Source: Bdellovibrionota bacterium FG-1 (GTDB lineage: Bacteria; Bdellovibrionota; UBA1018). From it: DNA of 64,000 bases. Location: assembly GCA_051382295.1 (NCBI GenBank), contig JBBCAW010000005.1, positions 32,001-96,000 on the forward strand, written 5' to 3'. This document shows, piece after piece, positions 1 to 64,000 of the stretch. Each line of letters starts with the position of its first letter. The first letter of the stretch is position 1. The notes beneath the pieces are model-generated. The model saw only the letters and a list, made by a program, of their open reading frames with translations, was not told where the DNA came from and searched no databases. The position numbers and the translations under genes were made by a program.

Positions 1-16
1 ACAGCTCGATTTTCGA

Positions 17-550
17 TTGGGCCGTTATTGTGCCCAAACTGCCCTGCGGTTTAAGGCACCCTCAGAACCCTCTTCCTTTGTTGGTGTGGGGCCCGCGCGT
101 GAGCCTCTTTGGCCCCCTGGGTGGGTAGGTTCGATTACCCATACCCAGGGAATGGTTGCCGCCGTAGTTGCCCTCTCGGCCGAGCGATCCGCCTTGGGAA
201 TCGACATTGAGCCACTGATGGATGAAACTCGCGCGGCTCGTATCGAATCCCGGGTTTTAACGCTATCCGAGATGCTTTTGCCGGCGCGTTCAAGACAGGA
301 ACGCGTGACAGCTGTCTTTTCGGCCAAAGAAAGCATCTATAAATGCTTGCGGCCGCTGGTGGGCAAGTACTTTGGTTTTCACGCGGTGGCGATTCGACAA
401 TGGAACTTATTGCAGGGGACTTTTCATTTTGTTTTGCTCGAAGATTTGACCCCTCCCTATGTTCAAGGGTGGGAGGGGTCCGGACGTTTGGCTGTGGATG
501 GGGCCTACGTCTTTACTGCGGTCGAGCTTGTACCGTTACATCAAAGTTAA
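17..550 (+). CDS. 4'-phosphopantetheinyl transferase (EntD/Sfp-like), probably 5'-truncated by the window edge
   Basis: P.WP.G.VGSITH, GIDIE and FSAKESIYK motifs. Confidence 0.85.
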   Translation: MGRYCAQTALRFKAPSEPSSFVGVGPAREPLWPPGWVGSITHTQGMVAAVVALSAERSALGIDIEPLMDETRAARIESRVLTLSEMLLPARSRQERVTAVFSAKESIYKCLRPLVGKYFGFHAVAIRQWNLLQGTFHFVLLEDLTPPYVQGWEGSGRLAVDGAYVFTAVELVPLHQS

Positions 551-1691
551 ATTTCTTGCCGCCTCGAATCACCTGGGCCAAAATTTTCTGTCCGGCCGGG
601 ATTTTAAGCACTGCTTCAACGAGTTGTGCGGTGGATTTTAGTGTCTTGCCGTTGATGCCGGTAATGACGTCATAGGGTTCGATTCCGGCTTTTTCAGCGG
701 GAGTTCCTGGGCCCACGTTAGCCACCACAGGCGTACCCGCTGGTGCCTCAATATGCAGGGCTTTAGCTAAATCCATTTTCAGTGGCATGATATTGATGCC
801 CAAATAGCCACGGTCTATTTTCCCTTCTGCTTTGAGTTGGGGAAGAAACTCTTTAATCGAGTTGATGGGAATGGCAAATCCGATGCCCGGGCCACGCGCA
901 TCAATCGCATTATTGATTCCCACCACTTGGCCCGACATATTGACGAGTGGGCCCCCGGAGTTGCCGGGGTTAATCGGAGCATCGAGCTGAAGGTACCGCC
1001 CAAAACCTCCCGGTAAGGTGCGTTCTTTTGCACTGACAATGCCATGCGAAACGGAATGACCATGCCCGAAGGGGTTGCCGATGGCCGCGACCCATTCCCC
1101 CACTTTGAGGCGGTCGGAGTCTCCCAGTTCGACCGCCTGGAGTTTGCGGTCGGTTATGACCTCGAGCACCGCGATGTCCAGCTCGGGGTCTTTTCCGATG
1201 ATTTTTGCTGGGATTTCGTCTTCATCTGCGGACTCCGTAAATTTAACCTTCACTTCGTCCGCGCCCGCAATCACGTGATGATTGGTGAGGATGATTCCCT
1301 TTCCGTGGCCGGCTTCGATGATAAAACCTGTGCCGAGTGACATAGGGGTTTGGGGAGCTTGGGGCGAGCGTGGGTCGAGGGGGAGGGCTTCTTCTGAACC
1401 GCCTTCTAAACCGTCCGGTAAATCGCCTGGAAATCCCCCAAATCCAGGAAAGCCTGGAAACCCATGCGGATGGGCGCGAACTGCTTTGGTCGTGAAGATG
1501 TTTACAACGGAGGGCATCAAGCGATCCGATATGTCGACAAAGAGATTTTGGAGGGAGGTTGCCGCGAGGGGCGGAGGTGGGGGTTCCGTGGCGGCGGAAT
1601 GGACGGAGGAGTGACTGAGGGCGACTAAACAAAGCACTACAGAAGCGCTGATTGCGATGAATAGGCGTTTTTGGGCTTGGGAGGCCTTCAT
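513..1691 (-). CDS. HtrA/DegP-family serine protease with PDZ domain
   Basis: Signal peptide; LTNHHV, DIAVL and INPGNSGGPL triad motifs; C-terminal PDZ (RGYLGI...GTPAEKAGI). Confidence 0.93.
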   Translation of the reverse strand: MKASQAQKRLFIAISASVVLCLVALSHSSVHSAATEPPPPPLAATSLQNLFVDISDRLMPSVVNIFTTKAVRAHPHGFPGFPGFGGFPGDLPDGLEGGSEEALPLDPRSPQAPQTPMSLGTGFIIEAGHGKGIILTNHHVIAGADEVKVKFTESADEDEIPAKIIGKDPELDIAVLEVITDRKLQAVELGDSDRLKVGEWVAAIGNPFGHGHSVSHGIVSAKERTLPGGFGRYLQLDAPINPGNSGGPLVNMSGQVVGINNAIDARGPGIGFAIPINSIKEFLPQLKAEGKIDRGYLGINIMPLKMDLAKALHIEAPAGTPVVANVGPGTPAEKAGIEPYDVITGINGKTLKSTAQLVEAVLKIPAGQKILAQVIRGGKKFNFDVTVQARPQ

Positions 1692-1796
1692 AGTAAAATC
1701 TCCTAGTTTGCTTTTTCCACCTTAAGCCAGCAGGTTTAAATTCAGATTAAAACTGAATTAAAATTCCTTTAGAAGGGTTTTAGGGAGACTATTCAA

Positions 1797-3026
1797 GTGA
1801 TGGTAGGAAGCAAAAAAACCTTAAAAGTCGGGATCGTAGGAACTGGGCCTGCAGGTTTAATGGCCGCTTATGAAGTCGCCCAGGCTGGCTATTCAGTTGT
1901 TCTTTTCGAAAAACGCCGCGGTCCGGGTCGCAAACTATTGATTGCCGGAAGTTCGGGACTCAATGTGACCTATGATGCTCCGGGGGCAGAATTTGCGGCT
2001 CATTATGGGGTGCAACGTGAGCGGTTTTTGAAGATCTTTTCAGTTTTTTCGCCCCAACAGTGGTTGGCTTTTATTGAGCACCTTGGAATCAAGACTTTCA
2101 AGGGGACGAGCCGGCGTTATTTTGTGGAGGGGTTGAAGGCGTCTTCACTTTTGCGGGCCTGGTTGGATGAGCTTTCTGCGCTGGGAGCGCGGCTGGAGTT
2201 GGGCCATGAGTGCTCGGGTTTTGAGGATTCCTCTGATGGGGTTCGTCTTTACTTTGACGACCCTGAAAAATCGGGCGATGCGCAGGCCGTGTTTGATTTT
2301 GATGCGGTTTGTTTTTGCTTAGGAGGGGGTAGTTATGAACCCGATGAAAATCCTCTTCGATGGCCTCGCTTTTTTCGGGAAAAGGGTCTCGGTTTTCAGG
2401 ACTTCGAGGCATCCAACGTGGGTTTTCAGGTGGATTGGCCCCCGGCGCTTCTGAAAGAGGTCGAAGGTAAACCCATTAAAAACGTGGTTCTTTCTTCCTC
2501 GCGTGGTCAGCGCAGTGGCGATTTAGTGATCACCCATTACGGGGTTGAGGGTACCCCCGTTTATTTTGCGGGCGAAGTGGGTACGGTGTACCTGGATCTT
2601 AAGCCCGATCTGAGTGAGGCGCAGATTCGCGCAAAACTTTTACTCTGCCGCGAAAACCTTTCGCCGATTCGGCGAATCAAGCGTTTTTTGAATTTGGGCG
2701 AGGGGGCGTTGGCCTTGCTTTTTCATCTCACCCCTTCGGCAGTGCTTTCGGACCTCAATGCGATGATGGACTTGGTTAAACGATTTCCGCTGCCGCTCCG
2801 TCAAAGACAGCCGTTGAGCGAGGCGATCTCCTCATCGGGCGGTCTCAAGTGGGATGGGTTGGATGAAACTTTCATGTTAAGAGCTTACCCCGGGGTTTTT
2901 GTGGCGGGCGAAATGCTGGATTGGGACGCCCCGACCGGCGGATTTTTGATTCAAGGTTGTGTTTCACAAGGTGCGGTCGCGGGCCAAGGGATTGTGGCCT
3001 ATCTGAAAAGCGATGGAGGAATTTAA
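1797..3026 (+). CDS. HI0933/BaiN-family flavoprotein
   Basis: GTGPAG FAD motif, GRKLLIAGSSGLNVT, GEMLDWDAPTGGF. Confidence 0.9.
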   Translation: MMVGSKKTLKVGIVGTGPAGLMAAYEVAQAGYSVVLFEKRRGPGRKLLIAGSSGLNVTYDAPGAEFAAHYGVQRERFLKIFSVFSPQQWLAFIEHLGIKTFKGTSRRYFVEGLKASSLLRAWLDELSALGARLELGHECSGFEDSSDGVRLYFDDPEKSGDAQAVFDFDAVCFCLGGGSYEPDENPLRWPRFFREKGLGFQDFEASNVGFQVDWPPALLKEVEGKPIKNVVLSSSRGQRSGDLVITHYGVEGTPVYFAGEVGTVYLDLKPDLSEAQIRAKLLLCRENLSPIRRIKRFLNLGEGALALLFHLTPSAVLSDLNAMMDLVKRFPLPLRQRQPLSEAISSSGGLKWDGLDETFMLRAYPGVFVAGEMLDWDAPTGGFLIQGCVSQGAVAGQGIVAYLKSDGGI

Positions 3027-3028
3027 AA

Positions 3029-4057
3029 TTGAAGAAGAAAAAAAAATCACAAGTTTTGATTTTGTATACTGGCGGCACCATTGGAATGGACGTCGGTACG
3101 GATCGGGCCTTAACGACCCCGCGGTTGAAGCCCTCCATGTTGAAACAGCGGTTAGAGGCGCGGGTGCCAGAATTGAGCGCCCTTGCGGACTGTCATGTCG
3201 GGGTCTTGTTGAACCGGGATAGCGCTCATGTGGGACCGGAGCAGTGGAAATGGTTCGCGCAAGAAATTCAAAGTCGCTGGTCTCAGTATGATGGCGTGGT
3301 GTTACTTCACGGAACGGATACGCTGGCCTATACGGCAAGCGCGCTTTCTTTTTTGCTTCGTCCCTGTTTGCGCCCGGTGGTGATTACCGGCGCGCAGCGG
3401 CCGTTGACCGCGCTCAGAACTGACGCGCGGCGCAATTTGATTTCGGCCGTGGAGATCGCCACGCAAGGGCCGCGGGAATTGGTTTCACAGGTTTGTGTGT
3501 TTTTTGACGAAAAACTTTTTCGGGGAGATTCGATACGGAAGAGAAGTGCGATCGATTTTGATGCCTTTGAAAGTCCTCAAGTGGAACCTTTGGCGGTGGT
3601 GGGTACTGAAATTCGATATCAGGGAGGTTTAACTTTAAGGACAGCTCCCAAGACACGCCTAAAAGCACCACTGAAGTTTTTGCCGGAGTTTGATCGTCAG
3701 GTGGTCTTGTTGCATGTCACGCCGGGCTTTCCGGCCCGTTTGATTCGCGAGAAATTATTGCCCGACCTCAGCGCTTTAGTGCTTGTGGTGTTTCAATCCG
3801 GAACCGCGCCCACTGAAGATCCAGAATTTTTGAATTTGCTTGAAGATGCCCGCCGCCTGAAAAAACCGGTGGTATTGACCACTGATGGGCGTGCTTCTCA
3901 TCCCGATCTCTATGAGGCGGGCAAGGTGCTTTTGCGCGAAGGGGGTATTTGGGCCGGAACGATGACTCCCGAGTGCGCGTTTGTAAAAACCGCCTGGATT
4001 TTAGGCCAGCCCGGGGGGGCTCGACGATTTACAGCCCTTTGGAAAGCCGTTTTTTAG
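3029..4057 (+). CDS. ansA: Type I L-asparaginase
   Basis: YTGGTIGM, HGTDT and ITGAQ motifs; TTG start after GGAGGA. Confidence 0.88.
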   Translation: MKKKKKSQVLILYTGGTIGMDVGTDRALTTPRLKPSMLKQRLEARVPELSALADCHVGVLLNRDSAHVGPEQWKWFAQEIQSRWSQYDGVVLLHGTDTLAYTASALSFLLRPCLRPVVITGAQRPLTALRTDARRNLISAVEIATQGPRELVSQVCVFFDEKLFRGDSIRKRSAIDFDAFESPQVEPLAVVGTEIRYQGGLTLRTAPKTRLKAPLKFLPEFDRQVVLLHVTPGFPARLIREKLLPDLSALVLVVFQSGTAPTEDPEFLNLLEDARRLKKPVVLTTDGRASHPDLYEAGKVLLREGGIWAGTMTPECAFVKTAWILGQPGGARRFTALWKAVF

Positions 4058-5000
4058 CCACATGCACCAAGCCCTGCGCATTGAGGTCAAGATCCAAGCG
4101 GACTAACTCGCGGTCTTGAGCATCGAGCGTAAGGCCCACAGATTGGGCTTTGTTTTGCCAGTGTTGTTCGAGGGCTCGGTGACAAAAGGTCCAGGGATCG
4201 GGATCTACTAATCCATCCTGTTTGACCAGATGCTCTACTAAGCTTTGGCTGAAACGAAGATCCTCGCGCAGCTGTAGGGCGGCGGCTGCGAACTCGGTGA
4301 GTACCCCAAAATGAGCGAGATAGGCTTGGCGCGCGCCAACGGCCAAAATTAAATCGATACTGTTGAGCGCTTCGTGAGCATCAAAGTCCGTAGGACTGGT
4401 GGTTGGAAAAATAAAGAGCCCTTCGCGCTGCAGGGCAGGATAGCAAATACCAAAGGCATCACCGGTGAAAATGGATTGGGTTTCAGGTTCTTCGATGCAA
4501 AAATGATGGTTAGCATGCCCGCGAGTATGAATAAAACGCAGGGGCCGGCCTTTGCCAAAGGGGACTTTTTCGTTGTGTTCGATCGCGCGTACCCGCTGGG
4601 CGTCAATCGCCTCAATCGAGCCGTATAATTTTTGAAAAGTCTCGGGGCCGTAAACATGCTCGGCGCTGGCAATGAGCTTTGAGGGGTCAATGACGTGCTT
4701 GGTCGCCCGAGGGTGTGCGAGCAAAACCGCGCGCGGGCAAGCTTTCATAAGCGCAGAACTCCCGCCGGCATGGTCCAAATGAACATGGGTGATGATGACG
4801 TACTGGACGTCTTCCGGAGCAAGTCCTTCGGTTTTGAGCGCGGCTAGAAGTTGAGGAACGCAGTGGGCGGTGTTATTGTCGATAAATGCAGCAGAGGTTT
4901 TGCCGTGACTTCTGTCCATCAAAAGGTAAGAGGCCGCATACTGCGGGTGGAGATAGTCGCAATCAATCGTGAGGATTTTGCGTTGGCCCAAGGTTATCAC
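4029..5000 (-). CDS. MBL-fold metallo-hydrolase
   Basis: THVHLDHAGG, GHANHH, FTGDAFG. Confidence 0.9.
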   Translation of the reverse strand: MITLGQRKILTIDCDYLHPQYAASYLLMDRSHGKTSAAFIDNNTAHCVPQLLAALKTEGLAPEDVQYVIITHVHLDHAGGSSALMKACPRAVLLAHPRATKHVIDPSKLIASAEHVYGPETFQKLYGSIEAIDAQRVRAIEHNEKVPFGKGRPLRFIHTRGHANHHFCIEEPETQSIFTGDAFGICYPALQREGLFIFPTTSPTDFDAHEALNSIDLILAVGARQAYLAHFGVLTEFAAAALQLREDLRFSQSLVEHLVKQDGLVDPDPWTFCHRALEQHWQNKAQSVGLTLDAQDRELVRLDLDLNAQGLVHVAKKRLSKGL

Positions 5001-5014
5001 TCGGAAATGTTCCC

Positions 5015-5251
5015 TTATCTCAGGTTACAACCGGCCCACCGCATTTTGTAGGCGGGGTTGCACCAAGGCGCTTCACTGGGAGCAGAAAGCTTCGCGATCG
5101 GAGGTTTGGGGGCATATTGCGAAAACACATTTCCGTGAGTACGAAAAGAGCGTTGAAGGATCTGCGAAACCCAGCCGCTCACCAAGATGAGGCCAAAAAC
5201 GAGACCGAGAACTGCGGGTAAAAAAGCTTTATTAAAACTCATGAAAACCAT
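5015..5251 (-). CDS. Small hypothetical membrane protein
   Basis: GAGGAG RBS, N-terminal hydrophobic helix, fills the intergenic gap. Confidence 0.55.
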   Translation of the reverse strand: MVFMSFNKAFLPAVLGLVFGLILVSGWVSQILQRSFRTHGNVFSQYAPKPPIAKLSAPSEAPWCNPAYKMRWAGCNLR

Positions 5252-5299
5252 CTCCTCAAGATCAGCTCACTATACGTTCGAATGGGGCGATCGTGAAGT

Positions 5300-5719
5300 C
5301 TAAATTCGACAAGCGATGATGGCTAAATGTGAATCGTCTGATTTTGCACGGCCTAGGGTCAAGAGATTGAAGCCATTTTGACGCAGCATAGAGGCAAGAG
5401 CTTTTTCTGGATAGGTGAGGATCGCTGAAAAAACGCCTGTTTTTGGCCGTAAACCCTGAAAAAAACTCGCCACTACGCGTTGAGTCTCTTCAATAGGAAG
5501 GTTAGCCAGTGCTTGCCCCGCCCAGATTCCGTCGAAGCTTTCACGGGGCAGGCTTAAAAGGCGAGCATCTTTGGCTGCGTCCATCTCCTGGACTGTATAG
5601 CCGTGAGACTGGAGCCAGAGAGGAATTTCGGCCTGCGACGGGAGGCAAAATACCTGGCCTTGCGGCGGTAGATGAATGGCAAAGTGCTCAAGTAACTGAC
5701 GAGTTTCGGCTGAAGGCAT
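5300..5719 (-). CDS. Hypothetical protein, degenerate class I SAM methyltransferase-like
   Basis: ESFDGIWA...L.P..G segment; no clear Gly-rich motif I. Confidence 0.5.
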   Translation of the reverse strand: MPSAETRQLLEHFAIHLPPQGQVFCLPSQAEIPLWLQSHGYTVQEMDAAKDARLLSLPRESFDGIWAGQALANLPIEETQRVVASFFQGLRPKTGVFSAILTYPEKALASMLRQNGFNLLTLGRAKSDDSHLAIIACRI

Positions 5720-5734
5720 GATTGTTGGTACACC

Positions 5735-6838
5735 TTAATGAGCGCAGGTAAAAGGGCGATAGTCGGTAAGCCGATAAGGGGCGGGGGGTTGCCCCACGTA
5801 GGTGTAGATATGTTGACTGACTCCGACCAGGTCCCCTTTTCTGAGGGACAGAGGCCGCCAGGTACCCAGGTCATCGCGACCGAGTCGGATAGGATCAATC
5901 GAGATCTCGCCTAAGTAGGGGGCTTTGTCGAGCATGATCGCAGAAATGGGCTTAGAACCGGTGGCCACTAAAATATCAAAAATGGCTGGGTCGAAATCTT
6001 TGTTTCGGATATCCTCAAGGTCTTGCGCCGTGACATCTAGATGGCCGCTGATGGATTGGGTTTGCCCCTTTTTGCAGGAGGTGAACGTGGCGAGTAGCCG
6101 CCCGTTGCCTTGAAGATAGATGGCGGGGCCGTCCTCGTGGCAGGTTCGGGTGAGACCGAGGTAGTAGCCTTGCCGGGATGGGCAAGCCTCAGAAGCCGAA
6201 AGCACGGGAGGGGGCCGTTTCAAGCCGGAGAGGCTGGTTTGAATCGTGACTTTAAGTCCGGGGACGGCATCGACTTCTCGAGGAAAGGTGAGCCACATGA
6301 GATGGGGATTGGTTTTGGCGAGTTGTTGATCGAGCGTCCGGCTTTTAAAAGCTTGGGACGAATAACAGGTGATCAAGCCAAGAACTCTCAGATTGGGGTG
6401 AATTTCGCTGAGCAAAGGGGAGATGTCAAATTCGTCTTTATCTAGAATCCCGCCTTGTAAAAGCCCGCCGTCTGCTGAGCCTTTTTGGAGGCCATGAGAT
6501 ACCCAATAAATTCCCGCATAATCGGGCGAATGAAGCAGGGCTGAAAGGATGGCCAAATTGCCTTGATGGTAAACTTCGATTTCGTATCCTTCGTTCTCGA
6601 GTTGGTCGCGAAAGGTTTTTTCGAGTTCCATTTCAGTTTTCATGCCGCTGTGGGCGATGCTGGAACGCAAAAACCCCAGATATCCAGGGAGCTTTGCCGC
6701 AAGTTGCGCGGTGTCGTACGAGGTAATCAGGGCGACTTTGTGAGGGAGGTAGGTATTCGCGTGGGTGTTCGCGAACACACTCGCGCTGAGAGCCCAGGAG
6801 AGACAGGTGAAAATCAGAAGTATTTTGAAATTCGGCAT
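5735..6838 (-). CDS. Hypothetical secreted protein
   Basis: Signal peptide from MPNFKILL; long ORF; SHG and TCYS dyad-like motifs. Confidence 0.7.
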   Translation of the reverse strand: MPNFKILLIFTCLSWALSASVFANTHANTYLPHKVALITSYDTAQLAAKLPGYLGFLRSSIAHSGMKTEMELEKTFRDQLENEGYEIEVYHQGNLAILSALLHSPDYAGIYWVSHGLQKGSADGGLLQGGILDKDEFDISPLLSEIHPNLRVLGLITCYSSQAFKSRTLDQQLAKTNPHLMWLTFPREVDAVPGLKVTIQTSLSGLKRPPPVLSASEACPSRQGYYLGLTRTCHEDGPAIYLQGNGRLLATFTSCKKGQTQSISGHLDVTAQDLEDIRNKDFDPAIFDILVATGSKPISAIMLDKAPYLGEISIDPIRLGRDDLGTWRPLSLRKGDLVGVSQHIYTYVGQPPAPYRLTDYRPFTCAH

Positions 6839-6852
6839 AGTTGTTTTTTGGG

Positions 6853-7476
6853 TTACTTCTTTTGGGAAGCCTGTTCGAGTTGTTGGGCAAAATGCTGGGA
6901 ATTTTTGCTTAAGGCGGAGCATGCCAATGCACTGATCTGCTGATCGTGGCAGGCTTGTTTCCAGATTTCGTCGGCTAGACGAAGCGCCTGATTGGCATCC
7001 GTGATTTTTGGATCGGCAAATTTTTGCGCGATGGTTTCGGAAATCCCGTTAATCCGCTGAAGTTGGCGGTTAAAGGCCTTTTGTTCAGCAGGTAAAATCC
7101 CTCGCTCAGTGGCGGTGAGGGAGTCGAGGGGCCTGAATTGAAGAGTCGGTGAGCCGGTTTGGTCGAGCATCACAACGCCGACCAGGATTCCGATAACCCC
7201 ACCGATGGTGAGAATTCCGCCGCCATAAATCAAGGTATCTGGTGCCGTGCAGTCGCCACATTCGCGTCCTGTTGAAATGCCTAAGGTCACGAGCCCCGCG
7301 CCCCCTGCGGTACCTATGAGGCTGGCTCCGAGGACCACCAGGGCAGGAATCGCCGCGCCAGCGGTGGCCCCTGCGATGATCGCGTGGGCCGGACGCTGGA
7401 AGGCCACCTGGGTCAAGCCCATGCTGGCGAGGGTGAGAGCGGCGACTAACTGGATTCTTTTCTTGGCATCAATCAT
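6853..7476 (-). CDS. Hypothetical secreted/membrane protein with Gly-rich hydrophobic hairpin
   Basis: AHA signal peptide, two Gly-rich TM-like segments, GGAG RBS. Confidence 0.7.
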   Translation of the reverse strand: MIDAKKRIQLVAALTLASMGLTQVAFQRPAHAIIAGATAGAAIPALVVLGASLIGTAGGAGLVTLGISTGRECGDCTAPDTLIYGGGILTIGGVIGILVGVVMLDQTGSPTLQFRPLDSLTATERGILPAEQKAFNRQLQRINGISETIAQKFADPKITDANQALRLADEIWKQACHDQQISALACSALSKNSQHFAQQLEQASQKK

Positions 7477-7612
7477 GGTTCAACTCCGGAGGCAGATTCT
7501 ATACTAATATGACCTAAATGGTCAAGTATCGAGTTCTTTGGTGTCCAACTCTTTGATTTATAATATAAAAATGATAATATCCTATGGAAAGGTCGCCTCT
7601 CATCAATTCAAT

Positions 7613-9922
7613 ATGCCCTCCCTCAAATCCCATAACGAACTAGCCCCCGAACTTCGAACCCTCGTTAAGCGCTCCGTGGCACTTTTAGGAAATGTCATTC
7701 GAGAAGAACTGGGTTTGAAGGCCTATGGGCGGATTGAATCACTGAGAAAACAAATGACGGTGGTTCGAGGGTCCTCTCATGAGGTGGCCTATGCAGTCTT
7801 GAAACGCTCACTTGAGGACCTGCGAAAGCTTTCCATGCATCAACGCGAGGAAATCGCTCAGGCGTTTACCTTGATGCTCGAACTGATGAACGCCTGCGAA
7901 AGTTCCTATCGGACTTGGCGCCTGCGTTCAGGCTTAGCCGTTCATCTTGTGAAGCGACCCGATGCGATTATCTATGTTTTGACGGCCCATCCCACCGAGG
8001 CCCGATCGCCCGAGACGATTGCGTTGTTTCGGGAAATTCAGAACGCTTTGACCGAGTGGATCGACGATCCCAAGTCATTCGAAATCGAGAAACGAATCCT
8101 GAGTTTATTAAGAGTGGCTTGGAGGCTCTCGCCTTCACGGAGGCGTAAACCCACCGTGCGGGATGAGGCCGATGCCATTTATTCGATGGTGCTGCAAAGT
8201 GATACTTTGGGCGCGATCCTTCGGGCTAATCGCGAGATTGCTCCGGTTTTTCTTCGAACTTGGGTGGGTGGGGATAAGGATGGTCATCCGGGTGTCGATG
8301 AGGTTCAACTTCACCAGAGTTTACAGGCTTCGCGCACGGTCTTGCTTCAGCGGTTCGAGTCTGGGGCAAGTCGTCTATTCAAACTCGCAGAGCGCATGGG
8401 TGATCCCCAGTTGATGGGGGAGCTTAAACCCGTTCGGCAGGCCCTGAAAGGTTTGCGCGAACTCAAAAGAGGGGATGGCCGGCGAGTGGGGCGATTGCGC
8501 ACGGTACTTAAAGGGGTGACGGATTTTCATCCCCTGGCGGCGGAGCTCCGGCTACTCTTAAAAGTTTTTCCTGGCCTGGTCGTTCCGTTAGAACTTCGGG
8601 AGTCGTCGGATCTTCTCTGTCAAGCCGCGGAAGGCAAGCCTCTTGCGATTTCTCGAATGATGGTCAAAGTGCGCGTACTTTCGGAGGGCGGGGATCCGAA
8701 ATGGTATGCCCGAGGTTTGATTATCAGCATGGCCTCGAACATGGATCATGTGCGAGCCGCCGCAGCGGTCGTAAAAAAGCAATGGGGTAGCATTCGTCTG
8801 CCGATTATTCCGCTCTTTGAACAGAACGTGGCCCTTGAGTCAGCTCCCCAAATTGCGGGGCAAATGCTTGCGGATCGTGAACTTCGGGCGGCGGTTCATG
8901 AGTATTGGGGCGGTTATTTTGAAATCATGGTGGGGTATTCGGACTCGGCCAAAGAAACGGGTGTCCTTAAAAGCCGGCTCGAAATCGCCGCGGCGATTCA
9001 TAGTCTAGACCGAGTGTACCGAAAAGCCCAAAAAACAGGGACGTTTAAACCCGTATTTTTTCACGGCTCTGGCGGGAGTACGGACCGGGGGGGCGGCTCG
9101 ATTGAGGAGCAAACCGCCTGGTGGCCGGATAGTGCGTTGAGGATTTACAAAGCGACCATTCAAGGCGAGACGATCGAACGTTCGACGGCTAGTCCGGAGA
9201 TTACGCGGCGGCGTTTGGATCAAATTGCACAAAGGGTTGGGGCAGGGGGGGCTAGCGCTTATCAGGCGAGTGCGGTGCTCAGGCGTTTTGCCGACGCAAC
9301 TTCGATTTATTATCGCGTGATGATTGGCAATCCTGAATTTTTGAAAGTCGTGAGTTGCGCCACGATTTATCGGTACCTTTCCGATTTAAAGATGGGTTCA
9401 CGTCCCTCGAAACGAGGCCAGGTGCTTTCAGTTGGAGCGCTTCGTGCGATTCCGTGGGTGATGTGTTGGACTCAGACGCGCGCGCTCTTTCCGACCTGGT
9501 GGGGGGCGGGGAGCGCGTGGCGGTCCATGAGTGCTCGGGACCAGAAAGAGTTACGGAAGCAGTATGGCTTGGATCCACTTTTTTGCTCTTACGTCAAAGT
9601 CCTTGCCTCGACTTTGGCTAAGGTTGAATTGCCGATTTGGCAGCTTTATCTCGAAAACAGTGGTTTGGATGCGGAGCTCACGCGCAAAACAATCAGCGAT
9701 TTTCGGCGTGAGTTTCGGCTTGCGGTGACTTTTGTGCGCGCAATCACGGGGGAGCGGGATTTGTTGGGTTTTCGTCCGTGGCTGGGTACGAGTATTCGAT
9801 TAAGAGCGCCGATGATTCACCCTTTGAACCTCATTCAGGTTCTCTTATTGAGGGATCCTGATCCCGCCTTGCTTCGGTTGACCGTGACCGGAATTTCGAG
9901 TGGGATGATGACGACGGGGTGA
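7613..9922 (+). CDS. ppc: Phosphoenolpyruvate carboxylase
   Basis: LTAHPTE, GYSDSAK, LRAIPW; start uncertain (7538-7613). Confidence 0.9.
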   Translation: MPSLKSHNELAPELRTLVKRSVALLGNVIREELGLKAYGRIESLRKQMTVVRGSSHEVAYAVLKRSLEDLRKLSMHQREEIAQAFTLMLELMNACESSYRTWRLRSGLAVHLVKRPDAIIYVLTAHPTEARSPETIALFREIQNALTEWIDDPKSFEIEKRILSLLRVAWRLSPSRRRKPTVRDEADAIYSMVLQSDTLGAILRANREIAPVFLRTWVGGDKDGHPGVDEVQLHQSLQASRTVLLQRFESGASRLFKLAERMGDPQLMGELKPVRQALKGLRELKRGDGRRVGRLRTVLKGVTDFHPLAAELRLLLKVFPGLVVPLELRESSDLLCQAAEGKPLAISRMMVKVRVLSEGGDPKWYARGLIISMASNMDHVRAAAAVVKKQWGSIRLPIIPLFEQNVALESAPQIAGQMLADRELRAAVHEYWGGYFEIMVGYSDSAKETGVLKSRLEIAAAIHSLDRVYRKAQKTGTFKPVFFHGSGGSTDRGGGSIEEQTAWWPDSALRIYKATIQGETIERSTASPEITRRRLDQIAQRVGAGGASAYQASAVLRRFADATSIYYRVMIGNPEFLKVVSCATIYRYLSDLKMGSRPSKRGQVLSVGALRAIPWVMCWTQTRALFPTWWGAGSAWRSMSARDQKELRKQYGLDPLFCSYVKVLASTLAKVELPIWQLYLENSGLDAELTRKTISDFRREFRLAVTFVRAITGERDLLGFRPWLGTSIRLRAPMIHPLNLIQVLLLRDPDPALLRLTVTGISSGMMTTG

Positions 9923-9969
9923 ATGTGGATCGATTTGACTTCTCCGGATTTTCATGACTTTCTGATGGG

Positions 9970-10932
9970 ATGAAAACCCGCGTTCGTTTCCTGAGTTTTG
10001 TATTCGCACTGATTGCGGCAACCTCGGCGCAAGCCAACCTGATTTGGCCATCCTTGTCCCCGTCTTTAGCCTCTCCGCTGTTTCAGATTTTTGGGACGGA
10101 TGATTATCGAATCGGGGACCAGTGGGGTAAGCATGCGGTCACTCAAGCTGAAATAGATGTCGGTGGGGCTGTTTTTCGGCGAGTGGCGCTCGCGACCGCA
10201 AAATACGGAAGTGGTGGAACCGCCTTTTACCTGGGTAAATTTAACGGACTTCATGTGATGGCGACCAACTATCACGTCATGGAAGCTTTCGGTTGCGATG
10301 GGTCTCCAGTCAAATTTCCTTTTACGGGTAAGAATTTCACGTGCTCAAAACTTTTTGGGCTTTGGACCGATATTGATCTCTCACTCTTTGCGATTCCGGT
10401 CTCTGCCGGGGATGAAGCCACGCTTTTGGGCTTAGGCCGTAACTTTGACTTCGATGCCAAAATTTATCCGGGGCAGAAGCTCCTGACCCTTGGTTTTGGG
10501 ATCGCCGGAAACCCTGCGGGCAAGCTGATGGCAAATCAAGACGACGACTGCAAGGTGTTCTCGCAGGCCGATGATTATCGTTTCATGGGCGATCCGGACG
10601 AGTACAATCCCGGCCCCTATAAGGCCTGGTCGTTCGCTAACGGGTGTGATGTTTCGCACGGCGACTCGGGATCCTCGTTCGTTGACCGGGAGACTGGCCA
10701 GGTCGTGGGGATCGTCTGGACCGGCCGGGTGCCAAAATCTCCTGAAGTTCAAAGTTCGAAATACCTGGGAGAGATGCTGAAAGTTCAAAGTTCAAAAATC
10801 TGGACCGAATTGACCTACACGGTCCCTGCTCCGAAAATCCGTGAAAAGCTTAAAGAAATCATTGCCAACGGCTCCCTGGATGAGCTCAGTCGCAAAACCC
10901 TAGAAGCCGTGATCGGCAACCGGACGGAGTGA
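9970..10932 (+). CDS. Secreted trypsin-like serine protease
   Basis: AQA signal peptide; TNYHV, DIDL, HGDSGS. Confidence 0.85.
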   Translation: MKTRVRFLSFVFALIAATSAQANLIWPSLSPSLASPLFQIFGTDDYRIGDQWGKHAVTQAEIDVGGAVFRRVALATAKYGSGGTAFYLGKFNGLHVMATNYHVMEAFGCDGSPVKFPFTGKNFTCSKLFGLWTDIDLSLFAIPVSAGDEATLLGLGRNFDFDAKIYPGQKLLTLGFGIAGNPAGKLMANQDDDCKVFSQADDYRFMGDPDEYNPGPYKAWSFANGCDVSHGDSGSSFVDRETGQVVGIVWTGRVPKSPEVQSSKYLGEMLKVQSSKIWTELTYTVPAPKIREKLKEIIANGSLDELSRKTLEAVIGNRTE

Positions 10933-11067
10933 GTCCAGAGCCTGCAGACTGTCTAAGGTAGGATGGACTGTCTCATCTTTAGACAGGTTCGTAGTTTGAT
11001 TTCAGGGGTTGGCTTTTTTGGCTCTAGTGAGATCGGGTACTTTGCGCATTAAGTCCTGTAAAAGTTT

Positions 11068-11083
11068 CGGCATCGGCCTTGCT
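11068..11083 (+). promoter_or_regulatory. Putative sigma-54 promoter upstream of carD
   Basis: CGGCAT-N5-TTGCT; palindrome CTGTCT-N7-AGACAG at 10968-10986 upstream. Confidence 0.6.
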
Positions 11084-11113
11084 TTAGGGCGCTCGACTGA
11101 TCATGGAGTCAGT

Positions 11114-11143
11114 TTGACAAAATGGGATTGCGCATGATATGGT
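11114..11143 (+). promoter_or_regulatory. Putative sigma-70 promoter of carD-cysS
   Basis: TTGACA-N18-TATGGT with TGn extension. Confidence 0.5.
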
Positions 11144-11249
11144 CTCGCGCGGTCAAAATTTTGCGCTCAGGTCTGCGTCAAGTTTCGATTCAGGTTTGAA
11201 GCGGCTTTATATTTTTTCATCAGGGTTTTGTCCAGCATCGGAGGTTTTG

Positions 11250-11732
11250 ATGTTCAAAGTAGGCGATAACGCAGTTTATCCAGCTCACGGCGTGGCAGTC
11301 ATTAAGCGTATTGAAGAAAAGGAAGTAGGGGGAAAGAAGAAGAGATTTTATGTTCTTCAGGTCGTCGATAACCAAATGACGATTATGGTCCCTACGGATA
11401 ATGTGGCTTCTGTGGGACTACGCGAAATTATTTCTAATAAAGACGTTAAGACCGTCTACGATATTCTGAAAGAACGGAATGTCAAAATCGACCAGACCAC
11501 CTGGAACCGTCGTTACCGTGAATACATGGAAAAGATCAAGACGGGCTCGATTTTTGAAATCGCTGAAGTTTTGCGAAATCTTTTCTTACTCAGGCACAGT
11601 AAAGATCTCTCCTTTGGTGAACGTAAGATGTTGGATCAAGCCAAGCACTTGCTCGTCAAAGAGATTTCTTTGGCCAAAAACACTCAAGAAGATCAAATCG
11701 AACAGGAAATTCAGACTATTTTCGCGAGCTGA
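11250..11732 (+). CDS. carD: CarD/CdnL-family RNA polymerase-binding regulator
   Basis: MFKVGD.AVYPAHGV, WNRRYRE; GGAGG RBS. Confidence 0.93.
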   Translation: MFKVGDNAVYPAHGVAVIKRIEEKEVGGKKKRFYVLQVVDNQMTIMVPTDNVASVGLREIISNKDVKTVYDILKERNVKIDQTTWNRRYREYMEKIKTGSIFEIAEVLRNLFLLRHSKDLSFGERKMLDQAKHLLVKEISLAKNTQEDQIEQEIQTIFAS

Positions 11733-13246
11733 TGAACACTGTGATTCGTCCGATCAAACTGACCAACACGCTTACGGGAAAAAAGGAGCTATTTGAGCCC
11801 CGAGAACCTGGTAAGGTGAGTCTTTATTCATGCGGACCCACGGTCTACAACTATATCCATATCGGTAATCTGCGGGGTGGACTCGTAGCGGATTTGTTTT
11901 ACCGTTATTTTAAGCGGGTTGGGTACGACGTTAATTACGTACGTAATTACACCGATGTGGATGATAAAATCATCAAGCGGGCGAACGAAGAAGGGATTTC
12001 CGCCGAGGCGGTTTCGAAAAAATACATTCAGGAAGTCGAAAAGGATTACGCGGCTTCGGGGATGCTTGAACCTACCCATAAGCCGACAGTCACGGACCAT
12101 ATGGTTGAAATCATTGCGCTGATTGAGCGGCTGATTGCCAATGGTCATGCTTATGTGATCGAATCCGGCGAAGTCTTGTATTCGATCGAAAAATTTGATG
12201 GCTACGGTAAGCTTTCACATAAGCAGCCTGAGGATCTCGTGGCGGGGATGCGGGTGGATGTGAACGAAAAGAAGAAAAGCCCCCTTGATTTTGCACTGTG
12301 GAAACCTGCCAAGCCCGGCGAACCGGCTTGGGAAAGTCCGTGGGGTAAAGGGCGGCCGGGGTGGCATATTGAATGCTCGGCCATGTCGAGTCGTTGGATC
12401 GGTGATCAGATTGATGTGCACCATGGCGGCGAAGATTTGATTTTTCCGCATCATGAAAATGAAATCGCGCAAAGCGAGGGCGCGAGTGGCCATGCACCTT
12501 TTGTGCGCTATTGGTTACACCATGCTTTTCTAACCCTTTCTAAAACGAAGATGTCCAAGAGCTTGGGCAACGTTTTCACCGCGCGTGATTTTTTGATAAA
12601 ATTTTCGGGCGAGTTCGCACGTTTTCTTCTTTTGGGGGTCCATTATCGGTCGCCCATTGATTTTGACGATCATGTGGTCGAACAGACCATGACCGGGCTG
12701 CAGCGGATTTACGAGGCTAAAGCCAAAGCGCAGCAGGTGGCTAAACAGGTTCGGGCTCATGCAGATCTTCGGGCCGAAGGGGCTTGGGGCGCGTTTCTGG
12801 CCTCAAGCGAGAAAGCGCGCACAGAGATTGATGAATGCTACGCCAATGATTTCAATACTGCAGGAGCGCTGGCAGCGCTGTTTACACTGATCCGTGAGTT
12901 TAACCGGACCCTGGCAGAACCTCTCGGACAGGCCACTCCTGCGGCCGTTTTAGGCGCCACCGAACTTTTGCGGGTGATCGAAGATGATATTGGCGGCATG
13001 ATCGGTATCGGCCGGCAGGATCCGACGTACGCGCTTGAGGATTTGGCACGAATCAAGGCGGAACGTGCGACAGCCGGGGGAAGCACGCTTCCGACTGAAG
13101 CCGAAATTTTGCAGGGGATCGAAGATCGCAAAACTGCCCGCGCGTCTAAAGATTTTGCCAAGGCTGATCAAATTCGCAAGGATTTAGAGGCCCGCGGAGT
13201 ACTGCTGAAGGACGGACCCCAGGGGACGAGTTGGTCCTATAAATAG
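11732..13246 (+). CDS. cysS: Cysteine--tRNA ligase
   Basis: CGPTVY...HIGN, GRPGWHIECSAM, KMSKS. Confidence 0.97.
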   Translation: MNTVIRPIKLTNTLTGKKELFEPREPGKVSLYSCGPTVYNYIHIGNLRGGLVADLFYRYFKRVGYDVNYVRNYTDVDDKIIKRANEEGISAEAVSKKYIQEVEKDYAASGMLEPTHKPTVTDHMVEIIALIERLIANGHAYVIESGEVLYSIEKFDGYGKLSHKQPEDLVAGMRVDVNEKKKSPLDFALWKPAKPGEPAWESPWGKGRPGWHIECSAMSSRWIGDQIDVHHGGEDLIFPHHENEIAQSEGASGHAPFVRYWLHHAFLTLSKTKMSKSLGNVFTARDFLIKFSGEFARFLLLGVHYRSPIDFDDHVVEQTMTGLQRIYEAKAKAQQVAKQVRAHADLRAEGAWGAFLASSEKARTEIDECYANDFNTAGALAALFTLIREFNRTLAEPLGQATPAAVLGATELLRVIEDDIGGMIGIGRQDPTYALEDLARIKAERATAGGSTLPTEAEILQGIEDRKTARASKDFAKADQIRKDLEARGVLLKDGPQGTSWSYK

Positions 13247-13251
13247 CATGC

Positions 13252-13373
13252 AGCTAGTCAGCCATCAGCTAACAGCAATCAGCTTTTTAAACGCAATCAA
13301 AGACGTGTATTACTGCTAGACGGATGTAATTTTTCGTCTTAGCTGACGCCTGTTCGCTGATGGCTGATTAGCT
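13252..13373. repeat. 24-bp inverted repeat of TCAGC-type heptamers between convergent cysS and relA
   Basis: AGCTAGTCAGCCATCAGCTAACAG (13252-13275) matches the reverse complement of 13350-13373 at 22/24. Confidence 0.8.
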
Positions 13374-13382
13374 ACCCTCGCT

Positions 13383-15572
13383 TTAAGAGCGTACCCGTTC
13401 GACCGAAATGACCCCTCGTTTGCTTTCCAGGGCGCTTTGAACTTTGTGTAACTGCGAGATATCGCTCACCTCGATATCAAAAAGCGCGATGGCTTTTTTG
13501 TCCTTAGTGGTGCGGATATTGGCTGATGAAATATTTACGCCGCACGCCGAGAGGGTCTGAGACATCAGGGCAAGCAAGCCGGGCTCATCCAAGGTGAGTA
13601 CTCGAATTCGAACGTGCCGCCGCATGACGCCTTTGTCGGGTTGGTTCCATTGCACGTCCACGCGGCGCTCTTGGTCGTTGTCGATCGCCTTGGTGCAAGT
13701 GACAGTGTGGACCGTGACCCCACGACCTCGGGTAATAAAACCAACAATGCTGTCGCCCGGAAGCGGAGAGCAGCATCGGCCGAAGCGGATGAGTATGTCA
13801 TCCAGATTGGCCACGGTAATCGCATTGCGGGTTTCGCTGCGTCGAGTGGCGGCCTTGAAAACCTTTTTGAGAAAACTCTCATCCTCGGCCTTGGCATCTT
13901 CTACGGTGTGCTCAAGCGCCTCTTTGGGTACTAAGTAAGGAATAACGTGTTCGGTTTGGGTGCGGCCATAACCAATTCGGATCGCCATCTCATCGACGGT
14001 CTTAAAACCCAGGGCCTGCGCGGCCTTGAGGAGCTCGCCTGATTTTTCGACTCGATTGACGGACATCGAATAGGGCTTGAGCGCCTTATCCAGAAGTTCA
14101 CGCCCGATTTCCATGGCTTTAAGACGCTCTTGGATTTTGATGTGAGCGCGAATTTTGGCCTTGGCGCGCGAACTGCGCACGATCTTGAGCCAGTCCTTGG
14201 AGGGTTCTTGCGTGGGTGAGGTGATGATCTCGACTGTATCTCCTGATTTGAGGCGGTGTTTGAGCTGGACGATCTTGCCGTTTACCTTGGCGCCGACGCA
14301 TTTGTGGCCAACGTCCGTGTGGACAGAATAGGCAAAGTCGAGTGGCGTGGCGCCGTGGGAAAGCTGCTTGACCTGTCCTTTGGGCGTGAACACGAAAACA
14401 TCTTCTGCAAAAAGGTCAATTTTAACGGTTTCTAAAAACTCGTTCGGGTCCGAAAGATCTTTGTGCCACTCCAGCAGGCGGTTAACCCATTCCACGTTTT
14501 CGTGCGAGTGAGAATCGAATTTGCCTTCTTTGTACTTCCAATGCGCGGCGATCCCCTTTTCTGCCACCTGGTCCATATCATTGGTGCGAATCTGGATTTC
14601 AATGCGCTCGCCTGAGGGACCAATCACGGTGGTGTGGAGCGATTGATAGCTATTGGCCTTGGGCATGGCGATGTAGTCTTTGAAACGCCCAGGAACGGGC
14701 TTGTAGGTGGCATGGATCACCCCCAAAGACTTGTAGCATTCGGTGATATTGTCCACGACGATTCGAAAAGCGATGAGATCGTAGATATCCTCGTAGTCCG
14801 TTTGACGACGCTCCATTTTTTTGAAAATAGAGTAGAAATGTTTGGCCCGTCCGCCAACCGTGGCCTTGATGTCGTATTCGCCCAGTTTTTCGAGGATAAT
14901 ATCACAAACCTCGTCAGTGTACTTGTCTCGCTCGATTTTCTTCTTGGTGACTTTTTGCGCCAAGCGATAGTAGACGTCCGGATGGAGGTAGCGGAGGCAA
15001 AGATCTTCTAGTTCTATCCTGAGCCAGCCAATACCCAGGCGATTAGCGATCGGGGCGTAGATTTCCAGGGTTTCCTGGGCGATCATTTTTTGCTTATAGG
15101 GAATTAAATGCTCGAGCGTCTGCATGTTGTTGAGGCGGTCAGCCAGCTTGACCAGGATGACCCGAATATCCTTGGCCATGGCGAGGATCATTTTTCTGAA
15201 GTTCTCGGCCTGTTTTTCTTCTGAGGTTTTGAACGTGATTTTTGAAAGCTTAGTGACGCCATCGACGAGTTCGGCGATGTGCTTGCCGAATTCCTCTTCG
15301 ATTTGCACCAGTGTCGTCGAGGTATCCTCGACGGTATCATGGAGTAGTCCGGCCGCGATGCTGGGGATATCCATCTTCAAATCCGCGAGGGTTTGAGCTA
15401 CTTCAGTGGGGTGGGTCATATAGGGATCGCCGCTGGAGCGCAGCTGGCCTTGGTGCGCGCGTTCGGCGACTTCATAGGCTTTGCGGACGAGGTCGAGTTT
15501 GGCATCGGGATAGTAGCTGGAGATTCTACTGCAAATGGATGCGATCGTGGCTTGGGGCTTTTTTTTGGCCAT
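13383..15572 (-). CDS. relA: Bifunctional (p)ppGpp synthetase/hydrolase
   Basis: HDTVED HD domain, RFKD, EIQIRT, TGS and ACT domains. Confidence 0.96.
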   Translation of the reverse strand: MAKKKPQATIASICSRISSYYPDAKLDLVRKAYEVAERAHQGQLRSSGDPYMTHPTEVAQTLADLKMDIPSIAAGLLHDTVEDTSTTLVQIEEEFGKHIAELVDGVTKLSKITFKTSEEKQAENFRKMILAMAKDIRVILVKLADRLNNMQTLEHLIPYKQKMIAQETLEIYAPIANRLGIGWLRIELEDLCLRYLHPDVYYRLAQKVTKKKIERDKYTDEVCDIILEKLGEYDIKATVGGRAKHFYSIFKKMERRQTDYEDIYDLIAFRIVVDNITECYKSLGVIHATYKPVPGRFKDYIAMPKANSYQSLHTTVIGPSGERIEIQIRTNDMDQVAEKGIAAHWKYKEGKFDSHSHENVEWVNRLLEWHKDLSDPNEFLETVKIDLFAEDVFVFTPKGQVKQLSHGATPLDFAYSVHTDVGHKCVGAKVNGKIVQLKHRLKSGDTVEIITSPTQEPSKDWLKIVRSSRAKAKIRAHIKIQERLKAMEIGRELLDKALKPYSMSVNRVEKSGELLKAAQALGFKTVDEMAIRIGYGRTQTEHVIPYLVPKEALEHTVEDAKAEDESFLKKVFKAATRRSETRNAITVANLDDILIRFGRCCSPLPGDSIVGFITRGRGVTVHTVTCTKAIDNDQERRVDVQWNQPDKGVMRRHVRIRVLTLDEPGLLALMSQTLSACGVNISSANIRTTKDKKAIALFDIEVSDISQLHKVQSALESKRGVISVERVRS

Positions 15573-16150
15573 TAGGCGAGGGCCTCCGCTCGCAGTTGTT
15601 GTGCGACGATGGCCTTGAGCTTCCGATAGGCGGTTTCGAGCTGGTCGTTCACGACCACTTGGTGAAATTCAGAAATGCGCTCCATTTCGGTTGCAGCATT
15701 GTGGATTCTTTTTTGAATAGTTTGTTCGCTGTCGGTCTTTCGGGCGCGCAGGCGGGCTTCGAGGATCTCAATGCTGGGCGGGGCGATAAAGACGGTAAAA
15801 CATTGCGTTGGGTAGGCCGTTCGCAGGCTCGCTGATCCTTGAACGTCGATGTCGAGCAGAACTGATTTTTCATGATGAAAGGCTTTTTCGATGACATCTT
15901 TGGAGGTGCCATAATAGTTGCCGTGAACTAAAGCCCATTCCGCAAATCTTCCCGCCCGGATTTGAGATTCGAATTCCTCTTTTGAAAGAAAAAAATACTC
16001 CCGGCCGTGAGTTTCTGCTCCGCGAGGTGGGCGAGTGGTGCACGAGATAGAAAGGACGAGTTCGGAAAAATCCTCAAGAAGACGCTGACACAGGGTCGTT
16101 TTTCCGGCACCTGAGGGGGCTGAGATGACGATGAGTTTACTTTGGCTCAT
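15572..16150 (-). CDS. gmk: Guanylate kinase
   Basis: SAPSGAGKT, TTRPPR, YYGT, DIDVQG. Confidence 0.96.
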   Translation of the reverse strand: MSQSKLIVISAPSGAGKTTLCQRLLEDFSELVLSISCTTRPPRGAETHGREYFFLSKEEFESQIRAGRFAEWALVHGNYYGTSKDVIEKAFHHEKSVLLDIDVQGSASLRTAYPTQCFTVFIAPPSIEILEARLRARKTDSEQTIQKRIHNAATEMERISEFHQVVVNDQLETAYRKLKAIVAQQLRAEALA

Positions 16151-16194
16151 TCTAGGTCCTTTGCTTTGAGTCATCCGCCTATGATAGCCTAAAA

Positions 16195-17205
16195 TCAGCC
16201 CGACGTATCGGGTGCATGTGCGAGCGCCGCTTGACCCATTGCGCGAAATTTTTCAGTGCGGTCCATGATGAGTTTTTTCGGCGATTTTTTGGCGTTTGCT
16301 TTGGCTTGCTTGATGAGAGGGTTTAAATGCTGAGCGATGCCCTCTTTTAAAAGACTGGCCGCCAAATTCCAGTCGCGATGAGCGCCTCCTTGGGGTTCGG
16401 GTAAGATGGCATCAATGACTCCGAGTTTCAGGAGGTCGGTGGGGTTCATTTTGAGACGGTCGGTAGCACGTTCAGCCAGGCTCGAGTCGCTCCATAAAAT
16501 GGCGGCGCAGCTTTCAGGGGAGATGACGGCGTAAGTGCTGTATTCTTGCATTAACACGCGGTTGCCGACCCCGATGGCGAGGGCTCCGCCCGAGCCCCCC
16601 TCTCCAATGACGACGGAAATAATCGGCACATTCAACCCCGCCATGAGGCGAAGGCACTCGGCAATGGCTTGGGATTGGCCTCGCTCCTCAGCTTCAATCC
16701 CAGGATAGGCGCCCGGAGTGTCCATCAGGGTAATCATCGGCATTTTGAATCGTTCGGCCATTTGCATGAGCCGCATGGCTTTGCGATACCCTTCGGGTCT
16801 GGCCATCCCGAAGTTGCGTTCTATTTTTTGTTTGGTGGTTCGGCCTTTTTGGTGCCCCAAAATCATGACCGTGATGTCACCTTTGTCAGTTTTCCAGGTG
16901 GCAGTACCTCCCAAAATCGCCTGGTCATCCCCAAAAGTTCTATCCCCTTGAAGTTCAAGAAAGTCGGGAAAAAGTAGGTCGATATAGTCTCTCGTGTAGG
17001 GGCGGGCGGGATGACGGGAGAGTTGCACGCGTTGCCATGGGGAAAGGTGGGCGTAAGTCTCGTCGATGAGAGTTTCAAGTTTCTTATTTAAGATATTGAT
17101 TTCATTGCTGAAATCTACACCCTCTTGTTTGGCCAATGCGCGTAGGTCCTGAAGTTTTTTTTCTAGGGCGACAATAGGTTTTTCAAATTCAAAAAAAGCT
17201 TCCAT
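16195..17205 (-). CDS. accA: Acetyl-CoA carboxylase carboxyltransferase alpha
   Basis: PEGYRKA, DTPGAYPG, GEGGSGGA. Confidence 0.97.
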   Translation of the reverse strand: MEAFFEFEKPIVALEKKLQDLRALAKQEGVDFSNEINILNKKLETLIDETYAHLSPWQRVQLSRHPARPYTRDYIDLLFPDFLELQGDRTFGDDQAILGGTATWKTDKGDITVMILGHQKGRTTKQKIERNFGMARPEGYRKAMRLMQMAERFKMPMITLMDTPGAYPGIEAEERGQSQAIAECLRLMAGLNVPIISVVIGEGGSGGALAIGVGNRVLMQEYSTYAVISPESCAAILWSDSSLAERATDRLKMNPTDLLKLGVIDAILPEPQGGAHRDWNLAASLLKEGIAQHLNPLIKQAKANAKKSPKKLIMDRTEKFRAMGQAALAHAPDTSG

Positions 17206-17246
17206 GTCCGGGTATTAACATCGATTTTCGGCAAAGGCTCGCGGTT

Positions 17247-17702
17247 TTAGTGGGGGGTCTGCCAACCGGCGACATGACCGCCTTCAAAAAATACGACGCG
17301 ACGTCCGCCCAGTCCCCAGCGGCTAGAGAGGCCCGAAAAATAAGTCCAACGTTGGTTTCCTTCGCGGGAATCCCCGGCGGATTCCACTTGGCTAGGCTGA
17401 CCCCAAAGGGCCATCACTTGGTTCATGGGCATGCCCAACACAAGATGTTCAGCGTAAGTGGTTTGGGCGCGGGCTTCGTCGCCGGTTTCATCGTCGCCAA
17501 AAAGGTCGCCCGATTGGGTCGTAGATTCGGTAGCAGCGGGCCGCGAGTCGGAAGCTGGATTTCGAAAACGAGCGGCAGCCGCAGCGACGGGGTCGGCCCG
17601 TGGGTCGTCCGAATTATCTTTGAGCCCCAAGGCTGCGCATCCGGTGAGGGTGAGAAATAGGGACGAAATGGAAATCCATCGAAAGAGGTGAAACTTCTTC
17701 AT
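17247..17702 (-). CDS. Hypothetical lipoprotein with BamE/SmpA-like C-terminal fold
   Basis: LTGC lipobox; LGM...V...WG.P...W.Y pattern. Confidence 0.7.
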   Translation of the reverse strand: MKKFHLFRWISISSLFLTLTGCAALGLKDNSDDPRADPVAAAAARFRNPASDSRPAATESTTQSGDLFGDDETGDEARAQTTYAEHLVLGMPMNQVMALWGQPSQVESAGDSREGNQRWTYFSGLSSRWGLGGRRVVFFEGGHVAGWQTPH

Positions 17703-17724
17703 ACGGCCTCCATGCCTATAGGGG

Positions 17725-17750
17725 TATCGGCAGGGGGCTGGGGAACTTGA
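17725..17750 (-). promoter_or_regulatory. Putative sigma-28 (FliA) promoter
   Basis: Minus strand TCAA-N15-GCCGATA upstream of the lipoprotein. Confidence 0.65.
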
Positions 17751-17776
17751 AGACAGAGTTTTGACGGATTAAGATG

Positions 17777-19081
17777 TCAAACCTGATAATATTTTTCCGA
17801 CCGCGGCCCCGTAATTTGATGCCGCTTCAGCATTTCAAAAAGGGTGCTTCGGGCAATCCCTAGGGCTTGCGCCGCTCGACCGCGATTTCCGCTCGTGAGT
17901 TTGAGGGCTCTTAAAAGCATAATGCGTTGCATTTCATCCAGTGAAACCACCGGAACTCCTAGTTCCAGTTCGGGTCGAGCGTGGATATGTTCAGGGGTGA
18001 GCAAAAACTCAAAGGCCTTCTCGTCGAGCATGGCGCTATTTGGGGAGGCGAGGCCGCAGGCCCTTTCGACTCCATGGCGGAGTTCTCGAACATTTCCGGG
18101 CCAGGCATGGGCTTGCAGTCGCAGTAGCGCCTGGGCGGAGATGCCCCGTTTGAACTCTTTGGCAAACCGACGGGCTAAAAGGGCGATGTCTTTCGGCCTG
18201 GTGCGCAGCGTAGGAATTTGAATCGTGATCGAGGCTAAGCGGTAGTAGAGATCGCGCCGAAACTTGCCCTGCTCAACGAGCTGGAGCAGGGGATGATGGG
18301 TGGCGCAGAGGAGGCGGACATCCGAATGAGAAATTCGATCAGAGCCGACCGGTCGAATTTCTCCGTCTTCGAGAAAGCGGAGGAGTTTGACTTGAATGTC
18401 CAACGGAAGATCGCCGACTTCGTCCAAAAACAGCGTGCCACCGTGGGCCTGGATCAGCGCGCCGGGGCGATGGTGAGAAGCTCCCGTAAAGGCCCCTTTG
18501 ACGTGGCCAAAAAGCTCGCTTTCGACCAGGGACATCGAGAGCGCCCCACAATGAAGAGGAATAAACGGGCCGGATGCGCGTCCACTCCACGCATGAATGA
18601 GATGGGCGAGAACCTCTTTGCCCGTGCCAGTTTCGCCCGCGAGGTAAATCGAAAGAGGCGTATGCGCCGCTTTTTTTGTCAGCCAAAGGGTTTGCGTTCC
18701 TTCGTCCGTGCAGGTCAGCCAAGGTCGAATATGGGTGGGTTGGTTGGGTTGGGAGCCTAGGTCGGTTTCCCTTTCTAAAGTCAGGCGGGTTTCCCCGACT
18801 CGAATGGGAAGGCCAGCGGGCAGCTGCGCTTCTCGCACAAAAAGATCACCTAATTGTAGAGGTTCCCCCCCTTCTGCGACGCGTAGCCAAAAAGGGGATT
18901 CTTCATTTGCCGCAAAAGCCTTTTGAGGGGGTGTCCAAAGGGTGGCGGCTTCTGCGGGGACTGTCGGGTCGCGCAGCGGGATCGTGGCGGTTTCGCCACG
19001 GCCTAAAATGGCTGATCCTCTCAGGGAGAGAAGACGGGTTTCGCCGGACGGGTCTTGAATTCTGAGTTTCCATTTCATCAT
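17777..19081 (-). CDS. Sigma-54 enhancer-binding protein (FHA-like, AAA+, Fis HTH)
   Basis: GETGTGKE, ESELFGH.KGAFTGA, FLDEV, WPGNVREL, C-terminal HTH. Confidence 0.93.
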   Translation of the reverse strand: MMKWKLRIQDPSGETRLLSLRGSAILGRGETATIPLRDPTVPAEAATLWTPPQKAFAANEESPFWLRVAEGGEPLQLGDLFVREAQLPAGLPIRVGETRLTLERETDLGSQPNQPTHIRPWLTCTDEGTQTLWLTKKAAHTPLSIYLAGETGTGKEVLAHLIHAWSGRASGPFIPLHCGALSMSLVESELFGHVKGAFTGASHHRPGALIQAHGGTLFLDEVGDLPLDIQVKLLRFLEDGEIRPVGSDRISHSDVRLLCATHHPLLQLVEQGKFRRDLYYRLASITIQIPTLRTRPKDIALLARRFAKEFKRGISAQALLRLQAHAWPGNVRELRHGVERACGLASPNSAMLDEKAFEFLLTPEHIHARPELELGVPVVSLDEMQRIMLLRALKLTSGNRGRAAQALGIARSTLFEMLKRHQITGPRSEKYYQV

Positions 19082-19179
19082 AGACTCGCCAAAAGCAACT
19101 TCTGTTCCATCCGCGTTTCATGGCTCGTTCTATTTGCCGGATACGGGGACAACACGGTATACTGGGCAAGAGACAACCC

Positions 19180-21408
19180 ATGCATGAATCCAAAAAAACT
19201 TATAAAACTCAAATAGGTGTGAGTCTTGATCGAGGGACTCGTTTTCTGGGCTTGGGGTTGATGCTGTGTTTTGCGGCCCTCTTAGCGCTTCAGTGGGGCA
19301 TCACTTCCAGATGGTTCATCTTTGCACTCGGGGTAGCGGGTTTGAACCTCTTGATCTTGGTTTTGTTACGACTTCCAAAGGCGTGGAGGGCCTCGCGTAA
19401 AATTTCAAAAGCCGCTCTTGAAAGTAAGGCCCTCGATCAAGCGCATGCGGGGCTTCGAAAGGGCGAATACTTCGGAATGGGTTTTGAAACGCCACTTTCG
19501 CGGGAGGAATTCAAGGCCGCCGCCAAAAAATGGGCGGGTCGGAGTTTTAAAAATTGGAAGGTCGCACGGGATACGGAGCAGGAAGTTCAGATGGTTTCAA
19601 CGGGGGGGGCGCTCAGTCACCTCGGGGTGTGGGTTGCTCATCTGGCCTTGATCGTGGCCCTGGTTGGCGTCCTATGGAGTAGTCTCTTTGGTTTTCAGGC
19701 CAGACTGATTGTCGCTGAAGACGGGCGCACCGATTACGCTCAGCCTTTGCGGGGGATTTTGCCTCAGGGGTGGAGTCGCTACCCTGCCGAGCAAAAGTCG
19801 TACGCACCGTATGCTAAAATGAACTTTGAAGTGGCGGGTACTGATTACGACCCGCTTGAACAGTCCACGACCCTCCGAATTTATGAAAAAGGCGCGCTGG
19901 TTTCAACAGTAGATGTTGATTCAGAGCGCCCGGGTGAATTCGGGGCCTGGAAGTTCTTTCAGGTGGGGTATGGCCCAGGGGGCCGTTCGAGCGTGGATTT
20001 GAGCGTGATCGATTCGGCGGATGGCGAAGAACGAAATTTCCCTAAAATCGGGCGGGGCGAGGGACTGGAGCTGGATTCCTATCGGTTCAAGGTTTTAGAT
20101 ATCCAACCCGAGAGCGAGTTCAATCGGCCGGCGATTGAGATCGAATTTCAACAAAATGATTCTTCTCCTGAGAAATTTTGGATTTTTAGTGATCATCGGG
20201 ATTACGATTTCATTCGTCGTAAACAAAGTCGGGCGCATTTTGTCCTTCATTCGGTTCGCCCGCTTCAGCAAAGCGAATTGATCATGAGCCGCGATCCTGG
20301 CGTGGCGCTCATTTGGGTGGGGTTAAGTTTGGCGGTCGTTCTTTTGGCTTGGGCAATGATGGCCTCGCCCTCGCGCAAGTCTTGGCTGGCTTGGCGGCCC
20401 GGGATGGTTACATGGGTAGGATGGAGTGATCAGCCGTTCTTGTTTGAACCTCGCTTTGAAGCACAATCGAAAAGTCTCAAAAGAAACCTGATCGCGTCAC
20501 CCGTACGGCGGCGTAGTTTTTGGAAATGGCTTTTGGGGGGCCTTTTTTTTGGATTTTCGGTGTGGGGGACGATGGCGTACGGCCCTCGGCTTTGGCGACT
20601 TTATGAAACCCGGACGTGGGTTTACCCTCATCTGAACGTAGTCTTAGCGTTTGCGCATCGGTATGTGGGGCGATTGACCTTCTTGCCCGTGGCTCTTGCG
20701 ATGGCTCTGGCTGGCATTTATGCCTTTCGCGCTGGACTCCAAAGTCGAGCTTATCGCCTGGGCCTGCTCGGCTCCTTGGGTTTTCTGGGGGTGGTTTTGG
20801 TTCTCAGGCCATCGGATTTGGGCTGGGCCGGAGGCGTGGTCCTGATTCTGGCTTTGGGCGCGGGGGGTTTGGCCCAAGGGTTGGAGGTTTGGGAAGCTCA
20901 GTGGGCGACGCAAGCGGAGGCTCAGTTAAAAGCCCAGGCGAAGCGCCGTTTTAAGCTCTTTCCGCCAGCACCGCTTCGGTTTTCAGTAGGGATGAGCGTC
21001 ATCTCGCAGGTTTTGTGGGGCATGCTCTGGGGGGGGTTAGGGCTGGCAAAGATATCCATCTTTTCAAGCGTGGCGGTGTTGGGCCTGCTGGCTTGGTTGG
21101 CGTTTGGGGTCGCATTTTTTAGGCCCGCACTTTTTGAGGCGCGCTTGCCCTCTTTGGATCGTCTCGCTCGATGGGGTTATCGCGGGGTATTTTTGGGTTT
21201 TTGTTTTTGGACCGCTCATTTGCTTTTAACCTCGTATTTGTCCCAAAGGGCTACGGGTTTAGCCTGGGTTGAGAGTAGGCCAAACGTTTGGGGGCTCGCG
21301 GCTTGGCTGGTTTTGGGTGTTGCTCTGCACTTCCCAAAGTGGGACAAGGGGAGCGTTCTTTTGCCGATTTTGGCAATTGCGGCAATGTGGGTGAGCTATG
21401 GCGGGTGA
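19180..21408 (+). CDS. ResB/CcsB-like protein fused to a degenerate CcsA-like membrane domain
   Basis: AHLALIV TM His, periplasmic domain ending RDPG, C-terminal LPSLDRL..WGYR...GF. Confidence 0.6.
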   Translation: MHESKKTYKTQIGVSLDRGTRFLGLGLMLCFAALLALQWGITSRWFIFALGVAGLNLLILVLLRLPKAWRASRKISKAALESKALDQAHAGLRKGEYFGMGFETPLSREEFKAAAKKWAGRSFKNWKVARDTEQEVQMVSTGGALSHLGVWVAHLALIVALVGVLWSSLFGFQARLIVAEDGRTDYAQPLRGILPQGWSRYPAEQKSYAPYAKMNFEVAGTDYDPLEQSTTLRIYEKGALVSTVDVDSERPGEFGAWKFFQVGYGPGGRSSVDLSVIDSADGEERNFPKIGRGEGLELDSYRFKVLDIQPESEFNRPAIEIEFQQNDSSPEKFWIFSDHRDYDFIRRKQSRAHFVLHSVRPLQQSELIMSRDPGVALIWVGLSLAVVLLAWAMMASPSRKSWLAWRPGMVTWVGWSDQPFLFEPRFEAQSKSLKRNLIASPVRRRSFWKWLLGGLFFGFSVWGTMAYGPRLWRLYETRTWVYPHLNVVLAFAHRYVGRLTFLPVALAMALAGIYAFRAGLQSRAYRLGLLGSLGFLGVVLVLRPSDLGWAGGVVLILALGAGGLAQGLEVWEAQWATQAEAQLKAQAKRRFKLFPPAPLRFSVGMSVISQVLWGMLWGGLGLAKISIFSSVAVLGLLAWLAFGVAFFRPALFEARLPSLDRLARWGYRGVFLGFCFWTAHLLLTSYLSQRATGLAWVESRPNVWGLAAWLVLGVALHFPKWDKGSVLLPILAIAAMWVSYGG

Positions 21409-22015
21409 GTTTGTTGCAACTTTAGGAGATGCCTCTCAAATCGATCAAATCATCAAAGGCGCCTTTGTGAAAGGTCGGCGCGAGCCTCGGATTGCCATGG
21501 TGGGGCGGTCGAATGTGGGTAAAAGCTCGCTGATTAATGCGTTGATGGGTGGAAAGCTCGCGAGAGTGAGTAATGATCCTGGAAAAACCCGGCAAATTCA
21601 TTTTTATTTTTGGAAAGAGGTCGGAAAGGTGATTGCTGATCTTCCGGGGTATGGTTACGCGCGCGCGGGCCATGAGGAGCGGGATCGTTGGGCGAAGTTT
21701 ATTCAACAGTATTTTCGCGCGGATGAAGGCCTAGAACGAGCCATTGTGTTATTGGATTCGCGGAATGGCCCGACGGATTTGGATCGCGATGCGATTCGAT
21801 TTCTCAGTTCAGAAAGTATTTCAGTTCAGTTTGTGTTTACCAAAGTGGATCAACTCAAAACTCAGTCTGAGCGCGCCGCTCGTCGCAAGGAAGGTTCCGC
21901 TGAGTTGTTGAAGTTGGGACATGATCCGAGTTTAGCGCTTTGGGTTTCGAGCAAGGAAGGAACGGGTTTGAAGAATTTGGAGCGAGAACTGGCGCAAGGC
22001 AGGGTTCCTGTGTGA
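21398..22015 (+). CDS. engB: Ribosome biogenesis GTPase YihA/YsxC
   Basis: GRSNVGKSS, PGKT, DLPGYGYA, TKVD. Confidence 0.95.
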   Translation: MAGEFVATLGDASQIDQIIKGAFVKGRREPRIAMVGRSNVGKSSLINALMGGKLARVSNDPGKTRQIHFYFWKEVGKVIADLPGYGYARAGHEERDRWAKFIQQYFRADEGLERAIVLLDSRNGPTDLDRDAIRFLSSESISVQFVFTKVDQLKTQSERAARRKEGSAELLKLGHDPSLALWVSSKEGTGLKNLERELAQGRVPV

Positions 22016-23043
22016 AACCCTGGTTTCCTCGCATCGGCATCGTTGCGCCTTCTTCGAAGGTTCCTGAAATCGAGTTTTCACTCGGGGTCGATAAAATTCG
22101 GGCCGCGGGATTTGAAGTTCAAGTTCATCCCCAGGTGTTTGAAGGTCATTTGTTTTTTGCCGGAACGGACGCGCAGCGCGCCGAGGCTTTCTTCGAATAT
22201 GCCATACTTTCTTCAGTGGATGTTCTTTGGGCCGCGCGGGGCGGTTATGGGGCCATTCGGTTGTTACCCCTGCTCGAGAAAATGACCCAAAAAAGGGGCA
22301 TTCCCCCTAAGAAATTGCTGGTCGGATTTTCGGATTCTACCGCCTTATTGGAATTTGTGCGAACCCGGTGGAAGTGGTCGACGCTTCACGCGTCGATGCC
22401 CGGACTTCGAAAGTTTTGTGCCTTGCCTCCGCACGAATGGCAAACCTTGCTTCAGTGGATTCGACGGAAATCGGTCGCCCACCCCTTCGGGCGGGGTACG
22501 CGGTTAGAGTTTTTGGGTTCAGCGCCCCGCCAGGCGATTTCGGGTGTAGTGGTTGGAGGAAATCTGACCGTCTGGACCTCGCTCATTGGAACCCCTTATG
22601 CGGGCAACGCTCGAGGAAAAATCGTTTTTTTTGAGGACGTCGATGAGAACCTTTACCGGATTGACCGCATGGTTCAGCAATTGATTCATTCGGGGGCACT
22701 CAAGGGCGCGCGCGCCGTGGTTTTGGGAAATTTCATGGGCTGTCGAGACACCGTGCCTTCGGTTTTGGTTCGGCGCCCAGCGGCGCAGGATCTGGAGCGG
22801 ATGATTCATTCTCCCCAGGAGTCGGAGCTTGGGCCTCTGCGGCCCTCCCTTGAGCCCTCACGTGGAATTGAAGCGATTTTTTCAGAAATTACGAAAGCCT
22901 ATGGCATTCCCATCGCCCGAGGTTTGCCCGTGGGGCATGGCCCCGAAAAGGTTCCCCTCCCGCTTGGGGCCACGTTCAAGCTCAGTCCACGTGGCGCGCT
23001 GGCGTTGATGAAATGGGATTGGTTGCAAATGAAAAAAATGTGA
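22012..23043 (+). CDS. ldcA: LD-carboxypeptidase (peptidase S66)
   Basis: RGGYG, GFSDST, GGNL, FEDV, PVGH. Confidence 0.9.
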   Translation: MKPWFPRIGIVAPSSKVPEIEFSLGVDKIRAAGFEVQVHPQVFEGHLFFAGTDAQRAEAFFEYAILSSVDVLWAARGGYGAIRLLPLLEKMTQKRGIPPKKLLVGFSDSTALLEFVRTRWKWSTLHASMPGLRKFCALPPHEWQTLLQWIRRKSVAHPFGRGTRLEFLGSAPRQAISGVVVGGNLTVWTSLIGTPYAGNARGKIVFFEDVDENLYRIDRMVQQLIHSGALKGARAVVLGNFMGCRDTVPSVLVRRPAAQDLERMIHSPQESELGPLRPSLEPSRGIEAIFSEITKAYGIPIARGLPVGHGPEKVPLPLGATFKLSPRGALALMKWDWLQMKKM

Positions 23044-23128
23044 TTTCTTCATTTGTCTTTGAACGTTCCCGTGCTACTAAGCCGATGAAGTTTTGATATG
23101 GTCTAGTCACATAGGACACGAGGGCAGC

Positions 23129-23830
23129 ATGGATCAGGATCGTAGGATTCGAGAGCAGTTTGTGTCGACGTTGACGCACGATCTGCGCAATCCCCTGACC
23201 TCAGCTAAGATGGCGATTCAGTTGTTAGGTCGTCAGATGGATGTATCGCCTCCGAAGGCGCTCCATCAGGCGCGCCTCATTAACCAAGCGATTTCAAGCA
23301 TTGATCGCGCGGATCGGATGATTCAGGATCTTTTAGACGCTAGTCGCCTTCGCGAGGGCGAAAGTCTTCCGATTCAGGTGGTCCCTTGTGTCTTGAAAAC
23401 CGTCATGACCGAAACGATCGAGGATTTATCCCTGATCTATGGCAATCGGTTTGTGCTCGAGTCAGACGGCGATTTAGCCGGGTATTGGTGTTGCGATGGG
23501 TTAAAGCGAGTGATCGACAACCTGATCTGTAATGCGATCAAATATGGTAAATCGGATGGGAAAATTACTTTGCGGCTCAAGGATCAGGGGGCGAGGGTTT
23601 TGATATCAGTGCATAACGAAGGAGAAGCCCTTTCTTCGGATGAGCGGGAGCGCATTTTTGAGCCATTTTATAGGACGCATTCGGCACAAAATGGCGGAAA
23701 AAATGGCTGGGGCTTGGGCCTAACCCTGGTGCGCGGGATGGTGCAAGCCCATGGTGGGACGGTTCATGTTGTGAGCCAGGTGGGGGATGGTACGACATTT
23801 ACTTTGGATCTTCCGAAAGATTGCCGGTAA
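23129..23830 (+). CDS. Histidine kinase core (HisKA+HATPase) without sensor domain
   Basis: HDLRNPL, NAIKY, GWGLGL, GTTF. Confidence 0.88.
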   Translation: MDQDRRIREQFVSTLTHDLRNPLTSAKMAIQLLGRQMDVSPPKALHQARLINQAISSIDRADRMIQDLLDASRLREGESLPIQVVPCVLKTVMTETIEDLSLIYGNRFVLESDGDLAGYWCCDGLKRVIDNLICNAIKYGKSDGKITLRLKDQGARVLISVHNEGEALSSDERERIFEPFYRTHSAQNGGKNGWGLGLTLVRGMVQAHGGTVHVVSQVGDGTTFTLDLPKDCR

Positions 23831-23850
23831 ACTGCTCCTTGAGGTGACCG

Positions 23851-24213
23851 ATGGACGAAGGGGCAGAGTGGATTCACTTAGGGGCAGCGGAACATTCAGA
23901 GGCCAAACGCCTCAAAAGTGCGCTTGAGGATCTCGGGGTGGAACTTCAAATCCTGAGCGATCCTGAGAGTTGTAGCACAGGGGGTTGCAAGCCCAAGCTT
24001 GAGATCATGGTTCGCAAGCGGGATCTAGAAAAGGTAAAGTCCTTTTTTGAGCGTGAGCGGCTCAGGGATTTGGGAGAATTAGAGCATGATCAAGCGCTCG
24101 CCGATGTGGTTTTTGATCCGGAGCAAGAAAACGCTCATTGTCCCGCATGTGGAACGGAGTTTTCGACGAAGTTGACGGAGTGCCCTGACTGCGGGCTTTG
24201 TTTCGGTGGATAA
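23851..24213 (+). CDS. Hypothetical protein with C-terminal zinc ribbon
   Basis: CPACG...CPDCG. Confidence 0.75.
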   Translation: MDEGAEWIHLGAAEHSEAKRLKSALEDLGVELQILSDPESCSTGGCKPKLEIMVRKRDLEKVKSFFERERLRDLGELEHDQALADVVFDPEQENAHCPACGTEFSTKLTECPDCGLCFGG

Positions 24214-24694
24214 ACGGAAAATTTTAGAACTGATGATTGCGCGCATCCAGGCGGAGCTAGAGGGGGTGTTTCAGGCGGCGCGTGCGGCGCATGAAGCCGC
24301 AACCCATGACGAAGCCAAGCCCGAGAATCAATATGACACTCGGGGTTTAGAGGCTTCTTATCTGGCTGGGGCTCAAACCCAAAGGGCGGCTGAGTTACAG
24401 GCACATTTAGCGGCTTTTCGGACGTTGGAGTTACCCGAGAGGGGGGCTAAAGACCCTATTGAACTCGGAGCGCTCGTTGAACTTGAACTCGCAGGAACCC
24501 TTGCACGGCGCAGTTTTTATTTCATGGTCCCTCGGGGGGGCGGCACCTCCGTGACTTTTGAAGGGCGTTCAATCCTGGCTCTTGTGCCGAGCTCGCCGAT
24601 GGGTGAGGCGTTACTGGGTCGTAAGTCGGGTGAAGACATTGAAGTCGAAATTCAAGGGGGCACGCGAGCCTATCATATCGTGAGGGTGGGGTAA
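24206..24694 (+). CDS. GreA/GreB-family protein
   Basis: ENQYDTRGLEASYLA, SPMGEALLG. Confidence 0.85.
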   Translation: MDKRKILELMIARIQAELEGVFQAARAAHEAATHDEAKPENQYDTRGLEASYLAGAQTQRAAELQAHLAAFRTLELPERGAKDPIELGALVELELAGTLARRSFYFMVPRGGGTSVTFEGRSILALVPSSPMGEALLGRKSGEDIEVEIQGGTRAYHIVRVG

Positions 24695-24697
24695 GGC

Positions 24698-25402
24698 ATG
24701 AAACCTGAATTTTCGCGCATGGAAGTAGCCGGCACTCTGATCAGCGATTATGTGTTTCACAAACCTCAAGGTGCGCCCAAGCAGGTGATTTTTTTGCTGC
24801 ACGGTTATCAGCAAACGGGCGCCTATTTGTTTAAAAAGTTAGAGGCGTCCTTTCCGGAAAACGCCCTGGTGATTTCTCCGAATGGACCTTTTCCTGTTCC
24901 CACCCTGAAGAAAGACGGGAGCCGTCGCATCGGATTTTCGTGGTATTTTTACGACTTTTCAACCGACTCCTATTTTATCGATATGAAGGTTTCAATCGAG
25001 CTGATCGAAGGGTTCGTGCAGCGTCTCGGGCTGGTGGACCTTCCTAAGCGCATCGTGGGTTTTTCACAGGGGGGGTACCTCGCACCGTTTGTGGCCGCGC
25101 GACTCCAGAATGTCCGGCAAGTGGTGGGAGTGGCCGCCGAATTTTTGGGGCAGGAACTTCGGGAGTCGATCGAGTTGCGAGAGCCGGGAGCGGCGTGGCC
25201 GCCCGCTTTTCGAGTGGATGCGATTCATGGTGAGCAGGATGACGTGGTTAAGCCGGGGCGTTCTCGGCAGCTTCACGCGGAGGCCCTGGAGCAAGGAATT
25301 CAGGGCGAGTGGGTGGGCTTGCCCGGGGTGGGGCATAAGATCACGACACACGTCAATCAGGTGTTGGGTGAGATGTTGACGCGGGACTCAACCAAAAGGT
25401 AG
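24698..25402 (+). CDS. Alpha/beta hydrolase (phospholipase/carboxylesterase)
   Basis: LHGY, GFSQG, HGEQDDVV, GH. Confidence 0.87.
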   Translation: MKPEFSRMEVAGTLISDYVFHKPQGAPKQVIFLLHGYQQTGAYLFKKLEASFPENALVISPNGPFPVPTLKKDGSRRIGFSWYFYDFSTDSYFIDMKVSIELIEGFVQRLGLVDLPKRIVGFSQGGYLAPFVAARLQNVRQVVGVAAEFLGQELRESIELREPGAAWPPAFRVDAIHGEQDDVVKPGRSRQLHAEALEQGIQGEWVGLPGVGHKITTHVNQVLGEMLTRDSTKR

Positions 25403-25420
25403 GGACTACTTTTTGGTTGA
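25388..25420. terminator. Hairpin between the convergent hydrolase and tRNA
   Basis: TCAACCAAAAGGTAG-gga-CTACTTTTTGGTTGA. Confidence 0.65.
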
Positions 25421-25435
25421 AACCGGAAAGCTCAG

Positions 25436-25508
25436 TGGAGACGCACGGGATCGAACCGAGGACCTCATCCATGCCATGGATGCGCTCTACCAACTGAGCT
25501 ACATCCCC
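25436..25508 (-). tRNA. tRNA-Ala(GGC)
   Basis: 73-nt cloverleaf, anticodon arm CATCC-ATGGCAT-GGATG, G3:U70 pair, TTCGA loop; CCA not encoded. Confidence 0.95.
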
Positions 25509-25518
25509 ACTCAACTTT

Positions 25519-25596
25519 CCGATTTCCTAGGCCGATTTCCTAGGCCGATTTCCTAGGCCGATTTCCTAGGCCGATTTCCTAGGCCGATTTCCTAAG
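25519..25596. repeat. 13-bp tandem repeat (CCGATTTCCTAGG) x6
   Basis: Five exact copies plus one ending CCTAAG; no spacers. Confidence 0.97.
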
Positions 25597-25676
25597 TCAA
25601 TACGATAGGTTGTCGTTTTTTACTTGGGTCCACTGAAAAATGCAACCCAAAATCAAAGATTGAGGCAAAAAAGTTA

Positions 25677-27062
25677 CTACTGCGGTGTGCTGTCTTGAGT
25701 CATTCGGCGGCCCACAAAATAATAGCGATAGGTCACGCGGTCAAAGATGTTGAGGGTTTTGTCCTCGGCCACTGAGGCGGGGCCTCTCGTTTTGTTCGCA
25801 AAAATCACGGCGTTGACCCCAGTTTTGGGTGCGGTGCCTTTCTTGGCGTTGGGATTGAGTTGCTCCATCATTCCGGCGAGCATTTGTTGCATATCTCCCA
25901 TGCTGTTGTCGGCGCCCCCGCCTTCACTCCCGCCGCCTCCGTTATGGCCATACGTCGAACTTGGCATGCTCATATCGGCGACCTGGCTTTCGAGATCCGA
26001 AATCGCCGTCGCGAGTTTTCCGGCTTGAGCGGCATTCATTCCGTTGGTTGACGCTCCGGCCATCATCGGGCCGGGGGGGCCGTCTTTGGTGAGGTAGTCC
26101 CCTAGGTTTTGTCCGGAGTCTTTTTTGAATTCGCTGTTAAACTTGGGGCTGCTCACAAACCCCGGAAGAGTGCTGTCGCTGGCAATGGCGCATTGGAGGA
26201 TGGTGCCACCGGTTGGGTTGTTACGAGCGGACGCGCAGGTGGCTTGGCGGGTGGTAGCGAGGTTAGGGTCTGAGGGATTAGAGGGATTGCCGGTGTCTCC
26301 ACCGGTACCGCCGCCGGAACCATTGGCGGCTTGGCCCTGGGGATTATAGCCATTGGCGGCCCCATTATTGGCGAGCACATTGCTGTCGGCGACTTTTTTG
26401 GCGGAGTCTAAGTTGGTTTGCATGGAGTCGTCGTCGTTTTTCATGGAGCGGTATTTCATAAAGACTTGAAGCCCGGCCATCGCGGCGTTGATGCAGGCGC
26501 CGATGTCTTTGTCTTTTTTGACTTCCTTGGTTTCTTTTGTGGCCTTTTCGCCTTCTTTTGCGCCTTCTTTGGCTTCTTTCGCTTCGTTGGTCTGATCATT
26601 GCCTTTATTCATTTGTTGGTTGATCATAAAACCTGCGCCGACGCCGCCCACGGCCATGATCGCGCTGGTAAAGTTTTTAGTCACGAGTGCGTCTGTCACG
26701 CCGCCCGCGACCGTGGCGCCCATGCAGATGTATTCGCTCGTGGGTCCGCCCGCAAACGAAGCCACGCAACCGTAGGTACACACGACGCCTACCGCGGACC
26801 AGACTTTCCACATCGCACTATTGGCGTGCGAACCTTCTTGCGCGGTCTTGGCGGCTTGGCAATATTGGAGTTTTTGCTGTTGCGAACCGAGCGCAGGATT
26901 GGCGGCGTTAGCGCCGCTTTGGATCTGGTCGGCTTGAGATAAGGTTTTGCCACAGACGGCATCGAGTTCGCCATCAATGGCGCTATCTGCGCGCGCGGTG
27001 TGAGGTGGCGGTAACGCCAAGAGAGAAAGGCTGAGTGCGAGAGCGAGAGTGCGAACAGCCAA
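25677..27062 (-). CDS. Secreted Gly-rich hypothetical protein (paralog A)
   Basis: Signal peptide, Cys pairs, Gly-rich hydrophobic segments, C-terminal DKTLNIFDRVTYRY. Confidence 0.8.
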   Translation of the reverse strand: MAVRTLALALSLSLLALPPPHTARADSAIDGELDAVCGKTLSQADQIQSGANAANPALGSQQQKLQYCQAAKTAQEGSHANSAMWKVWSAVGVVCTYGCVASFAGGPTSEYICMGATVAGGVTDALVTKNFTSAIMAVGGVGAGFMINQQMNKGNDQTNEAKEAKEGAKEGEKATKETKEVKKDKDIGACINAAMAGLQVFMKYRSMKNDDDSMQTNLDSAKKVADSNVLANNGAANGYNPQGQAANGSGGGTGGDTGNPSNPSDPNLATTRQATCASARNNPTGGTILQCAIASDSTLPGFVSSPKFNSEFKKDSGQNLGDYLTKDGPPGPMMAGASTNGMNAAQAGKLATAISDLESQVADMSMPSSTYGHNGGGGSEGGGADNSMGDMQQMLAGMMEQLNPNAKKGTAPKTGVNAVIFANKTRGPASVAEDKTLNIFDRVTYRYYFVGRRMTQDSTPQ

Positions 27063-27095
27063 AAATGAACCCCCTTAAAATCGATGTCTCCTATT

Positions 27096-27124
27096 ATTGT
27101 GAAGGGGATGATTACCTGAGTCAA
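27096..27124 (-). promoter_or_regulatory. Putative sigma-70 promoter of paralog A
   Basis: TTGACT-N17-CACAAT. Confidence 0.55.
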
Positions 27125-27449
27125 TCAGTTATAATCTGGTCTCTCATTCTCGGTTTATTATGGTGTAACTCGTTGGAATGATAAAGTAAAACAGTGTTTC
27201 CGCTGAAAATTTGGGCAGGTATTTGGTATTGTTGGTTAATTTCCATGAGTTCACGTGAAAAAAACCCGAGGCAAGGGGACCTTGTTTTCACGGCAGTGAG
27301 TTGCATTAACTGCCTTTCTGCGGCAGTAAATCAAATCGGCTCGAAGAATGAGCGCCCCAATCGGGGCTGAGTATGATTTTTGCGTATGCAATATATGGAT
27401 TGGCTCGCGTGAATGCCAGAAACGATGGTCGCAAACGACAACGAGAGAG

Positions 27450-27890
27450 TTAAGCCGCCATTCGCTTTTGAGAACCCAGGTGCCAGTCTACGATTAGTTT
27501 TTCTGGAGTCTTGGAACTTTCCGAAAGGTCAGAAAATTTGATGGGAATGATCAAAGCCAACGCCTCAGCGACGAAACCACGAATTGCATACTCGTTGATC
27601 TGAGAAAGGCGCTTCTTCTTTTCACGCTCCCATCGCAGGATGGTGCCACTGGTAAGTCCAAGTTTTCCGGCAAATTTTTCCATAGAAAGATCTAAGGTCT
27701 TTCTTAAGAATTCCACCTCCTGGCCGCGAAGCGGTACATGCTGGTTTAAAATTTCGGCAGCGATCAGGCGCTCGACTTCCCCTAACTTTGCAGTGACAAT
27801 CGCTCCTAGTTCCTTGCTGGTTCTTACCGGGAGATTCTTAACCTCAACATATTCTAGGCCACCATACTGTTTAAAGTTCGTCGTTTTCAT
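27450..27890 (-). CDS. XRE-HTH protein, probable MqsA-like antitoxin
   Basis: EVEFLRKTLDLSMEKFAGKLGLTSGTILRWE; ATGA overlap with the upstream gene. Confidence 0.75.
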   Translation of the reverse strand: MKTTNFKQYGGLEYVEVKNLPVRTSKELGAIVTAKLGEVERLIAAEILNQHVPLRGQEVEFLRKTLDLSMEKFAGKLGLTSGTILRWEREKKKRLSQINEYAIRGFVAEALALIIPIKFSDLSESSKTPEKLIVDWHLGSQKRMAA

Positions 27891-28183
27891 TGTCCGGCCT
27901 TTTCTTTTTTAGTGAGGTGCCTTCGCATGACCGTAACGATCACGACGGCTCCTTCAATTTTGCATGAAAGTGCGGCCCCTTTTTTATTCGTATCGTAGCC
28001 AGCGACAAAATAAGTTTTTTTATCATCCTGCCATCGAAATGCCACACAGGTCTTTCCTATACTTGCCAAATCAGCTCGGACAAGTTTTCGGTTAATCATC
28101 TGTTGGAAGCCATGCGTGGTGACCTGAATCTCGTCGTTGATCAAGGCTTCGATAATGATCTTCTTGTCCGCCGTTGTAACCAT
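27887..28183 (-). CDS. DUF4258-like putative toxin
   Basis: TTHGFQQMINRK and IVTVM motifs; small, basic, paired with an HTH gene. Confidence 0.65.
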   Translation of the reverse strand: MVTTADKKIIIEALINDEIQVTTHGFQQMINRKLVRADLASIGKTCVAFRWQDDKKTYFVAGYDTNKKGAALSCKIEGAVVIVTVMRRHLTKKEKAGQ

Positions 28184-28264
28184 AACACGATGAATTTATA
28201 TTATTCAATGAAAAATGCAATGAAAAATAAAGTGTTAAAATAAATAAGATTTAAAGTCAGGTCC

Positions 28265-29779
28265 CTAAATCCCCACGGTCCCTCTGCGTCCTTTATCTTG
28301 ATAGGTTTGGTGAATTCGTTCGAAGATATTGACGTTCTTATCGAGGAGCGAAATCGGGCCTTCGCCCGCGGGTCCACGACCGCCAAAGTCGGCAATGCCG
28401 TTGGGATTTTTTTGTGCGTCGTCTTTTTTCGGTAAAAACTGCGCCAGGAGTCCTGAGAGGTCGGGGCCTTTGTCGGGCGTGCCGCCGCCACCGCCGCCAG
28501 ACGCGTAGCCGCCACCTTCGTAGCCTGACCCTTTGGATGAATCCGCCATTTTGGCTTGAGGGTCGGCGTTATCGCCACCCGAAGCGGGTGCGGTTGAGGC
28601 GCCACCGTTGAAACCACCTCCACCTCCGCTGCCACCGCCGGGGGGGCCTGAGCTTGAAAATTTACCGGCTGCAGGTCCCGGGTCTATGCCAGTTTTTGGG
28701 ACGTCGGCGATCGGGCGTCCGAGGCTTCCGTTATCGGGAGTAAGAGGTGTGCTATCTTGCGCAGCTTGGACATCGCTCGTGCCAGCGCCGTTGAGTGACG
28801 TGGGCGCAGCGGGCGCGAGCGCATCGGCCGGGCCGACTTGTCTGGCGCCCATGGGTGCAAATGGACTAATGGTCGGCACTTGGTTTTCGAGAGCTTTGAG
28901 TTTGTCGGCGGTATCATCGAGTTGATTGGCGCTCATGATGTTAAAGCCTCCGGTCATCATCTGGGTTGCGCCTTGGATGATGGACATCATTCCACCGGCC
29001 ATGGCTTCTTTGGCCATTCCGCCTTGCTCGTCAGCGGCTTTGTTGGCGATGCGTTTAGTGTCCCTTTTCATCGCACCTTTCTTCATTTCAATTTCTTGAT
29101 TGCGGGCTGCTTCCTGCGCTTGTGCTTGAGATGGGCCTGGGACCACATCTGTTGTGATGTGGTATTTTTCGTTTAATTTAAAGTTTTTGACGATCCGATC
29201 GTTTACGCCGCCGTCAGTCGCTGCGCTCACAAAACCTTGGCCACCGAGTGAGCCATCACCAACTTGTGGACCCTTTTTTTCGGCTTTCAAGGCTTCTGCG
29301 CTTCCTCCTTTGATCTCTTTGGCGTTACCCTTATGGTCGGCATATTGAATCATTTGAACGAGGCCCAGGCCGGTATTGAGTCCGCCTGTGACGAGTTCGA
29401 TGTCGCCCGTGGTTCGTTGGGTAACTGCGGCGGCATGAAGTGTGGCGGATTGTGTTCCTCCTGCTGCTTGTGCGTTCATCTGTTGGGATTGCCCTACCGC
29501 TGCGGTTGAAATTTGACCTGCAGCTTGCGTGACGGCATTGGTGACTTTCGCGCCTTCGATCATGGCGCGTGTGCCACCACAGCCGTAGCGATCACCGTTA
29601 ATTCCAGCTGAAACTTTGCAATCGGAATCGTTTGTGCTGTATCCATCGGCTTCGTCCCATCCGCCGTCTCGTTCGAGTTTGGGAGTGATGGGTTTGTCCT
29701 CGGCGCGGGCCTCTCCCCCCATTCCCAATCCCACCATGAAGGTTAGCGCGAATACAAATCGTAGGCTGCGTGATTTCAT
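28265..29779 (-). CDS. Secreted Gly/Pro-rich hypothetical protein (paralog B)
   Basis: ARA signal peptide, Gly-rich helices, C-terminal DKNVNIFERIHQTY. Confidence 0.8.
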   Translation of the reverse strand: MKSRSLRFVFALTFMVGLGMGGEARAEDKPITPKLERDGGWDEADGYSTNDSDCKVSAGINGDRYGCGGTRAMIEGAKVTNAVTQAAGQISTAAVGQSQQMNAQAAGGTQSATLHAAAVTQRTTGDIELVTGGLNTGLGLVQMIQYADHKGNAKEIKGGSAEALKAEKKGPQVGDGSLGGQGFVSAATDGGVNDRIVKNFKLNEKYHITTDVVPGPSQAQAQEAARNQEIEMKKGAMKRDTKRIANKAADEQGGMAKEAMAGGMMSIIQGATQMMTGGFNIMSANQLDDTADKLKALENQVPTISPFAPMGARQVGPADALAPAAPTSLNGAGTSDVQAAQDSTPLTPDNGSLGRPIADVPKTGIDPGPAAGKFSSSGPPGGGSGGGGGFNGGASTAPASGGDNADPQAKMADSSKGSGYEGGGYASGGGGGGTPDKGPDLSGLLAQFLPKKDDAQKNPNGIADFGGRGPAGEGPISLLDKNVNIFERIHQTYQDKGRRGTVGI

Positions 29780-29838
29780 ATCTTCCCCCTAAACCACCCC
29801 AAGGCGACACACCTCAAAGGACGGTTTGTTACCTCTTG

Positions 29839-29867
29839 ATTGTCATCTGAATTTATGTCTGAGTCAA
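29839..29867 (-). promoter_or_regulatory. Putative sigma-70 promoter of paralog B
   Basis: TTGACT-N17-GACAAT. Confidence 0.55.
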
Positions 29868-29925
29868 TAAGTCAAGTAATAATCGGCAGCTTGTTTTCTA
29901 TAGCATTGATTTAAAAGGCAAAATT

Positions 29926-30026
29926 AGGAATTCTCGGCGAGGGTGTCGGGGACGGCCATCCAGGCCTCGGCCGCTCTTGTCGCATCCATGCGACGCGGAC
30001 GCCCCTCACCTCGCCGCAGAATTCCT
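29926..30026. repeat. Branched palindromic element (REP/MITE-like)
   Basis: Outer stem AGGAATTCT-CGGCGAG / CTCGCCG-c-AGAATTCCT with inner CATCCA-containing hairpins. Confidence 0.65.
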
Positions 30027-30299
30027 CGCGCCCGCCTGCGGCGAAGGAGCCCTTGCGGCATAAATACCTCACCTTTCGAGGCAAAGGGGTGGGCCGCTTC
30101 GGGCGCTTTTATTGGCTGGGCGGGCTTGCGAGTGGGATGATTAGGCAACCGCATCCCTTAGTTCGCTCCTGGATCGGAAACTTTTTTTCCGGGGTCTTCT
30201 TCTTGAAAGGCTGAGAGCTGATAGCTGACAACTCTAAATGAACCAAATCGGACAGCTCCCATCCATGAGAACACCGGTTGCGCTGCACCCGGAGCCTCC

Positions 30300-30452
30300 T
30301 CATTGATGATCTAGATAGAACAGAACCAACTTGGCTAAAAACCACAAAAACTGGGATAGAATTTTTTGAGTCCCTATTTTTTGCTTTAGTTTTTTAAGCC
30401 ATCGACGAAAAGAATAGTGTTCGGCCTTGCGACCGTTCTTCTTGTTTTTCAT
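30300..30452 (-). CDS. 50-aa cationic amphipathic peptide, copy 1
   Basis: AAAGGAGGT RBS; MKNKKNGRKAEHYSFRRWLKKLKQKIGTQKILSQFLWFLAKLVLFYLDHQ. Confidence 0.8.
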   Translation of the reverse strand: MKNKKNGRKAEHYSFRRWLKKLKQKIGTQKILSQFLWFLAKLVLFYLDHQ

Positions 30453-30523
30453 CGGGGTTACCTCCTTTCTTGTGAAAAGGGGGTAGCTCCATCTTTCCTG
30501 TCCGATTTGGCAGGGACCCATTG

Positions 30524-30540
30524 AGCAACTTCAGTGCCAG
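30524..30540 (-). promoter_or_regulatory. Sigma-54 promoter, unit 1
   Basis: CTGGCAC-TGAAG-TTGCT. Confidence 0.85.
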
Positions 30541-30728
30541 CGTTATCGCGATTTTCTCGATGTTTTTGCTGGAGTTTGGTTCGATACGCGGTGAGTGCGG
30601 CTGAAAGTCGGATCAGTGAATTGCAGTCTTCTTCAAAAGCTGAGTGCTAAGCGCTGATGGCTCTAAAAAAACCAAACCGGACAGCTCCCATCCATGAGAA
30701 CTCCAGTTGCGCTGCACCCCGAGCCTCC

Positions 30729-30881
30729 TCATTGATGATCTAGATAGAACAGAACCAACTTGGCTAAAAACCACAAAAACTGGGATAGAATTTTTTGAGT
30801 CCCTATTTTTTGCTTTAGTTTTTTAAGCCATCGACGAAAAGAATAATGTTCGGCCTTGCGACCGTTCTTCTTGTTCTTCAT
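30729..30881 (-). CDS. 50-aa cationic amphipathic peptide, copy 2
   Basis: Same protein as copy 1 with two synonymous changes. Confidence 0.8.
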   Translation of the reverse strand: MKNKKNGRKAEHYSFRRWLKKLKQKIGTQKILSQFLWFLAKLVLFYLDHQ

Positions 30882-30952
30882 CGGGGTTACCTCCTTTCTC
30901 ATTAAAAGGGGGTAGCTCCATCTTTCCTGTCCGATTTGGCAGGGACCCATAG

Positions 30953-30969
30953 AGCAAGGTTGGTGCCAG
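30953..30969 (-). promoter_or_regulatory. Sigma-54 promoter, unit 2
   Basis: CTGGCAC-CAACC-TTGCT. Confidence 0.85.
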
Positions 30970-31170
30970 ATTTATGTGCAACTTCCGGGGGTTTTTGCCT
31001 GGGGGTTGGTTCGATACGCGGTGGGATGGTCGAAAATCGGATCAAATGCTGAAGTGATCTTCTTCTTCGAAGGCTGAGAGCTAAGCGCTGATAGCTGATT
31101 GCTCTAGAAAAACCAAATCGGACAGCTCCCATCCATGAGAACTCCGGTTGCGCTGCACCCAGAGCACTCC

Positions 31171-31326
31171 TCACGGCTGTCTTAGATAGTAGGATATTGC
31201 ATCGGCTAGAATCACTAAAACCTTGGCTAAGACGTAGAGTCGCCAAGATTTCAATTTAAGTTTTTCCAGCCGAATCCGAGACGAATAATGTTCGTTGGTC
31301 TTACGACCAATTTGTTTATTCTTCAT
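31171..31326 (-). CDS. 51-aa cationic amphipathic peptide, copy 3 (divergent)
   Basis: AAAGGAGGT RBS; MKNKQIGRKTNEHYSSRIRLEKLKLKSWRLYVLAKVLVILADAISYYLRQP. Confidence 0.8.
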   Translation of the reverse strand: MKNKQIGRKTNEHYSSRIRLEKLKLKSWRLYVLAKVLVILADAISYYLRQP

Positions 31327-31397
31327 CGGGGTTACCTCCTTTCTTGTTAAAAGGGGGTAGCTCCATCTTTCCTGTCCGATTTGGCAGCGACCCATCG

Positions 31398-31414
31398 AGC
31401 AAAGTTGGTGCCAG
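31398..31414 (-). promoter_or_regulatory. Sigma-54 promoter, unit 3
   Basis: CTGGCAC-CAACT-TTGCT. Confidence 0.85.
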
Positions 31415-31570
31415 GTTTATGTGCAACTTCCTGGGGTTTTTGCTGGAGTTTGGTTCGATACCCGATGAGGATGGCCGAAAATCGGATCAGTGATGGGGTG
31501 AATAGGACAGAAAGCCGGGATGGCGTGTGGGTGTATTCTGAGTGGCATGGGCCCGCAAGCTCTGGTCGTT

Positions 31571-31676
31571 GAGCAGTATCTACTGCCGCGCGGAGGCAGC
31601 TCGTGGCGTTCACCCCGACCTCGGCGCAGTGTACTGCCGCGCGGAGGCAGCTCGTGGCACTCACTCCGAGCTGCTC
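31571..31676. repeat. REP-like doublet
   Basis: TACTGCCGCGCGGAGGCAGCTCGTGGC at 31581 and 31632, enclosed by GAGCAG/CTGCTC. Confidence 0.8.
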
Positions 31677-31737
31677 GCTTTAAAAAGTTGCTCTAAATGC
31701 AGACTTAGGTTTCACTACTGACGGGAGGTTTCCGAAA

Positions 31738-32115
31738 ATGGCAGCTCAAGTGGCCCCAAAAAGTGGCGAATTTCTGGATGGTAAGCTTTGGTTCGAGCGT
31801 AAGGGTAAGACCGTGACGCTTGGCATCACTAGTTTCGCCGTAGAGGAAGTCGGCGAGGTTCAGAGTATTGAATTTCCGGATGAGGGCACCGATTTTGTCA
31901 AAGGCGACACCGTGCTCACGGTTGAAGGCGCCAACGGAAAGCTCGAAGTCATTGCTCCGGCAACAGGGATTATTCAAGAGGTGAACGAAGCCGCTCGTGC
32001 GGAGCCGGACATGGTTTCGGATGATCCTCTCGAGGAAGGTTGGCTCATTAAACTTGAAATCGAAGACACCTCGGATCTCTCAGAGTTCCAAGCCGAAGAA
32101 GACGAAGAAAGCTGA
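31738..32115 (+). CDS. Glycine cleavage H-protein-like, lipoyl Lys absent
   Basis: TLGIT.FA.E.VG, APATG.I.EVN, DPLEEGWL; VEGAN in place of VESVK. Confidence 0.85.
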   Translation: MAAQVAPKSGEFLDGKLWFERKGKTVTLGITSFAVEEVGEVQSIEFPDEGTDFVKGDTVLTVEGANGKLEVIAPATGIIQEVNEAARAEPDMVSDDPLEEGWLIKLEIEDTSDLSEFQAEEDEES

Positions 32116-32125
32116 CGCGGGCGGG

Positions 32126-33331
32126 TTGCTCGCGAGTTTTCAGCCCGGCTTGGCCGAAGCGCTTTCGGTAGGGCATCAGCCTTTGGCCGAACTTGCGCCG
32201 CGCGACGAAGCTTTGTTTCGTGCTTTTCAGGCTAATTTACTTTCACTCATTTCGCATGAGCTTCGTACCCCGCTCATGGGCGTTTTAAACGCCCTTAGTC
32301 TGATCGAAGAGCGCAGCGGGCCCGAGCATGAGGCCGCCGAATGGGTTCGGATGGCGCGTGAAAATGCGCAGCGCCTTCAACGCGCACTTGCGGCGCTTCT
32401 GGATCTAGCTGCGATCGAAAGCGGGAGCTTTCACGCCCGACTCCGTGAGGTCGATTTAGGAAGAATCGCCCAAGGACGGCTGGATGCTTTTGGTGCCCAA
32501 TTTCCGGAGGCCAAGGGGCGGATCGAAGTGCTGCCAGGCGAACACAGTGATTCGGACTCGTCTCACGGGGGTCCCATTTTAGCGGATCCTCAAAAACTGG
32601 GGCGCGCCATCGATTTATGTTTTCAACTTTGGTTGTCCAAAGGAGCCTTGGGGCAGAACTTACAGCTTCGGATATCCTTTAGCTCCGTCCGCCTTTCCTT
32701 TGCTTTGCGCGATGATATCGCACCGCTCTGGGATGCGGCCTGGAGTCAGGCCTTGGCAGGGTTTCAAGGGGGCGTGGCTTCGCCGGGATCTGCGTTTTCT
32801 GGAGTCCTTCAGTCCGAGCGCGAGTTTTTGTCTCGAATGGAAGAAGGCCTTGGGAGCGAGTTTTTGCTGATCCACCAGATCATGCTTCTGCATCGAGGGG
32901 AGTTTATCGCTGCGCATGGGCCGAACCAGGATCATGAGCAGATCATTTTGACTCTCGAGCTGCCAGAGCTCGCGAGCGAAGAGGGCCTAAAGGCCGTCCT
33001 CGCATCAAGGGCTTACTCGGTTTCGACCGAGTTGGGTTCGGTGGCCCTCATTTTGATCGAAATTCCGTCGTCGGCGCACGAGTCCCAGGACGAATCGACC
33101 TGGGTGAATGAAATTCGAAAGCACCTCTTTCGCTCCTCCGACGCCGTTTATTGGCTCAAAAAGCGTCGGCAAGTGGCGCTGATTCTCGAGGATTGTCGAC
33201 CCGAGGATGCTCCGCGGCTGATGAGGCGGATCGAGGGTGGGAAGCCACTCAAATTTGGCGTTGCTCATTGTCCGGACGATGGACTTGATCCCTCGCTGCT
33301 TCTGCCTTTGGCTGAGGGGCGCATGCGGTGA
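32126..33331 (+). CDS. HisKA + degenerate HATPase + degenerate GGDEF-like protein (start uncertain, 31997-32150)
   Basis: SHELRTPL; eroded N/G boxes; RSSD-x5-KKRRQ; FGVAHCPDDG. Confidence 0.7.
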   Translation: MLASFQPGLAEALSVGHQPLAELAPRDEALFRAFQANLLSLISHELRTPLMGVLNALSLIEERSGPEHEAAEWVRMARENAQRLQRALAALLDLAAIESGSFHARLREVDLGRIAQGRLDAFGAQFPEAKGRIEVLPGEHSDSDSSHGGPILADPQKLGRAIDLCFQLWLSKGALGQNLQLRISFSSVRLSFALRDDIAPLWDAAWSQALAGFQGGVASPGSAFSGVLQSEREFLSRMEEGLGSEFLLIHQIMLLHRGEFIAAHGPNQDHEQIILTLELPELASEEGLKAVLASRAYSVSTELGSVALILIEIPSSAHESQDESTWVNEIRKHLFRSSDAVYWLKKRRQVALILEDCRPEDAPRLMRRIEGGKPLKFGVAHCPDDGLDPSLLLPLAEGRMR

Positions 33332-33951
33332 GTGTCGGGAAACCCGCGATGAAGTCCCAGGCAATGCGCTCTTTGCTCGTGGCGGGGCTTCTTCCGGTCA
33401 TCGCATTTACGTTGATCGAAGAATATTACGGCACCCTTGCTGGGCTGGTCGCCGGAATGGTTTTTGGGGTGGGCGAGATTCTTTACGAATGGCGGACGCA
33501 GGGGCGGGTGGACGCCATGACCTGGGGTGGGAACGGTTTATTGCTCACACTGGGAGCGGTTTCGCTTCTGACTGACCAAGGCGTTTGGTTTAAATTGCAG
33601 CCCTCGATCATGGAGGCTTTTATGGCCCTGGTTTTGGCGGGGTCGGTGATTTTAGGAAAGCCTCTGCTGACCGGCATGATCGAAAAACAGTTCAAGGCGC
33701 AAGGGCGTGAAATTCAAGGGCTTGCCCCTCAGTTTCGGCAGGGCTTAACAGGGATGACCTGGCGGATGGCCGTGTTTTTGGCATTGCATGCAGCTTTGGC
33801 CGGATGGGCGGCGCTGAGATGGTCGACCGCAGCCTGGGCGGCGCTCAAGGGGTTGGGGTTTACCTTGAGCTTTGTGCTTTACCTAGTGGTCGAAAGCCTT
33901 GTTTTAAGGTATAGACTCGCTTCCGGAAAACGCGAAAACCACTATGAATAA
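33328..33951 (+). CDS. IspZ/YciB-family inner membrane protein
   Basis: Multiple TM helices, WFKLQP motif. Confidence 0.75.
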   Translation: MSVGKPAMKSQAMRSLLVAGLLPVIAFTLIEEYYGTLAGLVAGMVFGVGEILYEWRTQGRVDAMTWGGNGLLLTLGAVSLLTDQGVWFKLQPSIMEAFMALVLAGSVILGKPLLTGMIEKQFKAQGREIQGLAPQFRQGLTGMTWRMAVFLALHAALAGWAALRWSTAAWAALKGLGFTLSFVLYLVVESLVLRYRLASGKRENHYE

Positions 33952-35355
33952 TGAGAAGTTACCAGAAAAATTTTTTATCCGCACCTTTGGCTGCCAAATG
34001 AACGTGTCTGACACTGAGCGGATGACCGCTCTGTTGGCCGAGCAGGGGATGGAGCCGACCGCAAAGGTCGATGAGGCCGCTTTGATTATTATTAACGGCT
34101 GTACCGTTCGTGAGAAGGCCGTACATAAGGCGGTTTCGACACTGGGCACTTATCAAGGGCTGCGTTTAGAAGGTAAAAAACCCCTCATCGGGGTGGGGGG
34201 CTGCGTGGGGCAGCTCGATAAAGCCGGATTGTTCAAGCGGGCACCTTACCTGGATTTTGTTTTTGGAACGGACACGATTGATAATCTTCCGGAGATTGTG
34301 CATCGCGTGCGTAATGGTGAGCGCCATATCGTGTACGCCGATTTTGACAAGTCGATGGATTATTCGACTGAAACCAAAGTTTTCGGTCAAAAAGCGCAGG
34401 CTTTTGTCAATATCATGAAGGGCTGCGATAAGTTTTGCACCTATTGCATTGTTCCGTTCACGCGCGGGCGTGAAAAATCCCGCACGATGAGTGAAGTGGT
34501 GGACGACGTTGCACGCTTAGTGGCGCAGGGGGTTCGCGAGGTGACCCTGCTCGGGCAAAACGTTAATTCGTACGGGAAGGACAAGCCGGGCGAAAAGTTT
34601 CCGGATCTTCTTCACGCAATCGATACAGATTCTCGATGTAGCAATTTGAAGCGGATTCGGTTTACCTCGAGTCATCCTTTGGACTTTAGCGATGAGCTGG
34701 TGGAATGCTATGAATCTCCTGAAAAGGGAGGCGTGGCGCGCCTCGCCACTCATTTGCATCTTCCCGTGCAAAGTGGAAATGACCGGGTCCTTCAGAAAAT
34801 GGGGCGACATCATAAAATTGAGACCTACATCGCACAGATGGATCGGCTTCGCGAAATCAACCCGGATATCGGGCTTTCGACGGATCTGATTGTGGGCTTT
34901 CCGACGGAAACCGACGAAGAATTCGAAGACACGCTCCGGCTTTTGGATCGAGTGCCTTACGACAATATTTATGCGTTTGCGTACTCGGAGCGGCCGGGGA
35001 CTCGCGCCGCCAAATTGCCGGATGATGTGCCGTTGAAAGTTAAAAATGAGCGCCTGAATCGCCTACTGAATTATCATGGTAAAATCGCCGAAAAAAGTTA
35101 TGCCGTTCGCATTGGCAAAACCCTGGAGATTTTGGTGGAGGGTGAGGCAAAAAATCAAAAACTCGCCGGTGGTAAAAACGCACCCACGGCCGGTCCTCGC
35201 GTTTGGACCGGACATACTTCGTGTAATCGCATCGTCAATTTTGCATGGGATAGTCCCCGGAGTTTGGTGGGACGTTTTGCGCACGTCAAAATCACCTCGG
35301 CCACGGCATTTTCGCTGCAGGGCGAACTTCAAGAGCAACGGTTAGGAGCGGACGA

Positions 35356-35359
<4 letters not shown>
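33944..35359 (+). CDS. miaB: tRNA methylthiotransferase
   Basis: TFGCQMN, CDKFCTYC, TRAM domain. Confidence 0.96.
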
Positions 35360-39076
<3,717 letters not shown>

Positions 39077-39104
39077 GGGGTTTAGAACGCTGGGGGCGCC
39101 GTTT

Positions 39105-40109
39105 TTAAAATTTAATCTTGCGAATAAAATGGCAGGTATACCCATGCGGATGGTGGGCTAGATACTTTTGATGGTCGTCTTCAGCTCTTACGAATGATTT
39201 GGCGGGTACGATCTGTGTGACGATCGGTTTGCCCCATTTTCCGGATTTTTCAACGCGTTTTTTGACGGTCTCCGCCACACGTTTTTGTTCTTCGTCGGCA
39301 TAAAAAATCGCTGATCGGTATTGGGTGCCGGTATCATTGCCCTGACGGTTGCTGGTGGTGGGGTCATGCATCTTGAAAAAGCGGAGTAAAATTTCCTCGT
39401 AACTCAGCCTTTTGGGGTCAAAAAGGATTTGAACCGATTCGGCATTGCCTGTATTACCCTTTTTGACCTCGTCATAGGTCGATTTGGCGGCATCACCGCC
39501 CGCGTAGCCTGCTTGGGTTTCGACGACTCCTGGGATCTGGCGGAGCAGGTCTTCCATTCCCCAAAAACAACCTCCCGCGAGAGTAGCGGTTTTCCACTGT
39601 TCCTTTTCAGCAAATGCAAAAAGATATTTTCCATATCCTTCGTCTTTCATCTGGGCTAACGGCACGAAACGGAGCGAAGCTGAATTCATGCAAAAACGTT
39701 TGCCGGTAGGCAAGGGGCCATCATCAAAAACATGGCCTAGGTGTGAGTCTGCCCGAGAAGAGCGGATTTCTGTCCGTTCTACACCGAGTTTGCGGTCGCT
39801 TTTAGTCTGAACTGCACCCGATTCGATCGGCCGAGTAAAGCTCGGCCAGCCGGTGCCGGAGTCGAATTTGTCCAACGAGCTAAAGAGGGGTTGCCCGCTG
39901 ATCACGTCGACGTAAATTCCGTCTTCATGCTGATCCCAGAATGGGTTTTCAAAGGGACGTTCGGTGCCTTCTTCTTGGGTACATTTGTATTGCTGCGGGG
40001 TCAGTTTTGCGCGAAGTTCCGTGGCGGTCGGCTTTTTGTAAGCGGGGGTATTGTTATCAGCCATGACGTTGAACACTCCCAGTACGATAAAAACGAGGTT
40101 AAGCAGCAT
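39105..40109 (-). CDS. msrAB: Methionine sulfoxide reductase MsrB-MsrA fusion, probably exported
   Basis: GTGWPSF and RFCMNS (MsrB); GGCFWG (MsrA); hydrophobic N-terminus. Confidence 0.93.
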   Translation of the reverse strand: MLLNLVFIVLGVFNVMADNNTPAYKKPTATELRAKLTPQQYKCTQEEGTERPFENPFWDQHEDGIYVDVISGQPLFSSLDKFDSGTGWPSFTRPIESGAVQTKSDRKLGVERTEIRSSRADSHLGHVFDDGPLPTGKRFCMNSASLRFVPLAQMKDEGYGKYLFAFAEKEQWKTATLAGGCFWGMEDLLRQIPGVVETQAGYAGGDAAKSTYDEVKKGNTGNAESVQILFDPKRLSYEEILLRFFKMHDPTTSNRQGNDTGTQYRSAIFYADEEQKRVAETVKKRVEKSGKWGKPIVTQIVPAKSFVRAEDDHQKYLAHHPHGYTCHFIRKIKF

Positions 40110-40223
40110 ATTAGCCTTTTTGCGAAGCGCGTTCTTGAAATCTTACTTAGCTTTGCAAGCTCGGAATGTTTTAGTGACTCGGGCCGGGCTGGGCATTGAA
40201 TTCAAGAGGTTTGTATCGAAAGT

Positions 40224-40556
40224 TCAGGCGACCAATAGTTCCAGCACTGCTGGATTCAAAGAAAGAAGTTGCAACAGTCTTGCCGCCGCTCCTGAAGGGG
40301 TCTTTTGGCCCTGCTCCCAAGAACGAACCGTAGACGGTGTGACGTTCAGCAAAGCCGCGAAAAGAGGCTGACTTAAGCCACAGCCTTCCTTTCGTAAGCG
40401 GCGAATGGCAGCGGCTGTCCACTTCGGTGCTGGGCCAGGTACTTCTACCGCGTGTTCCTTGGCTTTTAATTGACCCTTGCTATACCGAATGGCCTCATGC
40501 AATCCCTGCCTAAGTCCTTCGGCCATTGATTTAGGTTCCCGTTTATCGGATGCCAT
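40224..40556 (-). CDS. HigA-like XRE-HTH antitoxin
   Basis: LSQPLFAALLNV..STVRSWEQGQK.PSG.A..LL. Confidence 0.85.
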   Translation of the reverse strand: MASDKREPKSMAEGLRQGLHEAIRYSKGQLKAKEHAVEVPGPAPKWTAAAIRRLRKEGCGLSQPLFAALLNVTPSTVRSWEQGQKTPSGAAARLLQLLSLNPAVLELLVA

Positions 40557-40567
40557 AAAGCTCACTC

Positions 40568-40641
40568 CTAATTATTGAGAATTTCAGCTTCAATCGTTCG
40601 AAGAAGGTCGTCTCCTCCCCGATCAAAAAGACGCGTTTCAT
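40568..40641 (-). pseudogene. Remnant of a RelE/HigB-type toxin
   Basis: MKRVF start, then out-of-frame DDLLRTIEAEILNN-stop, directly upstream of the antitoxin. Confidence 0.55.
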
Positions 40642-40655
40642 ACTCACACACAGTG

Positions 40656-40681
40656 TGACATAATACCTGGTGTTATGTCAA
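40656..40681 (-). promoter_or_regulatory. TA operator palindrome overlapping a TTGACA -35
   Basis: TGACATAA-N9-TTATGTCA. Confidence 0.7.
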
Positions 40682-41003
40682 GGCCGGTCAGCAAGCTGTA
40701 TATTGGAAAGTTAAAGTGCGGGCCAAGCCAACGAAATATGTTTAAAGCAAGCTGGACGTTATTCGATCCAGCTCTATTGATCCCCGTTTTCTCTCCGACC
40801 GCAGCCGCTCTCCGGAAATCTCAAAGACTCCCGGCTCAGTGAAAGGTGAAATAGGGTTTTGTGGATCTTGGACGTTAGCCAGACTTCCTTAGATGCCAAA
40901 CCGATTGAGAAGCGGCTCCATCGCGTCCGCCATCGGTCGAAGATCGGTCGCAAGCAGAAGGCCCCCACTATTTTCAAGCCAGCGTCCTGCCAGTTCGGAC
41001 CCA

Positions 41004-41402
41004 TTACCAGCGCGTGGGATTAGCGGTATGGTCTACTCCCTGTACTTCCCAGAACATGCAATACATATCCGGACGGACTTCCTTTTGGCAGATATCAAAA
41101 CTCATGTATTGGTAGCCCTGATCTCCAGCCTGCGGCCCCCAGCTGTTTTTAATGATGAAATAGCCGCCACTCTTGATCTTGGGATCCAAATGGTAGCCCA
41201 CGATCGCCACCGCATGGCCACCTTTGGTCCAAGCGGAGTCCGAGCAAATGACGGATTCATGTCTTCCCATTCCGGCGGGCACGCGCAGGCCGACATATAC
41301 CGGATTGCCACGATTCAAAGCGGCCAAAGCTTCATCCACGCTTCCCAATGTGGGTATTCGGCTCAGGCTTGTGGTGGCATGGTCCATATAATCCGCTATC
41401 AA
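41004..41402 (-). pseudogene. C-terminal fragment of a papain-like C1 peptidase
   Basis: GGHAVAIVGY and IKNSWG present; catalytic Cys half missing. Confidence 0.7.
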
Positions 41403-41734
41403 AGAACGGGATTACTTAAAATCCAGGCCGAGGCGTACTGCTTCCTACAAAGTGCGAACTATCTCGCTAGTGAGAGCTGCCACGTCGACCGATGCGGCAA
41501 GAGCAAGGCGTCGAAACGCCTCTCCGAATGGGGTACCCAGGTTGGGGCACCAGCCTTCAGTTTTTGCCGCGACCTTGGCGGCCAGGGAATGATCGCCGAA
41601 TATTGGAATGGCATCCAATGGAAAGACAGCGATCTGTGCTTCTTTGGCGACCATAGATTCGTCGCGATGAGTTGGCTTCTTAAGGAGAGATCGCCATAGG
41701 AGCCGATCGAAGCCCCTGCGATCATTCCCCGCTT

Positions 41735-42898
41735 TTACTTCCGCCGAGGCTTGATCGTTGGACCGTCCGAAACCGGACGGGGTCCCCTGGAAAGAGGACG
41801 AGGCCCACCCGAGAATGGTCGAGGTCCCCCTGAAACCGGACGAGGCCGTGAGTCGCCAAATGAGCCTCTCGGTGAGGGCTTTGAAAACTTTGAAGGGCGA
41901 CTGCCTGGTCGACTAGGACGATCACTTCGCTCAGGTCGGTCTGCGCGCATTGGGCGACTATCGGAGCGCATTGGACGATCAGAACGTACAGGGCGATCAA
42001 ATTTTGCGAAGTGAGCGGCTCTCTTCACCGGCTTCAGTAGAGGTGCGACGGCGGGGCGAGGGCGGGTTTTAGTATCGGCATCTTTTGACTCATCTGAGTC
42101 ATCTGATTCATGCGATTCATGTATTTTACGCTGCCCTTTAGGCTTTTCTGACTCTTCTTCGTGGGCGAGGCGTTTTAGGCCCAGATCAGGGTGTTCGAGG
42201 ATGGCATGAACCTGAGAAGCTTTGAGAAGGCGAAAGTGTCCAGGTGCCAAGCCATGAAGTGTTAAATGGCCGATGGCAGTGCGGGTGATTTTGTCGACCA
42301 AAAAGCCCTTCATTTCTAACATCGCTTTGATGTCGACGGCGCCACCACCGAGCATGACGATATCGAGTTGCGATTTGTTTTCGAGTTCGCGCACAATCCG
42401 GACGGAGTGGGGTTTGACCATCCGATTTTCAATTTTAGCACCTTTTTCGAGGCGTTTGACCATATCGTCCGTGGGATGGCCTTTGACTTTGATGCGGTAA
42501 ACGCGAGGAACATCGTCACGACGCTGAAGTTTTTCGGCAAAATCTCCGTCATTCGTTAACAGAATGAGGCCTTCGCTCATGAAGTCCAAGCGGCCGATCG
42601 GAAACAGACGATGGTTCAGTTTTTTGACATAATCCGAAAGCGTGGGACGGCTGTCGGTATCGACCATCATCGAGATTACGGCTTTGGGCTTGTAAAAAGC
42701 GTAGTAGACCGGCGCTTCCACTCCTTGAAGGAGTTTGCCTTTGACCTTGATGGCATCCTCGCCAATCGTGGCTTTGTCGCCTAGTTTGGCAACTTTACCA
42801 TTGACCGTGACGAGTCCTTCTTCGATGAATTCTTCAGCCTTGCGGCGAGATGCGACTCCAGCCTTGGCTAGGATTTTCTGCAAGCGTTCTTGTGCCAT
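41735..42898 (-). CDS. rluB: 23S rRNA pseudouridine synthase with S4 domain and Arg/Pro-rich tail
   Basis: RLQKILA..G.ASRR, GRLD; follows scpAB. Confidence 0.88.
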   Translation of the reverse strand: MAQERLQKILAKAGVASRRKAEEFIEEGLVTVNGKVAKLGDKATIGEDAIKVKGKLLQGVEAPVYYAFYKPKAVISMMVDTDSRPTLSDYVKKLNHRLFPIGRLDFMSEGLILLTNDGDFAEKLQRRDDVPRVYRIKVKGHPTDDMVKRLEKGAKIENRMVKPHSVRIVRELENKSQLDIVMLGGGAVDIKAMLEMKGFLVDKITRTAIGHLTLHGLAPGHFRLLKASQVHAILEHPDLGLKRLAHEEESEKPKGQRKIHESHESDDSDESKDADTKTRPRPAVAPLLKPVKRAAHFAKFDRPVRSDRPMRSDSRPMRADRPERSDRPSRPGSRPSKFSKPSPRGSFGDSRPRPVSGGPRPFSGGPRPLSRGPRPVSDGPTIKPRRK

Positions 42899-42974
42899 AA
42901 TGAGGGGGGCTATTAGCACCCTGCAATATAAAAAGCGAGAGAGAATCTTGATTAAAACTGTTTATCTAAGGATA

Positions 42975-44300
42975 TCAGCTCTGTTCAGTAGCTAACTCGG
43001 TAGGAATGTCGAGTGGCGCAATTTCGCCTGAGGCGATCCGAGCGGCTTGTTCTTTGGCCGCTTTTTCGAGGGTTTTTTGCTCCTCAAGATAAGGGGTCGA
43101 AGTGGGGATGGCTTTGACCCGTTCCCGAATTTCCTGAAGGATAATCTCATCCTCGCGAGGATCGTAGAGCAGTGAGGTGCTGGTGTCGGCTTTCATCTGG
43201 CCTACGAGGCGGCGCATTTCCTTGACTCGAGGGTCTTCATCCTCTGGGTTTTTGCTCTGGGATTGAGGAACCATCTGCTCAAGTTCTCGAAGCGGAGGCA
43301 TCGAGGTGAGGTCCTTGAGGCCAAAGAGTTCCAAAAAGTGGTCAGCGGTTGAGTAAAGCATGGGTCGACCGGGAAGTTCTGAGCGCCCTGAAATGGCGAT
43401 CAACTTTCGATCCAGCAAGCCGCGCACGAAATAAGAAGAGTCGACGCCGCGAATTTTATCGATTTCTTCTTTAAGGACGGGTTGCCGATACGCAATAATG
43501 GCCAAGGTTTCCATGCCACCGCTGGAAAGCCGCTGGGTTTGAACACGGGCCAATTTTTTTGCGAGGGCCGCGCGTCCGGGTTTGGTTCGAAGTTGCCAGC
43601 CCTGTCCGACTTCGACCAGCTCAATGCCGTGGCTTGGTGAGGAGTAGCGTGCCTGGAGCGCCTGGAGGGCGTTTTCAAATAGTTCTTGTTGAAATGTGGG
43701 ACCGAGCCATTCTTGAAGTTTTTTGGCTGAAACCGGCTTGTCCATCATAAAAAGCAAGGTTTCGATGCAGGATTGAAGTTCTGAAAGATCGAGATTTCCA
43801 TCCACGTCCACTTGAGGTTCTTGAGGAAGAGCGGCGAGCAGTTCAGGATCGAGCTCAAGCGCTTTTTCGGCTTCGGCTTGTTCTTGGGCCATGAGGGCGC
43901 TCAGGGCTTGGTCTTCGGCGATTTGGGCAGCGAGTTCTACCGCCTGCTCTTCCGCGGTTTGGGCTTGGGCCTCGCGAGCGGCGGTTTCGATTTTAGCGGT
44001 TTCCTGTTCCATCGCCCGAGCGAGGTGTTCGAGTGTTGAGTCGTCGAGCTCTTCAAACTCGTCGGCATCGTTCAAGTCGAGTTCGTCGGCGATCTGTTGG
44101 GCTTCGGCAATTTCGATGGTTTTAATGCCAAATGGATCATCGATGAAAGCGACATAGTCGTTGCCACCCTCGGGGTTCAAAGGGGAGATTGCGGGAGAAA
44201 TCTCCGCAAATGCCGAAGTTTCAGCGTCAGGGCACCATTCTGAAGCGGCGTCTGAAAGCAAGGAGGCAGGGTCTTGAACGGGGATTTCTTTTTCACTCAT
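42975..44300 (-). CDS. scpB: SMC-Scp subunit ScpB with acidic N-terminal extension
   Basis: ETLAIIAYRQP, IRGV, PGRP..Y. Confidence 0.93.
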   Translation of the reverse strand: MSEKEIPVQDPASLLSDAASEWCPDAETSAFAEISPAISPLNPEGGNDYVAFIDDPFGIKTIEIAEAQQIADELDLNDADEFEELDDSTLEHLARAMEQETAKIETAAREAQAQTAEEQAVELAAQIAEDQALSALMAQEQAEAEKALELDPELLAALPQEPQVDVDGNLDLSELQSCIETLLFMMDKPVSAKKLQEWLGPTFQQELFENALQALQARYSSPSHGIELVEVGQGWQLRTKPGRAALAKKLARVQTQRLSSGGMETLAIIAYRQPVLKEEIDKIRGVDSSYFVRGLLDRKLIAISGRSELPGRPMLYSTADHFLELFGLKDLTSMPPLRELEQMVPQSQSKNPEDEDPRVKEMRRLVGQMKADTSTSLLYDPREDEIILQEIRERVKAIPTSTPYLEEQKTLEKAAKEQAARIASGEIAPLDIPTELATEQS

Positions 44301-45166
44301 AAACTTTGTTCGACCTCAAGAGGGTGAGCGATTGAAGGGTGGAGGAGTTCGAGTGCATCGGCGGCGTGGGCGGCTTGAACCTCGGCTTCTGCTTTGGCAA
44401 TCGGGCTGTCAAAGCCACGCGCGAGATTCATATCGAACCCTCGCAGGGATTCTAGAAGTTCCAGCAAAATTTCCTGATAGTGCCCTTCTTGGTGAAGTCG
44501 CATTTTTCGGAGTCGCGATAATTCAAGCGAGGCAAGAAAGGTGACCACGATCTCAGGTTTTTCAGCCAAAGGCGACAGGATCTCTTTGAAGTTTTTGGGA
44601 ATGCCTATTTCGAGGCGGTCTGAAAATTCAAAGATTTTATCAGTCAAAGAAACGGTTTCTTTTTTCAGAATAGTCGTTCGCTTCCGGGCGCGAACGAGCG
44701 TGTCTTGAAAGCTGAGCGCCAAGGTGCTGATGTCCAGCTCTTTCCAGGTTTTTTCAATCGGCGGCTTACGATTGGGACGGCAGAAGACGTCTTCGCCAAG
44801 CATCGGAACTTGAGCGAGGTCCTGGCCAGCGGCGAGAAACCGCTGATGCTCCAAGAGTTGGCGCATGAGCTCTTCGGGAGTCATGGCGCTATCGTCATCA
44901 GACAAAAGATCGATCGGCTTGGCTTCTTGAGGAAGTAAGGCCTTGCTCTTCCAGTGTAAAAGAGTGGCCGCCATGATCAAAAACTCACTGGCAATATCAA
45001 AGTTGAGTTCTTGCATGAGGCGGACGTAGGCGACAAACTGTTCCGTGAGCGCGCCAATGGAAATGCGGTTGATATCCATTTCGTGGCTCTGAATGAGATA
45101 AAGGAGTAGATCGAGCGGTCCTTCAAAACTATCGAGCTGAACGGTGATTGCGACGCGGTTGGCCAA
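44297..45166 (-). CDS. scpA: Segregation and condensation protein A
   Basis: FEGPLDLLL, FLA.LEL. Confidence 0.94.
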   Translation of the reverse strand: MANRVAITVQLDSFEGPLDLLLYLIQSHEMDINRISIGALTEQFVAYVRLMQELNFDIASEFLIMAATLLHWKSKALLPQEAKPIDLLSDDDSAMTPEELMRQLLEHQRFLAAGQDLAQVPMLGEDVFCRPNRKPPIEKTWKELDISTLALSFQDTLVRARKRTTILKKETVSLTDKIFEFSDRLEIGIPKNFKEILSPLAEKPEIVVTFLASLELSRLRKMRLHQEGHYQEILLELLESLRGFDMNLARGFDSPIAKAEAEVQAAHAADALELLHPSIAHPLEVEQSL

Positions 45167-45282
45167 TGTACTAGAGTCTCCTTCTGTGTTGGGCCATCAT
45201 AGCGAAGCATCTTGATAAGGCAAGGTGGCGGGGAAAAAAATGTGAGCGGACAGCTCCGGCGTCGGTGTTGCGGTGCGGTAAT

Positions 45283-46290
45283 CTAACGGTATCTTCCCGG
45301 TAAAAGTCCAATCCGGTCGTAAACCACTGCCAGCGTCTTGCGCGCCTTCTCCCTCGCGCGCTCCGCGCCTTGATGTAAAACCGCATCGAGCTGCGCTTTA
45401 TCTTGCATGAGGTCTTCCACTTTTTGTCGGAGGGGACTCACTGACGCAATCACGAGTTCAGCCGTGTCGACTTTGAGATGGCCGTATTGTTTGCCAGCAT
45501 ATTCGCCCACCAAAGTCTCAACCGTCTTGCCGGTCAGAGCGGATTGAATCGAAAGTAAATTGCTGACTCCGGGCTGGGCTTCTTCGGCATAGCGAATTTC
45601 GGAACCCGAATCCGTGATCGCGCGTTTGAATTTTTTTCGAATCAGCGCGTCCGTATCATCCAGAAAAATCGTGGCGTTCAAATCTGGATCCGACTTGGAC
45701 ATCTTCTGGGTCGGAACTTGAAGACTCATGATTCGCGCGCCCACGGGTGGAATAAATACATCTGGCACCGTAAAGAGATCTTCGCCATAAAGATTGATCA
45801 TGCGAAGCGCGACGTCGCGCGTGATCTCGACATGTTGCTTTTGGTCTTCGCCGACGGGCACAAGATCCGTGCGGTAGAGCAAAATATCGGCCGCCATGAG
45901 CGCGGGATAGACAAAAAGACCGGCACCGATATTGGTGCCTTGTTTCGCACTTTTGTCTTTGTATTGAGTCATACGGCCGAGTTCACCCATGTAGGTGTGG
46001 CAGGTGAGGATCCACGCGAGTTCAACATGCTCGGGAACATGGGATTGCACAAAGAGCGTGGCTTTTTGCGGGTCAATGCCCGCGGCGATATAGGTGGCAA
46101 TCGTGCGATAAGTTCGCTCGCGCAGGGCTGCGGGATCCTCTTGCCGCGCGGTGATCGTATGAAGGTCGACTGCAAAAAAGAGGCAGTTGTAATCGTCTTG
46201 GAGATGAACCCAGTTTTTAATCGCGCCTAGATAATTGCCTAAGGTGAGACTTTTGGAGGGCTGAACCGCGGAGAGCATGGTTTTTTTCAC
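45283..46290 (-). CDS. trpS: Tryptophan--tRNA ligase
   Basis: TLGNYLGA, VPVGEDQ, KMSKS. Confidence 0.96.
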   Translation of the reverse strand: MKKTMLSAVQPSKSLTLGNYLGAIKNWVHLQDDYNCLFFAVDLHTITARQEDPAALRERTYRTIATYIAAGIDPQKATLFVQSHVPEHVELAWILTCHTYMGELGRMTQYKDKSAKQGTNIGAGLFVYPALMAADILLYRTDLVPVGEDQKQHVEITRDVALRMINLYGEDLFTVPDVFIPPVGARIMSLQVPTQKMSKSDPDLNATIFLDDTDALIRKKFKRAITDSGSEIRYAEEAQPGVSNLLSIQSALTGKTVETLVGEYAGKQYGHLKVDTAELVIASVSPLRQKVEDLMQDKAQLDAVLHQGAERAREKARKTLAVVYDRIGLLPGRYR

Positions 46291-46973
46291 GAGAAAATTC
46301 CAGGAAGCTGAAACAGCTTGGCCATTAAATAGAGCGTCAAATTCGAACAAAACTGAATCGGATAACTGAGCACTGAAAGCCCACCCGTGAGCAGGAGTGC
46401 CATCAAAATGAAGAAGCTATACTTGGAAATCTGTTCGTATTTTATGGATAGGCGCGCTGGCAAAATCGATTCAATGATTTTGCTGCCATCCAGCGGCGGA
46501 AGTGGAATTAAATTGAAAACCGCGAGCGCATAGTTGAGCGTGACCGAAACATAGGCCATCGCTTCGAGAGGTTCGCGAAGATAAAAACCTTCGGGCATCC
46601 AACGAGCGACTGCGCAAAAAAGCACCGAGGATATCAGCGCGAGCAGGAAGTTCATGCCCGGGCCCGCTAAGGCGACCCAGAATAAGCCGGGCCGATATTT
46701 GCGAAAGCGTCTCGGATTAATCGGGACGGGGCGCGCCCACCCAATGAGAAAGGGCGTGCTCGCTAGCATATTGATCAGAGGAAAAATCAACGTTCCGAGC
46801 GGGTCAATGTGAGGAAGCGGGTTAAGCGTGAGGCGGCCTTGTTCTTCCGCAGTTTTGTCGCCCCAGCGTTTGGCAATCCAGCCGTGGGCGTATTCATGAA
46901 AAATGACCGCCAGAATAAACGGCGGAAATTGGATCGATAGTCTTTGAATGCCTTGCGACAGCGATAAATCCAT
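46287..46973 (-). CDS. Site-2 protease (M50)
   Basis: HEYAH, NLIPLPPLDG. Confidence 0.93.
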   Translation of the reverse strand: MDLSLSQGIQRLSIQFPPFILAVIFHEYAHGWIAKRWGDKTAEEQGRLTLNPLPHIDPLGTLIFPLINMLASTPFLIGWARPVPINPRRFRKYRPGLFWVALAGPGMNFLLALISSVLFCAVARWMPEGFYLREPLEAMAYVSVTLNYALAVFNLIPLPPLDGSKIIESILPARLSIKYEQISKYSFFILMALLLTGGLSVLSYPIQFCSNLTLYLMAKLFQLPGIFS

Positions 46974-47005
46974 TCGCGAAGCCTAGCATGGAGAAAGGGG
47001 TGGGC

Positions 47006-47938
47006 TCAACCCCGAGGATGAAACTTCCGGTGGGCGGTTTTGAGATGCTCGGGGCTGATATGAGTATAGATTTGGGTGGTCGATAAGTCAGAGTGCCCCA
47101 GGAGCATTTGGAGCGAACGCAGATTCATGCCTGCGCCTAAAAGATGGGTGGCGAAGGAATGGCGCAAAGTGTGAGGAGAGAGAGAAGAAGGAATTCCTGC
47201 TAACAATGCAAGTTCTTTAAGGATTTTCCAAAAACTCTGACGCGTAAGGACCAGCCCTCGGTGATTCACAAAAAGATGATCCGTTCGCGGGTTGAGCGCA
47301 AGTCGATGGGTTTGGAGATAGTCCCGAAGAAAATGAGCCGCCACCGGTGCAAAGGGCACAATCCGCTCTTTGTCACCCTTACCTCGGATTCGGACATACG
47401 CCGCTTTTAAATCCAACTCATGAGTGGTGAGCCCGACCAACTCTGAAACCCGGAGCCCGGTGGCATACAGGAGGTATACCATGGCGCAGTCTCGGGCGCG
47501 AAGTCGCTCTCCGATGCGGGAGGACTGGGGATAGGGGAGGCCTTGTTCGGCTGCGCCGAGGAGCTCGGTGATTTGCGCCACGGTGAGATAGCCGGGAAGC
47601 GCGTGATTTTTTTGGGGGCTGCGAAGCTGCTCGGCCGGATTGATGACGAGCCCTCGTTCTAAGCAACAGAATTTGAAAAATTGTCGAAGGGTACTGGTTT
47701 TTCGCGCTATCGAGGTCGCCTTTTGTCCTTCTTCGTGAAGGGCAATGAGGTAACTGAAAAGATCTTCGGAGTGGATTTGGGTGATTTGTTTTTTTGGGAC
47801 CGCGGCCGAAAACTGCTCCAGGTCGCGGCGGTAGGCTTCGACGGTGTTATCGGAGGAGCCACGGTCGACTCGGCACGATTCGACAAATGCATGAATTTCA
47901 GGTTGAAGTGCGGGAGGAAGCCGATCATCCGAGGGCAT
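47006..47938 (-). CDS. xerD: Tyrosine recombinase XerD
   Basis: YATGLRVSE, HTLRHSFATH, LGH...TTQIY. Confidence 0.92.
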   Translation of the reverse strand: MPSDDRLPPALQPEIHAFVESCRVDRGSSDNTVEAYRRDLEQFSAAVPKKQITQIHSEDLFSYLIALHEEGQKATSIARKTSTLRQFFKFCCLERGLVINPAEQLRSPQKNHALPGYLTVAQITELLGAAEQGLPYPQSSRIGERLRARDCAMVYLLYATGLRVSELVGLTTHELDLKAAYVRIRGKGDKERIVPFAPVAAHFLRDYLQTHRLALNPRTDHLFVNHRGLVLTRQSFWKILKELALLAGIPSSLSPHTLRHSFATHLLGAGMNLRSLQMLLGHSDLSTTQIYTHISPEHLKTAHRKFHPRG

Positions 47939-47963
47939 GCTCCTTATTTTACGACACAAAAGC

Positions 47964-48001
47964 AAAAAGGCCCTCACCGTTTTCTGGGTGAGAGCCTTTT
48001 T
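47964..48001 (-). terminator. Intrinsic terminator
   Basis: AAAAAGGC-CCTCACC...GGTGAGA-GCCTTTTT. Confidence 0.8.
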
Positions 48002-48230
48002 GTTTGAACGGGTCAGACTTTAAGATCCCCGAGAGGAGGAGAAGAGACCTTCTCAATCACTCGTGCCGACTGGGTGCTTCGACTTTTGTGCTACTTCGTT
48101 TGCTCTTTTTGACGTGGGCGGCGTCTTCGCTCAACTGAACTGGCCCCAACATGAGTTTCTGCTATCACGGGTGCTTGTACCGTCGCTTGCACTTGCATTC
48201 GTCACTCGATACCCGCTTCGGATGGACTTA
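48002..48230 (-). ncRNA. Candidate 3'-UTR-derived sRNA with anti-SD tract
   Basis: ~230 nt without an ORF between stop and terminator; UCUCUUCUCCUCCUCUC at 48047-48031. Confidence 0.35.
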
Positions 48231-48232
48231 GC

Positions 48233-48979
48233 TTAAAAGTCCAAGGCTAGGCCATGCTGTTGGCCGTTGACGAAGAAGTAAATCGAGCCCAGATACAGCC
48301 ACTGCGAACTGATCGTGTGCTGTAAGTCGAGGGCCAAGCCGCTGACACAAGTTTGACCTGTGGGGGCAGCTTGAGGATAAGCTTGAGGATAGCCTGGAAT
48401 TTGTCCGGGCATCGGAAAGCCAGTCATGGGCATGCCAGTACTTCCAGCAGCGATTTGGATCAGCATCTGTTGAATCTGTGTGCTGAGCTGAATCATGCCG
48501 GAGGCGTTGACGTTGCCAACACCCATACCCATGCCAGTCCCCATCGGGTTATAGGAATAACCAGGAATGGGTGGAGCCGCTCCGGGGACCGCAGCTCCCG
48601 TGGATTGAAGGTCCATGGTGATGCTCGTTCCATCGACCCGTTGGCCGCGAAACTGTGAGCCAGGGGTCGCTGCTACTGGAGCAGCACCTCCGACCAGAAC
48701 CGTTCCAAAAGCTTGTTGATACGGAATCGCACCTGCTTTGACACGAGCTTGGTCAAAGTACATCCCGGTGATCGTAAAAGGGATCATCGTGGTGGCATTG
48801 AGCGGTACGCATCCCGTTGCTGCTGCAAGCGGGGCGGGTAGCGCCGGGGCGATCGGTGCGGGCACCGCCGAAGGCGGGGCCGTATTATCAGGACTCTTGC
48901 CGCAACCTGTCAGCAGGGCAAGGCTGGAGACTACAAGCGCAGTCGCTGCAATCTTCCGGGGGTTTAACTTTCTTTTCAT
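48233..48979 (-). CDS. Pro/Gly-rich lipoprotein
   Basis: LTGC lipobox, GGAGGAG RBS. Confidence 0.8.
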   Translation of the reverse strand: MKRKLNPRKIAATALVVSSLALLTGCGKSPDNTAPPSAVPAPIAPALPAPLAAATGCVPLNATTMIPFTITGMYFDQARVKAGAIPYQQAFGTVLVGGAAPVAATPGSQFRGQRVDGTSITMDLQSTGAAVPGAAPPIPGYSYNPMGTGMGMGVGNVNASGMIQLSTQIQQMLIQIAAGSTGMPMTGFPMPGQIPGYPQAYPQAAPTGQTCVSGLALDLQHTISSQWLYLGSIYFFVNGQQHGLALDF

Positions 48980-49033
48980 AACTCCTCCACTACATCTACA
49001 TTCAACTATTGTGTTCTCTCAGAGGCTAGTATG

Positions 49034-49050
49034 AGCAAGAGGGATGCCAG
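49034..49050 (-). promoter_or_regulatory. Sigma-54 promoter
   Basis: CTGGCAT-CCCTC-TTGCT. Confidence 0.75.
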
Positions 49051-49139
49051 CATGCGTCAAAATCGACATATCGACTTAATTACATGAATTTGTTGGATAA
49101 TATATATTGAGTGGAGTTTTGGGATCTCGGTCTAAAGTG

Positions 49140-49958
49140 TCAATTAACTTTACACCTGCTCAGCGCTGTAGCTGCTGAAGGGGTACCTTTCGTGGTTTTG
49201 AACTGCAAAATGGCTCGGGCAATGGCGATACTCATGGTGCGACGTCCACGCAGCGAGAGCACGAGCGCTCGGTCATGAGAGTTCGACAAAAACCCCGCTT
49301 CTAATAGGACGCTGGGCATGTCCGCACCTAAGAGGACATGAAAGAGGGCTTGTTTGACGCCCCTGCTCCGATGTTGGCTGATGGTGAGGTTGCTCTGAAT
49401 CGAGCAGGCGAGGCGTTTACTTTCGGAAAGGTTACCGTCAAGTCGGAGGTCGCGCAAAATCAGGGCGACATCGGCTTGTGCGGGGGTCTCGATGCCTTCG
49501 TGAGAAATGACTGTGTTTTCGAGGTGTGCGAGCCGGCGCGAGGACGCATCGGTGGCATTGTTGAGGATATAGGTTTCGATGCCCTCGGCATCATGAGTGC
49601 CTAGGATTTGCGTTGAATTCATGTGAATGGAAAGAAAGAGATCGGCCCCCAAGCGATTGGCAAGCCCAGTGCGAGCCCCAAGGGGGATGTCCCGGTCATC
49701 TTGGCGGGTCAGGGTGGCTTCGATGCCTCGCGATTTTAGTTCCTGAGCGACTCCTTTGGCGAGTAGCAACGTGGCTTCTTTTTCGGCAATTCGAATGACT
49801 TGGTTGTCAAAAATGGTTCCGTAGTCGGTGCCGCCATGGCCGGGGTCGATGACTACCTTAAAAGGATGACGGCCCGCCCCCGGGGCGGCGGAGGTGAAAT
49901 TGCTGGCCAATCCCGCCCACAGGAGATTGAACAAAATGAAGAAGCCTATCCTTCGCAT
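49140..49958 (-). CDS. N-acetylmuramoyl-L-alanine amidase (Amidase_3)
   Basis: IDPGHGG, EK, SIHMN, LLEAGF. Confidence 0.92.
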   Translation of the reverse strand: MRRIGFFILFNLLWAGLASNFTSAAPGAGRHPFKVVIDPGHGGTDYGTIFDNQVIRIAEKEATLLLAKGVAQELKSRGIEATLTRQDDRDIPLGARTGLANRLGADLFLSIHMNSTQILGTHDAEGIETYILNNATDASSRRLAHLENTVISHEGIETPAQADVALILRDLRLDGNLSESKRLACSIQSNLTISQHRSRGVKQALFHVLLGADMPSVLLEAGFLSNSHDRALVLSLRGRRTMSIAIARAILQFKTTKGTPSAATALSRCKVN

Positions 49959-50029
49959 GCGGCCCTTTGAGGTTTTGACTATGAGCATCCCAGATGACTC
50001 CTCCTCTATGGTATGAGAAGACGTGCCCA

Positions 50030-51070
50030 ATGGGCAAGAAAGCTAGCGTGAAATCCTTAACCGAATGGTTCGAAAAGACCCATCGAGTATTGCCGTGGCG
50101 TGACCAACCCACGCTTTATCGCGTGTGGATTTCTGAAATCATGCTCCAACAGACGCAGGTGGTGACCGTGATTCCCTATTTTGAGCGGTTTTTGAACCGA
50201 TTTCCTACCGTGGAAATTTTGGCGCAAGCTTCTGAGCAAGAGGTGCTGCTTTATTGGGCTGGCTTGGGTTACTATTCACGGGCTCGTAATTTACAGCGGG
50301 CGGCCCGTCAAATTGTAAGCCAAGGGGCCTTTCCCCAGACTCGCGACGGTTGGTTGGAGGTGCCAGGCGTGGGACCCTACACAGCAGGGGCGATCCTCTC
50401 CATCGCGTTAGACCAGCCGGAGTCGATCTTAGATGGAAATGTCGAACGCGTGCTGGCGCGGGTAAAGCGCGTCGGGCGACAGGGCGGGGATGCGGTTTAT
50501 AAACAAAATCTATGGAAACTGTCGGGTCAGTGGGTCACCACGGCCTACACCCATGGTTTTCGTCCGAGTGTCATCAATCAAGCGTTGATGGAACTCGGGG
50601 CAACCGTGTGTTTGTCTCGTCAGCCACTTTGCGGTGTTTGCCCGTTGAAAATTCGGTGTGAGGCGCGGGCCTTTGATGAGGTTGCCCTCTATCCTCCTCG
50701 AAAAAAGCCCAAGGATTGGATTGAAGTTCAAGAGAAGGTGCATTGTCTCGTTGACGCGCAAGAGCGGGTACTTTTGCGAAGGCGCAAAAAGGGGGAGTGG
50801 CGCGAGGGGCTTTGGGATTTTTTGGATGAAAAACCACGTGGTAAAATCAAAAAGGTAGGTCAGATCGAAACCCATCATATCGTTACGCGCCACAAAATTA
50901 CTCGAATGACGCAAGTTTGGCAGTGGTGCGCTGCTGAGGTGGACATTCTTGTGGACGAAAGTCAGCGCTGGGTTTCTATTGAAAAGCCTGAGGTACCAGT
51001 GGGCTCTGCGCTGAAGCGTACGATGCAGGGGATTCGAGAACGGTTCGAGTTGGAAATATCGTCTTCATGA
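50030..51070 (+). CDS. mutY: A/G-specific adenine glycosylase
   Basis: SEIMLQQT, GLGYYSRARNL, PGVGPYTA, Fe-S Cys cluster. Confidence 0.95.
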   Translation: MGKKASVKSLTEWFEKTHRVLPWRDQPTLYRVWISEIMLQQTQVVTVIPYFERFLNRFPTVEILAQASEQEVLLYWAGLGYYSRARNLQRAARQIVSQGAFPQTRDGWLEVPGVGPYTAGAILSIALDQPESILDGNVERVLARVKRVGRQGGDAVYKQNLWKLSGQWVTTAYTHGFRPSVINQALMELGATVCLSRQPLCGVCPLKIRCEARAFDEVALYPPRKKPKDWIEVQEKVHCLVDAQERVLLRRRKKGEWREGLWDFLDEKPRGKIKKVGQIETHHIVTRHKITRMTQVWQWCAAEVDILVDESQRWVSIEKPEVPVGSALKRTMQGIRERFELEISSS

Positions 51071-51078
51071 GGAACACC

Positions 51079-53268
51079 ATGAAACTTTCATCGGCAAAAA
51101 CAAAACCTTCCCAGCAGCTTGAATTGAAAATAGAAGGCATGACTTGTGCCGCTTGTGTTTCGAGGGTTGAAAAAGTGCTGAATCGCATCGAAGGCGTTGA
51201 GGCCAATGTTAATCTCGCGACGGAACGGGCGAGCGTTCAGGTGTGGGGGGATGTTTCGACTGAACGGCTGGTGCAGGCAATCGAAAAGACGGGGTACCAT
51301 GCCAGTCCAGTGACCGAGGCGAATCGGGCTGGGAGTGTCCCAAAAAGTCTGCGGGAATTTTTCATTTTTTGGATTTCTTTTGCACTCACTATTCCTTTTT
51401 TCATTCAAATGATCGTGATGACCTTTCAGGGCGGGCACGACGTGGCGTTACCGTTTTGGATTCAGTGTGTACTCGCGACGATCGTTCAGTTTGTTGTGGG
51501 TGCCCGCTTTTATCGGGGCGCCTTTCTTGCCTTGCGTTCGGCAAGCGCCAATATGGATGTATTGGTCGCGCTGGGGACTTCGGCTGCGTATTTTTACAGC
51601 GTGTGGGTCGGGTTTTCCGGACTGCATCAGCCTTTGTACTTCGAAAGCAGTGCCTCAGTGATTACGCTTGTTTTACTCGGTAAACTTCTCGAGGCGAGCG
51701 CCAAGAAGAAAACCGCAGGCGCAATGATGGCGTTATTATCATTGCAACCGAAGAAGGCGCGGGTGGAGGCGGCCTCGGGTGAGATCGTGGAAATTGAAAT
51801 CGCACAAGTGAAGGTCGGCGATATTTTTTGGGTTCGCTCGGGCGAAAATATTCCGGTGGATGGAAAGGTTATTTCAGGGAACGCCTGGGTGAATGAGGCG
51901 CTCCTAACGGGTGAGAGTTTGCCGGTTTCAAAATCAGTGTCTGATGGGGTTTTTGCAGGGACTCAAAATCTCGATGGCCAATTGCGTTGTCAAGCCATCG
52001 AGGTGGGGGCGAAGACCGTTTTGGCAAAAATCGTTCACCTCGTTGAGCGTGCGCAAGGGTCCAAAGCGCCGGTGCAGCGTTTGGCGGATATGATATCGGG
52101 TGTATTTGTGCCGGTGGTGATCAGCCTTGCGGTTTTGAGTTTCGTGCTGAATTGGATTTTATTAGGTGAATTTTCGCTCGCCCTGATTCGCGGGATTGCG
52201 GTGCTGGTGATTGCCTGTCCTTGTGCGCTCGGTTTGGCCACGCCCACCGCCATTCGAGTTGGGACTGGAAACGGCGCGCGACGGGGCATTTTGATTAAGG
52301 ACGCCTCGGCGTTAGAACGCGCGGGTGGAATCAAGGCATTGATCCTGGATAAAACGGGAACGCTGACTCTTGGTAAACCTCAGGTGGTGGGTGTGCGGGC
52401 GTTGGGGGGGCATTCCGAAAGTGAAGTTCTTCGATTCACGATGACGCTTGAACAAGGGGTGAGTCACCCACTTGCGCACGCGATCGTTGAAGCGGGGCGT
52501 GAGAAAACACTTTTGCCGTTTGCGATGGAAAAATTTCAATCCTTTGCGGGACAAGGCGTGATGGCCTGGATTGAAGGGGTGCAATATTGGGTGGGCTCGC
52601 CTACTTTTCTTGCCGCCCAGGGAATGCTATTTGAATCGAGCACTCTTTTAAAGGTGAACGGGACCGAGGCCGCAACACTGGTGGGTGTGGGGTCGGGGCA
52701 TGAGGTTTATGGTTGGATCGCTTTGTCGGATCAGCTTCGTCCAGAGGTACCCAGTGCCGTGCAGCGTCTGCGAGAGTTGGGGGTTCGGTTGATCATGATT
52801 ACGGGGGATCATGAGGCTGCGGCCCGGAAGATTGCGGCAGAGGCCGGAATTGACGAATATTTTGCGCAAGTATTGCCGCAAGATAAAGAAGCTCATGTTC
52901 GCAGGCTTCATGCGGAAGTGGGGCTGGTGGGAATGGCGGGAGACGGTCTAAACGATGCGCCTGCGTTGGCGGCGGCGGATGCGAGCTTTGCGATGGGGGC
53001 GGGAGCGGATGTAGCTCTGGAAGCCGCGGATGTGGTTTTGATGCGCAGTGATTTGCACGGAGTGGTGGACGCGATTGAACTTTCGCGTGCGACGACGCGA
53101 AAAATCTGGCAAAATCTATTTTTCGCGCTTATTTACAACGTTTTAGGAATCCCCTTGGCTGCGCTGGGGCATTTGAGTCCGGTGGTGGCGGGCGCGGCCA
53201 TGGCGATGAGTTCGGTGTCGGTGGTTTCTAATTCTCTTTTGTTGGGGCGGTGGAAACGGAAAATATGA
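51079..53268 (+). CDS. copA: Cu(I)-type P1B ATPase
   Basis: GMTCAAC, CPC, DKTGT, YN, MAMSS. Confidence 0.93.
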   Translation: MKLSSAKTKPSQQLELKIEGMTCAACVSRVEKVLNRIEGVEANVNLATERASVQVWGDVSTERLVQAIEKTGYHASPVTEANRAGSVPKSLREFFIFWISFALTIPFFIQMIVMTFQGGHDVALPFWIQCVLATIVQFVVGARFYRGAFLALRSASANMDVLVALGTSAAYFYSVWVGFSGLHQPLYFESSASVITLVLLGKLLEASAKKKTAGAMMALLSLQPKKARVEAASGEIVEIEIAQVKVGDIFWVRSGENIPVDGKVISGNAWVNEALLTGESLPVSKSVSDGVFAGTQNLDGQLRCQAIEVGAKTVLAKIVHLVERAQGSKAPVQRLADMISGVFVPVVISLAVLSFVLNWILLGEFSLALIRGIAVLVIACPCALGLATPTAIRVGTGNGARRGILIKDASALERAGGIKALILDKTGTLTLGKPQVVGVRALGGHSESEVLRFTMTLEQGVSHPLAHAIVEAGREKTLLPFAMEKFQSFAGQGVMAWIEGVQYWVGSPTFLAAQGMLFESSTLLKVNGTEAATLVGVGSGHEVYGWIALSDQLRPEVPSAVQRLRELGVRLIMITGDHEAAARKIAAEAGIDEYFAQVLPQDKEAHVRRLHAEVGLVGMAGDGLNDAPALAAADASFAMGAGADVALEAADVVLMRSDLHGVVDAIELSRATTRKIWQNLFFALIYNVLGIPLAALGHLSPVVAGAAMAMSSVSVVSNSLLLGRWKRKI

Positions 53269-53486
53269 AAAAAACAGAGTTCAAAGTAGACGGAATGACT
53301 TGCATAGGATGCGTAAAGAATGTCGAGAAGGTTCTGCGTGCCATTCCGGGCGTGGACAAAGTGAGTGTGATTTTGGAACAGGGACAGGTCACGGTGGAGT
53401 TTGATCCCGCGCGAGTGCAAGAGCAGGGGTTAAAGCAGGCGATTGAAGACGCGGGGTATGATATGTTACCGAGTGGGCGTGGGTAA
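53265..53486 (+). CDS. copZ: Copper chaperone (HMA domain)
   Basis: GMTCIGC, IEDAGY. Confidence 0.88.
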   Translation: MKKTEFKVDGMTCIGCVKNVEKVLRAIPGVDKVSVILEQGQVTVEFDPARVQEQGLKQAIEDAGYDMLPSGRG

Positions 53487-54959
53487 CCAACTCTGCTTTT
53501 TCCCCAGCGGCGAACAAGACATCGCCACGGCAGGACTTGTGGTTGAGCACCCGAGCGCGCGCCGTAAATCCGAATTGCGTAAAAAATTGCGGTTAAATCG
53601 GACAGTTGTGTCCTGGTGTGAATCCCCCCATTTTGGAGGAAGGGTCATCTTCGGATTGGCTGGAAGGTCCTCACATGAAGGTTCTTGTGAGGCTTCTTCA
53701 TATATGTCGAGAGGTGTTTCAGTCGGTGAAGGCGTCGAGAAGGGTTGCGCCGAGTCGTCGATACACCAAGAGGTTGCGATTCTCTGAAAGACTTTTCGTT
53801 TTGCTCCTAGGTCCAAATTGGCTTGGGATTCAAAATATTGAGCCAATGCGGTTCCTGCCCAAAAGTCGGCTTCGGCTTCCTCCCATTGTGAAGGATAGGG
53901 GGATAGCGCACCTACAGAGCATCTTTTTTGAAGCAAGTCATCCAATCGCGTTTGCTCTCTTGGACACGCGTTCGGAATGGCATCGTGAGGGGCGGAAAGG
54001 ATTTCTAAGCAGGCCGTCGATTGAATGAGTAAACGGGTCATGTCGTCGTCGTGTTTTTCGGTTTTTTTGAGAAATTGCGCACGAAAAGCCTGAAAACGGT
54101 CGGTAAAATCCTCAGATGCCTCTTTTTTATAAGCTTGGGCGCTTTTTTGATTTTTTAAAAACAAACAAGAATTCAGGGAGTGCGCGAATTCATGGAAAAG
54201 ATAAAAATAGCAAACCTCCGTTCCTTCTGCGCATTCGCGCCAAGTCATGGGATTCAGGTAGAGTTTACAAGTTGCACCGGTGCTGCCGACAGGAAGCTTG
54301 TCGTCTTCTGCTTCGAGTAACTGCGCTTCTCCCAGGGGATTATTCCACTCCCTAAAACTTTTATTCCAGCCGTTGTGGCGTTCGGGGCCCTGGTTCCAGA
54401 GCCCGGGATTTTTCGCGCATCCCTCCAGATATTGACCCAAAACGGCGAGTTCTTTGGGGTGGAGGTATTTGCGCTTTCCGATAGCCGTCATGAACAGCTC
54501 TTTAGCTTTTTTCAGGGTTTGGAGCACCTTGCTTTTTTGGGGCTTTTCGATTTCAGCGAGCATCAGTAATCTGTGGTGGGTTTTCCATTTTTCTTGTTCT
54601 TCTTCGTTGAGTTTTTTTGACGTTGGAGATTTTTGGTGGGCAGTTTCAACATGGGTGATGAATTGTTCGACTTGTTGATCGACCGCTTGGGCGAACTTGG
54701 TCAGTTCTTTCTGCCGACGAACGACTTCGGGCGGAATGTTCTCGCAGAGTTTTTCATACGGATCGGGTTCGCAAAGTTCGGCTAAAGGCACGGGAGGCGG
54801 AGCGGGGACTGCGGGGCAAACTCGGGGAGCGGTCACTTGAAAAGTCTGGATCACGCCTAGCGGAGTAAGATCAATCATCCCACTCAAGTCATCGGCGTGC
54901 GCGGTGGCCGCGAGGACCAAAAGACTGAGCAAGAGGAAGGGGGCGGACCGCAATAGCAT
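53466..54959 (-). CDS. Secreted zinc metallopeptidase-like protein
   Basis: AHA signal peptide, HEFAH, EAEAD, many Cys. Confidence 0.65.
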   Translation of the reverse strand: MLLRSAPFLLLSLLVLAATAHADDLSGMIDLTPLGVIQTFQVTAPRVCPAVPAPPPVPLAELCEPDPYEKLCENIPPEVVRRQKELTKFAQAVDQQVEQFITHVETAHQKSPTSKKLNEEEQEKWKTHHRLLMLAEIEKPQKSKVLQTLKKAKELFMTAIGKRKYLHPKELAVLGQYLEGCAKNPGLWNQGPERHNGWNKSFREWNNPLGEAQLLEAEDDKLPVGSTGATCKLYLNPMTWRECAEGTEVCYFYLFHEFAHSLNSCLFLKNQKSAQAYKKEASEDFTDRFQAFRAQFLKKTEKHDDDMTRLLIQSTACLEILSAPHDAIPNACPREQTRLDDLLQKRCSVGALSPYPSQWEEAEADFWAGTALAQYFESQANLDLGAKRKVFQRIATSWCIDDSAQPFSTPSPTETPLDIYEEASQEPSCEDLPANPKMTLPPKWGDSHQDTTVRFNRNFLRNSDLRRALGCSTTSPAVAMSCSPLGKKQSWLPTPTR

Positions 54960-55016
54960 CTACAAAATTGTAGTGCAGATTGCTGGGCGCTGAAAGCTGA
55001 AAGCTGAGTGCCCGTC

Positions 55017-57653
55017 TCAGGCCTGCTCGGCCATCTCCTGTAATTTAACGACAAAATGGAGAGCTTGGAGAGGCGTCATCTCGTTGACGTTCATTTTACC
55101 GAGTTCAAGCAAAGCCGGATGAGGTCCGGGGACGACGGGCTGTGCTTCTTCGGGTTCGGGCAATCGGTCAAAGAGCGAGAGCTGATTGGAGGGCCCAGTG
55201 TTTCCAACGCCATGCAGGGCCTGTTGTTCGAGCTCCTCCAGAACCTTCCACGCGCGTTCCACGACGGGCTTGGGTAGCCCCGCAATTCTTGCTACATGAA
55301 TCCCAAAGCTTTCTTGGGCAGGTCCCTCTCGCAGTAAATAGAGAAATCGCAACGCACCGGTGTTTTTTCCCGCCCGTGTTCCTTCCACACCCATGTGAGC
55401 ATTGGCTACTCGGGGGAGTTCTGAGGCGAGGCGGGTGAGTTCGTGATAATGAGTCGCAAAGAGCGTGCGGCACTGAATTTTACCGCAGATCCATTCGAGC
55501 GTCGACCAAGCCACGCTGATGCCGTCATAGGTGCTCGTGCCACGTCCGATTTCGTCGAGGATGATTAACGAGCGTGGGTCCGCATAATGAAGAATATGCG
55601 CGAGCTCACTCATCTCCACCATAAACGTGCTTTGGCCGCGGGCAATCGCGTCGTGCGCGCCAATTCGGGTGTAGAGGCGTGAAACCGCACCCCAGCGCGA
55701 AGGGGCGGCCGGAATCGGCGCACCCATCTGGCCTAGGATCACAATCAGCGCTGTTTGGCGCATGACTGTCGATTTACCCCCCATATTGGGGCCAGTGATC
55801 ATGAGAGTCAGTCGAGTTTGAGGCGAAAGTTCGAGGTCATTGGGCACGAAATGGCCGCGGCTGGCTTGATCCACCAGCGGGTGTCGACCCTGGTAAATTT
55901 CGAGCGTGAGCGAGTCATCAATCTGCGGAAAACTCCAACCCGGCTCTTGCGCGGTTTTGGCGAGTGAAACGAAGGCGTCGGCTTCACCCAAAAGGCGCGC
56001 GGCCTCCATGATCTGAGCCGTTTGCCCACGAATTGCCGTCAAAAGATCTTCAAAGAGCTCTTGTTCTAAAGCCCGTTGTTTCGCGCTGGCATTGACTATC
56101 TCGTCTTCGAATTTTTTGAGTTCTTCCGTAAAGAACCGTTCCGCGCCGACAGTCGTTTGTTTTCGTTGGTAGTGCGCCGGCGCGTTTTTAAGATGAGCTT
56201 GGGTGATTTCAATATAATAGCCAAAAACGCGATTGTAGCGAACTTTGAGCGAAGGGATTCCGGTGGCTTCGCGCTCGCGGGTTTCGAGTTCGATCAGCCA
56301 TTTCTGCCCATCCGAGGTCAGCGAAAGCAACCGATCGAGGTCAGGATGGGTTCCGATATTGAAGATTCCTCCTTCACGGACGACGAGCGGTGCTTCTTCC
56401 TTTTGGGAGGTGGTAATGCGGATCGCGAGAGGCGAGAGCGCCGCAGACAGTCGGCCGAGGTGCTCGTGGATGGCCTTGAGCAGGTCTGTTTGAGCCTCGC
56501 GGGTGCGGTGAGCGAGTTCCGCGAGGAGTTGGAGTGAACGCCCAAGCGCAAGGGTGTCGCGAGGGTTCGCCAGGCGCGCGGTGACACGCCCTAAGATGCG
56601 TTCGAGATCGTAGACTTCGCTAAAGGTATGCGAAAGCCGATCGCAATCGCTGCGCTCGGAGAGTTCGCGAATCGTCTCTTGTCGAGAAAAAATTTCTTTA
56701 GGGTCGCAAAGAGGCTCGAGCATCCAGCGTTTGAGCTGTCGCGCCCCAAGTGCGCTCCGAGTTCGGTTGAGCAGCGAAAAAAGGCTTGTGCCTGTTTCGG
56801 CGCTCGGAAGCAAGTCCAGGTGTTGAGCCGTACGTGGACCCAAAACCAGCGTACTGGGGCGATGCAGTGGCGCTGGCAGACGGAGGTGGGCCATTCGTTC
56901 TTGTTTTTGGGTGCGTAGCGCGTAGGTCACCAAAATTCCCAGGGCCAGAATTCCGGCGGGGGAGCTAATGAAGGTGTCCAGCGAGGCGATTTCGTACTGG
57001 CGCTCCAGAAGCTCAGCCGCCTGAGTGAACGCGAGGTAGTTCGAGGGGAGTGTTTCTACCAGGATGGAAGGGGGGAGAGCACCCAGGTCGTCGGGGGCTC
57101 CTTCAAATTTCAGCAGCTGTCGAATCGGGAGCGTCGTGATCTCTCCAAGGAGGCATTCAGCCGCCAACGGTTCGCTCACGAGGGTTTCGCCTGTCGAAGC
57201 GTCCATGCAAGCCAGGACGAAGAGTTCCGAGGAAGGTACTGCTACCGCAATGTAGTTGGCCTCGGCACCATCGACGTCAAATTGCACTCCTGGTGTAAAT
57301 ATTCGCACCACCTCGCGGCGGACGATGGCTTTGCCGGTGACTTTTGAGGGGTCTTCCATTTGTTCGCCGATGGCGACTTTTTTTCCAGCCTTGAGCAGTC
57401 GCTGGATGTAGCCTTGGACGCTATGGTGAGGGACTCCCGCCATCGGAGTTGGGTTGGGTTTATTGCGATCCCGGGAGGTAAGTGTGATTTCTAAAAGGCG
57501 GGACGCCTCGACGGCGTCTTCGCCAAAAAGTTCATAAAAATCTCCCATGCGAAAAAGCAACAACGCATCTCCGACTTGAGACTTGAGGTCGTAATACTGT
57601 TTCATTAGCGGCGTGGAGTCGTCTGGGATTGCTGGGGGGGTAACCGTACTCAT
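55017..57653 (-). CDS. mutS: DNA mismatch repair protein
   Basis: FRMGDFYELF, GPNMGGKST, DEIGRGTST. Confidence 0.98.
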   Translation of the reverse strand: MSTVTPPAIPDDSTPLMKQYYDLKSQVGDALLLFRMGDFYELFGEDAVEASRLLEITLTSRDRNKPNPTPMAGVPHHSVQGYIQRLLKAGKKVAIGEQMEDPSKVTGKAIVRREVVRIFTPGVQFDVDGAEANYIAVAVPSSELFVLACMDASTGETLVSEPLAAECLLGEITTLPIRQLLKFEGAPDDLGALPPSILVETLPSNYLAFTQAAELLERQYEIASLDTFISSPAGILALGILVTYALRTQKQERMAHLRLPAPLHRPSTLVLGPRTAQHLDLLPSAETGTSLFSLLNRTRSALGARQLKRWMLEPLCDPKEIFSRQETIRELSERSDCDRLSHTFSEVYDLERILGRVTARLANPRDTLALGRSLQLLAELAHRTREAQTDLLKAIHEHLGRLSAALSPLAIRITTSQKEEAPLVVREGGIFNIGTHPDLDRLLSLTSDGQKWLIELETREREATGIPSLKVRYNRVFGYYIEITQAHLKNAPAHYQRKQTTVGAERFFTEELKKFEDEIVNASAKQRALEQELFEDLLTAIRGQTAQIMEAARLLGEADAFVSLAKTAQEPGWSFPQIDDSLTLEIYQGRHPLVDQASRGHFVPNDLELSPQTRLTLMITGPNMGGKSTVMRQTALIVILGQMGAPIPAAPSRWGAVSRLYTRIGAHDAIARGQSTFMVEMSELAHILHYADPRSLIILDEIGRGTSTYDGISVAWSTLEWICGKIQCRTLFATHYHELTRLASELPRVANAHMGVEGTRAGKNTGALRFLYLLREGPAQESFGIHVARIAGLPKPVVERAWKVLEELEQQALHGVGNTGPSNQLSLFDRLPEPEEAQPVVPGPHPALLELGKMNVNEMTPLQALHFVVKLQEMAEQA

Positions 57654-57774
57654 TGTCGAATCGAATTAGCAGGCCCGGTTCAGGATCTCAAGAGCTGGGG
57701 TAAAGTTCTTGTGTGACAATATGCGTTAACTATAGCCTAAGGCAGAAACATCGACCTATTTTTTGGAGGCAGCT

Positions 57775-59217
57775 ATGGAATCAGGCCCATTATCCCAGTC
57801 ACACCTCGACCTTCCCAGTCGGCGTGGGATCTTTTGTAACCGCACGCTGAACCTGAGATCCATCAAGGCCATCGGGTACGATATGGACTACACCCTGATT
57901 CACTACAAGGTGAAGGAATGGGAAAGGCGCGCTTACGAGTATTTAAGGCAGTATTTTGTGGGCAAGGGGTGGCCGGTCGCGCATTTTCAGTTTGATTCGG
58001 AGATGACTTGTCGAGGCCTGATTGTGGATAAGGATTTGGGAAATTTGGTCAAGTCCAATCGGTTTGGTTTCGTGAAGCATGCCTTTCATGGCACGCAGGA
58101 ACTGGATTTTGAGGCGCAGCGCAAGGCGTATTCGCGGACGATTATTGATCTTCACGAGCCGCGTTGGGTATTTGTCAATACGCTGTTTTCGATCTCAGAG
58201 GGCTGTTTTTTTTCACAAGCCGTGGAACTTTTGGATCGGCATGCGCTTCCGGGGGTGATGAGTTACTCGGATCTTTACAAGCGAGTGCGTGCCGGCTTGG
58301 ACTTTCTGCATATGGAAGGGAAATTGAAGGCCGATATTCTGGCCGATCCCGAGCGATTTATCGATGTCGATCCGGACATGCCCTTGGCGTTATTAGATCA
58401 AAAAAATGCCGGGAAAAAGCTTTTACTGATCACGAATTCCGAATGGTCTTATACCGTTCCCGTGATGGATTACGCGATTAATCAGTTTTTGCCAGAGGGG
58501 ATGACCTGGCGGGATCTTTTTGAAGTCATGATTCTTAGTTCGCGCAAACCCGATTTTTTCAGTCGTGAAAACCCGCTTTTTGAAGTGGTCAATGAAGAGG
58601 GCCTTCTTAAGCCCTCGCCTGGAATCCTTAAACCGGGCACGGTTTATTTCGGGGGAAGCGCTCGGCAAGTCGAAACGAGTCTCGGCCTTTCCGGGGATGA
58701 AATTCTTTATGTGGGTGATCACATGTTTGGGGATGTGTGGGCGAGCAAGAGTGTCCTGAGATGGCGGACGGCGCTCGTACTGCGGGAGTTGGAAGACGAA
58801 ATTGGCAATGCGATCGAATTTAGGGATCACGAGATTCAGCTTTCGAAATGGATGGCCGAAAAAGAACAAATTGAATCGGAGCAATGTCAGTTACGTCTGA
58901 AGCTTCAGCGCAAACGGGTGAAGTATGGCCCGCAGCCGGATGAATCAGATGAGGAACTTCAGGTTCACGTGAATCAGTTGAGGGCTCGTGTCGAGCTGCT
59001 GGATGAAAAAATCGGACCACTGGCTCGCGCCGCCACGGCCTTAGCTAATCCGACTTGGGGGACGCTGATGCGCGCCGGCAATGACAAAAGCCATTTGGCT
59101 TTTCAGATTGAGCGCTATGCGGATATCTATACTTCGCGCGTGTCTAATTTTTTAGCGGCGACACCGTTTGTTTATTTGCGTTCGAGGAGGGGCGTATTGC
59201 CGCATGAGCCCAGATAA
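57775..59217 (+). CDS. HAD-IG family 5'-nucleotidase
   Basis: GYDMDYTL, LITNS, YVGDH..GD, RYAD.YTS. Confidence 0.92.
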   Translation: MESGPLSQSHLDLPSRRGIFCNRTLNLRSIKAIGYDMDYTLIHYKVKEWERRAYEYLRQYFVGKGWPVAHFQFDSEMTCRGLIVDKDLGNLVKSNRFGFVKHAFHGTQELDFEAQRKAYSRTIIDLHEPRWVFVNTLFSISEGCFFSQAVELLDRHALPGVMSYSDLYKRVRAGLDFLHMEGKLKADILADPERFIDVDPDMPLALLDQKNAGKKLLLITNSEWSYTVPVMDYAINQFLPEGMTWRDLFEVMILSSRKPDFFSRENPLFEVVNEEGLLKPSPGILKPGTVYFGGSARQVETSLGLSGDEILYVGDHMFGDVWASKSVLRWRTALVLRELEDEIGNAIEFRDHEIQLSKWMAEKEQIESEQCQLRLKLQRKRVKYGPQPDESDEELQVHVNQLRARVELLDEKIGPLARAATALANPTWGTLMRAGNDKSHLAFQIERYADIYTSRVSNFLAATPFVYLRSRRGVLPHEPR

Positions 59218-59228
59218 GGCATCCATCC

Positions 59229-59642
59229 TTATTGAATCCGGCACTCCATCATCACGCATTCGGTTTGCTTGAGGGGGCTCTCTGAATTGAAGTAGCTGAG
59301 GAGTCCGTGAATGGAGCGAGCTTTATGGGCATTGATTTGCCCAAGATCGTCGCTCAAAAAGGTGAAGCAGTATTTATTGTCGGTCGCGTTGCTGGCGCAA
59401 AACCGGGTCGTCACCGCGTCTTGTTCGATTCCTCCTTGAAGGGTGGCATCGAGGTCGGTCTTAGGGGAGGGCGAGCCCAAATCAGTGAGGGCAAACGCCG
59501 AGGCGGGTCCTTTTCCATCGCTCGTGCAACGAAGGCGAGGGGCGGTGGGTGAGGTACTTCCCCAACCTCGAGGGAGGAAGGTGAGGCAAGAAAAAGAAAT
59601 AACTCCTATCAAAAATAGGATGAGTCGCGAGCGGCCGAGCAT
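59229..59642 (-). CDS. Hypothetical exported protein
   Basis: Hydrophobic N-terminus, Cys residues, GGAG RBS. Confidence 0.6.
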   Translation of the reverse strand: MLGRSRLILFLIGVISFSCLTFLPRGWGSTSPTAPRLRCTSDGKGPASAFALTDLGSPSPKTDLDATLQGGIEQDAVTTRFCASNATDNKYCFTFLSDDLGQINAHKARSIHGLLSYFNSESPLKQTECVMMECRIQ

Positions 59643-59709
59643 AAGTCAAAGTCTCCACCTTGCCCCATACCGCCCCTGGCCTAAAGCGTCAAGGTTTCGT
59701 CGTCAGCTT

Positions 59710-61194
59710 TTATCGGCCGCCTGAGGAACGACCGCCTGAAATCCCCATACGGTGAACCTTGATCACATTAGTTGTGCCGCGCTGCAGCGAAGGGACTCCG
59801 GCTGTGACGACCACTAGGTCATCATCTTCAGCCCAACCGTGATTCCGCAGGACGTTCTCTACCATCGAAAAAAGATCATCGGTAGCGACAATTTTTGGAA
59901 TCAAAACGCCGCTCACCCCCCAAACAAAGGCGAGGCGTCTGATCATGGCCTCGTTATCCATGATTGCCACAATGGGTGGCTCGGGACGGTATTTGGCTAA
60001 AGTTCGGGCGGCCATACCGGAGTGGGTGAGGCAGGCAATGACAGTAGCTCCGACCTGATGGGCAATCGTTGAGGCACTGGCTTCGATCGCGTCCACCACG
60101 GAACCAGGCATAGGATGAACGTCGCGATGGCGAGAATATTGATCTCGAGCGCGTTCCGCTTCCAAGATAATTCGACCCATCGTGCGCACCGCTTCGCGGG
60201 GAAACTGTCCCGAGGCGCTTTCAGCCGACAACATCACGGCGTCTGTTCCGTCATAGACGGCATTGGCCACATCGCTCGCTTCCGCACGCGTGGGAGTGGG
60301 GCATGAAATCATCGATTCGAGCATTTGGGTTGCCGTAATGACAGGAACCCCTAATGCATTGCAGCCATGAATGAGTTGTTTTTGAACTGTGGGAACGCGT
60401 TCCGCACCAATTTCAACTGCCATATCACCGCGCGCCACTAAAAGGCCGTCAGTGACTTCGATGATGGATTCCTGAAACTCGATGGCTTCTTCCCGTTCGA
60501 TTTTTGCGACCAAAATAGGAGGGAAATTACTCAGTTTACGCACGCGGTCGCGAACACTCGTAATGTCCTGAGCTGAACGCACAAAGGAGAGGGCCACCGC
60601 ATCCACACCTTCAGAGAGTCCAAAGCGCAGGTCTTCTAGATCTTTTTCGGTCACACAAGGAATCGAAAGGGGCGTTCCTGGAAGGTTCATTCCTTTATGG
60701 TCACTGAGGTGACCTCCGACTTCGACTTCAACGACAATTTCCGGAGGTGAAACTTGGATTGCCCGTGTGGCTATTTTTCCATCGTCAAACAGGATTCGTG
60801 CGCCCTTTTTTGTATCACTCGAAACGGCTTGGGCGATTTCAGCGGAAATCGGAACCGCAATTTTGCCGTGAGTGGAGCCCTTGATGGTCGCTCCTTCGGG
60901 GTAAAGTAAAAGAGTGTCTCCCGGCTTTACGTCAAGCCCATTCGGCCCAAGCTTCCCCAAGCGAATCTTGGGTCCTTGCAGGTCCTGCATAATCGCGATT
61001 GGCCTTTGCGCGCGACGGGAGGCTTCTCGAATCGTTTGGATCATGACTCGGTGAAATTCGTGGGTCCCATGACTGAAATTGAGCCGGGCGATATCCATGC
61101 CGTCTTCGATCAGGGCGGAAATTTGTTCAAGGGTCTTAGAAGAAGGACCCAGCGTACAAACGATTTTAACTCTTCTTGGATGGGTTGATGACAT
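59710..61194 (-). CDS. pyk: Pyruvate kinase
   Basis: RLNFSHG, AKIE, VARGD, TRAE. Confidence 0.97.
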   Translation of the reverse strand: MSSTHPRRVKIVCTLGPSSKTLEQISALIEDGMDIARLNFSHGTHEFHRVMIQTIREASRRAQRPIAIMQDLQGPKIRLGKLGPNGLDVKPGDTLLLYPEGATIKGSTHGKIAVPISAEIAQAVSSDTKKGARILFDDGKIATRAIQVSPPEIVVEVEVGGHLSDHKGMNLPGTPLSIPCVTEKDLEDLRFGLSEGVDAVALSFVRSAQDITSVRDRVRKLSNFPPILVAKIEREEAIEFQESIIEVTDGLLVARGDMAVEIGAERVPTVQKQLIHGCNALGVPVITATQMLESMISCPTPTRAEASDVANAVYDGTDAVMLSAESASGQFPREAVRTMGRIILEAERARDQYSRHRDVHPMPGSVVDAIEASASTIAHQVGATVIACLTHSGMAARTLAKYRPEPPIVAIMDNEAMIRRLAFVWGVSGVLIPKIVATDDLFSMVENVLRNHGWAEDDDLVVVTAGVPSLQRGTTNVIKVHRMGISGGRSSGGR

Positions 61195-63211
61195 GCGATC
61201 GCCTTACCTTTTCAATTTCTTCTTGGAAGTTTTGAGTCATGGAGCGTTCTTTCTCCTCGTGCTGTGCTAGAAGCTGGGCGATTCGTTGTTCGTATTGCCG
61301 AGACTGATCTTCTAGCCCGGTTCTCACTTTTCGCTCCCCCTCGCGCTGGGTCAGTTGCAGCTGGGATCGAAGTTCATCGATTCGCTCATCATAATCGATT
61401 TTTTGATCCGCGATCTTCTTATCATACTCACGAATAGTTTCATTTTGTTTTGAGGCAAAGTTTCGATGAGCCATTTTAGACTGAAAATCGGCTTCTTGCC
61501 TGAAAGCGCCCATTTTGGTGGCCGCGTCGTCTCGCACGGCCTGGATCATGGTTTCGAATTCATTGCGTTGGCGCTGGTTCATTTGCGAGAAGGAGCGGTT
61601 CATGCCTTCGGTCTCGCGCGAATGATCGTAGTCTCGATTGCGTATAGCTTCTTCTTTTTCTAATTCGACGGCAGAGGCATGTTCGCGGAATCGACCAATT
61701 TCTTGCTGACGCGTGAGCAGGTTGTCCCGTTCCTGTTTGGTTAGAACCTGCGTATGTTCCTCATCGGTGGTGTGCATCCGGTCCGAGTAATTATTCCGCA
61801 TCTGTTCAAGTGCGCGCCGAGAACGCTCCGTCTCGGCGTTCATGGTTTTGTCGTATTCTTTGGTGATCGACTTCCTTACCGCGTTTTCTACTGCTGGAGT
61901 GACTTCTGAAGTGTCTTGTACCGTCGCTTTACGTTGAAGCTCTTTTTCAAGGCGTTGAACCTTATCGTTGGCGGTGATGTTAGAGGCCTCGGTGCTCTCC
62001 CGAAATACTTTGGCTTGATTTTGAAGGGCTACATGTCGTTGTTCATTCACTCCGGTGAGGGCGGTTTCCAACTGGTCTTGGGCTTTAACTCGGTCGTTTT
62101 TCATGCGACTTTCGAGATCTAAATTGCTTTTTTCGTAGCGCGAAATAATATCTTTTTGTTGTTCGTGGTTTTCGTTGCCGACTTTGGACATCAAGGCTGC
62201 AAAGCGAGTGTCTTTTTCTTTCGTGTTTCGTCCGTTGCTGGCCGTGAAATAATTTTCAGTCTCCTTTATTTTTTGGCGGGTGCGATCCATTTCTCGTGCA
62301 TGGCTGTCTTGTTCAATTTCCAGCTTGGCCCGCCATTCATCATTATATTCCTTGACTGCATCTGCCGTGCCTTGACCTTTTTCCTTGACGTAAACCCCTT
62401 CACTGGCGACGAGGTCTTTCATTTGATCGCGGAGCGCGGTCGTTTGCTCAGCGTTGGTTTGAGTCATTTTTTGAGTCAAATCTTCCAGTTTATTAGTGCT
62501 GTCGCGGTGGTTTTTATTGATGCGGCTTTCGATGGCGGATTCATCATGAAAGCGCTGATTTTCGAGGCTTTTTTCAGAATCGGCCACGATTTTTTCGAGT
62601 TCGCGGTGCTGCGCGGCCGCATCTTTCATTCGGTCTTGGTTGAGTCCATCGTATCTTTTTTGCAGTTCGTGCCGTTGCTCATCTCCGGCACTGCGATCTT
62701 TTTGGAAGGCTTGAGAAAAGTTTTCCTGGGAGGTTTGCCGAGCCTCTTGCATCGCACGCTCCATTTTGGCGCCATCGCTGCGGCTCATTTCCTCCATTTG
62801 TTTGCTTTGTGTGTCCTCGGACGCCTTCATGTTTCGGACGTCGTTTTCGTGAAGAAGGGCCGAGCTCTCGACCGTCTGCTGTAAGAGCTGCTTGTATTTG
62901 TCCGCTTCGTCGGTCTTGATGCGGCCGAAACGGTCATAATTGGACCTTTTCATCTGATCCAATTCGGCCCGATCGCCTTCACGGCTTCGAGTTGAGGACT
63001 CCTGAAAGTCGTCTCGAATTTTTTCAACCGCCTGATCTGATTTTTCTTGATGCTTATTGATCGAGTTGCGATAGCCTTTTTCGATTTCGTCGACTCGTTC
63101 TCTGCCTCTTTGCTCGTTCCGGGCGTAATCCCGCTTGAGTTCGTCCTCGAGCTCGTTGATGTGTTTCATGTAGTAGCTGTTATTGCCATCGGACGGGGTC
63201 ACGGAAGCCAT
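61166..63211 (-). CDS. Long coiled-coil hypothetical protein
   Basis: 681 aa, E/Q/R/K-rich, GGAG RBS. Confidence 0.85.
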   Translation of the reverse strand: MASVTPSDGNNSYYMKHINELEDELKRDYARNEQRGRERVDEIEKGYRNSINKHQEKSDQAVEKIRDDFQESSTRSREGDRAELDQMKRSNYDRFGRIKTDEADKYKQLLQQTVESSALLHENDVRNMKASEDTQSKQMEEMSRSDGAKMERAMQEARQTSQENFSQAFQKDRSAGDEQRHELQKRYDGLNQDRMKDAAAQHRELEKIVADSEKSLENQRFHDESAIESRINKNHRDSTNKLEDLTQKMTQTNAEQTTALRDQMKDLVASEGVYVKEKGQGTADAVKEYNDEWRAKLEIEQDSHAREMDRTRQKIKETENYFTASNGRNTKEKDTRFAALMSKVGNENHEQQKDIISRYEKSNLDLESRMKNDRVKAQDQLETALTGVNEQRHVALQNQAKVFRESTEASNITANDKVQRLEKELQRKATVQDTSEVTPAVENAVRKSITKEYDKTMNAETERSRRALEQMRNNYSDRMHTTDEEHTQVLTKQERDNLLTRQQEIGRFREHASAVELEKEEAIRNRDYDHSRETEGMNRSFSQMNQRQRNEFETMIQAVRDDAATKMGAFRQEADFQSKMAHRNFASKQNETIREYDKKIADQKIDYDERIDELRSQLQLTQREGERKVRTGLEDQSRQYEQRIAQLLAQHEEKERSMTQNFQEEIEKVRRSHVINPSKKS

Positions 63212-63235
63212 GCATTTGTCTCCAATGTGCTGTTG

Positions 63236-63252
63236 AGCAAGCTTCGTGCCGA
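63236..63252 (-). promoter_or_regulatory. Sigma-54 promoter
   Basis: TCGGCAC-GAAGC-TTGCT. Confidence 0.75.
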
Positions 63253-63393
63253 ACTTACCGTTTCGGCCTTGATCAAAAATTTCTTTAATTTCATGTACGG
63301 CGGATCGAAAAACGAGTTCATTTCTGCGAGCAAATAAAAATCTCTGGGTAAAAATTTCCGTTGAGGCAATTGTTGCCTACTGACCGCTGAGTG

Positions 63394-63948
63394 CTAAAAC
63401 CTTGAACCCTCGATGGCTTTTTTAGTTTTTTCTTCTTCCAGATAAGTCAGCTTCATTCGGACAAAAATAATCCGCCCGATTCGATAGAGTAGCGTGTTTT
63501 CGTCGATCGTGTCGGTCTCCATAGGACGCCAGCCTTCCAAAACGTCGCGCTGAACGAGCTGCTCTTTCTGCACAGACACTTTGACCGAGGGTTGGCCGTT
63601 GTAAAAACCTTTGGCGACATTCACTCGAAAACGGTATTGAGCCTTGAGATAGGAGTCTTGGCCGCCAAAGGAATCGACAAAGTTTTTCTCGGCCGTATTT
63701 TCGTTCCATTTGGTCTGAACGTAACCGCCCTCGCGGTTGGAAACATCCAGGCGGCTCATTTTGAGTGAATCGAGGACTGCCTGCCAAGCAGTATTGAAAT
63801 CAGTGAGGTAGATGCGGTGAAACACTTGGGCGGTGTCTTCGCCCATGCTTTGTTTATACGCGGTCACACAACCCGATGCATTAAAAATCAATGCCGCGAG
63901 GGTCGCCAGAATCATGACCAGGCTGATCCGCTGAGGGGTTTGGTGCAT
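63394..63948 (-). CDS. Lipoprotein (possibly BamC/NlpB-like fold)
   Basis: ASGC lipobox; W.A....L...NREGG.V.T.W pattern. Confidence 0.7.
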   Translation of the reverse strand: MHQTPQRISLVMILATLAALIFNASGCVTAYKQSMGEDTAQVFHRIYLTDFNTAWQAVLDSLKMSRLDVSNREGGYVQTKWNENTAEKNFVDSFGGQDSYLKAQYRFRVNVAKGFYNGQPSVKVSVQKEQLVQRDVLEGWRPMETDTIDENTLLYRIGRIIFVRMKLTYLEEEKTKKAIEGSRF

Positions 63949-64000
63949 CTCTATTCTAGTTTGGCCCCGAGTGGGCCGGAGTGCAAGTTCGGTTTCGCGG

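Follow-up and report, generated by a model that had tools for sequence, protein, structure and literature searches.

Hok is a peptide of ~50 aa that is encoded by a stable mRNA, kept inert by fold-back of its 5' end onto its 3' end, and that occurs in multiple chromosomal copies. Further variations are offered by tisB/istR-1, dinQ/agrB and zorO/orzO of Escherichia coli, in which either transcription of the toxin gene or activity of its mRNA is conditional. Both tisB and dinQ are under LexA control, and the primary transcripts of tisB, dinQ and zorO are inactive until their 5' part has been removed. Each of these toxins is a single-copy gene for a peptide of 27-29 aa, with sigma-70 promoters and trans-encoded antisense RNAs. 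A separate kind of control is exerted by sigma-54 together with enhancer-binding proteins (EBPs), at promoters whose consensus consists of GG and GC elements 10 bp apart, a start ~12 nt past the GC and an upstream dyad roughly at -100. To our knowledge, gating by sigma-54 and an activator ATPase provides the tightest 'off' state known in bacteria. In Helicobacter pylori, the aapA1 mRNA is a transcript of ~250 nt in which the 5' UTR is base-paired to the 3' end and the Shine-Dalgarno (SD) sequence is masked until the mRNA is processed, as described in PMC5416894, which also summarises the fold-back mechanism of hok/sok.

Organization of the Array and Its Family

A locus that combines features of both kinds of system was found in a 64,000-nt stretch of the genome of Bdellovibrionota bacterium FG-1, referred to here as the window. 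Repeat finding in the window returned three direct minus-strand repeats spaced at periods of 429 and 445 nt; repeat D1 has three copies of 210 nt at 76-100% identity, and repeat D3 three copies of 87 nt at 84-100%. Every unit of the array runs from a TGGCAC-N5-TTGCT promoter through a 61-nt leader to a AAAGGAGGT ribosome site located 7 nt 5' of the ATG, followed by an ORF and a conserved 3' UTR (Table 1). An earlier sequence-only reading had described precisely this layout of three tandem minus-strand units with an ORF of 50-51 aa, and it was recovered both by direct inspection and as repeats. Its account of invariant promoter boxes with differing spacers holds in all three units, its predicted starts were identical when recomputed, and recalculation returned the same net charges and the same C-terminal hydrophobic stretch.

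The genome contains 25 full units at 17 loci. A search of 400 other Bdellovibrionota genomes located related units in 21, every one belonging to the same order (the peptide matches 22 of 401 genomes of the phylum when this genome is counted), and full-length related units are carried by other genera as well. The repeats form a family by their sequence, in which each unit appears to be an autonomous gene module of ~430 bp, and the multi-copy family seems to be confined to one order of Bdellovibrionota.

Table 1. Coordinates (in the window) of the array, its units and their predicted elements.
Feature	Positions	Strand	Detail	Basis
Whole array	30198..31493	minus	Three tandem units	Repeat finding, own-genome BLAST, nhmmer
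Unit 1	30198-30626	minus
Unit 2	30627-31055	minus
Unit 3	31061-31493	minus
Unit 1 promoter	30524..30539	minus	TGGCAC-TGAAG-TTGCT, sigma-54-type; predicted start 30513	Read directly; unit alignment
Unit 2 promoter	30953..30968	minus	TGGCAC-CAACC-TTGCT, sigma-54-type; predicted start 30942	Read directly; unit alignment
Unit 3 promoter	31398..31413	minus	TGGCAC-CAACT-TTGCT, sigma-54-type; predicted start 31387	Read directly; unit alignment
Unit 1 upstream element	30600..30613	minus	ATCCGACTTTCAGC, 74 nt before -24 box; candidate EBP site	Motif enriched at units; putative function
Unit 2 upstream element	31029..31042	minus	ATCCGATTTTCGAC; candidate activator site	Motif enriched at units
Unit 3 upstream element	31474..31487	minus	ATCCGATTTTCGGC; candidate activator site	Motif enriched at units
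Unit 1 end-to-end helix, 5' strand	30498..30511	minus	GCCAAATCGGACAG	RNAalifold, pair counts, G.U vs A.C counts
Unit 1 end-to-end helix, 3' strand	30243..30255	minus	CTGTCCGATTTGG, then T-rich tail	RNAalifold, pair counts
Unit 2 end-to-end helix, 5' strand	30927..30940	minus		RNAalifold, pair counts, folds
Unit 2 end-to-end helix, 3' strand	30672..30684	minus	CTGTCCGGTTTGG, then T7	RNAalifold, pair counts, folds
Unit 3 end-to-end helix, 5' strand	31372..31385	minus		RNAalifold, pair counts, folds
Unit 3 end-to-end helix, 3' strand	31113..31125	minus		RNAalifold, pair counts, folds
Unit 1 SD-sequestering hairpin	30459..30485	minus	Anti-SD TACCCCCTTTT paired with ribosome site GAAAGGAGGTA	Folds, pair counts, SD unpaired probability
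Unit 2 SD-sequestering hairpin	30888..30914	minus		Folds, pair counts, SD unpaired probability
Unit 3 SD-sequestering hairpin	31333..31359	minus		Folds, pair counts, SD unpaired probability
Unit 1 ORF	30300..30452	minus	50 aa + stop; net charge +11
Unit 2 ORF	30729..30881	minus	50 aa + stop; net charge +11; peptide identical to that of unit 1
Unit 3 ORF	31171..31326	minus	51 aa + stop; net charge +9; 42% identical to unit 1/2 peptide
Unit 1 structured 3' UTR	30256..30299	minus	TGAGGAGG at stop codon, near-invariant GGGTNCAGC, small hairpin	Conservation, folds
Unit 2 3' UTR equivalent	30685-30728	minus
Unit 3 3' UTR equivalent	31126-31170	minus

The Promoter and the Upstream Element

In its strict form, TGGCAC-N5-TTGCW occurs 26 times in the 4.44-Mb genome, and five of these occurrences head such units. 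When 52 units drawn from several genera were aligned, information peaked only at GGC and TTGCT, with variable spacer and flanks. The GG-N10-GC core is kept at the same place in 47 of these units and absent from the other five, and 42 of the 52 match at least 9 of the 11 consensus positions, as compared to 1% of shuffled sequences. The array is thus far beyond what chance would give. The -24 GG and -12 GC boxes are clearly conserved across the alignment, while the starts, placed 12 nt downstream from the C in the -12 GC, and the dependence on sigma-54 are predictions. A search of sequencing runs listed two DNA runs that contain small shares of the stretch (0.07 and 0.06) and no RNA run. The genome encodes a single rpoN (one Sigma54_DBD match) and ~25 EBPs with strong Sigma54_activat matches; no EBP gene was found next to the units among the flanking ORFs of the 17 own loci.

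An element resembling GTCCGNATTTCG lies ~74 nt before the -24 box (at -73 to -75 with the strict pattern) in 10 of 25 units and may serve as an activator-binding site. With up to one mismatch allowed, 12 of its 110 genome-wide matches fall within the ~0.4% of the genome that surrounds units. The motif was also considered as a means of defining the regulon and was rejected, since the 98 matches outside units are near chance expectation, which makes it unusable for that purpose. A full-text literature search returned no publication linking sigma-54 or RpoN to a type I toxin.

Folding of the mRNA

In the predicted mRNA of ~270 nt, the extreme 5' and 3' bases are brought together by a covarying helix of 12-14 bp, which was recovered by RNAalifold with 12 as well as with 48 sequences. 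Within this helix 97.6% of cells pair and both sides change in 9 of 12 pairs, counts whose cells are not mutually independent; pairing over the structure as a whole is 85.8%, as opposed to at most 53.6% when the partner strand is slid. The helix contains 31 G.U and only 2 A.C combinations, an asymmetry which shows that selection acts on this RNA strand. A local hairpin buries the SD sequence, with 81% of its positions paired and with compensatory changes, and the mean probability of the SD being unpaired is 0.07 across 48 transcripts. Covariation is also seen in a helix internal to the ORF (helix 3), GGGTNCAGC in the 3' UTR is near-invariant, and the UTRs are conserved at least as well as the ORF. 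The end-to-end helix and the hairpin, neither of which featured in the sequence-only reading, are both characteristic of the mRNAs of type I toxins, hok and aapA1 among them.

How the ribosome site might become accessible was addressed by in silico folding. Removal of the 5' anti-SD freed the site. Activation through 3' trimming, as in hok and aapA1, found no support in the thermodynamic folds, in which 10 representative transcripts were shortened from the 3' end in six nested steps and the SD remained buried.

The ORF and Its Peptide

The sequence-only reading had staked its case in part on the ORF being preserved in homologous units, and this is what was found: 48 of 53 units have an open ORF, whereas no other frame is open in more than 4 of 48. 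Indels come in multiples of three, the three codon positions have entropies of 1.01, 0.83 and 1.22, and the median dN/dS over 664 pairs, which are not independent observations, is 0.43, with values below 1 in 99% of pairs. A strong, correctly spaced SD and an ATG are present in every unit. As judged from these signatures, the ORF is under purifying selection.

The peptides of the family are 43-53 aa in length, with a median net charge of +8 (+9 to +11 in the array), and AlphaFold2 predicts a single helix spanning residues 5-49 (mean pLDDT 76). The lysine/arginine-rich N-terminal half includes the core motif RIRLEKLKQKTW, which is strongly conserved across genera. The hydrophobic stretch is C-terminal (family median of 1.92 for the best 19-aa hydropathy), and these cationic helical peptides have no signal peptide. 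The term 'cationic amphipathic', applied to them earlier, is apt in its first half, while the second fits only part of the peptide, as the C-terminal third is plainly hydrophobic and resembles a membrane anchor.

The peptides match no described family, in agreement with their earlier designation as a candidate new system. For 24 peptides, Pfam and NCBIfam (Hok_Gef, Ldr, TisB and Fst included) gave no consistent family match at E-values up to 1, and the three window peptides have no Pfam match at 0.01. PADLOC matched 0 families, and PHROGs matches were found only at E 0.04 or weaker. In a protein atlas only unnamed clusters were retrieved, at 0.90 or below, and the nearest named entry, TisB at 0.77, is at chance level. 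Against Rfam 15, the gathering score is reached by a tRNA at another place in the window and by nothing else, with matches in 29800-31800 falling far below it.

Searches for an antitoxin and for partner genes were likewise negative. No conserved antisense promoter of the sigma-70 type, the only type searched, was detected (no alignment bin had one in more than 6 of 48 units), and no second locus complementary to the leader was found that could supply an antitoxin in trans. An all-against-all comparison of the flanking ORFs at the 17 own loci yielded no recurrent neighbour gene, only two sporadic pairs. Pfam searches of 115 flanking ORFs revealed no recurrent EBP, transporter or transposase, and no exporter, immunity or processing gene was found to recur beside the units. 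DUF4423 is the sole Pfam family that recurs among these 115 ORFs.

Proposed Mechanism and Alternative Explanations

We regard it as somewhat more probable than not that the mRNAs of the units are activator-gated and locked at translation, and that they encode tail-anchored cationic peptides, similar to type I toxins and without a detectable antitoxin. In this scheme, the dyad-like element ~100 nt before the start would recruit an enhancer-binding protein, which would open the sigma-54 (-24 GG / -12 GC) promoter. Because the promoter would depend on its activator, the genes would be off unless the activator is triggered, and all copies would then fire together. The resulting transcript of ~270 nt would fold such that its first and last nucleotides lie in the 12-14-bp helix, protecting both ends and rendering the RNA stable. 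With its SD buried in a local hairpin by the upstream anti-SD, the RNA would be made translationally silent, and a later event would permit translation. The product would be a peptide with a single long helix, a K/R-rich N-terminal half and a C-terminal membrane anchor. It may perturb membranes, with the safety catch provided by the activator-dependent promoter together with the RNA lock and not by an antisense RNA.

The likeness to type I toxins that had been proposed earlier is strengthened by the SD-sequestering hairpin and the covarying end pairing, and two characteristics of such toxins are present in the units, namely a peptide of <60 aa with a hydrophobic stretch and a ribosome site masked by the fold of the mRNA. 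The likeness does not extend to an RNA antitoxin; as none turned up among sigma-70-type antisense promoters or complementary loci, it would not be warranted to class the units as a type I toxin-antitoxin system. The membrane activity, toxicity and role in prey lysis, dormancy or defence that were suggested along with it are hypothetical. Several observations speak against a toxin-like reading. Conservation of the core motif RIRLEKLKQKTW is stronger than is usual for a type I toxin, which may point to a specific partner more than to plain membrane damage, and 25 potentially lethal genes would be a large load on one genome if each were toxic. In addition, no antitoxin was found, 3' trimming leaves the SD buried in the folds, and 5 of 52 units are without the GG/GC core.

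Many stress-induced bacterial proteins of <50 aa modulate transporters, kinases or the envelope. The peptides could similarly act as tail-anchored subunits with an accessory or regulatory role, produced in quantity once a single sigma-54 activator responds to a stress, and be non-toxic at native levels. This explanation accommodates the conservation of RIRLEKLKQKTW across genera, which suggests a defined binding partner, as well as the purifying selection on the ORF, the tolerance of 25 copies in one genome and the failure to find an antitoxin. We nevertheless consider it unlikely, if worth serious attention, since the double lock on the mRNA, the tandem multi-copy spread and the very high charge are instead typical of toxin mRNAs, and no conserved neighbour presents itself as a partner. 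Small helical peptides without a signal are also represented by the phenol-soluble modulins and delta-toxin of staphylococci. In a second alternative, the units would similarly release cytolytic or antimicrobial peptides in a burst under a response regulator, for export against the prey or competitors of a predatory bacterium. Their cationic, helical and signal-less nature and their tandem copies would suit this role, as would the description of the lineage as potentially predatory in PMC13200544. It is improbable, however, given that no exporter, immunity or processing gene recurs beside the units, that the hydrophobic part is a C-terminal anchor-like stretch instead of a fully amphipathic helix, and that an RNA lock better suits a product dangerous to its producer.

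The remaining alternatives place function in the nucleic acid rather than the peptide. Sigma-54-dependent small RNAs exist in other bacteria, a precedent for viewing the 5' leader and 3' UTR domain as a functional, possibly dual-function, sigma-54-dependent small RNA to which the ORF is secondary. The conservation of the UTRs, equal to or above that of the ORF, the near-invariant GGGTNCAGC and the covarying helix 3 would fit such a regulatory RNA. The open frame in 48 of 53 units with its in-frame indels and dN/dS of 0.43, the strong SD and ATG retained by every unit and the lack of an Rfam match nonetheless make it decidedly improbable. Dispersal at 17 loci and complementary ends of 13-14 nt that covary between subfamilies could also be expected of a MITE-like, non-autonomous mobile repeat, whose ends would be recognised in the DNA as terminal inverted repeats and whose promoter and ORF would be incidental. 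This reading was rejected by the excess of G.U over A.C, which fits RNA pairing on this strand and not DNA inverted repeats. The conserved unit moreover runs ~130 nt past the 'left end', so that it includes the upstream element as well as the promoter, selection acts on the ORF, and no transposase recurs nearby, such that a mobile repeat is scarcely credible.

Returning to toxin-like, locked mRNAs, a more far-reaching version of this proposal is possible, although we think it doubtful. One EBP, acting with sigma-54, would fire a regulon of ~25 dispersed mini-genes of identical format simultaneously, and their end-paired, ribosome-blind mRNAs would be released by a second trigger at the RNA level. 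In the UBA1018 ('Bdellonasia') lineage, whose Bdellovibrionota are predatory and in part magnetotactic, such an antitoxin-free switch with two keys might bring about programmed membrane permeabilisation, be it for self-lysis, dormancy or abortive defence. Should the peptides prove toxic, they would constitute a type-I-like toxin family whose transcription is controlled by sigma-54 with an activator ATPase, which seemingly dispenses with an RNA antitoxin and which is present in up to ~25 co-regulated copies. Even if they are benign, control at the promoter, pairing of the mRNA ends and masking of the ribosome site are combined within 430 bp, and the family gives access to a large sigma-54 regulon in a phylum about which little is known. 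The >50 diverged units with clear covariation and coding signal are unusually rich comparative data for an uncultured lineage, and as a result precise mutants and reporters can be designed at once.

Comparison with Known Systems

The units have in common with aapA1/IsoA1 a transcript of ~250-270 nt for a small membrane peptide, pairing between the 5' UTR and the 3' end, an SD masked in the primary transcript and several chromosomal copies, as described for that system in PMC5416894. They differ in that searches for sigma-70-type promoters and for complementarity detected no antisense RNA like IsoA1, and in having a sigma-54-type promoter where aapA1 has a housekeeping one. Their SD lock is a local hairpin that is not opened by 3' trimming in silico, and their peptide, 45-51 aa in length with a C-terminal anchor, shows no sequence similarity. 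With hok/sok they share a peptide of ~50 aa, fold-back of the 5' end onto the 3' end and multiple chromosomal copies; in contrast to hok/sok, they have a different class of promoter and are without a Pfam Hok_Gef match, an overlapping mok-like frame or a Sok-like antisense RNA. The folds are closer to those of tisB, dinQ and zorO in one respect, as loss of the 5' part is the route by which the SD would be freed in silico. Unlike those genes, the units have no detected antisense RNA, carry a sigma-54-type promoter, encode longer peptides and number ~25 copies. Finally, GG and GC elements 10 bp apart, the spacing to the predicted start and a candidate upstream dyad-like element are shared with sigma-54/EBP promoters in general, from which the units differ in that the target here is a stand-alone mini-gene repeated ~25 times.

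The array and its family

The sequence-only reading had described a tandem array of genes for cationic peptides and had likened them to type I toxins. On reading the sequence again, promoter, leader, ribosome site, ORF and 3' UTR were all found in each of the three tandem mini-genes (units). The leader is 61 nt in each, AAAGGAGGT lies 7 bases ahead of each ATG, and the 3' UTR is conserved across the three. Placing the predicted +1 12 bases past the C of the -12 GC returns the same transcription starts as had been proposed (30513, 30942 and 31387), and the recomputed peptides likewise have net charges of +11, +11 and +9 and a hydrophobic stretch at the C-terminal end.

Features of the array, its surroundings and related loci (C, contigs of this genome; L, loci of relatives)
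Feature	Location	Strand	Remarks
Three tandem units	window 30198-31493	minus	repeat search; periods 429 and 445 nt
Promoter TGGCAC-N5-TTGCT	window 30539-30524	minus	spacer TGAAG; read from sequence
Promoter TGGCAC-N5-TTGCT	window 30968-30953	minus	spacer CAACC; read from sequence
Promoter TGGCAC-N5-TTGCT	window 31413-31398	minus	spacer CAACT; read from sequence
ORF	window 30452-30300	minus	50 codons
ORF	window 30881-30729	minus	50 codons
ORF	window 31326-31171	minus	51 codons
GC-rich repeat	window 31581-31672		two 41-nt copies, 51-nt period
NTCAGCN heptads	window 30195-30233, 30624-30662, 31058-31096		3-4 in tandem
Inverted repeat	window 29927-30026		imperfect, long; contains indel
504-aa ORF	window 28265-29779	minus	adjoins array
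Radical-SAM paralogue	window 33944-35359	plus
Radical-SAM paralogue	C12, from near 85215	minus	UPF0004 and Radical_SAM matches
Degenerate unit	C9:1414-1966
DUF4423, near own units	C89:25446-25940; C130:12305-12769; C12:88816-89283; C62:62347-62796
DUF4423, near relatives' units	L094:1815-2630; L103:2586-3143		HTH domain detected in L094 copy

Searches of this genome (4.44 Mb, 158 contigs) by BLAST and with a profile of the units found 25 full-length copies, distributed over 17 loci of which four are arrays of three, along with three partial matches on a single contig and one leader-only match. In every one of the 25, a GG-N10-GC box stands at constant distance from the leader, the ribosome site is strong and the ORF, of 43-53 codons, is intact. 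The degenerate unit on contig C9 retains promoter and leader, with an internal deletion that joins ORF to 3' UTR, and a partial second copy lies immediately upstream of it.

A profile of 24 peptides matched 39 proteins in a database of 5.8 billion; every named one is 'hypothetical', none has a Pfam domain, and one comes from 'Bdellovibrionota bacterium FG-2'. The excerpted text of the FG-2 paper assigns that bacterium to class, order and family UBA1018, with the proposed name 'Bdellonasia', and the toxin-antitoxin genes mentioned in this excerpt are type II only (PMC13200544). A full HMMER search of 1.84 billion representatives gave 87 matches, nearly all of 38-83 aa. Among the hits listed for a Bdellovibrionota-wide sample of 400 other genomes, peptide matches occurred in 21 genomes, all of the window's own order: 14 of the 57 searched in family f1, 4/7 in f2, 1/1 each in f6 and f9, and 1/17 in f10. 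Families f22 (0/100) and f21 (0/53), each of another order, had no match.

The promoter and its candidate activator site

In an alignment of the regions upstream of 52 units (25 from this genome, 27 from relatives), information content is maximal at GGC and TTGCT and low in the 5-nt spacer and flanks. GG and GC stand at canonical spacing and position in 47 of the 52, and 42/52 units agree with the consensus at 9 or more of 11 positions, versus 1% of shuffled sequences. In five units, three of them from two genomes, the -24 or -12 box is degenerate. One RpoN is encoded in this genome, as are about 25 proteins that match enhancer-binding proteins (EBPs) strongly, and no EBP gene adjoins any unit at the 17 loci. 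A GTCCGNATTTCG-like element, in some units an inverted pair, is present in many units ~74 nt ahead of the -24 box and is a candidate activator site. With one mismatch or fewer it has 110 hits genome-wide, 12 of which lie in the ~0.4% of the sequence that surrounds units; it is too degenerate to define a regulon.

The encoded peptide

Loss of the ORF in homologous units had been named beforehand as grounds for abandoning the proposal. The ORF is intact in 48/53 units, no other frame is open in more than 4/48, indel lengths within the ORF are multiples of three, and variability is highest at the third codon position. Median dN/dS is 0.43, with values below 1 in 99% of 664 non-independent pairs (dS 0.1 to 1.5). 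Part of this conservation is common to an RNA helix within the ORF (helix 3). The overall pattern marks the ORF as a gene. AlphaFold2 (47 sequences) models its consensus product, MKNK-x3-YYSxRIRLEKLKQKTWxLxVLAKxLxFL-x6-YL, as a single unbroken helix spanning residues 5-49 (pLDDT 76 on average, 81-92 across residues 21-50).

Predicted structure of the transcript

Two features absent from the sequence-only reading are the pairing of the transcript's ends and a buried ribosome site. The 5' end of the predicted transcript (GCCAAATCGGACAG) is complementary to the end of the 3' UTR (CTGTCCGATTTGG), right before the T-rich tail, and RNAalifold predicts this end-to-end helix from 12 paralogues as well as from 48 transcripts of several genera. 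Across the 48 aligned sequences, 97.6% of the helix cells are paired and 9 of 12 pairs have changes on both sides (one pair being GC in 32, AU in 10 and CG in 5). The four named helices are jointly 85.8% paired, against at most 53.6% with partners slid by 1-3 columns, and none of 500 shuffles reached the observed covariation score. Cells of the end-to-end helix include 31 G.U and 2 A.C, an asymmetry expected only under selection on RNA of this strand; it rules out terminal inverted repeats at the DNA level as a reading of the complementary ends.

The Shine-Dalgarno (SD) sequence is predicted to pair with an upstream anti-SD, TACC(C/T)CCTTT with AAAGGAGGTA, and its mean unpaired probability in the 48 folds is 0.07. 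In silico removal of the 5' anti-SD lifts SD accessibility to 0.22-0.79. Also conserved in the 3' UTR are TGAGGAGG, located at the stop codon, and GGGTNCAGC, which hardly varies.

Surroundings and partner genes

Past each T-rich tail in the window stand the NTCAGCN heptads followed by TTCGAAGAAGAAGA; the copy on contig C62 has five heptads, and other subfamilies have none. The hairpin-bearing GC-rich repeats lie just upstream of unit 3. The inverted repeat (AGGAATTCTGCGGCGAGGTG ... CACCCTCGCCGAGAATTCCT) lies within the GC-rich DNA that separates the array from the 504-aa ORF. This ORF has an N-terminal signal-like segment, long Gly/Ala/Pro-rich low-complexity stretches and no Pfam match. Radical-SAM paralogues of the methylthiotransferase type, 27% identical over 466 aa, flank two separate three-unit arrays, in the window and on C12, which is probably coincidence.

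No conserved sigma-70-type promoter antisense to the unit, no second locus complementary to the leader and, in the flanks of unit loci, no obligate neighbouring gene was found. DUF4423 (PF14394) genes lie within about 1.5 kb of 4/17 loci in this genome, which has about 33 paralogues (~0.5 near units by chance, as a rough estimate), and near two relatives' units; their orientation varies, so DUF4423 is not an obligate partner. A match to a described family, another outcome that would have told against the proposal, was not found for RNA or peptide in Rfam, Pfam, NCBIfam, PADLOC or PHROGs. In a protein atlas the nearest named cluster was TisB, whose score of 0.77 is no better than chance, and a full-text literature search returned no paper that connects sigma-54/RpoN with a type I toxin, only papers in which both terms occur.

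Interpretation and comparison with type I toxin genes

The unit family is real and conserved, has no earlier description and is suggestive as to mechanism. The units may be activator-gated, translationally locked mRNAs for a toxin-like, tail-anchored cationic peptide, a reading that we somewhat favour. It is rated most likely because a predicted transcriptional gate is combined with the mRNA architecture of type I toxin messages; to our knowledge, the sigma-54 activator gate is the tightest bacterial transcriptional gate, and we know of such an architecture solely from those messages. The conserved ORF and its modelled helix might instead belong to a benign small membrane protein, which seems unlikely, or to an exported lytic peptide, which is more doubtful still. 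That the covarying transcript is mainly a regulatory RNA appears less probable again, and a MITE-like repeat, considered beside the complementary ends and the strand-specific pairing, is scarcely credible.

The toxin-like reading draws on a likeness to aapA1 and hok in the predicted 5'-3' end pairing and the masked SD. In the excerpted source, the 5' UTR of the ~250-nt aapA1 transcript is base-paired with the 3' end and the SD stays masked until processing, and hok mRNA behaves similarly (PMC5416894). The units differ from type I toxin genes in that 3' truncation of ten representatives, in six nested steps, released no SD in silico, and in that the antitoxin on which membership of the class depends was not found; yet, by analogy with these messages, they would work like a type I toxin gene.

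Follow-up and report, generated by a model that had tools for sequence, protein, structure and literature searches.

A dispersed gene unit in Bdellovibrionota that probably encodes a type I toxin-antitoxin module with predicted sigma54 and sigma28 promoters

Three tandem units in the window

We analysed 64,000 nucleotides of contig JBBCAW010000005.1 from Bdellovibrionota bacterium FG-1 (positions 32,001 to 96,000), referred to here as the window. The window contains three tandem units of 429-445 bp each on the minus strand, flanked by a 504-aa open reading frame (ORF) and gcvH. The features of the units are as follows (coordinates in the window, strand, description).

30579-30613, minus: unit 1 upstream dyad at -100, a predicted site for an enhancer-binding protein, with two imperfect palindromes of the GTCCG-N5-CGGAC kind 20 bp apart
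30524-30539, minus: unit 1 predicted sigma54 (-24/-12) promoter; predicted +1 at about 30513
30498-30511, minus: unit 1 end helix, 5' arm (inverted repeat, RNAfold, alignment)
30488-30492, minus: unit 1 ANGGA segment, which pairs with ORF or pre-AUG bases in folds
30458-30486, minus: unit 1 hairpin sequestering the Shine-Dalgarno sequence (SD): anti-SD, loop CACAA, SD at 30460-30469 (fold and alignment)
30300-30452, minus: unit 1 ORF, 50 aa, net charge +11, C-terminal half hydrophobic (P0001)
30385-30411, plus: unit 1 predicted sigma28 antisense promoter, within the ORF (P = 0.20 against a synonymous-recoding null)
30418-30498, plus: unit 1 predicted antisense RNA, about 75-95 nt with inferred ends, two hairpins, covering the first codons, AUG and SD
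30282-30290, minus: unit 1 conserved 3' UTR motif GGGURCAGC, about 50 nt before the 3' end (alignment)
30242-30255, minus: unit 1 end helix, 3' arm (inverted repeat, RNAfold, alignment)
31009-31042, minus: unit 2 upstream dyad
30953-30968, minus: unit 2 predicted sigma54 promoter; predicted +1 at about 30942
30671-30942, minus: unit 2 predicted mRNA, with arms at 30927-30940 and 30671-30684
30887-30915, minus: unit 2 SD hairpin
30729-30881, minus: unit 2 ORF, encoding a peptide identical to that of unit 1
30711-30719, minus: unit 2 GGGURCAGC motif
30814-30840, plus: unit 2 predicted sigma28 antisense promoter (P = 0.22, synonymous-recoding null)
31453-31487, minus: unit 3 upstream dyad
31398-31413, minus: unit 3 predicted sigma54 promoter; predicted +1 at about 31387
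31112-31387, minus: unit 3 predicted mRNA, with arms at 31372-31385 and 31112-31125
31332-31360, minus: unit 3 SD hairpin
31171-31326, minus: unit 3 ORF, 51 aa, charge +9 (P0002)
31152-31160, minus: unit 3 GGGURCAGC motif
31256-31282, plus: unit 3 predicted sigma28 antisense promoter (P = 0.03, synonymous null)

A first-pass annotation of this DNA had described each unit as the gene for a peptide mRNA whose ends pair and whose ribosome-binding site lies in a hairpin. Its coordinates were correct for all three units. The 13-bp inverted repeats are perfect in unit 1 (30243-30255 and 30498-30510) and unit 3 (31113-31125 and 31372-31384). The arms of unit 2 (30672-30684 and 30927-30939) match at 12 of 13 positions, and the lone change is, as had been proposed, a U-G pair on the minus-strand RNA. 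The end helix of the window units extends to 14 pairs, of which the terminal pair is G-U. The start had been predicted 3 nt before CCAAA, and this is supported by the perfect sigma54 site in each unit. The SD hairpin formed by TACCCCCTTTT and GAAAGGAGGTA is present with the loops that had been reported (CACAA, AATGA and AACAA); the two segments pair at 10 of 11 positions, with one C-A mismatch that had gone unmentioned. In RNAfold, the check that had been suggested, both helices formed in units 1, 2 and 3, and the full predicted transcripts folded far better than their own shuffles (z = -5.6, -4.7 and -8.0). The U-rich tail said to follow the 3' arm is clear in units 2 and 3 but weak in unit 1. 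It is not general: only 40 of 81 family members had at least five T within 8 nt. In the 4.44-Mb genome, perfect inverted repeats of at least 13 bp with a spacer of 200-300 nt were found 8 times inside units and 12 times outside them.

The window contains other repeats near the units. A separate GC-rich repeat of about 200 bp (29925-30132) has 7 other full or partial copies in the genome, one of them about 1.3 kb from another unit, on contig C3. Two 41-nt copies with a 51-bp period and a palindromic core lie at 31581-31672, with look-alikes on several contigs. Short GCTGA-type repeats, with a small hairpin, lie just downstream of each 3' arm (30195-30233, 30624-30662 and 31058-31096); these are found in the window copies and at C62:4.7 kb and are not family-wide. 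At 27450-28183 on the minus strand, a 98-aa DUF4258-like ORF (E = 0.009) lies beside a 146-aa HTH ORF (E = 0.0006). This pair, 2 kb from the units, looks, if only weakly, like a type II toxin-antitoxin pair, and a tRNA gene (25436-25508) is near it.

A family of units found in one order of Bdellovibrionota

An iterated profile search of the genome gave 30 matches (28 at E < 1e-10) in 19 clusters. Of the copies, 26 have a promoter and a start codon, and 25 have an intact ORF of 43-53 aa. The genome also contains one copy with an internal deletion and two fragments. The peptide profile matched 26 of 127 genomes of the class. In the phylum it matched 22 of 401 genomes, every one in the order to which the window belongs (a few of the weakest matches are possibly spurious). 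Presence is patchy, with the family found in 17 of 74 genomes of the taxonomic family at 1 to 26 copies per genome. The named records with relatives were metagenome-assembled genomes (MAGs) of Bdellovibrionota (18 loci), and one carrier MAG is from a lineage assigned to UBA1018, which has been called potentially predatory (PMC13200544). A search of 1.84 billion protein representatives gave 82 matching clusters, nearly all of 31-83 aa.

Copies clustered by genome on a tree (30 label changes, compared to 56 in shuffles), indicating local expansion. Several copies are broken by internal deletions, lost 5' or 3' halves or early stops (L023 at G000 C9:1414-1835, L038, L059, L124, L127 and L137), indicating turnover of the modules. 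DUF4423 genes adjoin or separate units at three clusters (L167:47-844, L169:16-894 and L025:2878-3684). Near four clusters there are HEPN, PIN, weak Phd, HipA and two nucleotidyltransferase genes, among 17 neighbours picked by eye and not blind.

We found no relevant match to Pfam or NCBIfam for 24 family members, no PDB chain at E up to 10 for the family peptides, no match in PADLOC and no convincing PHROG family. Rfam gave only one tRNA in the window and sub-threshold chance matches over the units. None of 34 pattern matches on viral contigs was confirmed as a relative. In the Atlas, unnamed clusters were at 0.88-0.90 (recognition 1959), which is weak evidence.

For comparisons between copies, 107 relative loci gave 79 distinct ORFs that passed, and with the 25 copies from the genome itself there were 104 rows. 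We removed 14 of these because of their length, a contig end, a missing end or poorly paired arms, then a further 3 for weak pairing and 4 that were misregistered, leaving 83 sequences. The end-anchored alignment, A4, contains 68 of 87 rows; near-duplicates, rows with long inserts and misregistered rows were left out.

The family peptides are 38-53 aa (median 45), with a net charge of +3 to +14 and a hydrophobic C-terminal half. They are small hydrophobic proteins of less than 60 aa, a trait of type I toxins. All 82 peptides pass the 10-in-15 hydrophobic criterion of Fozo, and in 73 of the 82 the best 19-mer has a hydropathy of at least 1.6. The hydrophobic segment of the peptide of units 1 and 2 is weak (best 19-mer 1.29). 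A structure model contained one helix, from residue 5 to 49 (pLDDT 76.7, pTM 0.37).

The mRNA ends are predicted to pair, and a local hairpin to hold the SD

We found that three helices are conserved as RNA pairs. In A4 (68 rows), 98.0% of cells in the 14-pair end helix were paired, with two-sided change at 12 of the 14 pairs. The SD hairpin was 85.3% paired with 6 of 10 pairs compensated, and a helix internal to the ORF was 85.0% paired with 5 of 9 pairs compensated. None of 500 shuffles reached any of these helix measures, and controls in which the partner was slid were 42-60% paired. These pairing figures are conditional on a choice of rows made partly by arm pairing (from 104 to 83), and the copies are kin; kinship among the rows of A4 can inflate its statistics of compensatory change. 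A tree from which the arms were excluded showed up to 20 and 21 changes at single arm positions on the two sides, and the positions remained paired in 78-83 of the 83 sequences. At pairs 2-14 of the end helix there were 56 G-U pairs, compared to 18 unpaired cells, and therefore the constraint is on the minus-strand RNA and not on repeats in the DNA. Judged from these comparisons, the RNA architecture is real and strongly selected.

Folding predicted SD sequestration in all three window units. In these models, the SD is held by the local hairpin, independent of the end helix, and both loops are exposed in the predicted full-length fold. The motif GGGURCAGC in the 3' UTR was exact in 63 of 83 sequences, with near matches in the rest; a search among the copies for a pseudoknot or a consistent pairing partner of this motif found none. 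The ANGGA segment was found in 74 of 83 leaders. We take it to resemble a CsrA site, and csrA is present in the genome.

Predicted sigma54 promoters with an upstream dyad

There are three perfect sigma54 sites in the window, one in each unit, with 0.05 expected. All 25 of the 25 intact copies in the genome have a GG and a TTGC-type box, with the motif lying 13-15 nt ahead of the arm. Among relatives, the -12 box was kept in 54 of 62 copies and the -24 GG in 41 of 53. The -24 GG is normally near-invariant at sigma54 promoters, and it was missing from 12 of these 53. At L121, L122, L139, L052, L116, L119 and L120, for example, the -12 box is kept and AG or other bases replace the -24 GG. Such promoters could be weakened copies, or RpoN could be relaxed. 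The genome and all 23 of 23 carriers have rpoN.

The best match to the dyad started at -99 to -101 in 20 of 26 copies in the genome. In relatives its position was scattered, and clear matches at -90 to -105 were found in only part of the 57. Genome-wide, the combination of dyad and sigma54 site occurs only at the units, except for three weak matches. We had considered an activator shared with the flagellar genes, and this confinement leaves that idea unsupported. The genome encodes about 25 full-length sigma54-activator domains. Three near-identical ORFs of about 324 aa (G000 C18:6583-7557, C141:21682-22656 and C106:14078-15052) have a strong internal match to the dyad and are perhaps a mobile element.

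A sigma54-type site precedes a flgF-like gene, making a sigma54-to-sigma28 order of flagellar expression plausible here. At L161:209-237, ahead of a flgF-like gene, a sigma54-type site overlaps a sigma28-like site, the latter identified by eye. RpoN is not mentioned in the available text of PMC5430801.

A predicted sigma28 promoter on the opposite strand, within the ORF

We found a feature that the first-pass annotation had missed: a predicted sigma28 (FliA-type) promoter within the ORF, on the opposite strand. The sigma28 consensus that we used is close to the FliA motif of Bdellovibrio, given as TTAAG-N16-CCGATA (PMC3627812). A site of this kind is also present at three flagellin genes in the genome. 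The best antisense match fell over the codons x-R-x4-K-L-K in 26 of 26 copies in the genome, with 11-13 of 16 matches, and the site was in one frame, over the same codons, in 84 of 87 copies. Just ahead of the Arg, the codon ended in T in 84 of 84, across 8 different amino acids. The Arg was CGG in 73 of 83, compared to a genome usage of 19%, and the Leu was CTN in 76 of 77.

The score of the site was above the mean of synonymous recodings in 25 of 25 copies in the genome (12.3 compared to 10.2). Taken one by one against the synonymous-recoding null, only 13 of the 25 sites had P < 0.05; units 1 and 2 of the window were above 0.05. We also used a matrix trained on 94 upstream sites outside the units and seeded with a known sigma28-like pattern. 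By this matrix, 25 of 25 sites in the genome and 51 of 58 in relatives were above the 95th percentile of 4079 ORF starts (17 and 37 were above the 99th), compared to 16 of 83 for the sense strand. Upstream of genes, a 15-nt spacing occurred 23 times and a 16-nt spacing 24 times; shuffles gave 3.8 for the 15-nt form. Scores for fliA were above its cut-off both in this genome and in 21 of the 23 carriers.

The -35 bases of the site fall in the ORF helix (85% paired), and in folds the -10 bases are paired close to the start codon. Since the sigma28 bases are shared with RNA helices, part of their conservation may be due to pairing; the peptide may also account for part of it. A scan for a sigma70 antisense promoter gave 2 sites with 1.3 expected, and that candidate was set aside. 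Unit 3 (its ORF, including 31183-31212) contains two additional promoter-like matches: the sense strand matches the sigma28 pattern at 12 of 16 positions, and the plus strand has a weak resemblance to a sigma70 site. Both are probably due to chance.

The predicted antisense RNA starts about 35 nt inside the ORF. It would be about 80 nt, form two hairpins, cover the first codons, the AUG and the SD, and end in a weak U-tail. We compared divergence in 18 pairs of paralogs. The SD loop differed at 25.7% of positions and the start of the ORF covered by the antisense RNA at 14.7%, compared to 6.2% elsewhere in the ORF and 2.8% elsewhere in the leader. There were 20 distinct SD loops in 25 copies. 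This pattern is as expected if the loops set antisense specificity, by analogy with what is reported for IsoA (PMC5416894). Relaxed constraint on the loops would yield a similar pattern.

Interpretation and alternatives

The arrangement of these features suggests that each unit is probably a type I toxin-antitoxin module of a new family, with a predicted sigma54-dependent mRNA and a predicted sigma28-dependent antisense RNA. An enhancer-binding protein at the -100 dyad would fire the predicted sigma54 promoter to make an mRNA of about 270 nt. Its ends would pair, its ribosome site would be kept in the local hairpin, and the closed mRNA would be stable and untranslated. With the SD hairpin still folded, loss of the 3' arm would free about 22 nt next to it, at the 5' end, to serve as a standby site for ribosomes. 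The predicted sigma28 promoter inside the peptide gene would make the antisense RNA of about 80 nt that silences the mRNA. This RNA would bind through the loop of the SD hairpin and a loop early in the ORF, each copy recognizing mainly its own partner, and binding would block initiation and offer a duplex to RNase III. Once sigma28 transcription stopped, the antisense RNA would decay, and the cationic peptide would be made and enter the inner membrane. The predicted sigma54/sigma28 wiring would be a distinctive and testable feature of the family.

It is possible, and we propose it tentatively, that the modules form a life-cycle switch in which sigma54 stocks the cell with locked mRNAs and the antidote, made under FliA, the attack-phase sigma factor, is available only in the swimming predator. 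Shut-down of FliA, whether through contact with prey, a failure of flagellar assembly or takeover by a phage, would release up to 26 different cationic membrane peptides together, and these would arrest the cell or act on prey. If so, the flagellar hierarchy that runs from sigma54 to sigma28 would have a type I system wired into it.

A different role for the peptides is rather unlikely. They might be phase-timed membrane peptides for predation or development and not self-toxins, held back in the sigma28 swimming phase by the same RNA control, that act on prey membranes or in attachment or exit. In favour of this role, FliA is reported to control two thirds of the mapped attack-phase promoters in Bdellovibrio (PMC3627812), and the lineage has been called potentially predatory (PMC13200544). 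The peptides are highly positive with a long helix of amphipathic appearance, and many other sigma54 sites in the genome precede proteins of secreted appearance, as judged by reading their N-termini. However, copy-specific loops suit independent addiction modules better than a co-regulated arsenal. The patchy presence (17 of 74 genomes), the range of 1 to 26 copies and the several broken copies also argue against such a role, as does the location of copies between unrelated genes, some of them beside type II toxin-antitoxin genes. Next to the window copies there is neither a cleavable signal nor a dedicated exporter.

We return to the type I module and to how its mRNA might be activated. The first-pass annotation had called the transcript a translationally locked toxin mRNA. 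For a putative toxin this fits: both helices are conserved as RNA pairs, the peptide resembles a type I toxin, and there is a predicted antisense promoter. The part that equilibrium folding does not support is the implied release of the SD by 3' processing, as in hok and aapA. Nearest-neighbour folding of this kind takes no account of pseudoknots, kinetics or proteins. By this method, opening the SD cost on average 11.5 kcal/mol in the full-length RNA and 12.4 and 11.7 kcal/mol after 3' cuts of 16 and 35 nt (43 of 83 sequences). With eight 3' cuts (16-60 nt) and three 5' cuts, a drop of over 3 kcal in this cost was seen in no more than 2 of 27 sequences. In contrast to its effect on the SD, removal of the 3' arm in silico freed the 5' 22 nt, with the cost falling from 18.7 to 8.4 kcal/mol. 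Because the SD is trapped locally and a 3' cut frees these 22 nt, we favour, on the folding models and by analogy with tisB, a standby-type route of activation.

The stricter version now seems unlikely. In it, closure of the SD would depend on the end helix, and trimming at the 3' end would refold the leader so that the SD is exposed, as happens in hok and aapA. The end helix is strongly selected, and folding of this kind is blind to pseudoknots and kinetics. There is also a potential alternative partner for the anti-SD: an SD-like purine run just past the stop codon is the best one in most copies and lies in the 3' UTR in 79 of 81, with a pairing energy of -9.5 kcal/mol compared to -12.1 kcal/mol for the SD. 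However, cutting the RNA at either end left the SD closed in silico, and this run is unchanged, by eye, when the anti-SD goes from ACCUCC to ACCCCC. Furthermore, the anti-SD is local, unlike aSD3 of aapA3, which is described as lying in the 3' end (PMC6733600).

It is very unlikely that the unit is a structured non-coding RNA or a selfish repeat with an incidental ORF. The whole transcript folds far better than shuffles, and the nearly invariant GGGURCAGC motif has no known partner, both of which fit that idea. However, there is a strong SD at a fixed spacing, and indels keep the frame. In 780 codons of the C-terminal part, there were 131 changes at third positions compared to 96 and 62 at the other positions, and 31 pairs had 96 synonymous and 122 non-synonymous changes in that part. 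The 82 protein clusters are mostly of similar length. A miniature DNA transposon (MITE) with the 13-bp arms as its terminal inverted repeats is hardly credible: such repeats and many dispersed copies are present, but homology continues 100 nt past the 5' arm, through promoter and dyad, G-U changes in the arms are tolerated on just one strand, and the arms differ between subfamilies.

Comparison with known systems

Type I systems are described in a 2025 paper as found only in Proteobacteria, Firmicutes, Tenericutes and, newly, cyanobacteria (PMC12390103). In the literature that we covered, which mostly excluded subscription papers, we found no type I system for Bdellovibrionota and none with sigma54 and sigma28 promoters. 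Bdellovibrio is not mentioned in the main text of T1TAdb (PMC8594479) or in that of Fozo 2010 (PMC2887945), whose supplements carry further predicted candidates. Neither RpoN nor FliA appears in the available text of a 2025 review on how toxin-antitoxin systems are regulated (PMC11951105).

In layout, the units resemble AapA/IsoA of Helicobacter pylori, which is described as having several chromosomal copies and an mRNA of about 250 nt with 5'-3' pairing (PMC5416894, PMC8594479, PMC8309996). Both have an antisense promoter inside the ORF and an antisense RNA with two stem-loops over the translation start, features that are predicted here. Both peptides have a basic N-terminus and a hydrophobic helix. 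The loop sequence is reported to set the specificity of IsoA (PMC5416894), and loops diverge fastest here.

There are also differences. The units match no library entry, which would mean no homology to AapA/IsoA provided that the libraries include these. The peptides are 38-53 aa, compared to 30 aa for AapA. AapA1 needs K29-R30, whereas only 44 of 82 peptides here have K or R within the last three residues. In aapA3, the SD is reported to be trapped by the 3' end (PMC6733600), whereas here it would be trapped in a stable local hairpin, which in silico stays closed after 3' cutting. The full-length aapA mRNA is inert, whereas both loops are exposed in the full-length fold here. The promoters here are predicted to be of the sigma54 type with a dyad and of the sigma28 type. 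Because there is no sequence homology and no 3' anti-SD, we have not placed the family under aapA/IsoA despite the similar layout.

The units resemble hok/Sok and ldr/Rdl in having an end-paired, presumably inert mRNA and a fully overlapped antisense RNA, and resemble ldr in having tandem copies within one intergenic region. In hok/Sok and ldr/Rdl, however, the antisense RNA is described as 5' of the toxin ORF (PMC8594479), whereas here it would start inside the ORF, and there is no sequence match. In tisB/IstR-1, the SD stem-loop is reported to persist while processing exposes an upstream standby site (PMC13000454), which is the route that we infer here. In contrast to these units, tisB is processed at the 5' end and controlled by LexA, and its antitoxin gene does not overlap it. 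TisB is the nearest named cluster in the Atlas, at only 0.77, a weak lead.

For the pairing of sigma factors, the closest likeness is in Campylobacter, where CjNC1/CjNC4 and CJnc170 (FlmR) are described as sigma28-dependent sRNAs that target 5' UTRs of sigma54-dependent mRNAs (PMC4626219, PMC11187230). Those sRNAs act in trans on flagellar genes, whereas the RNA predicted here would be encoded in cis, inside its toxin-like target. The role of chromosomal type I modules, and when they lose their antitoxin, is a standing question. Here the predicted promoters themselves point to a trigger, the loss of FliA activity, which is testable in E. coli or Bdellovibrio. The activation route looks unlike that of aapA, and the family provides more than 80 naturally varied copies in which the peptide, the RNA fold and a predicted promoter are written in the same bases.
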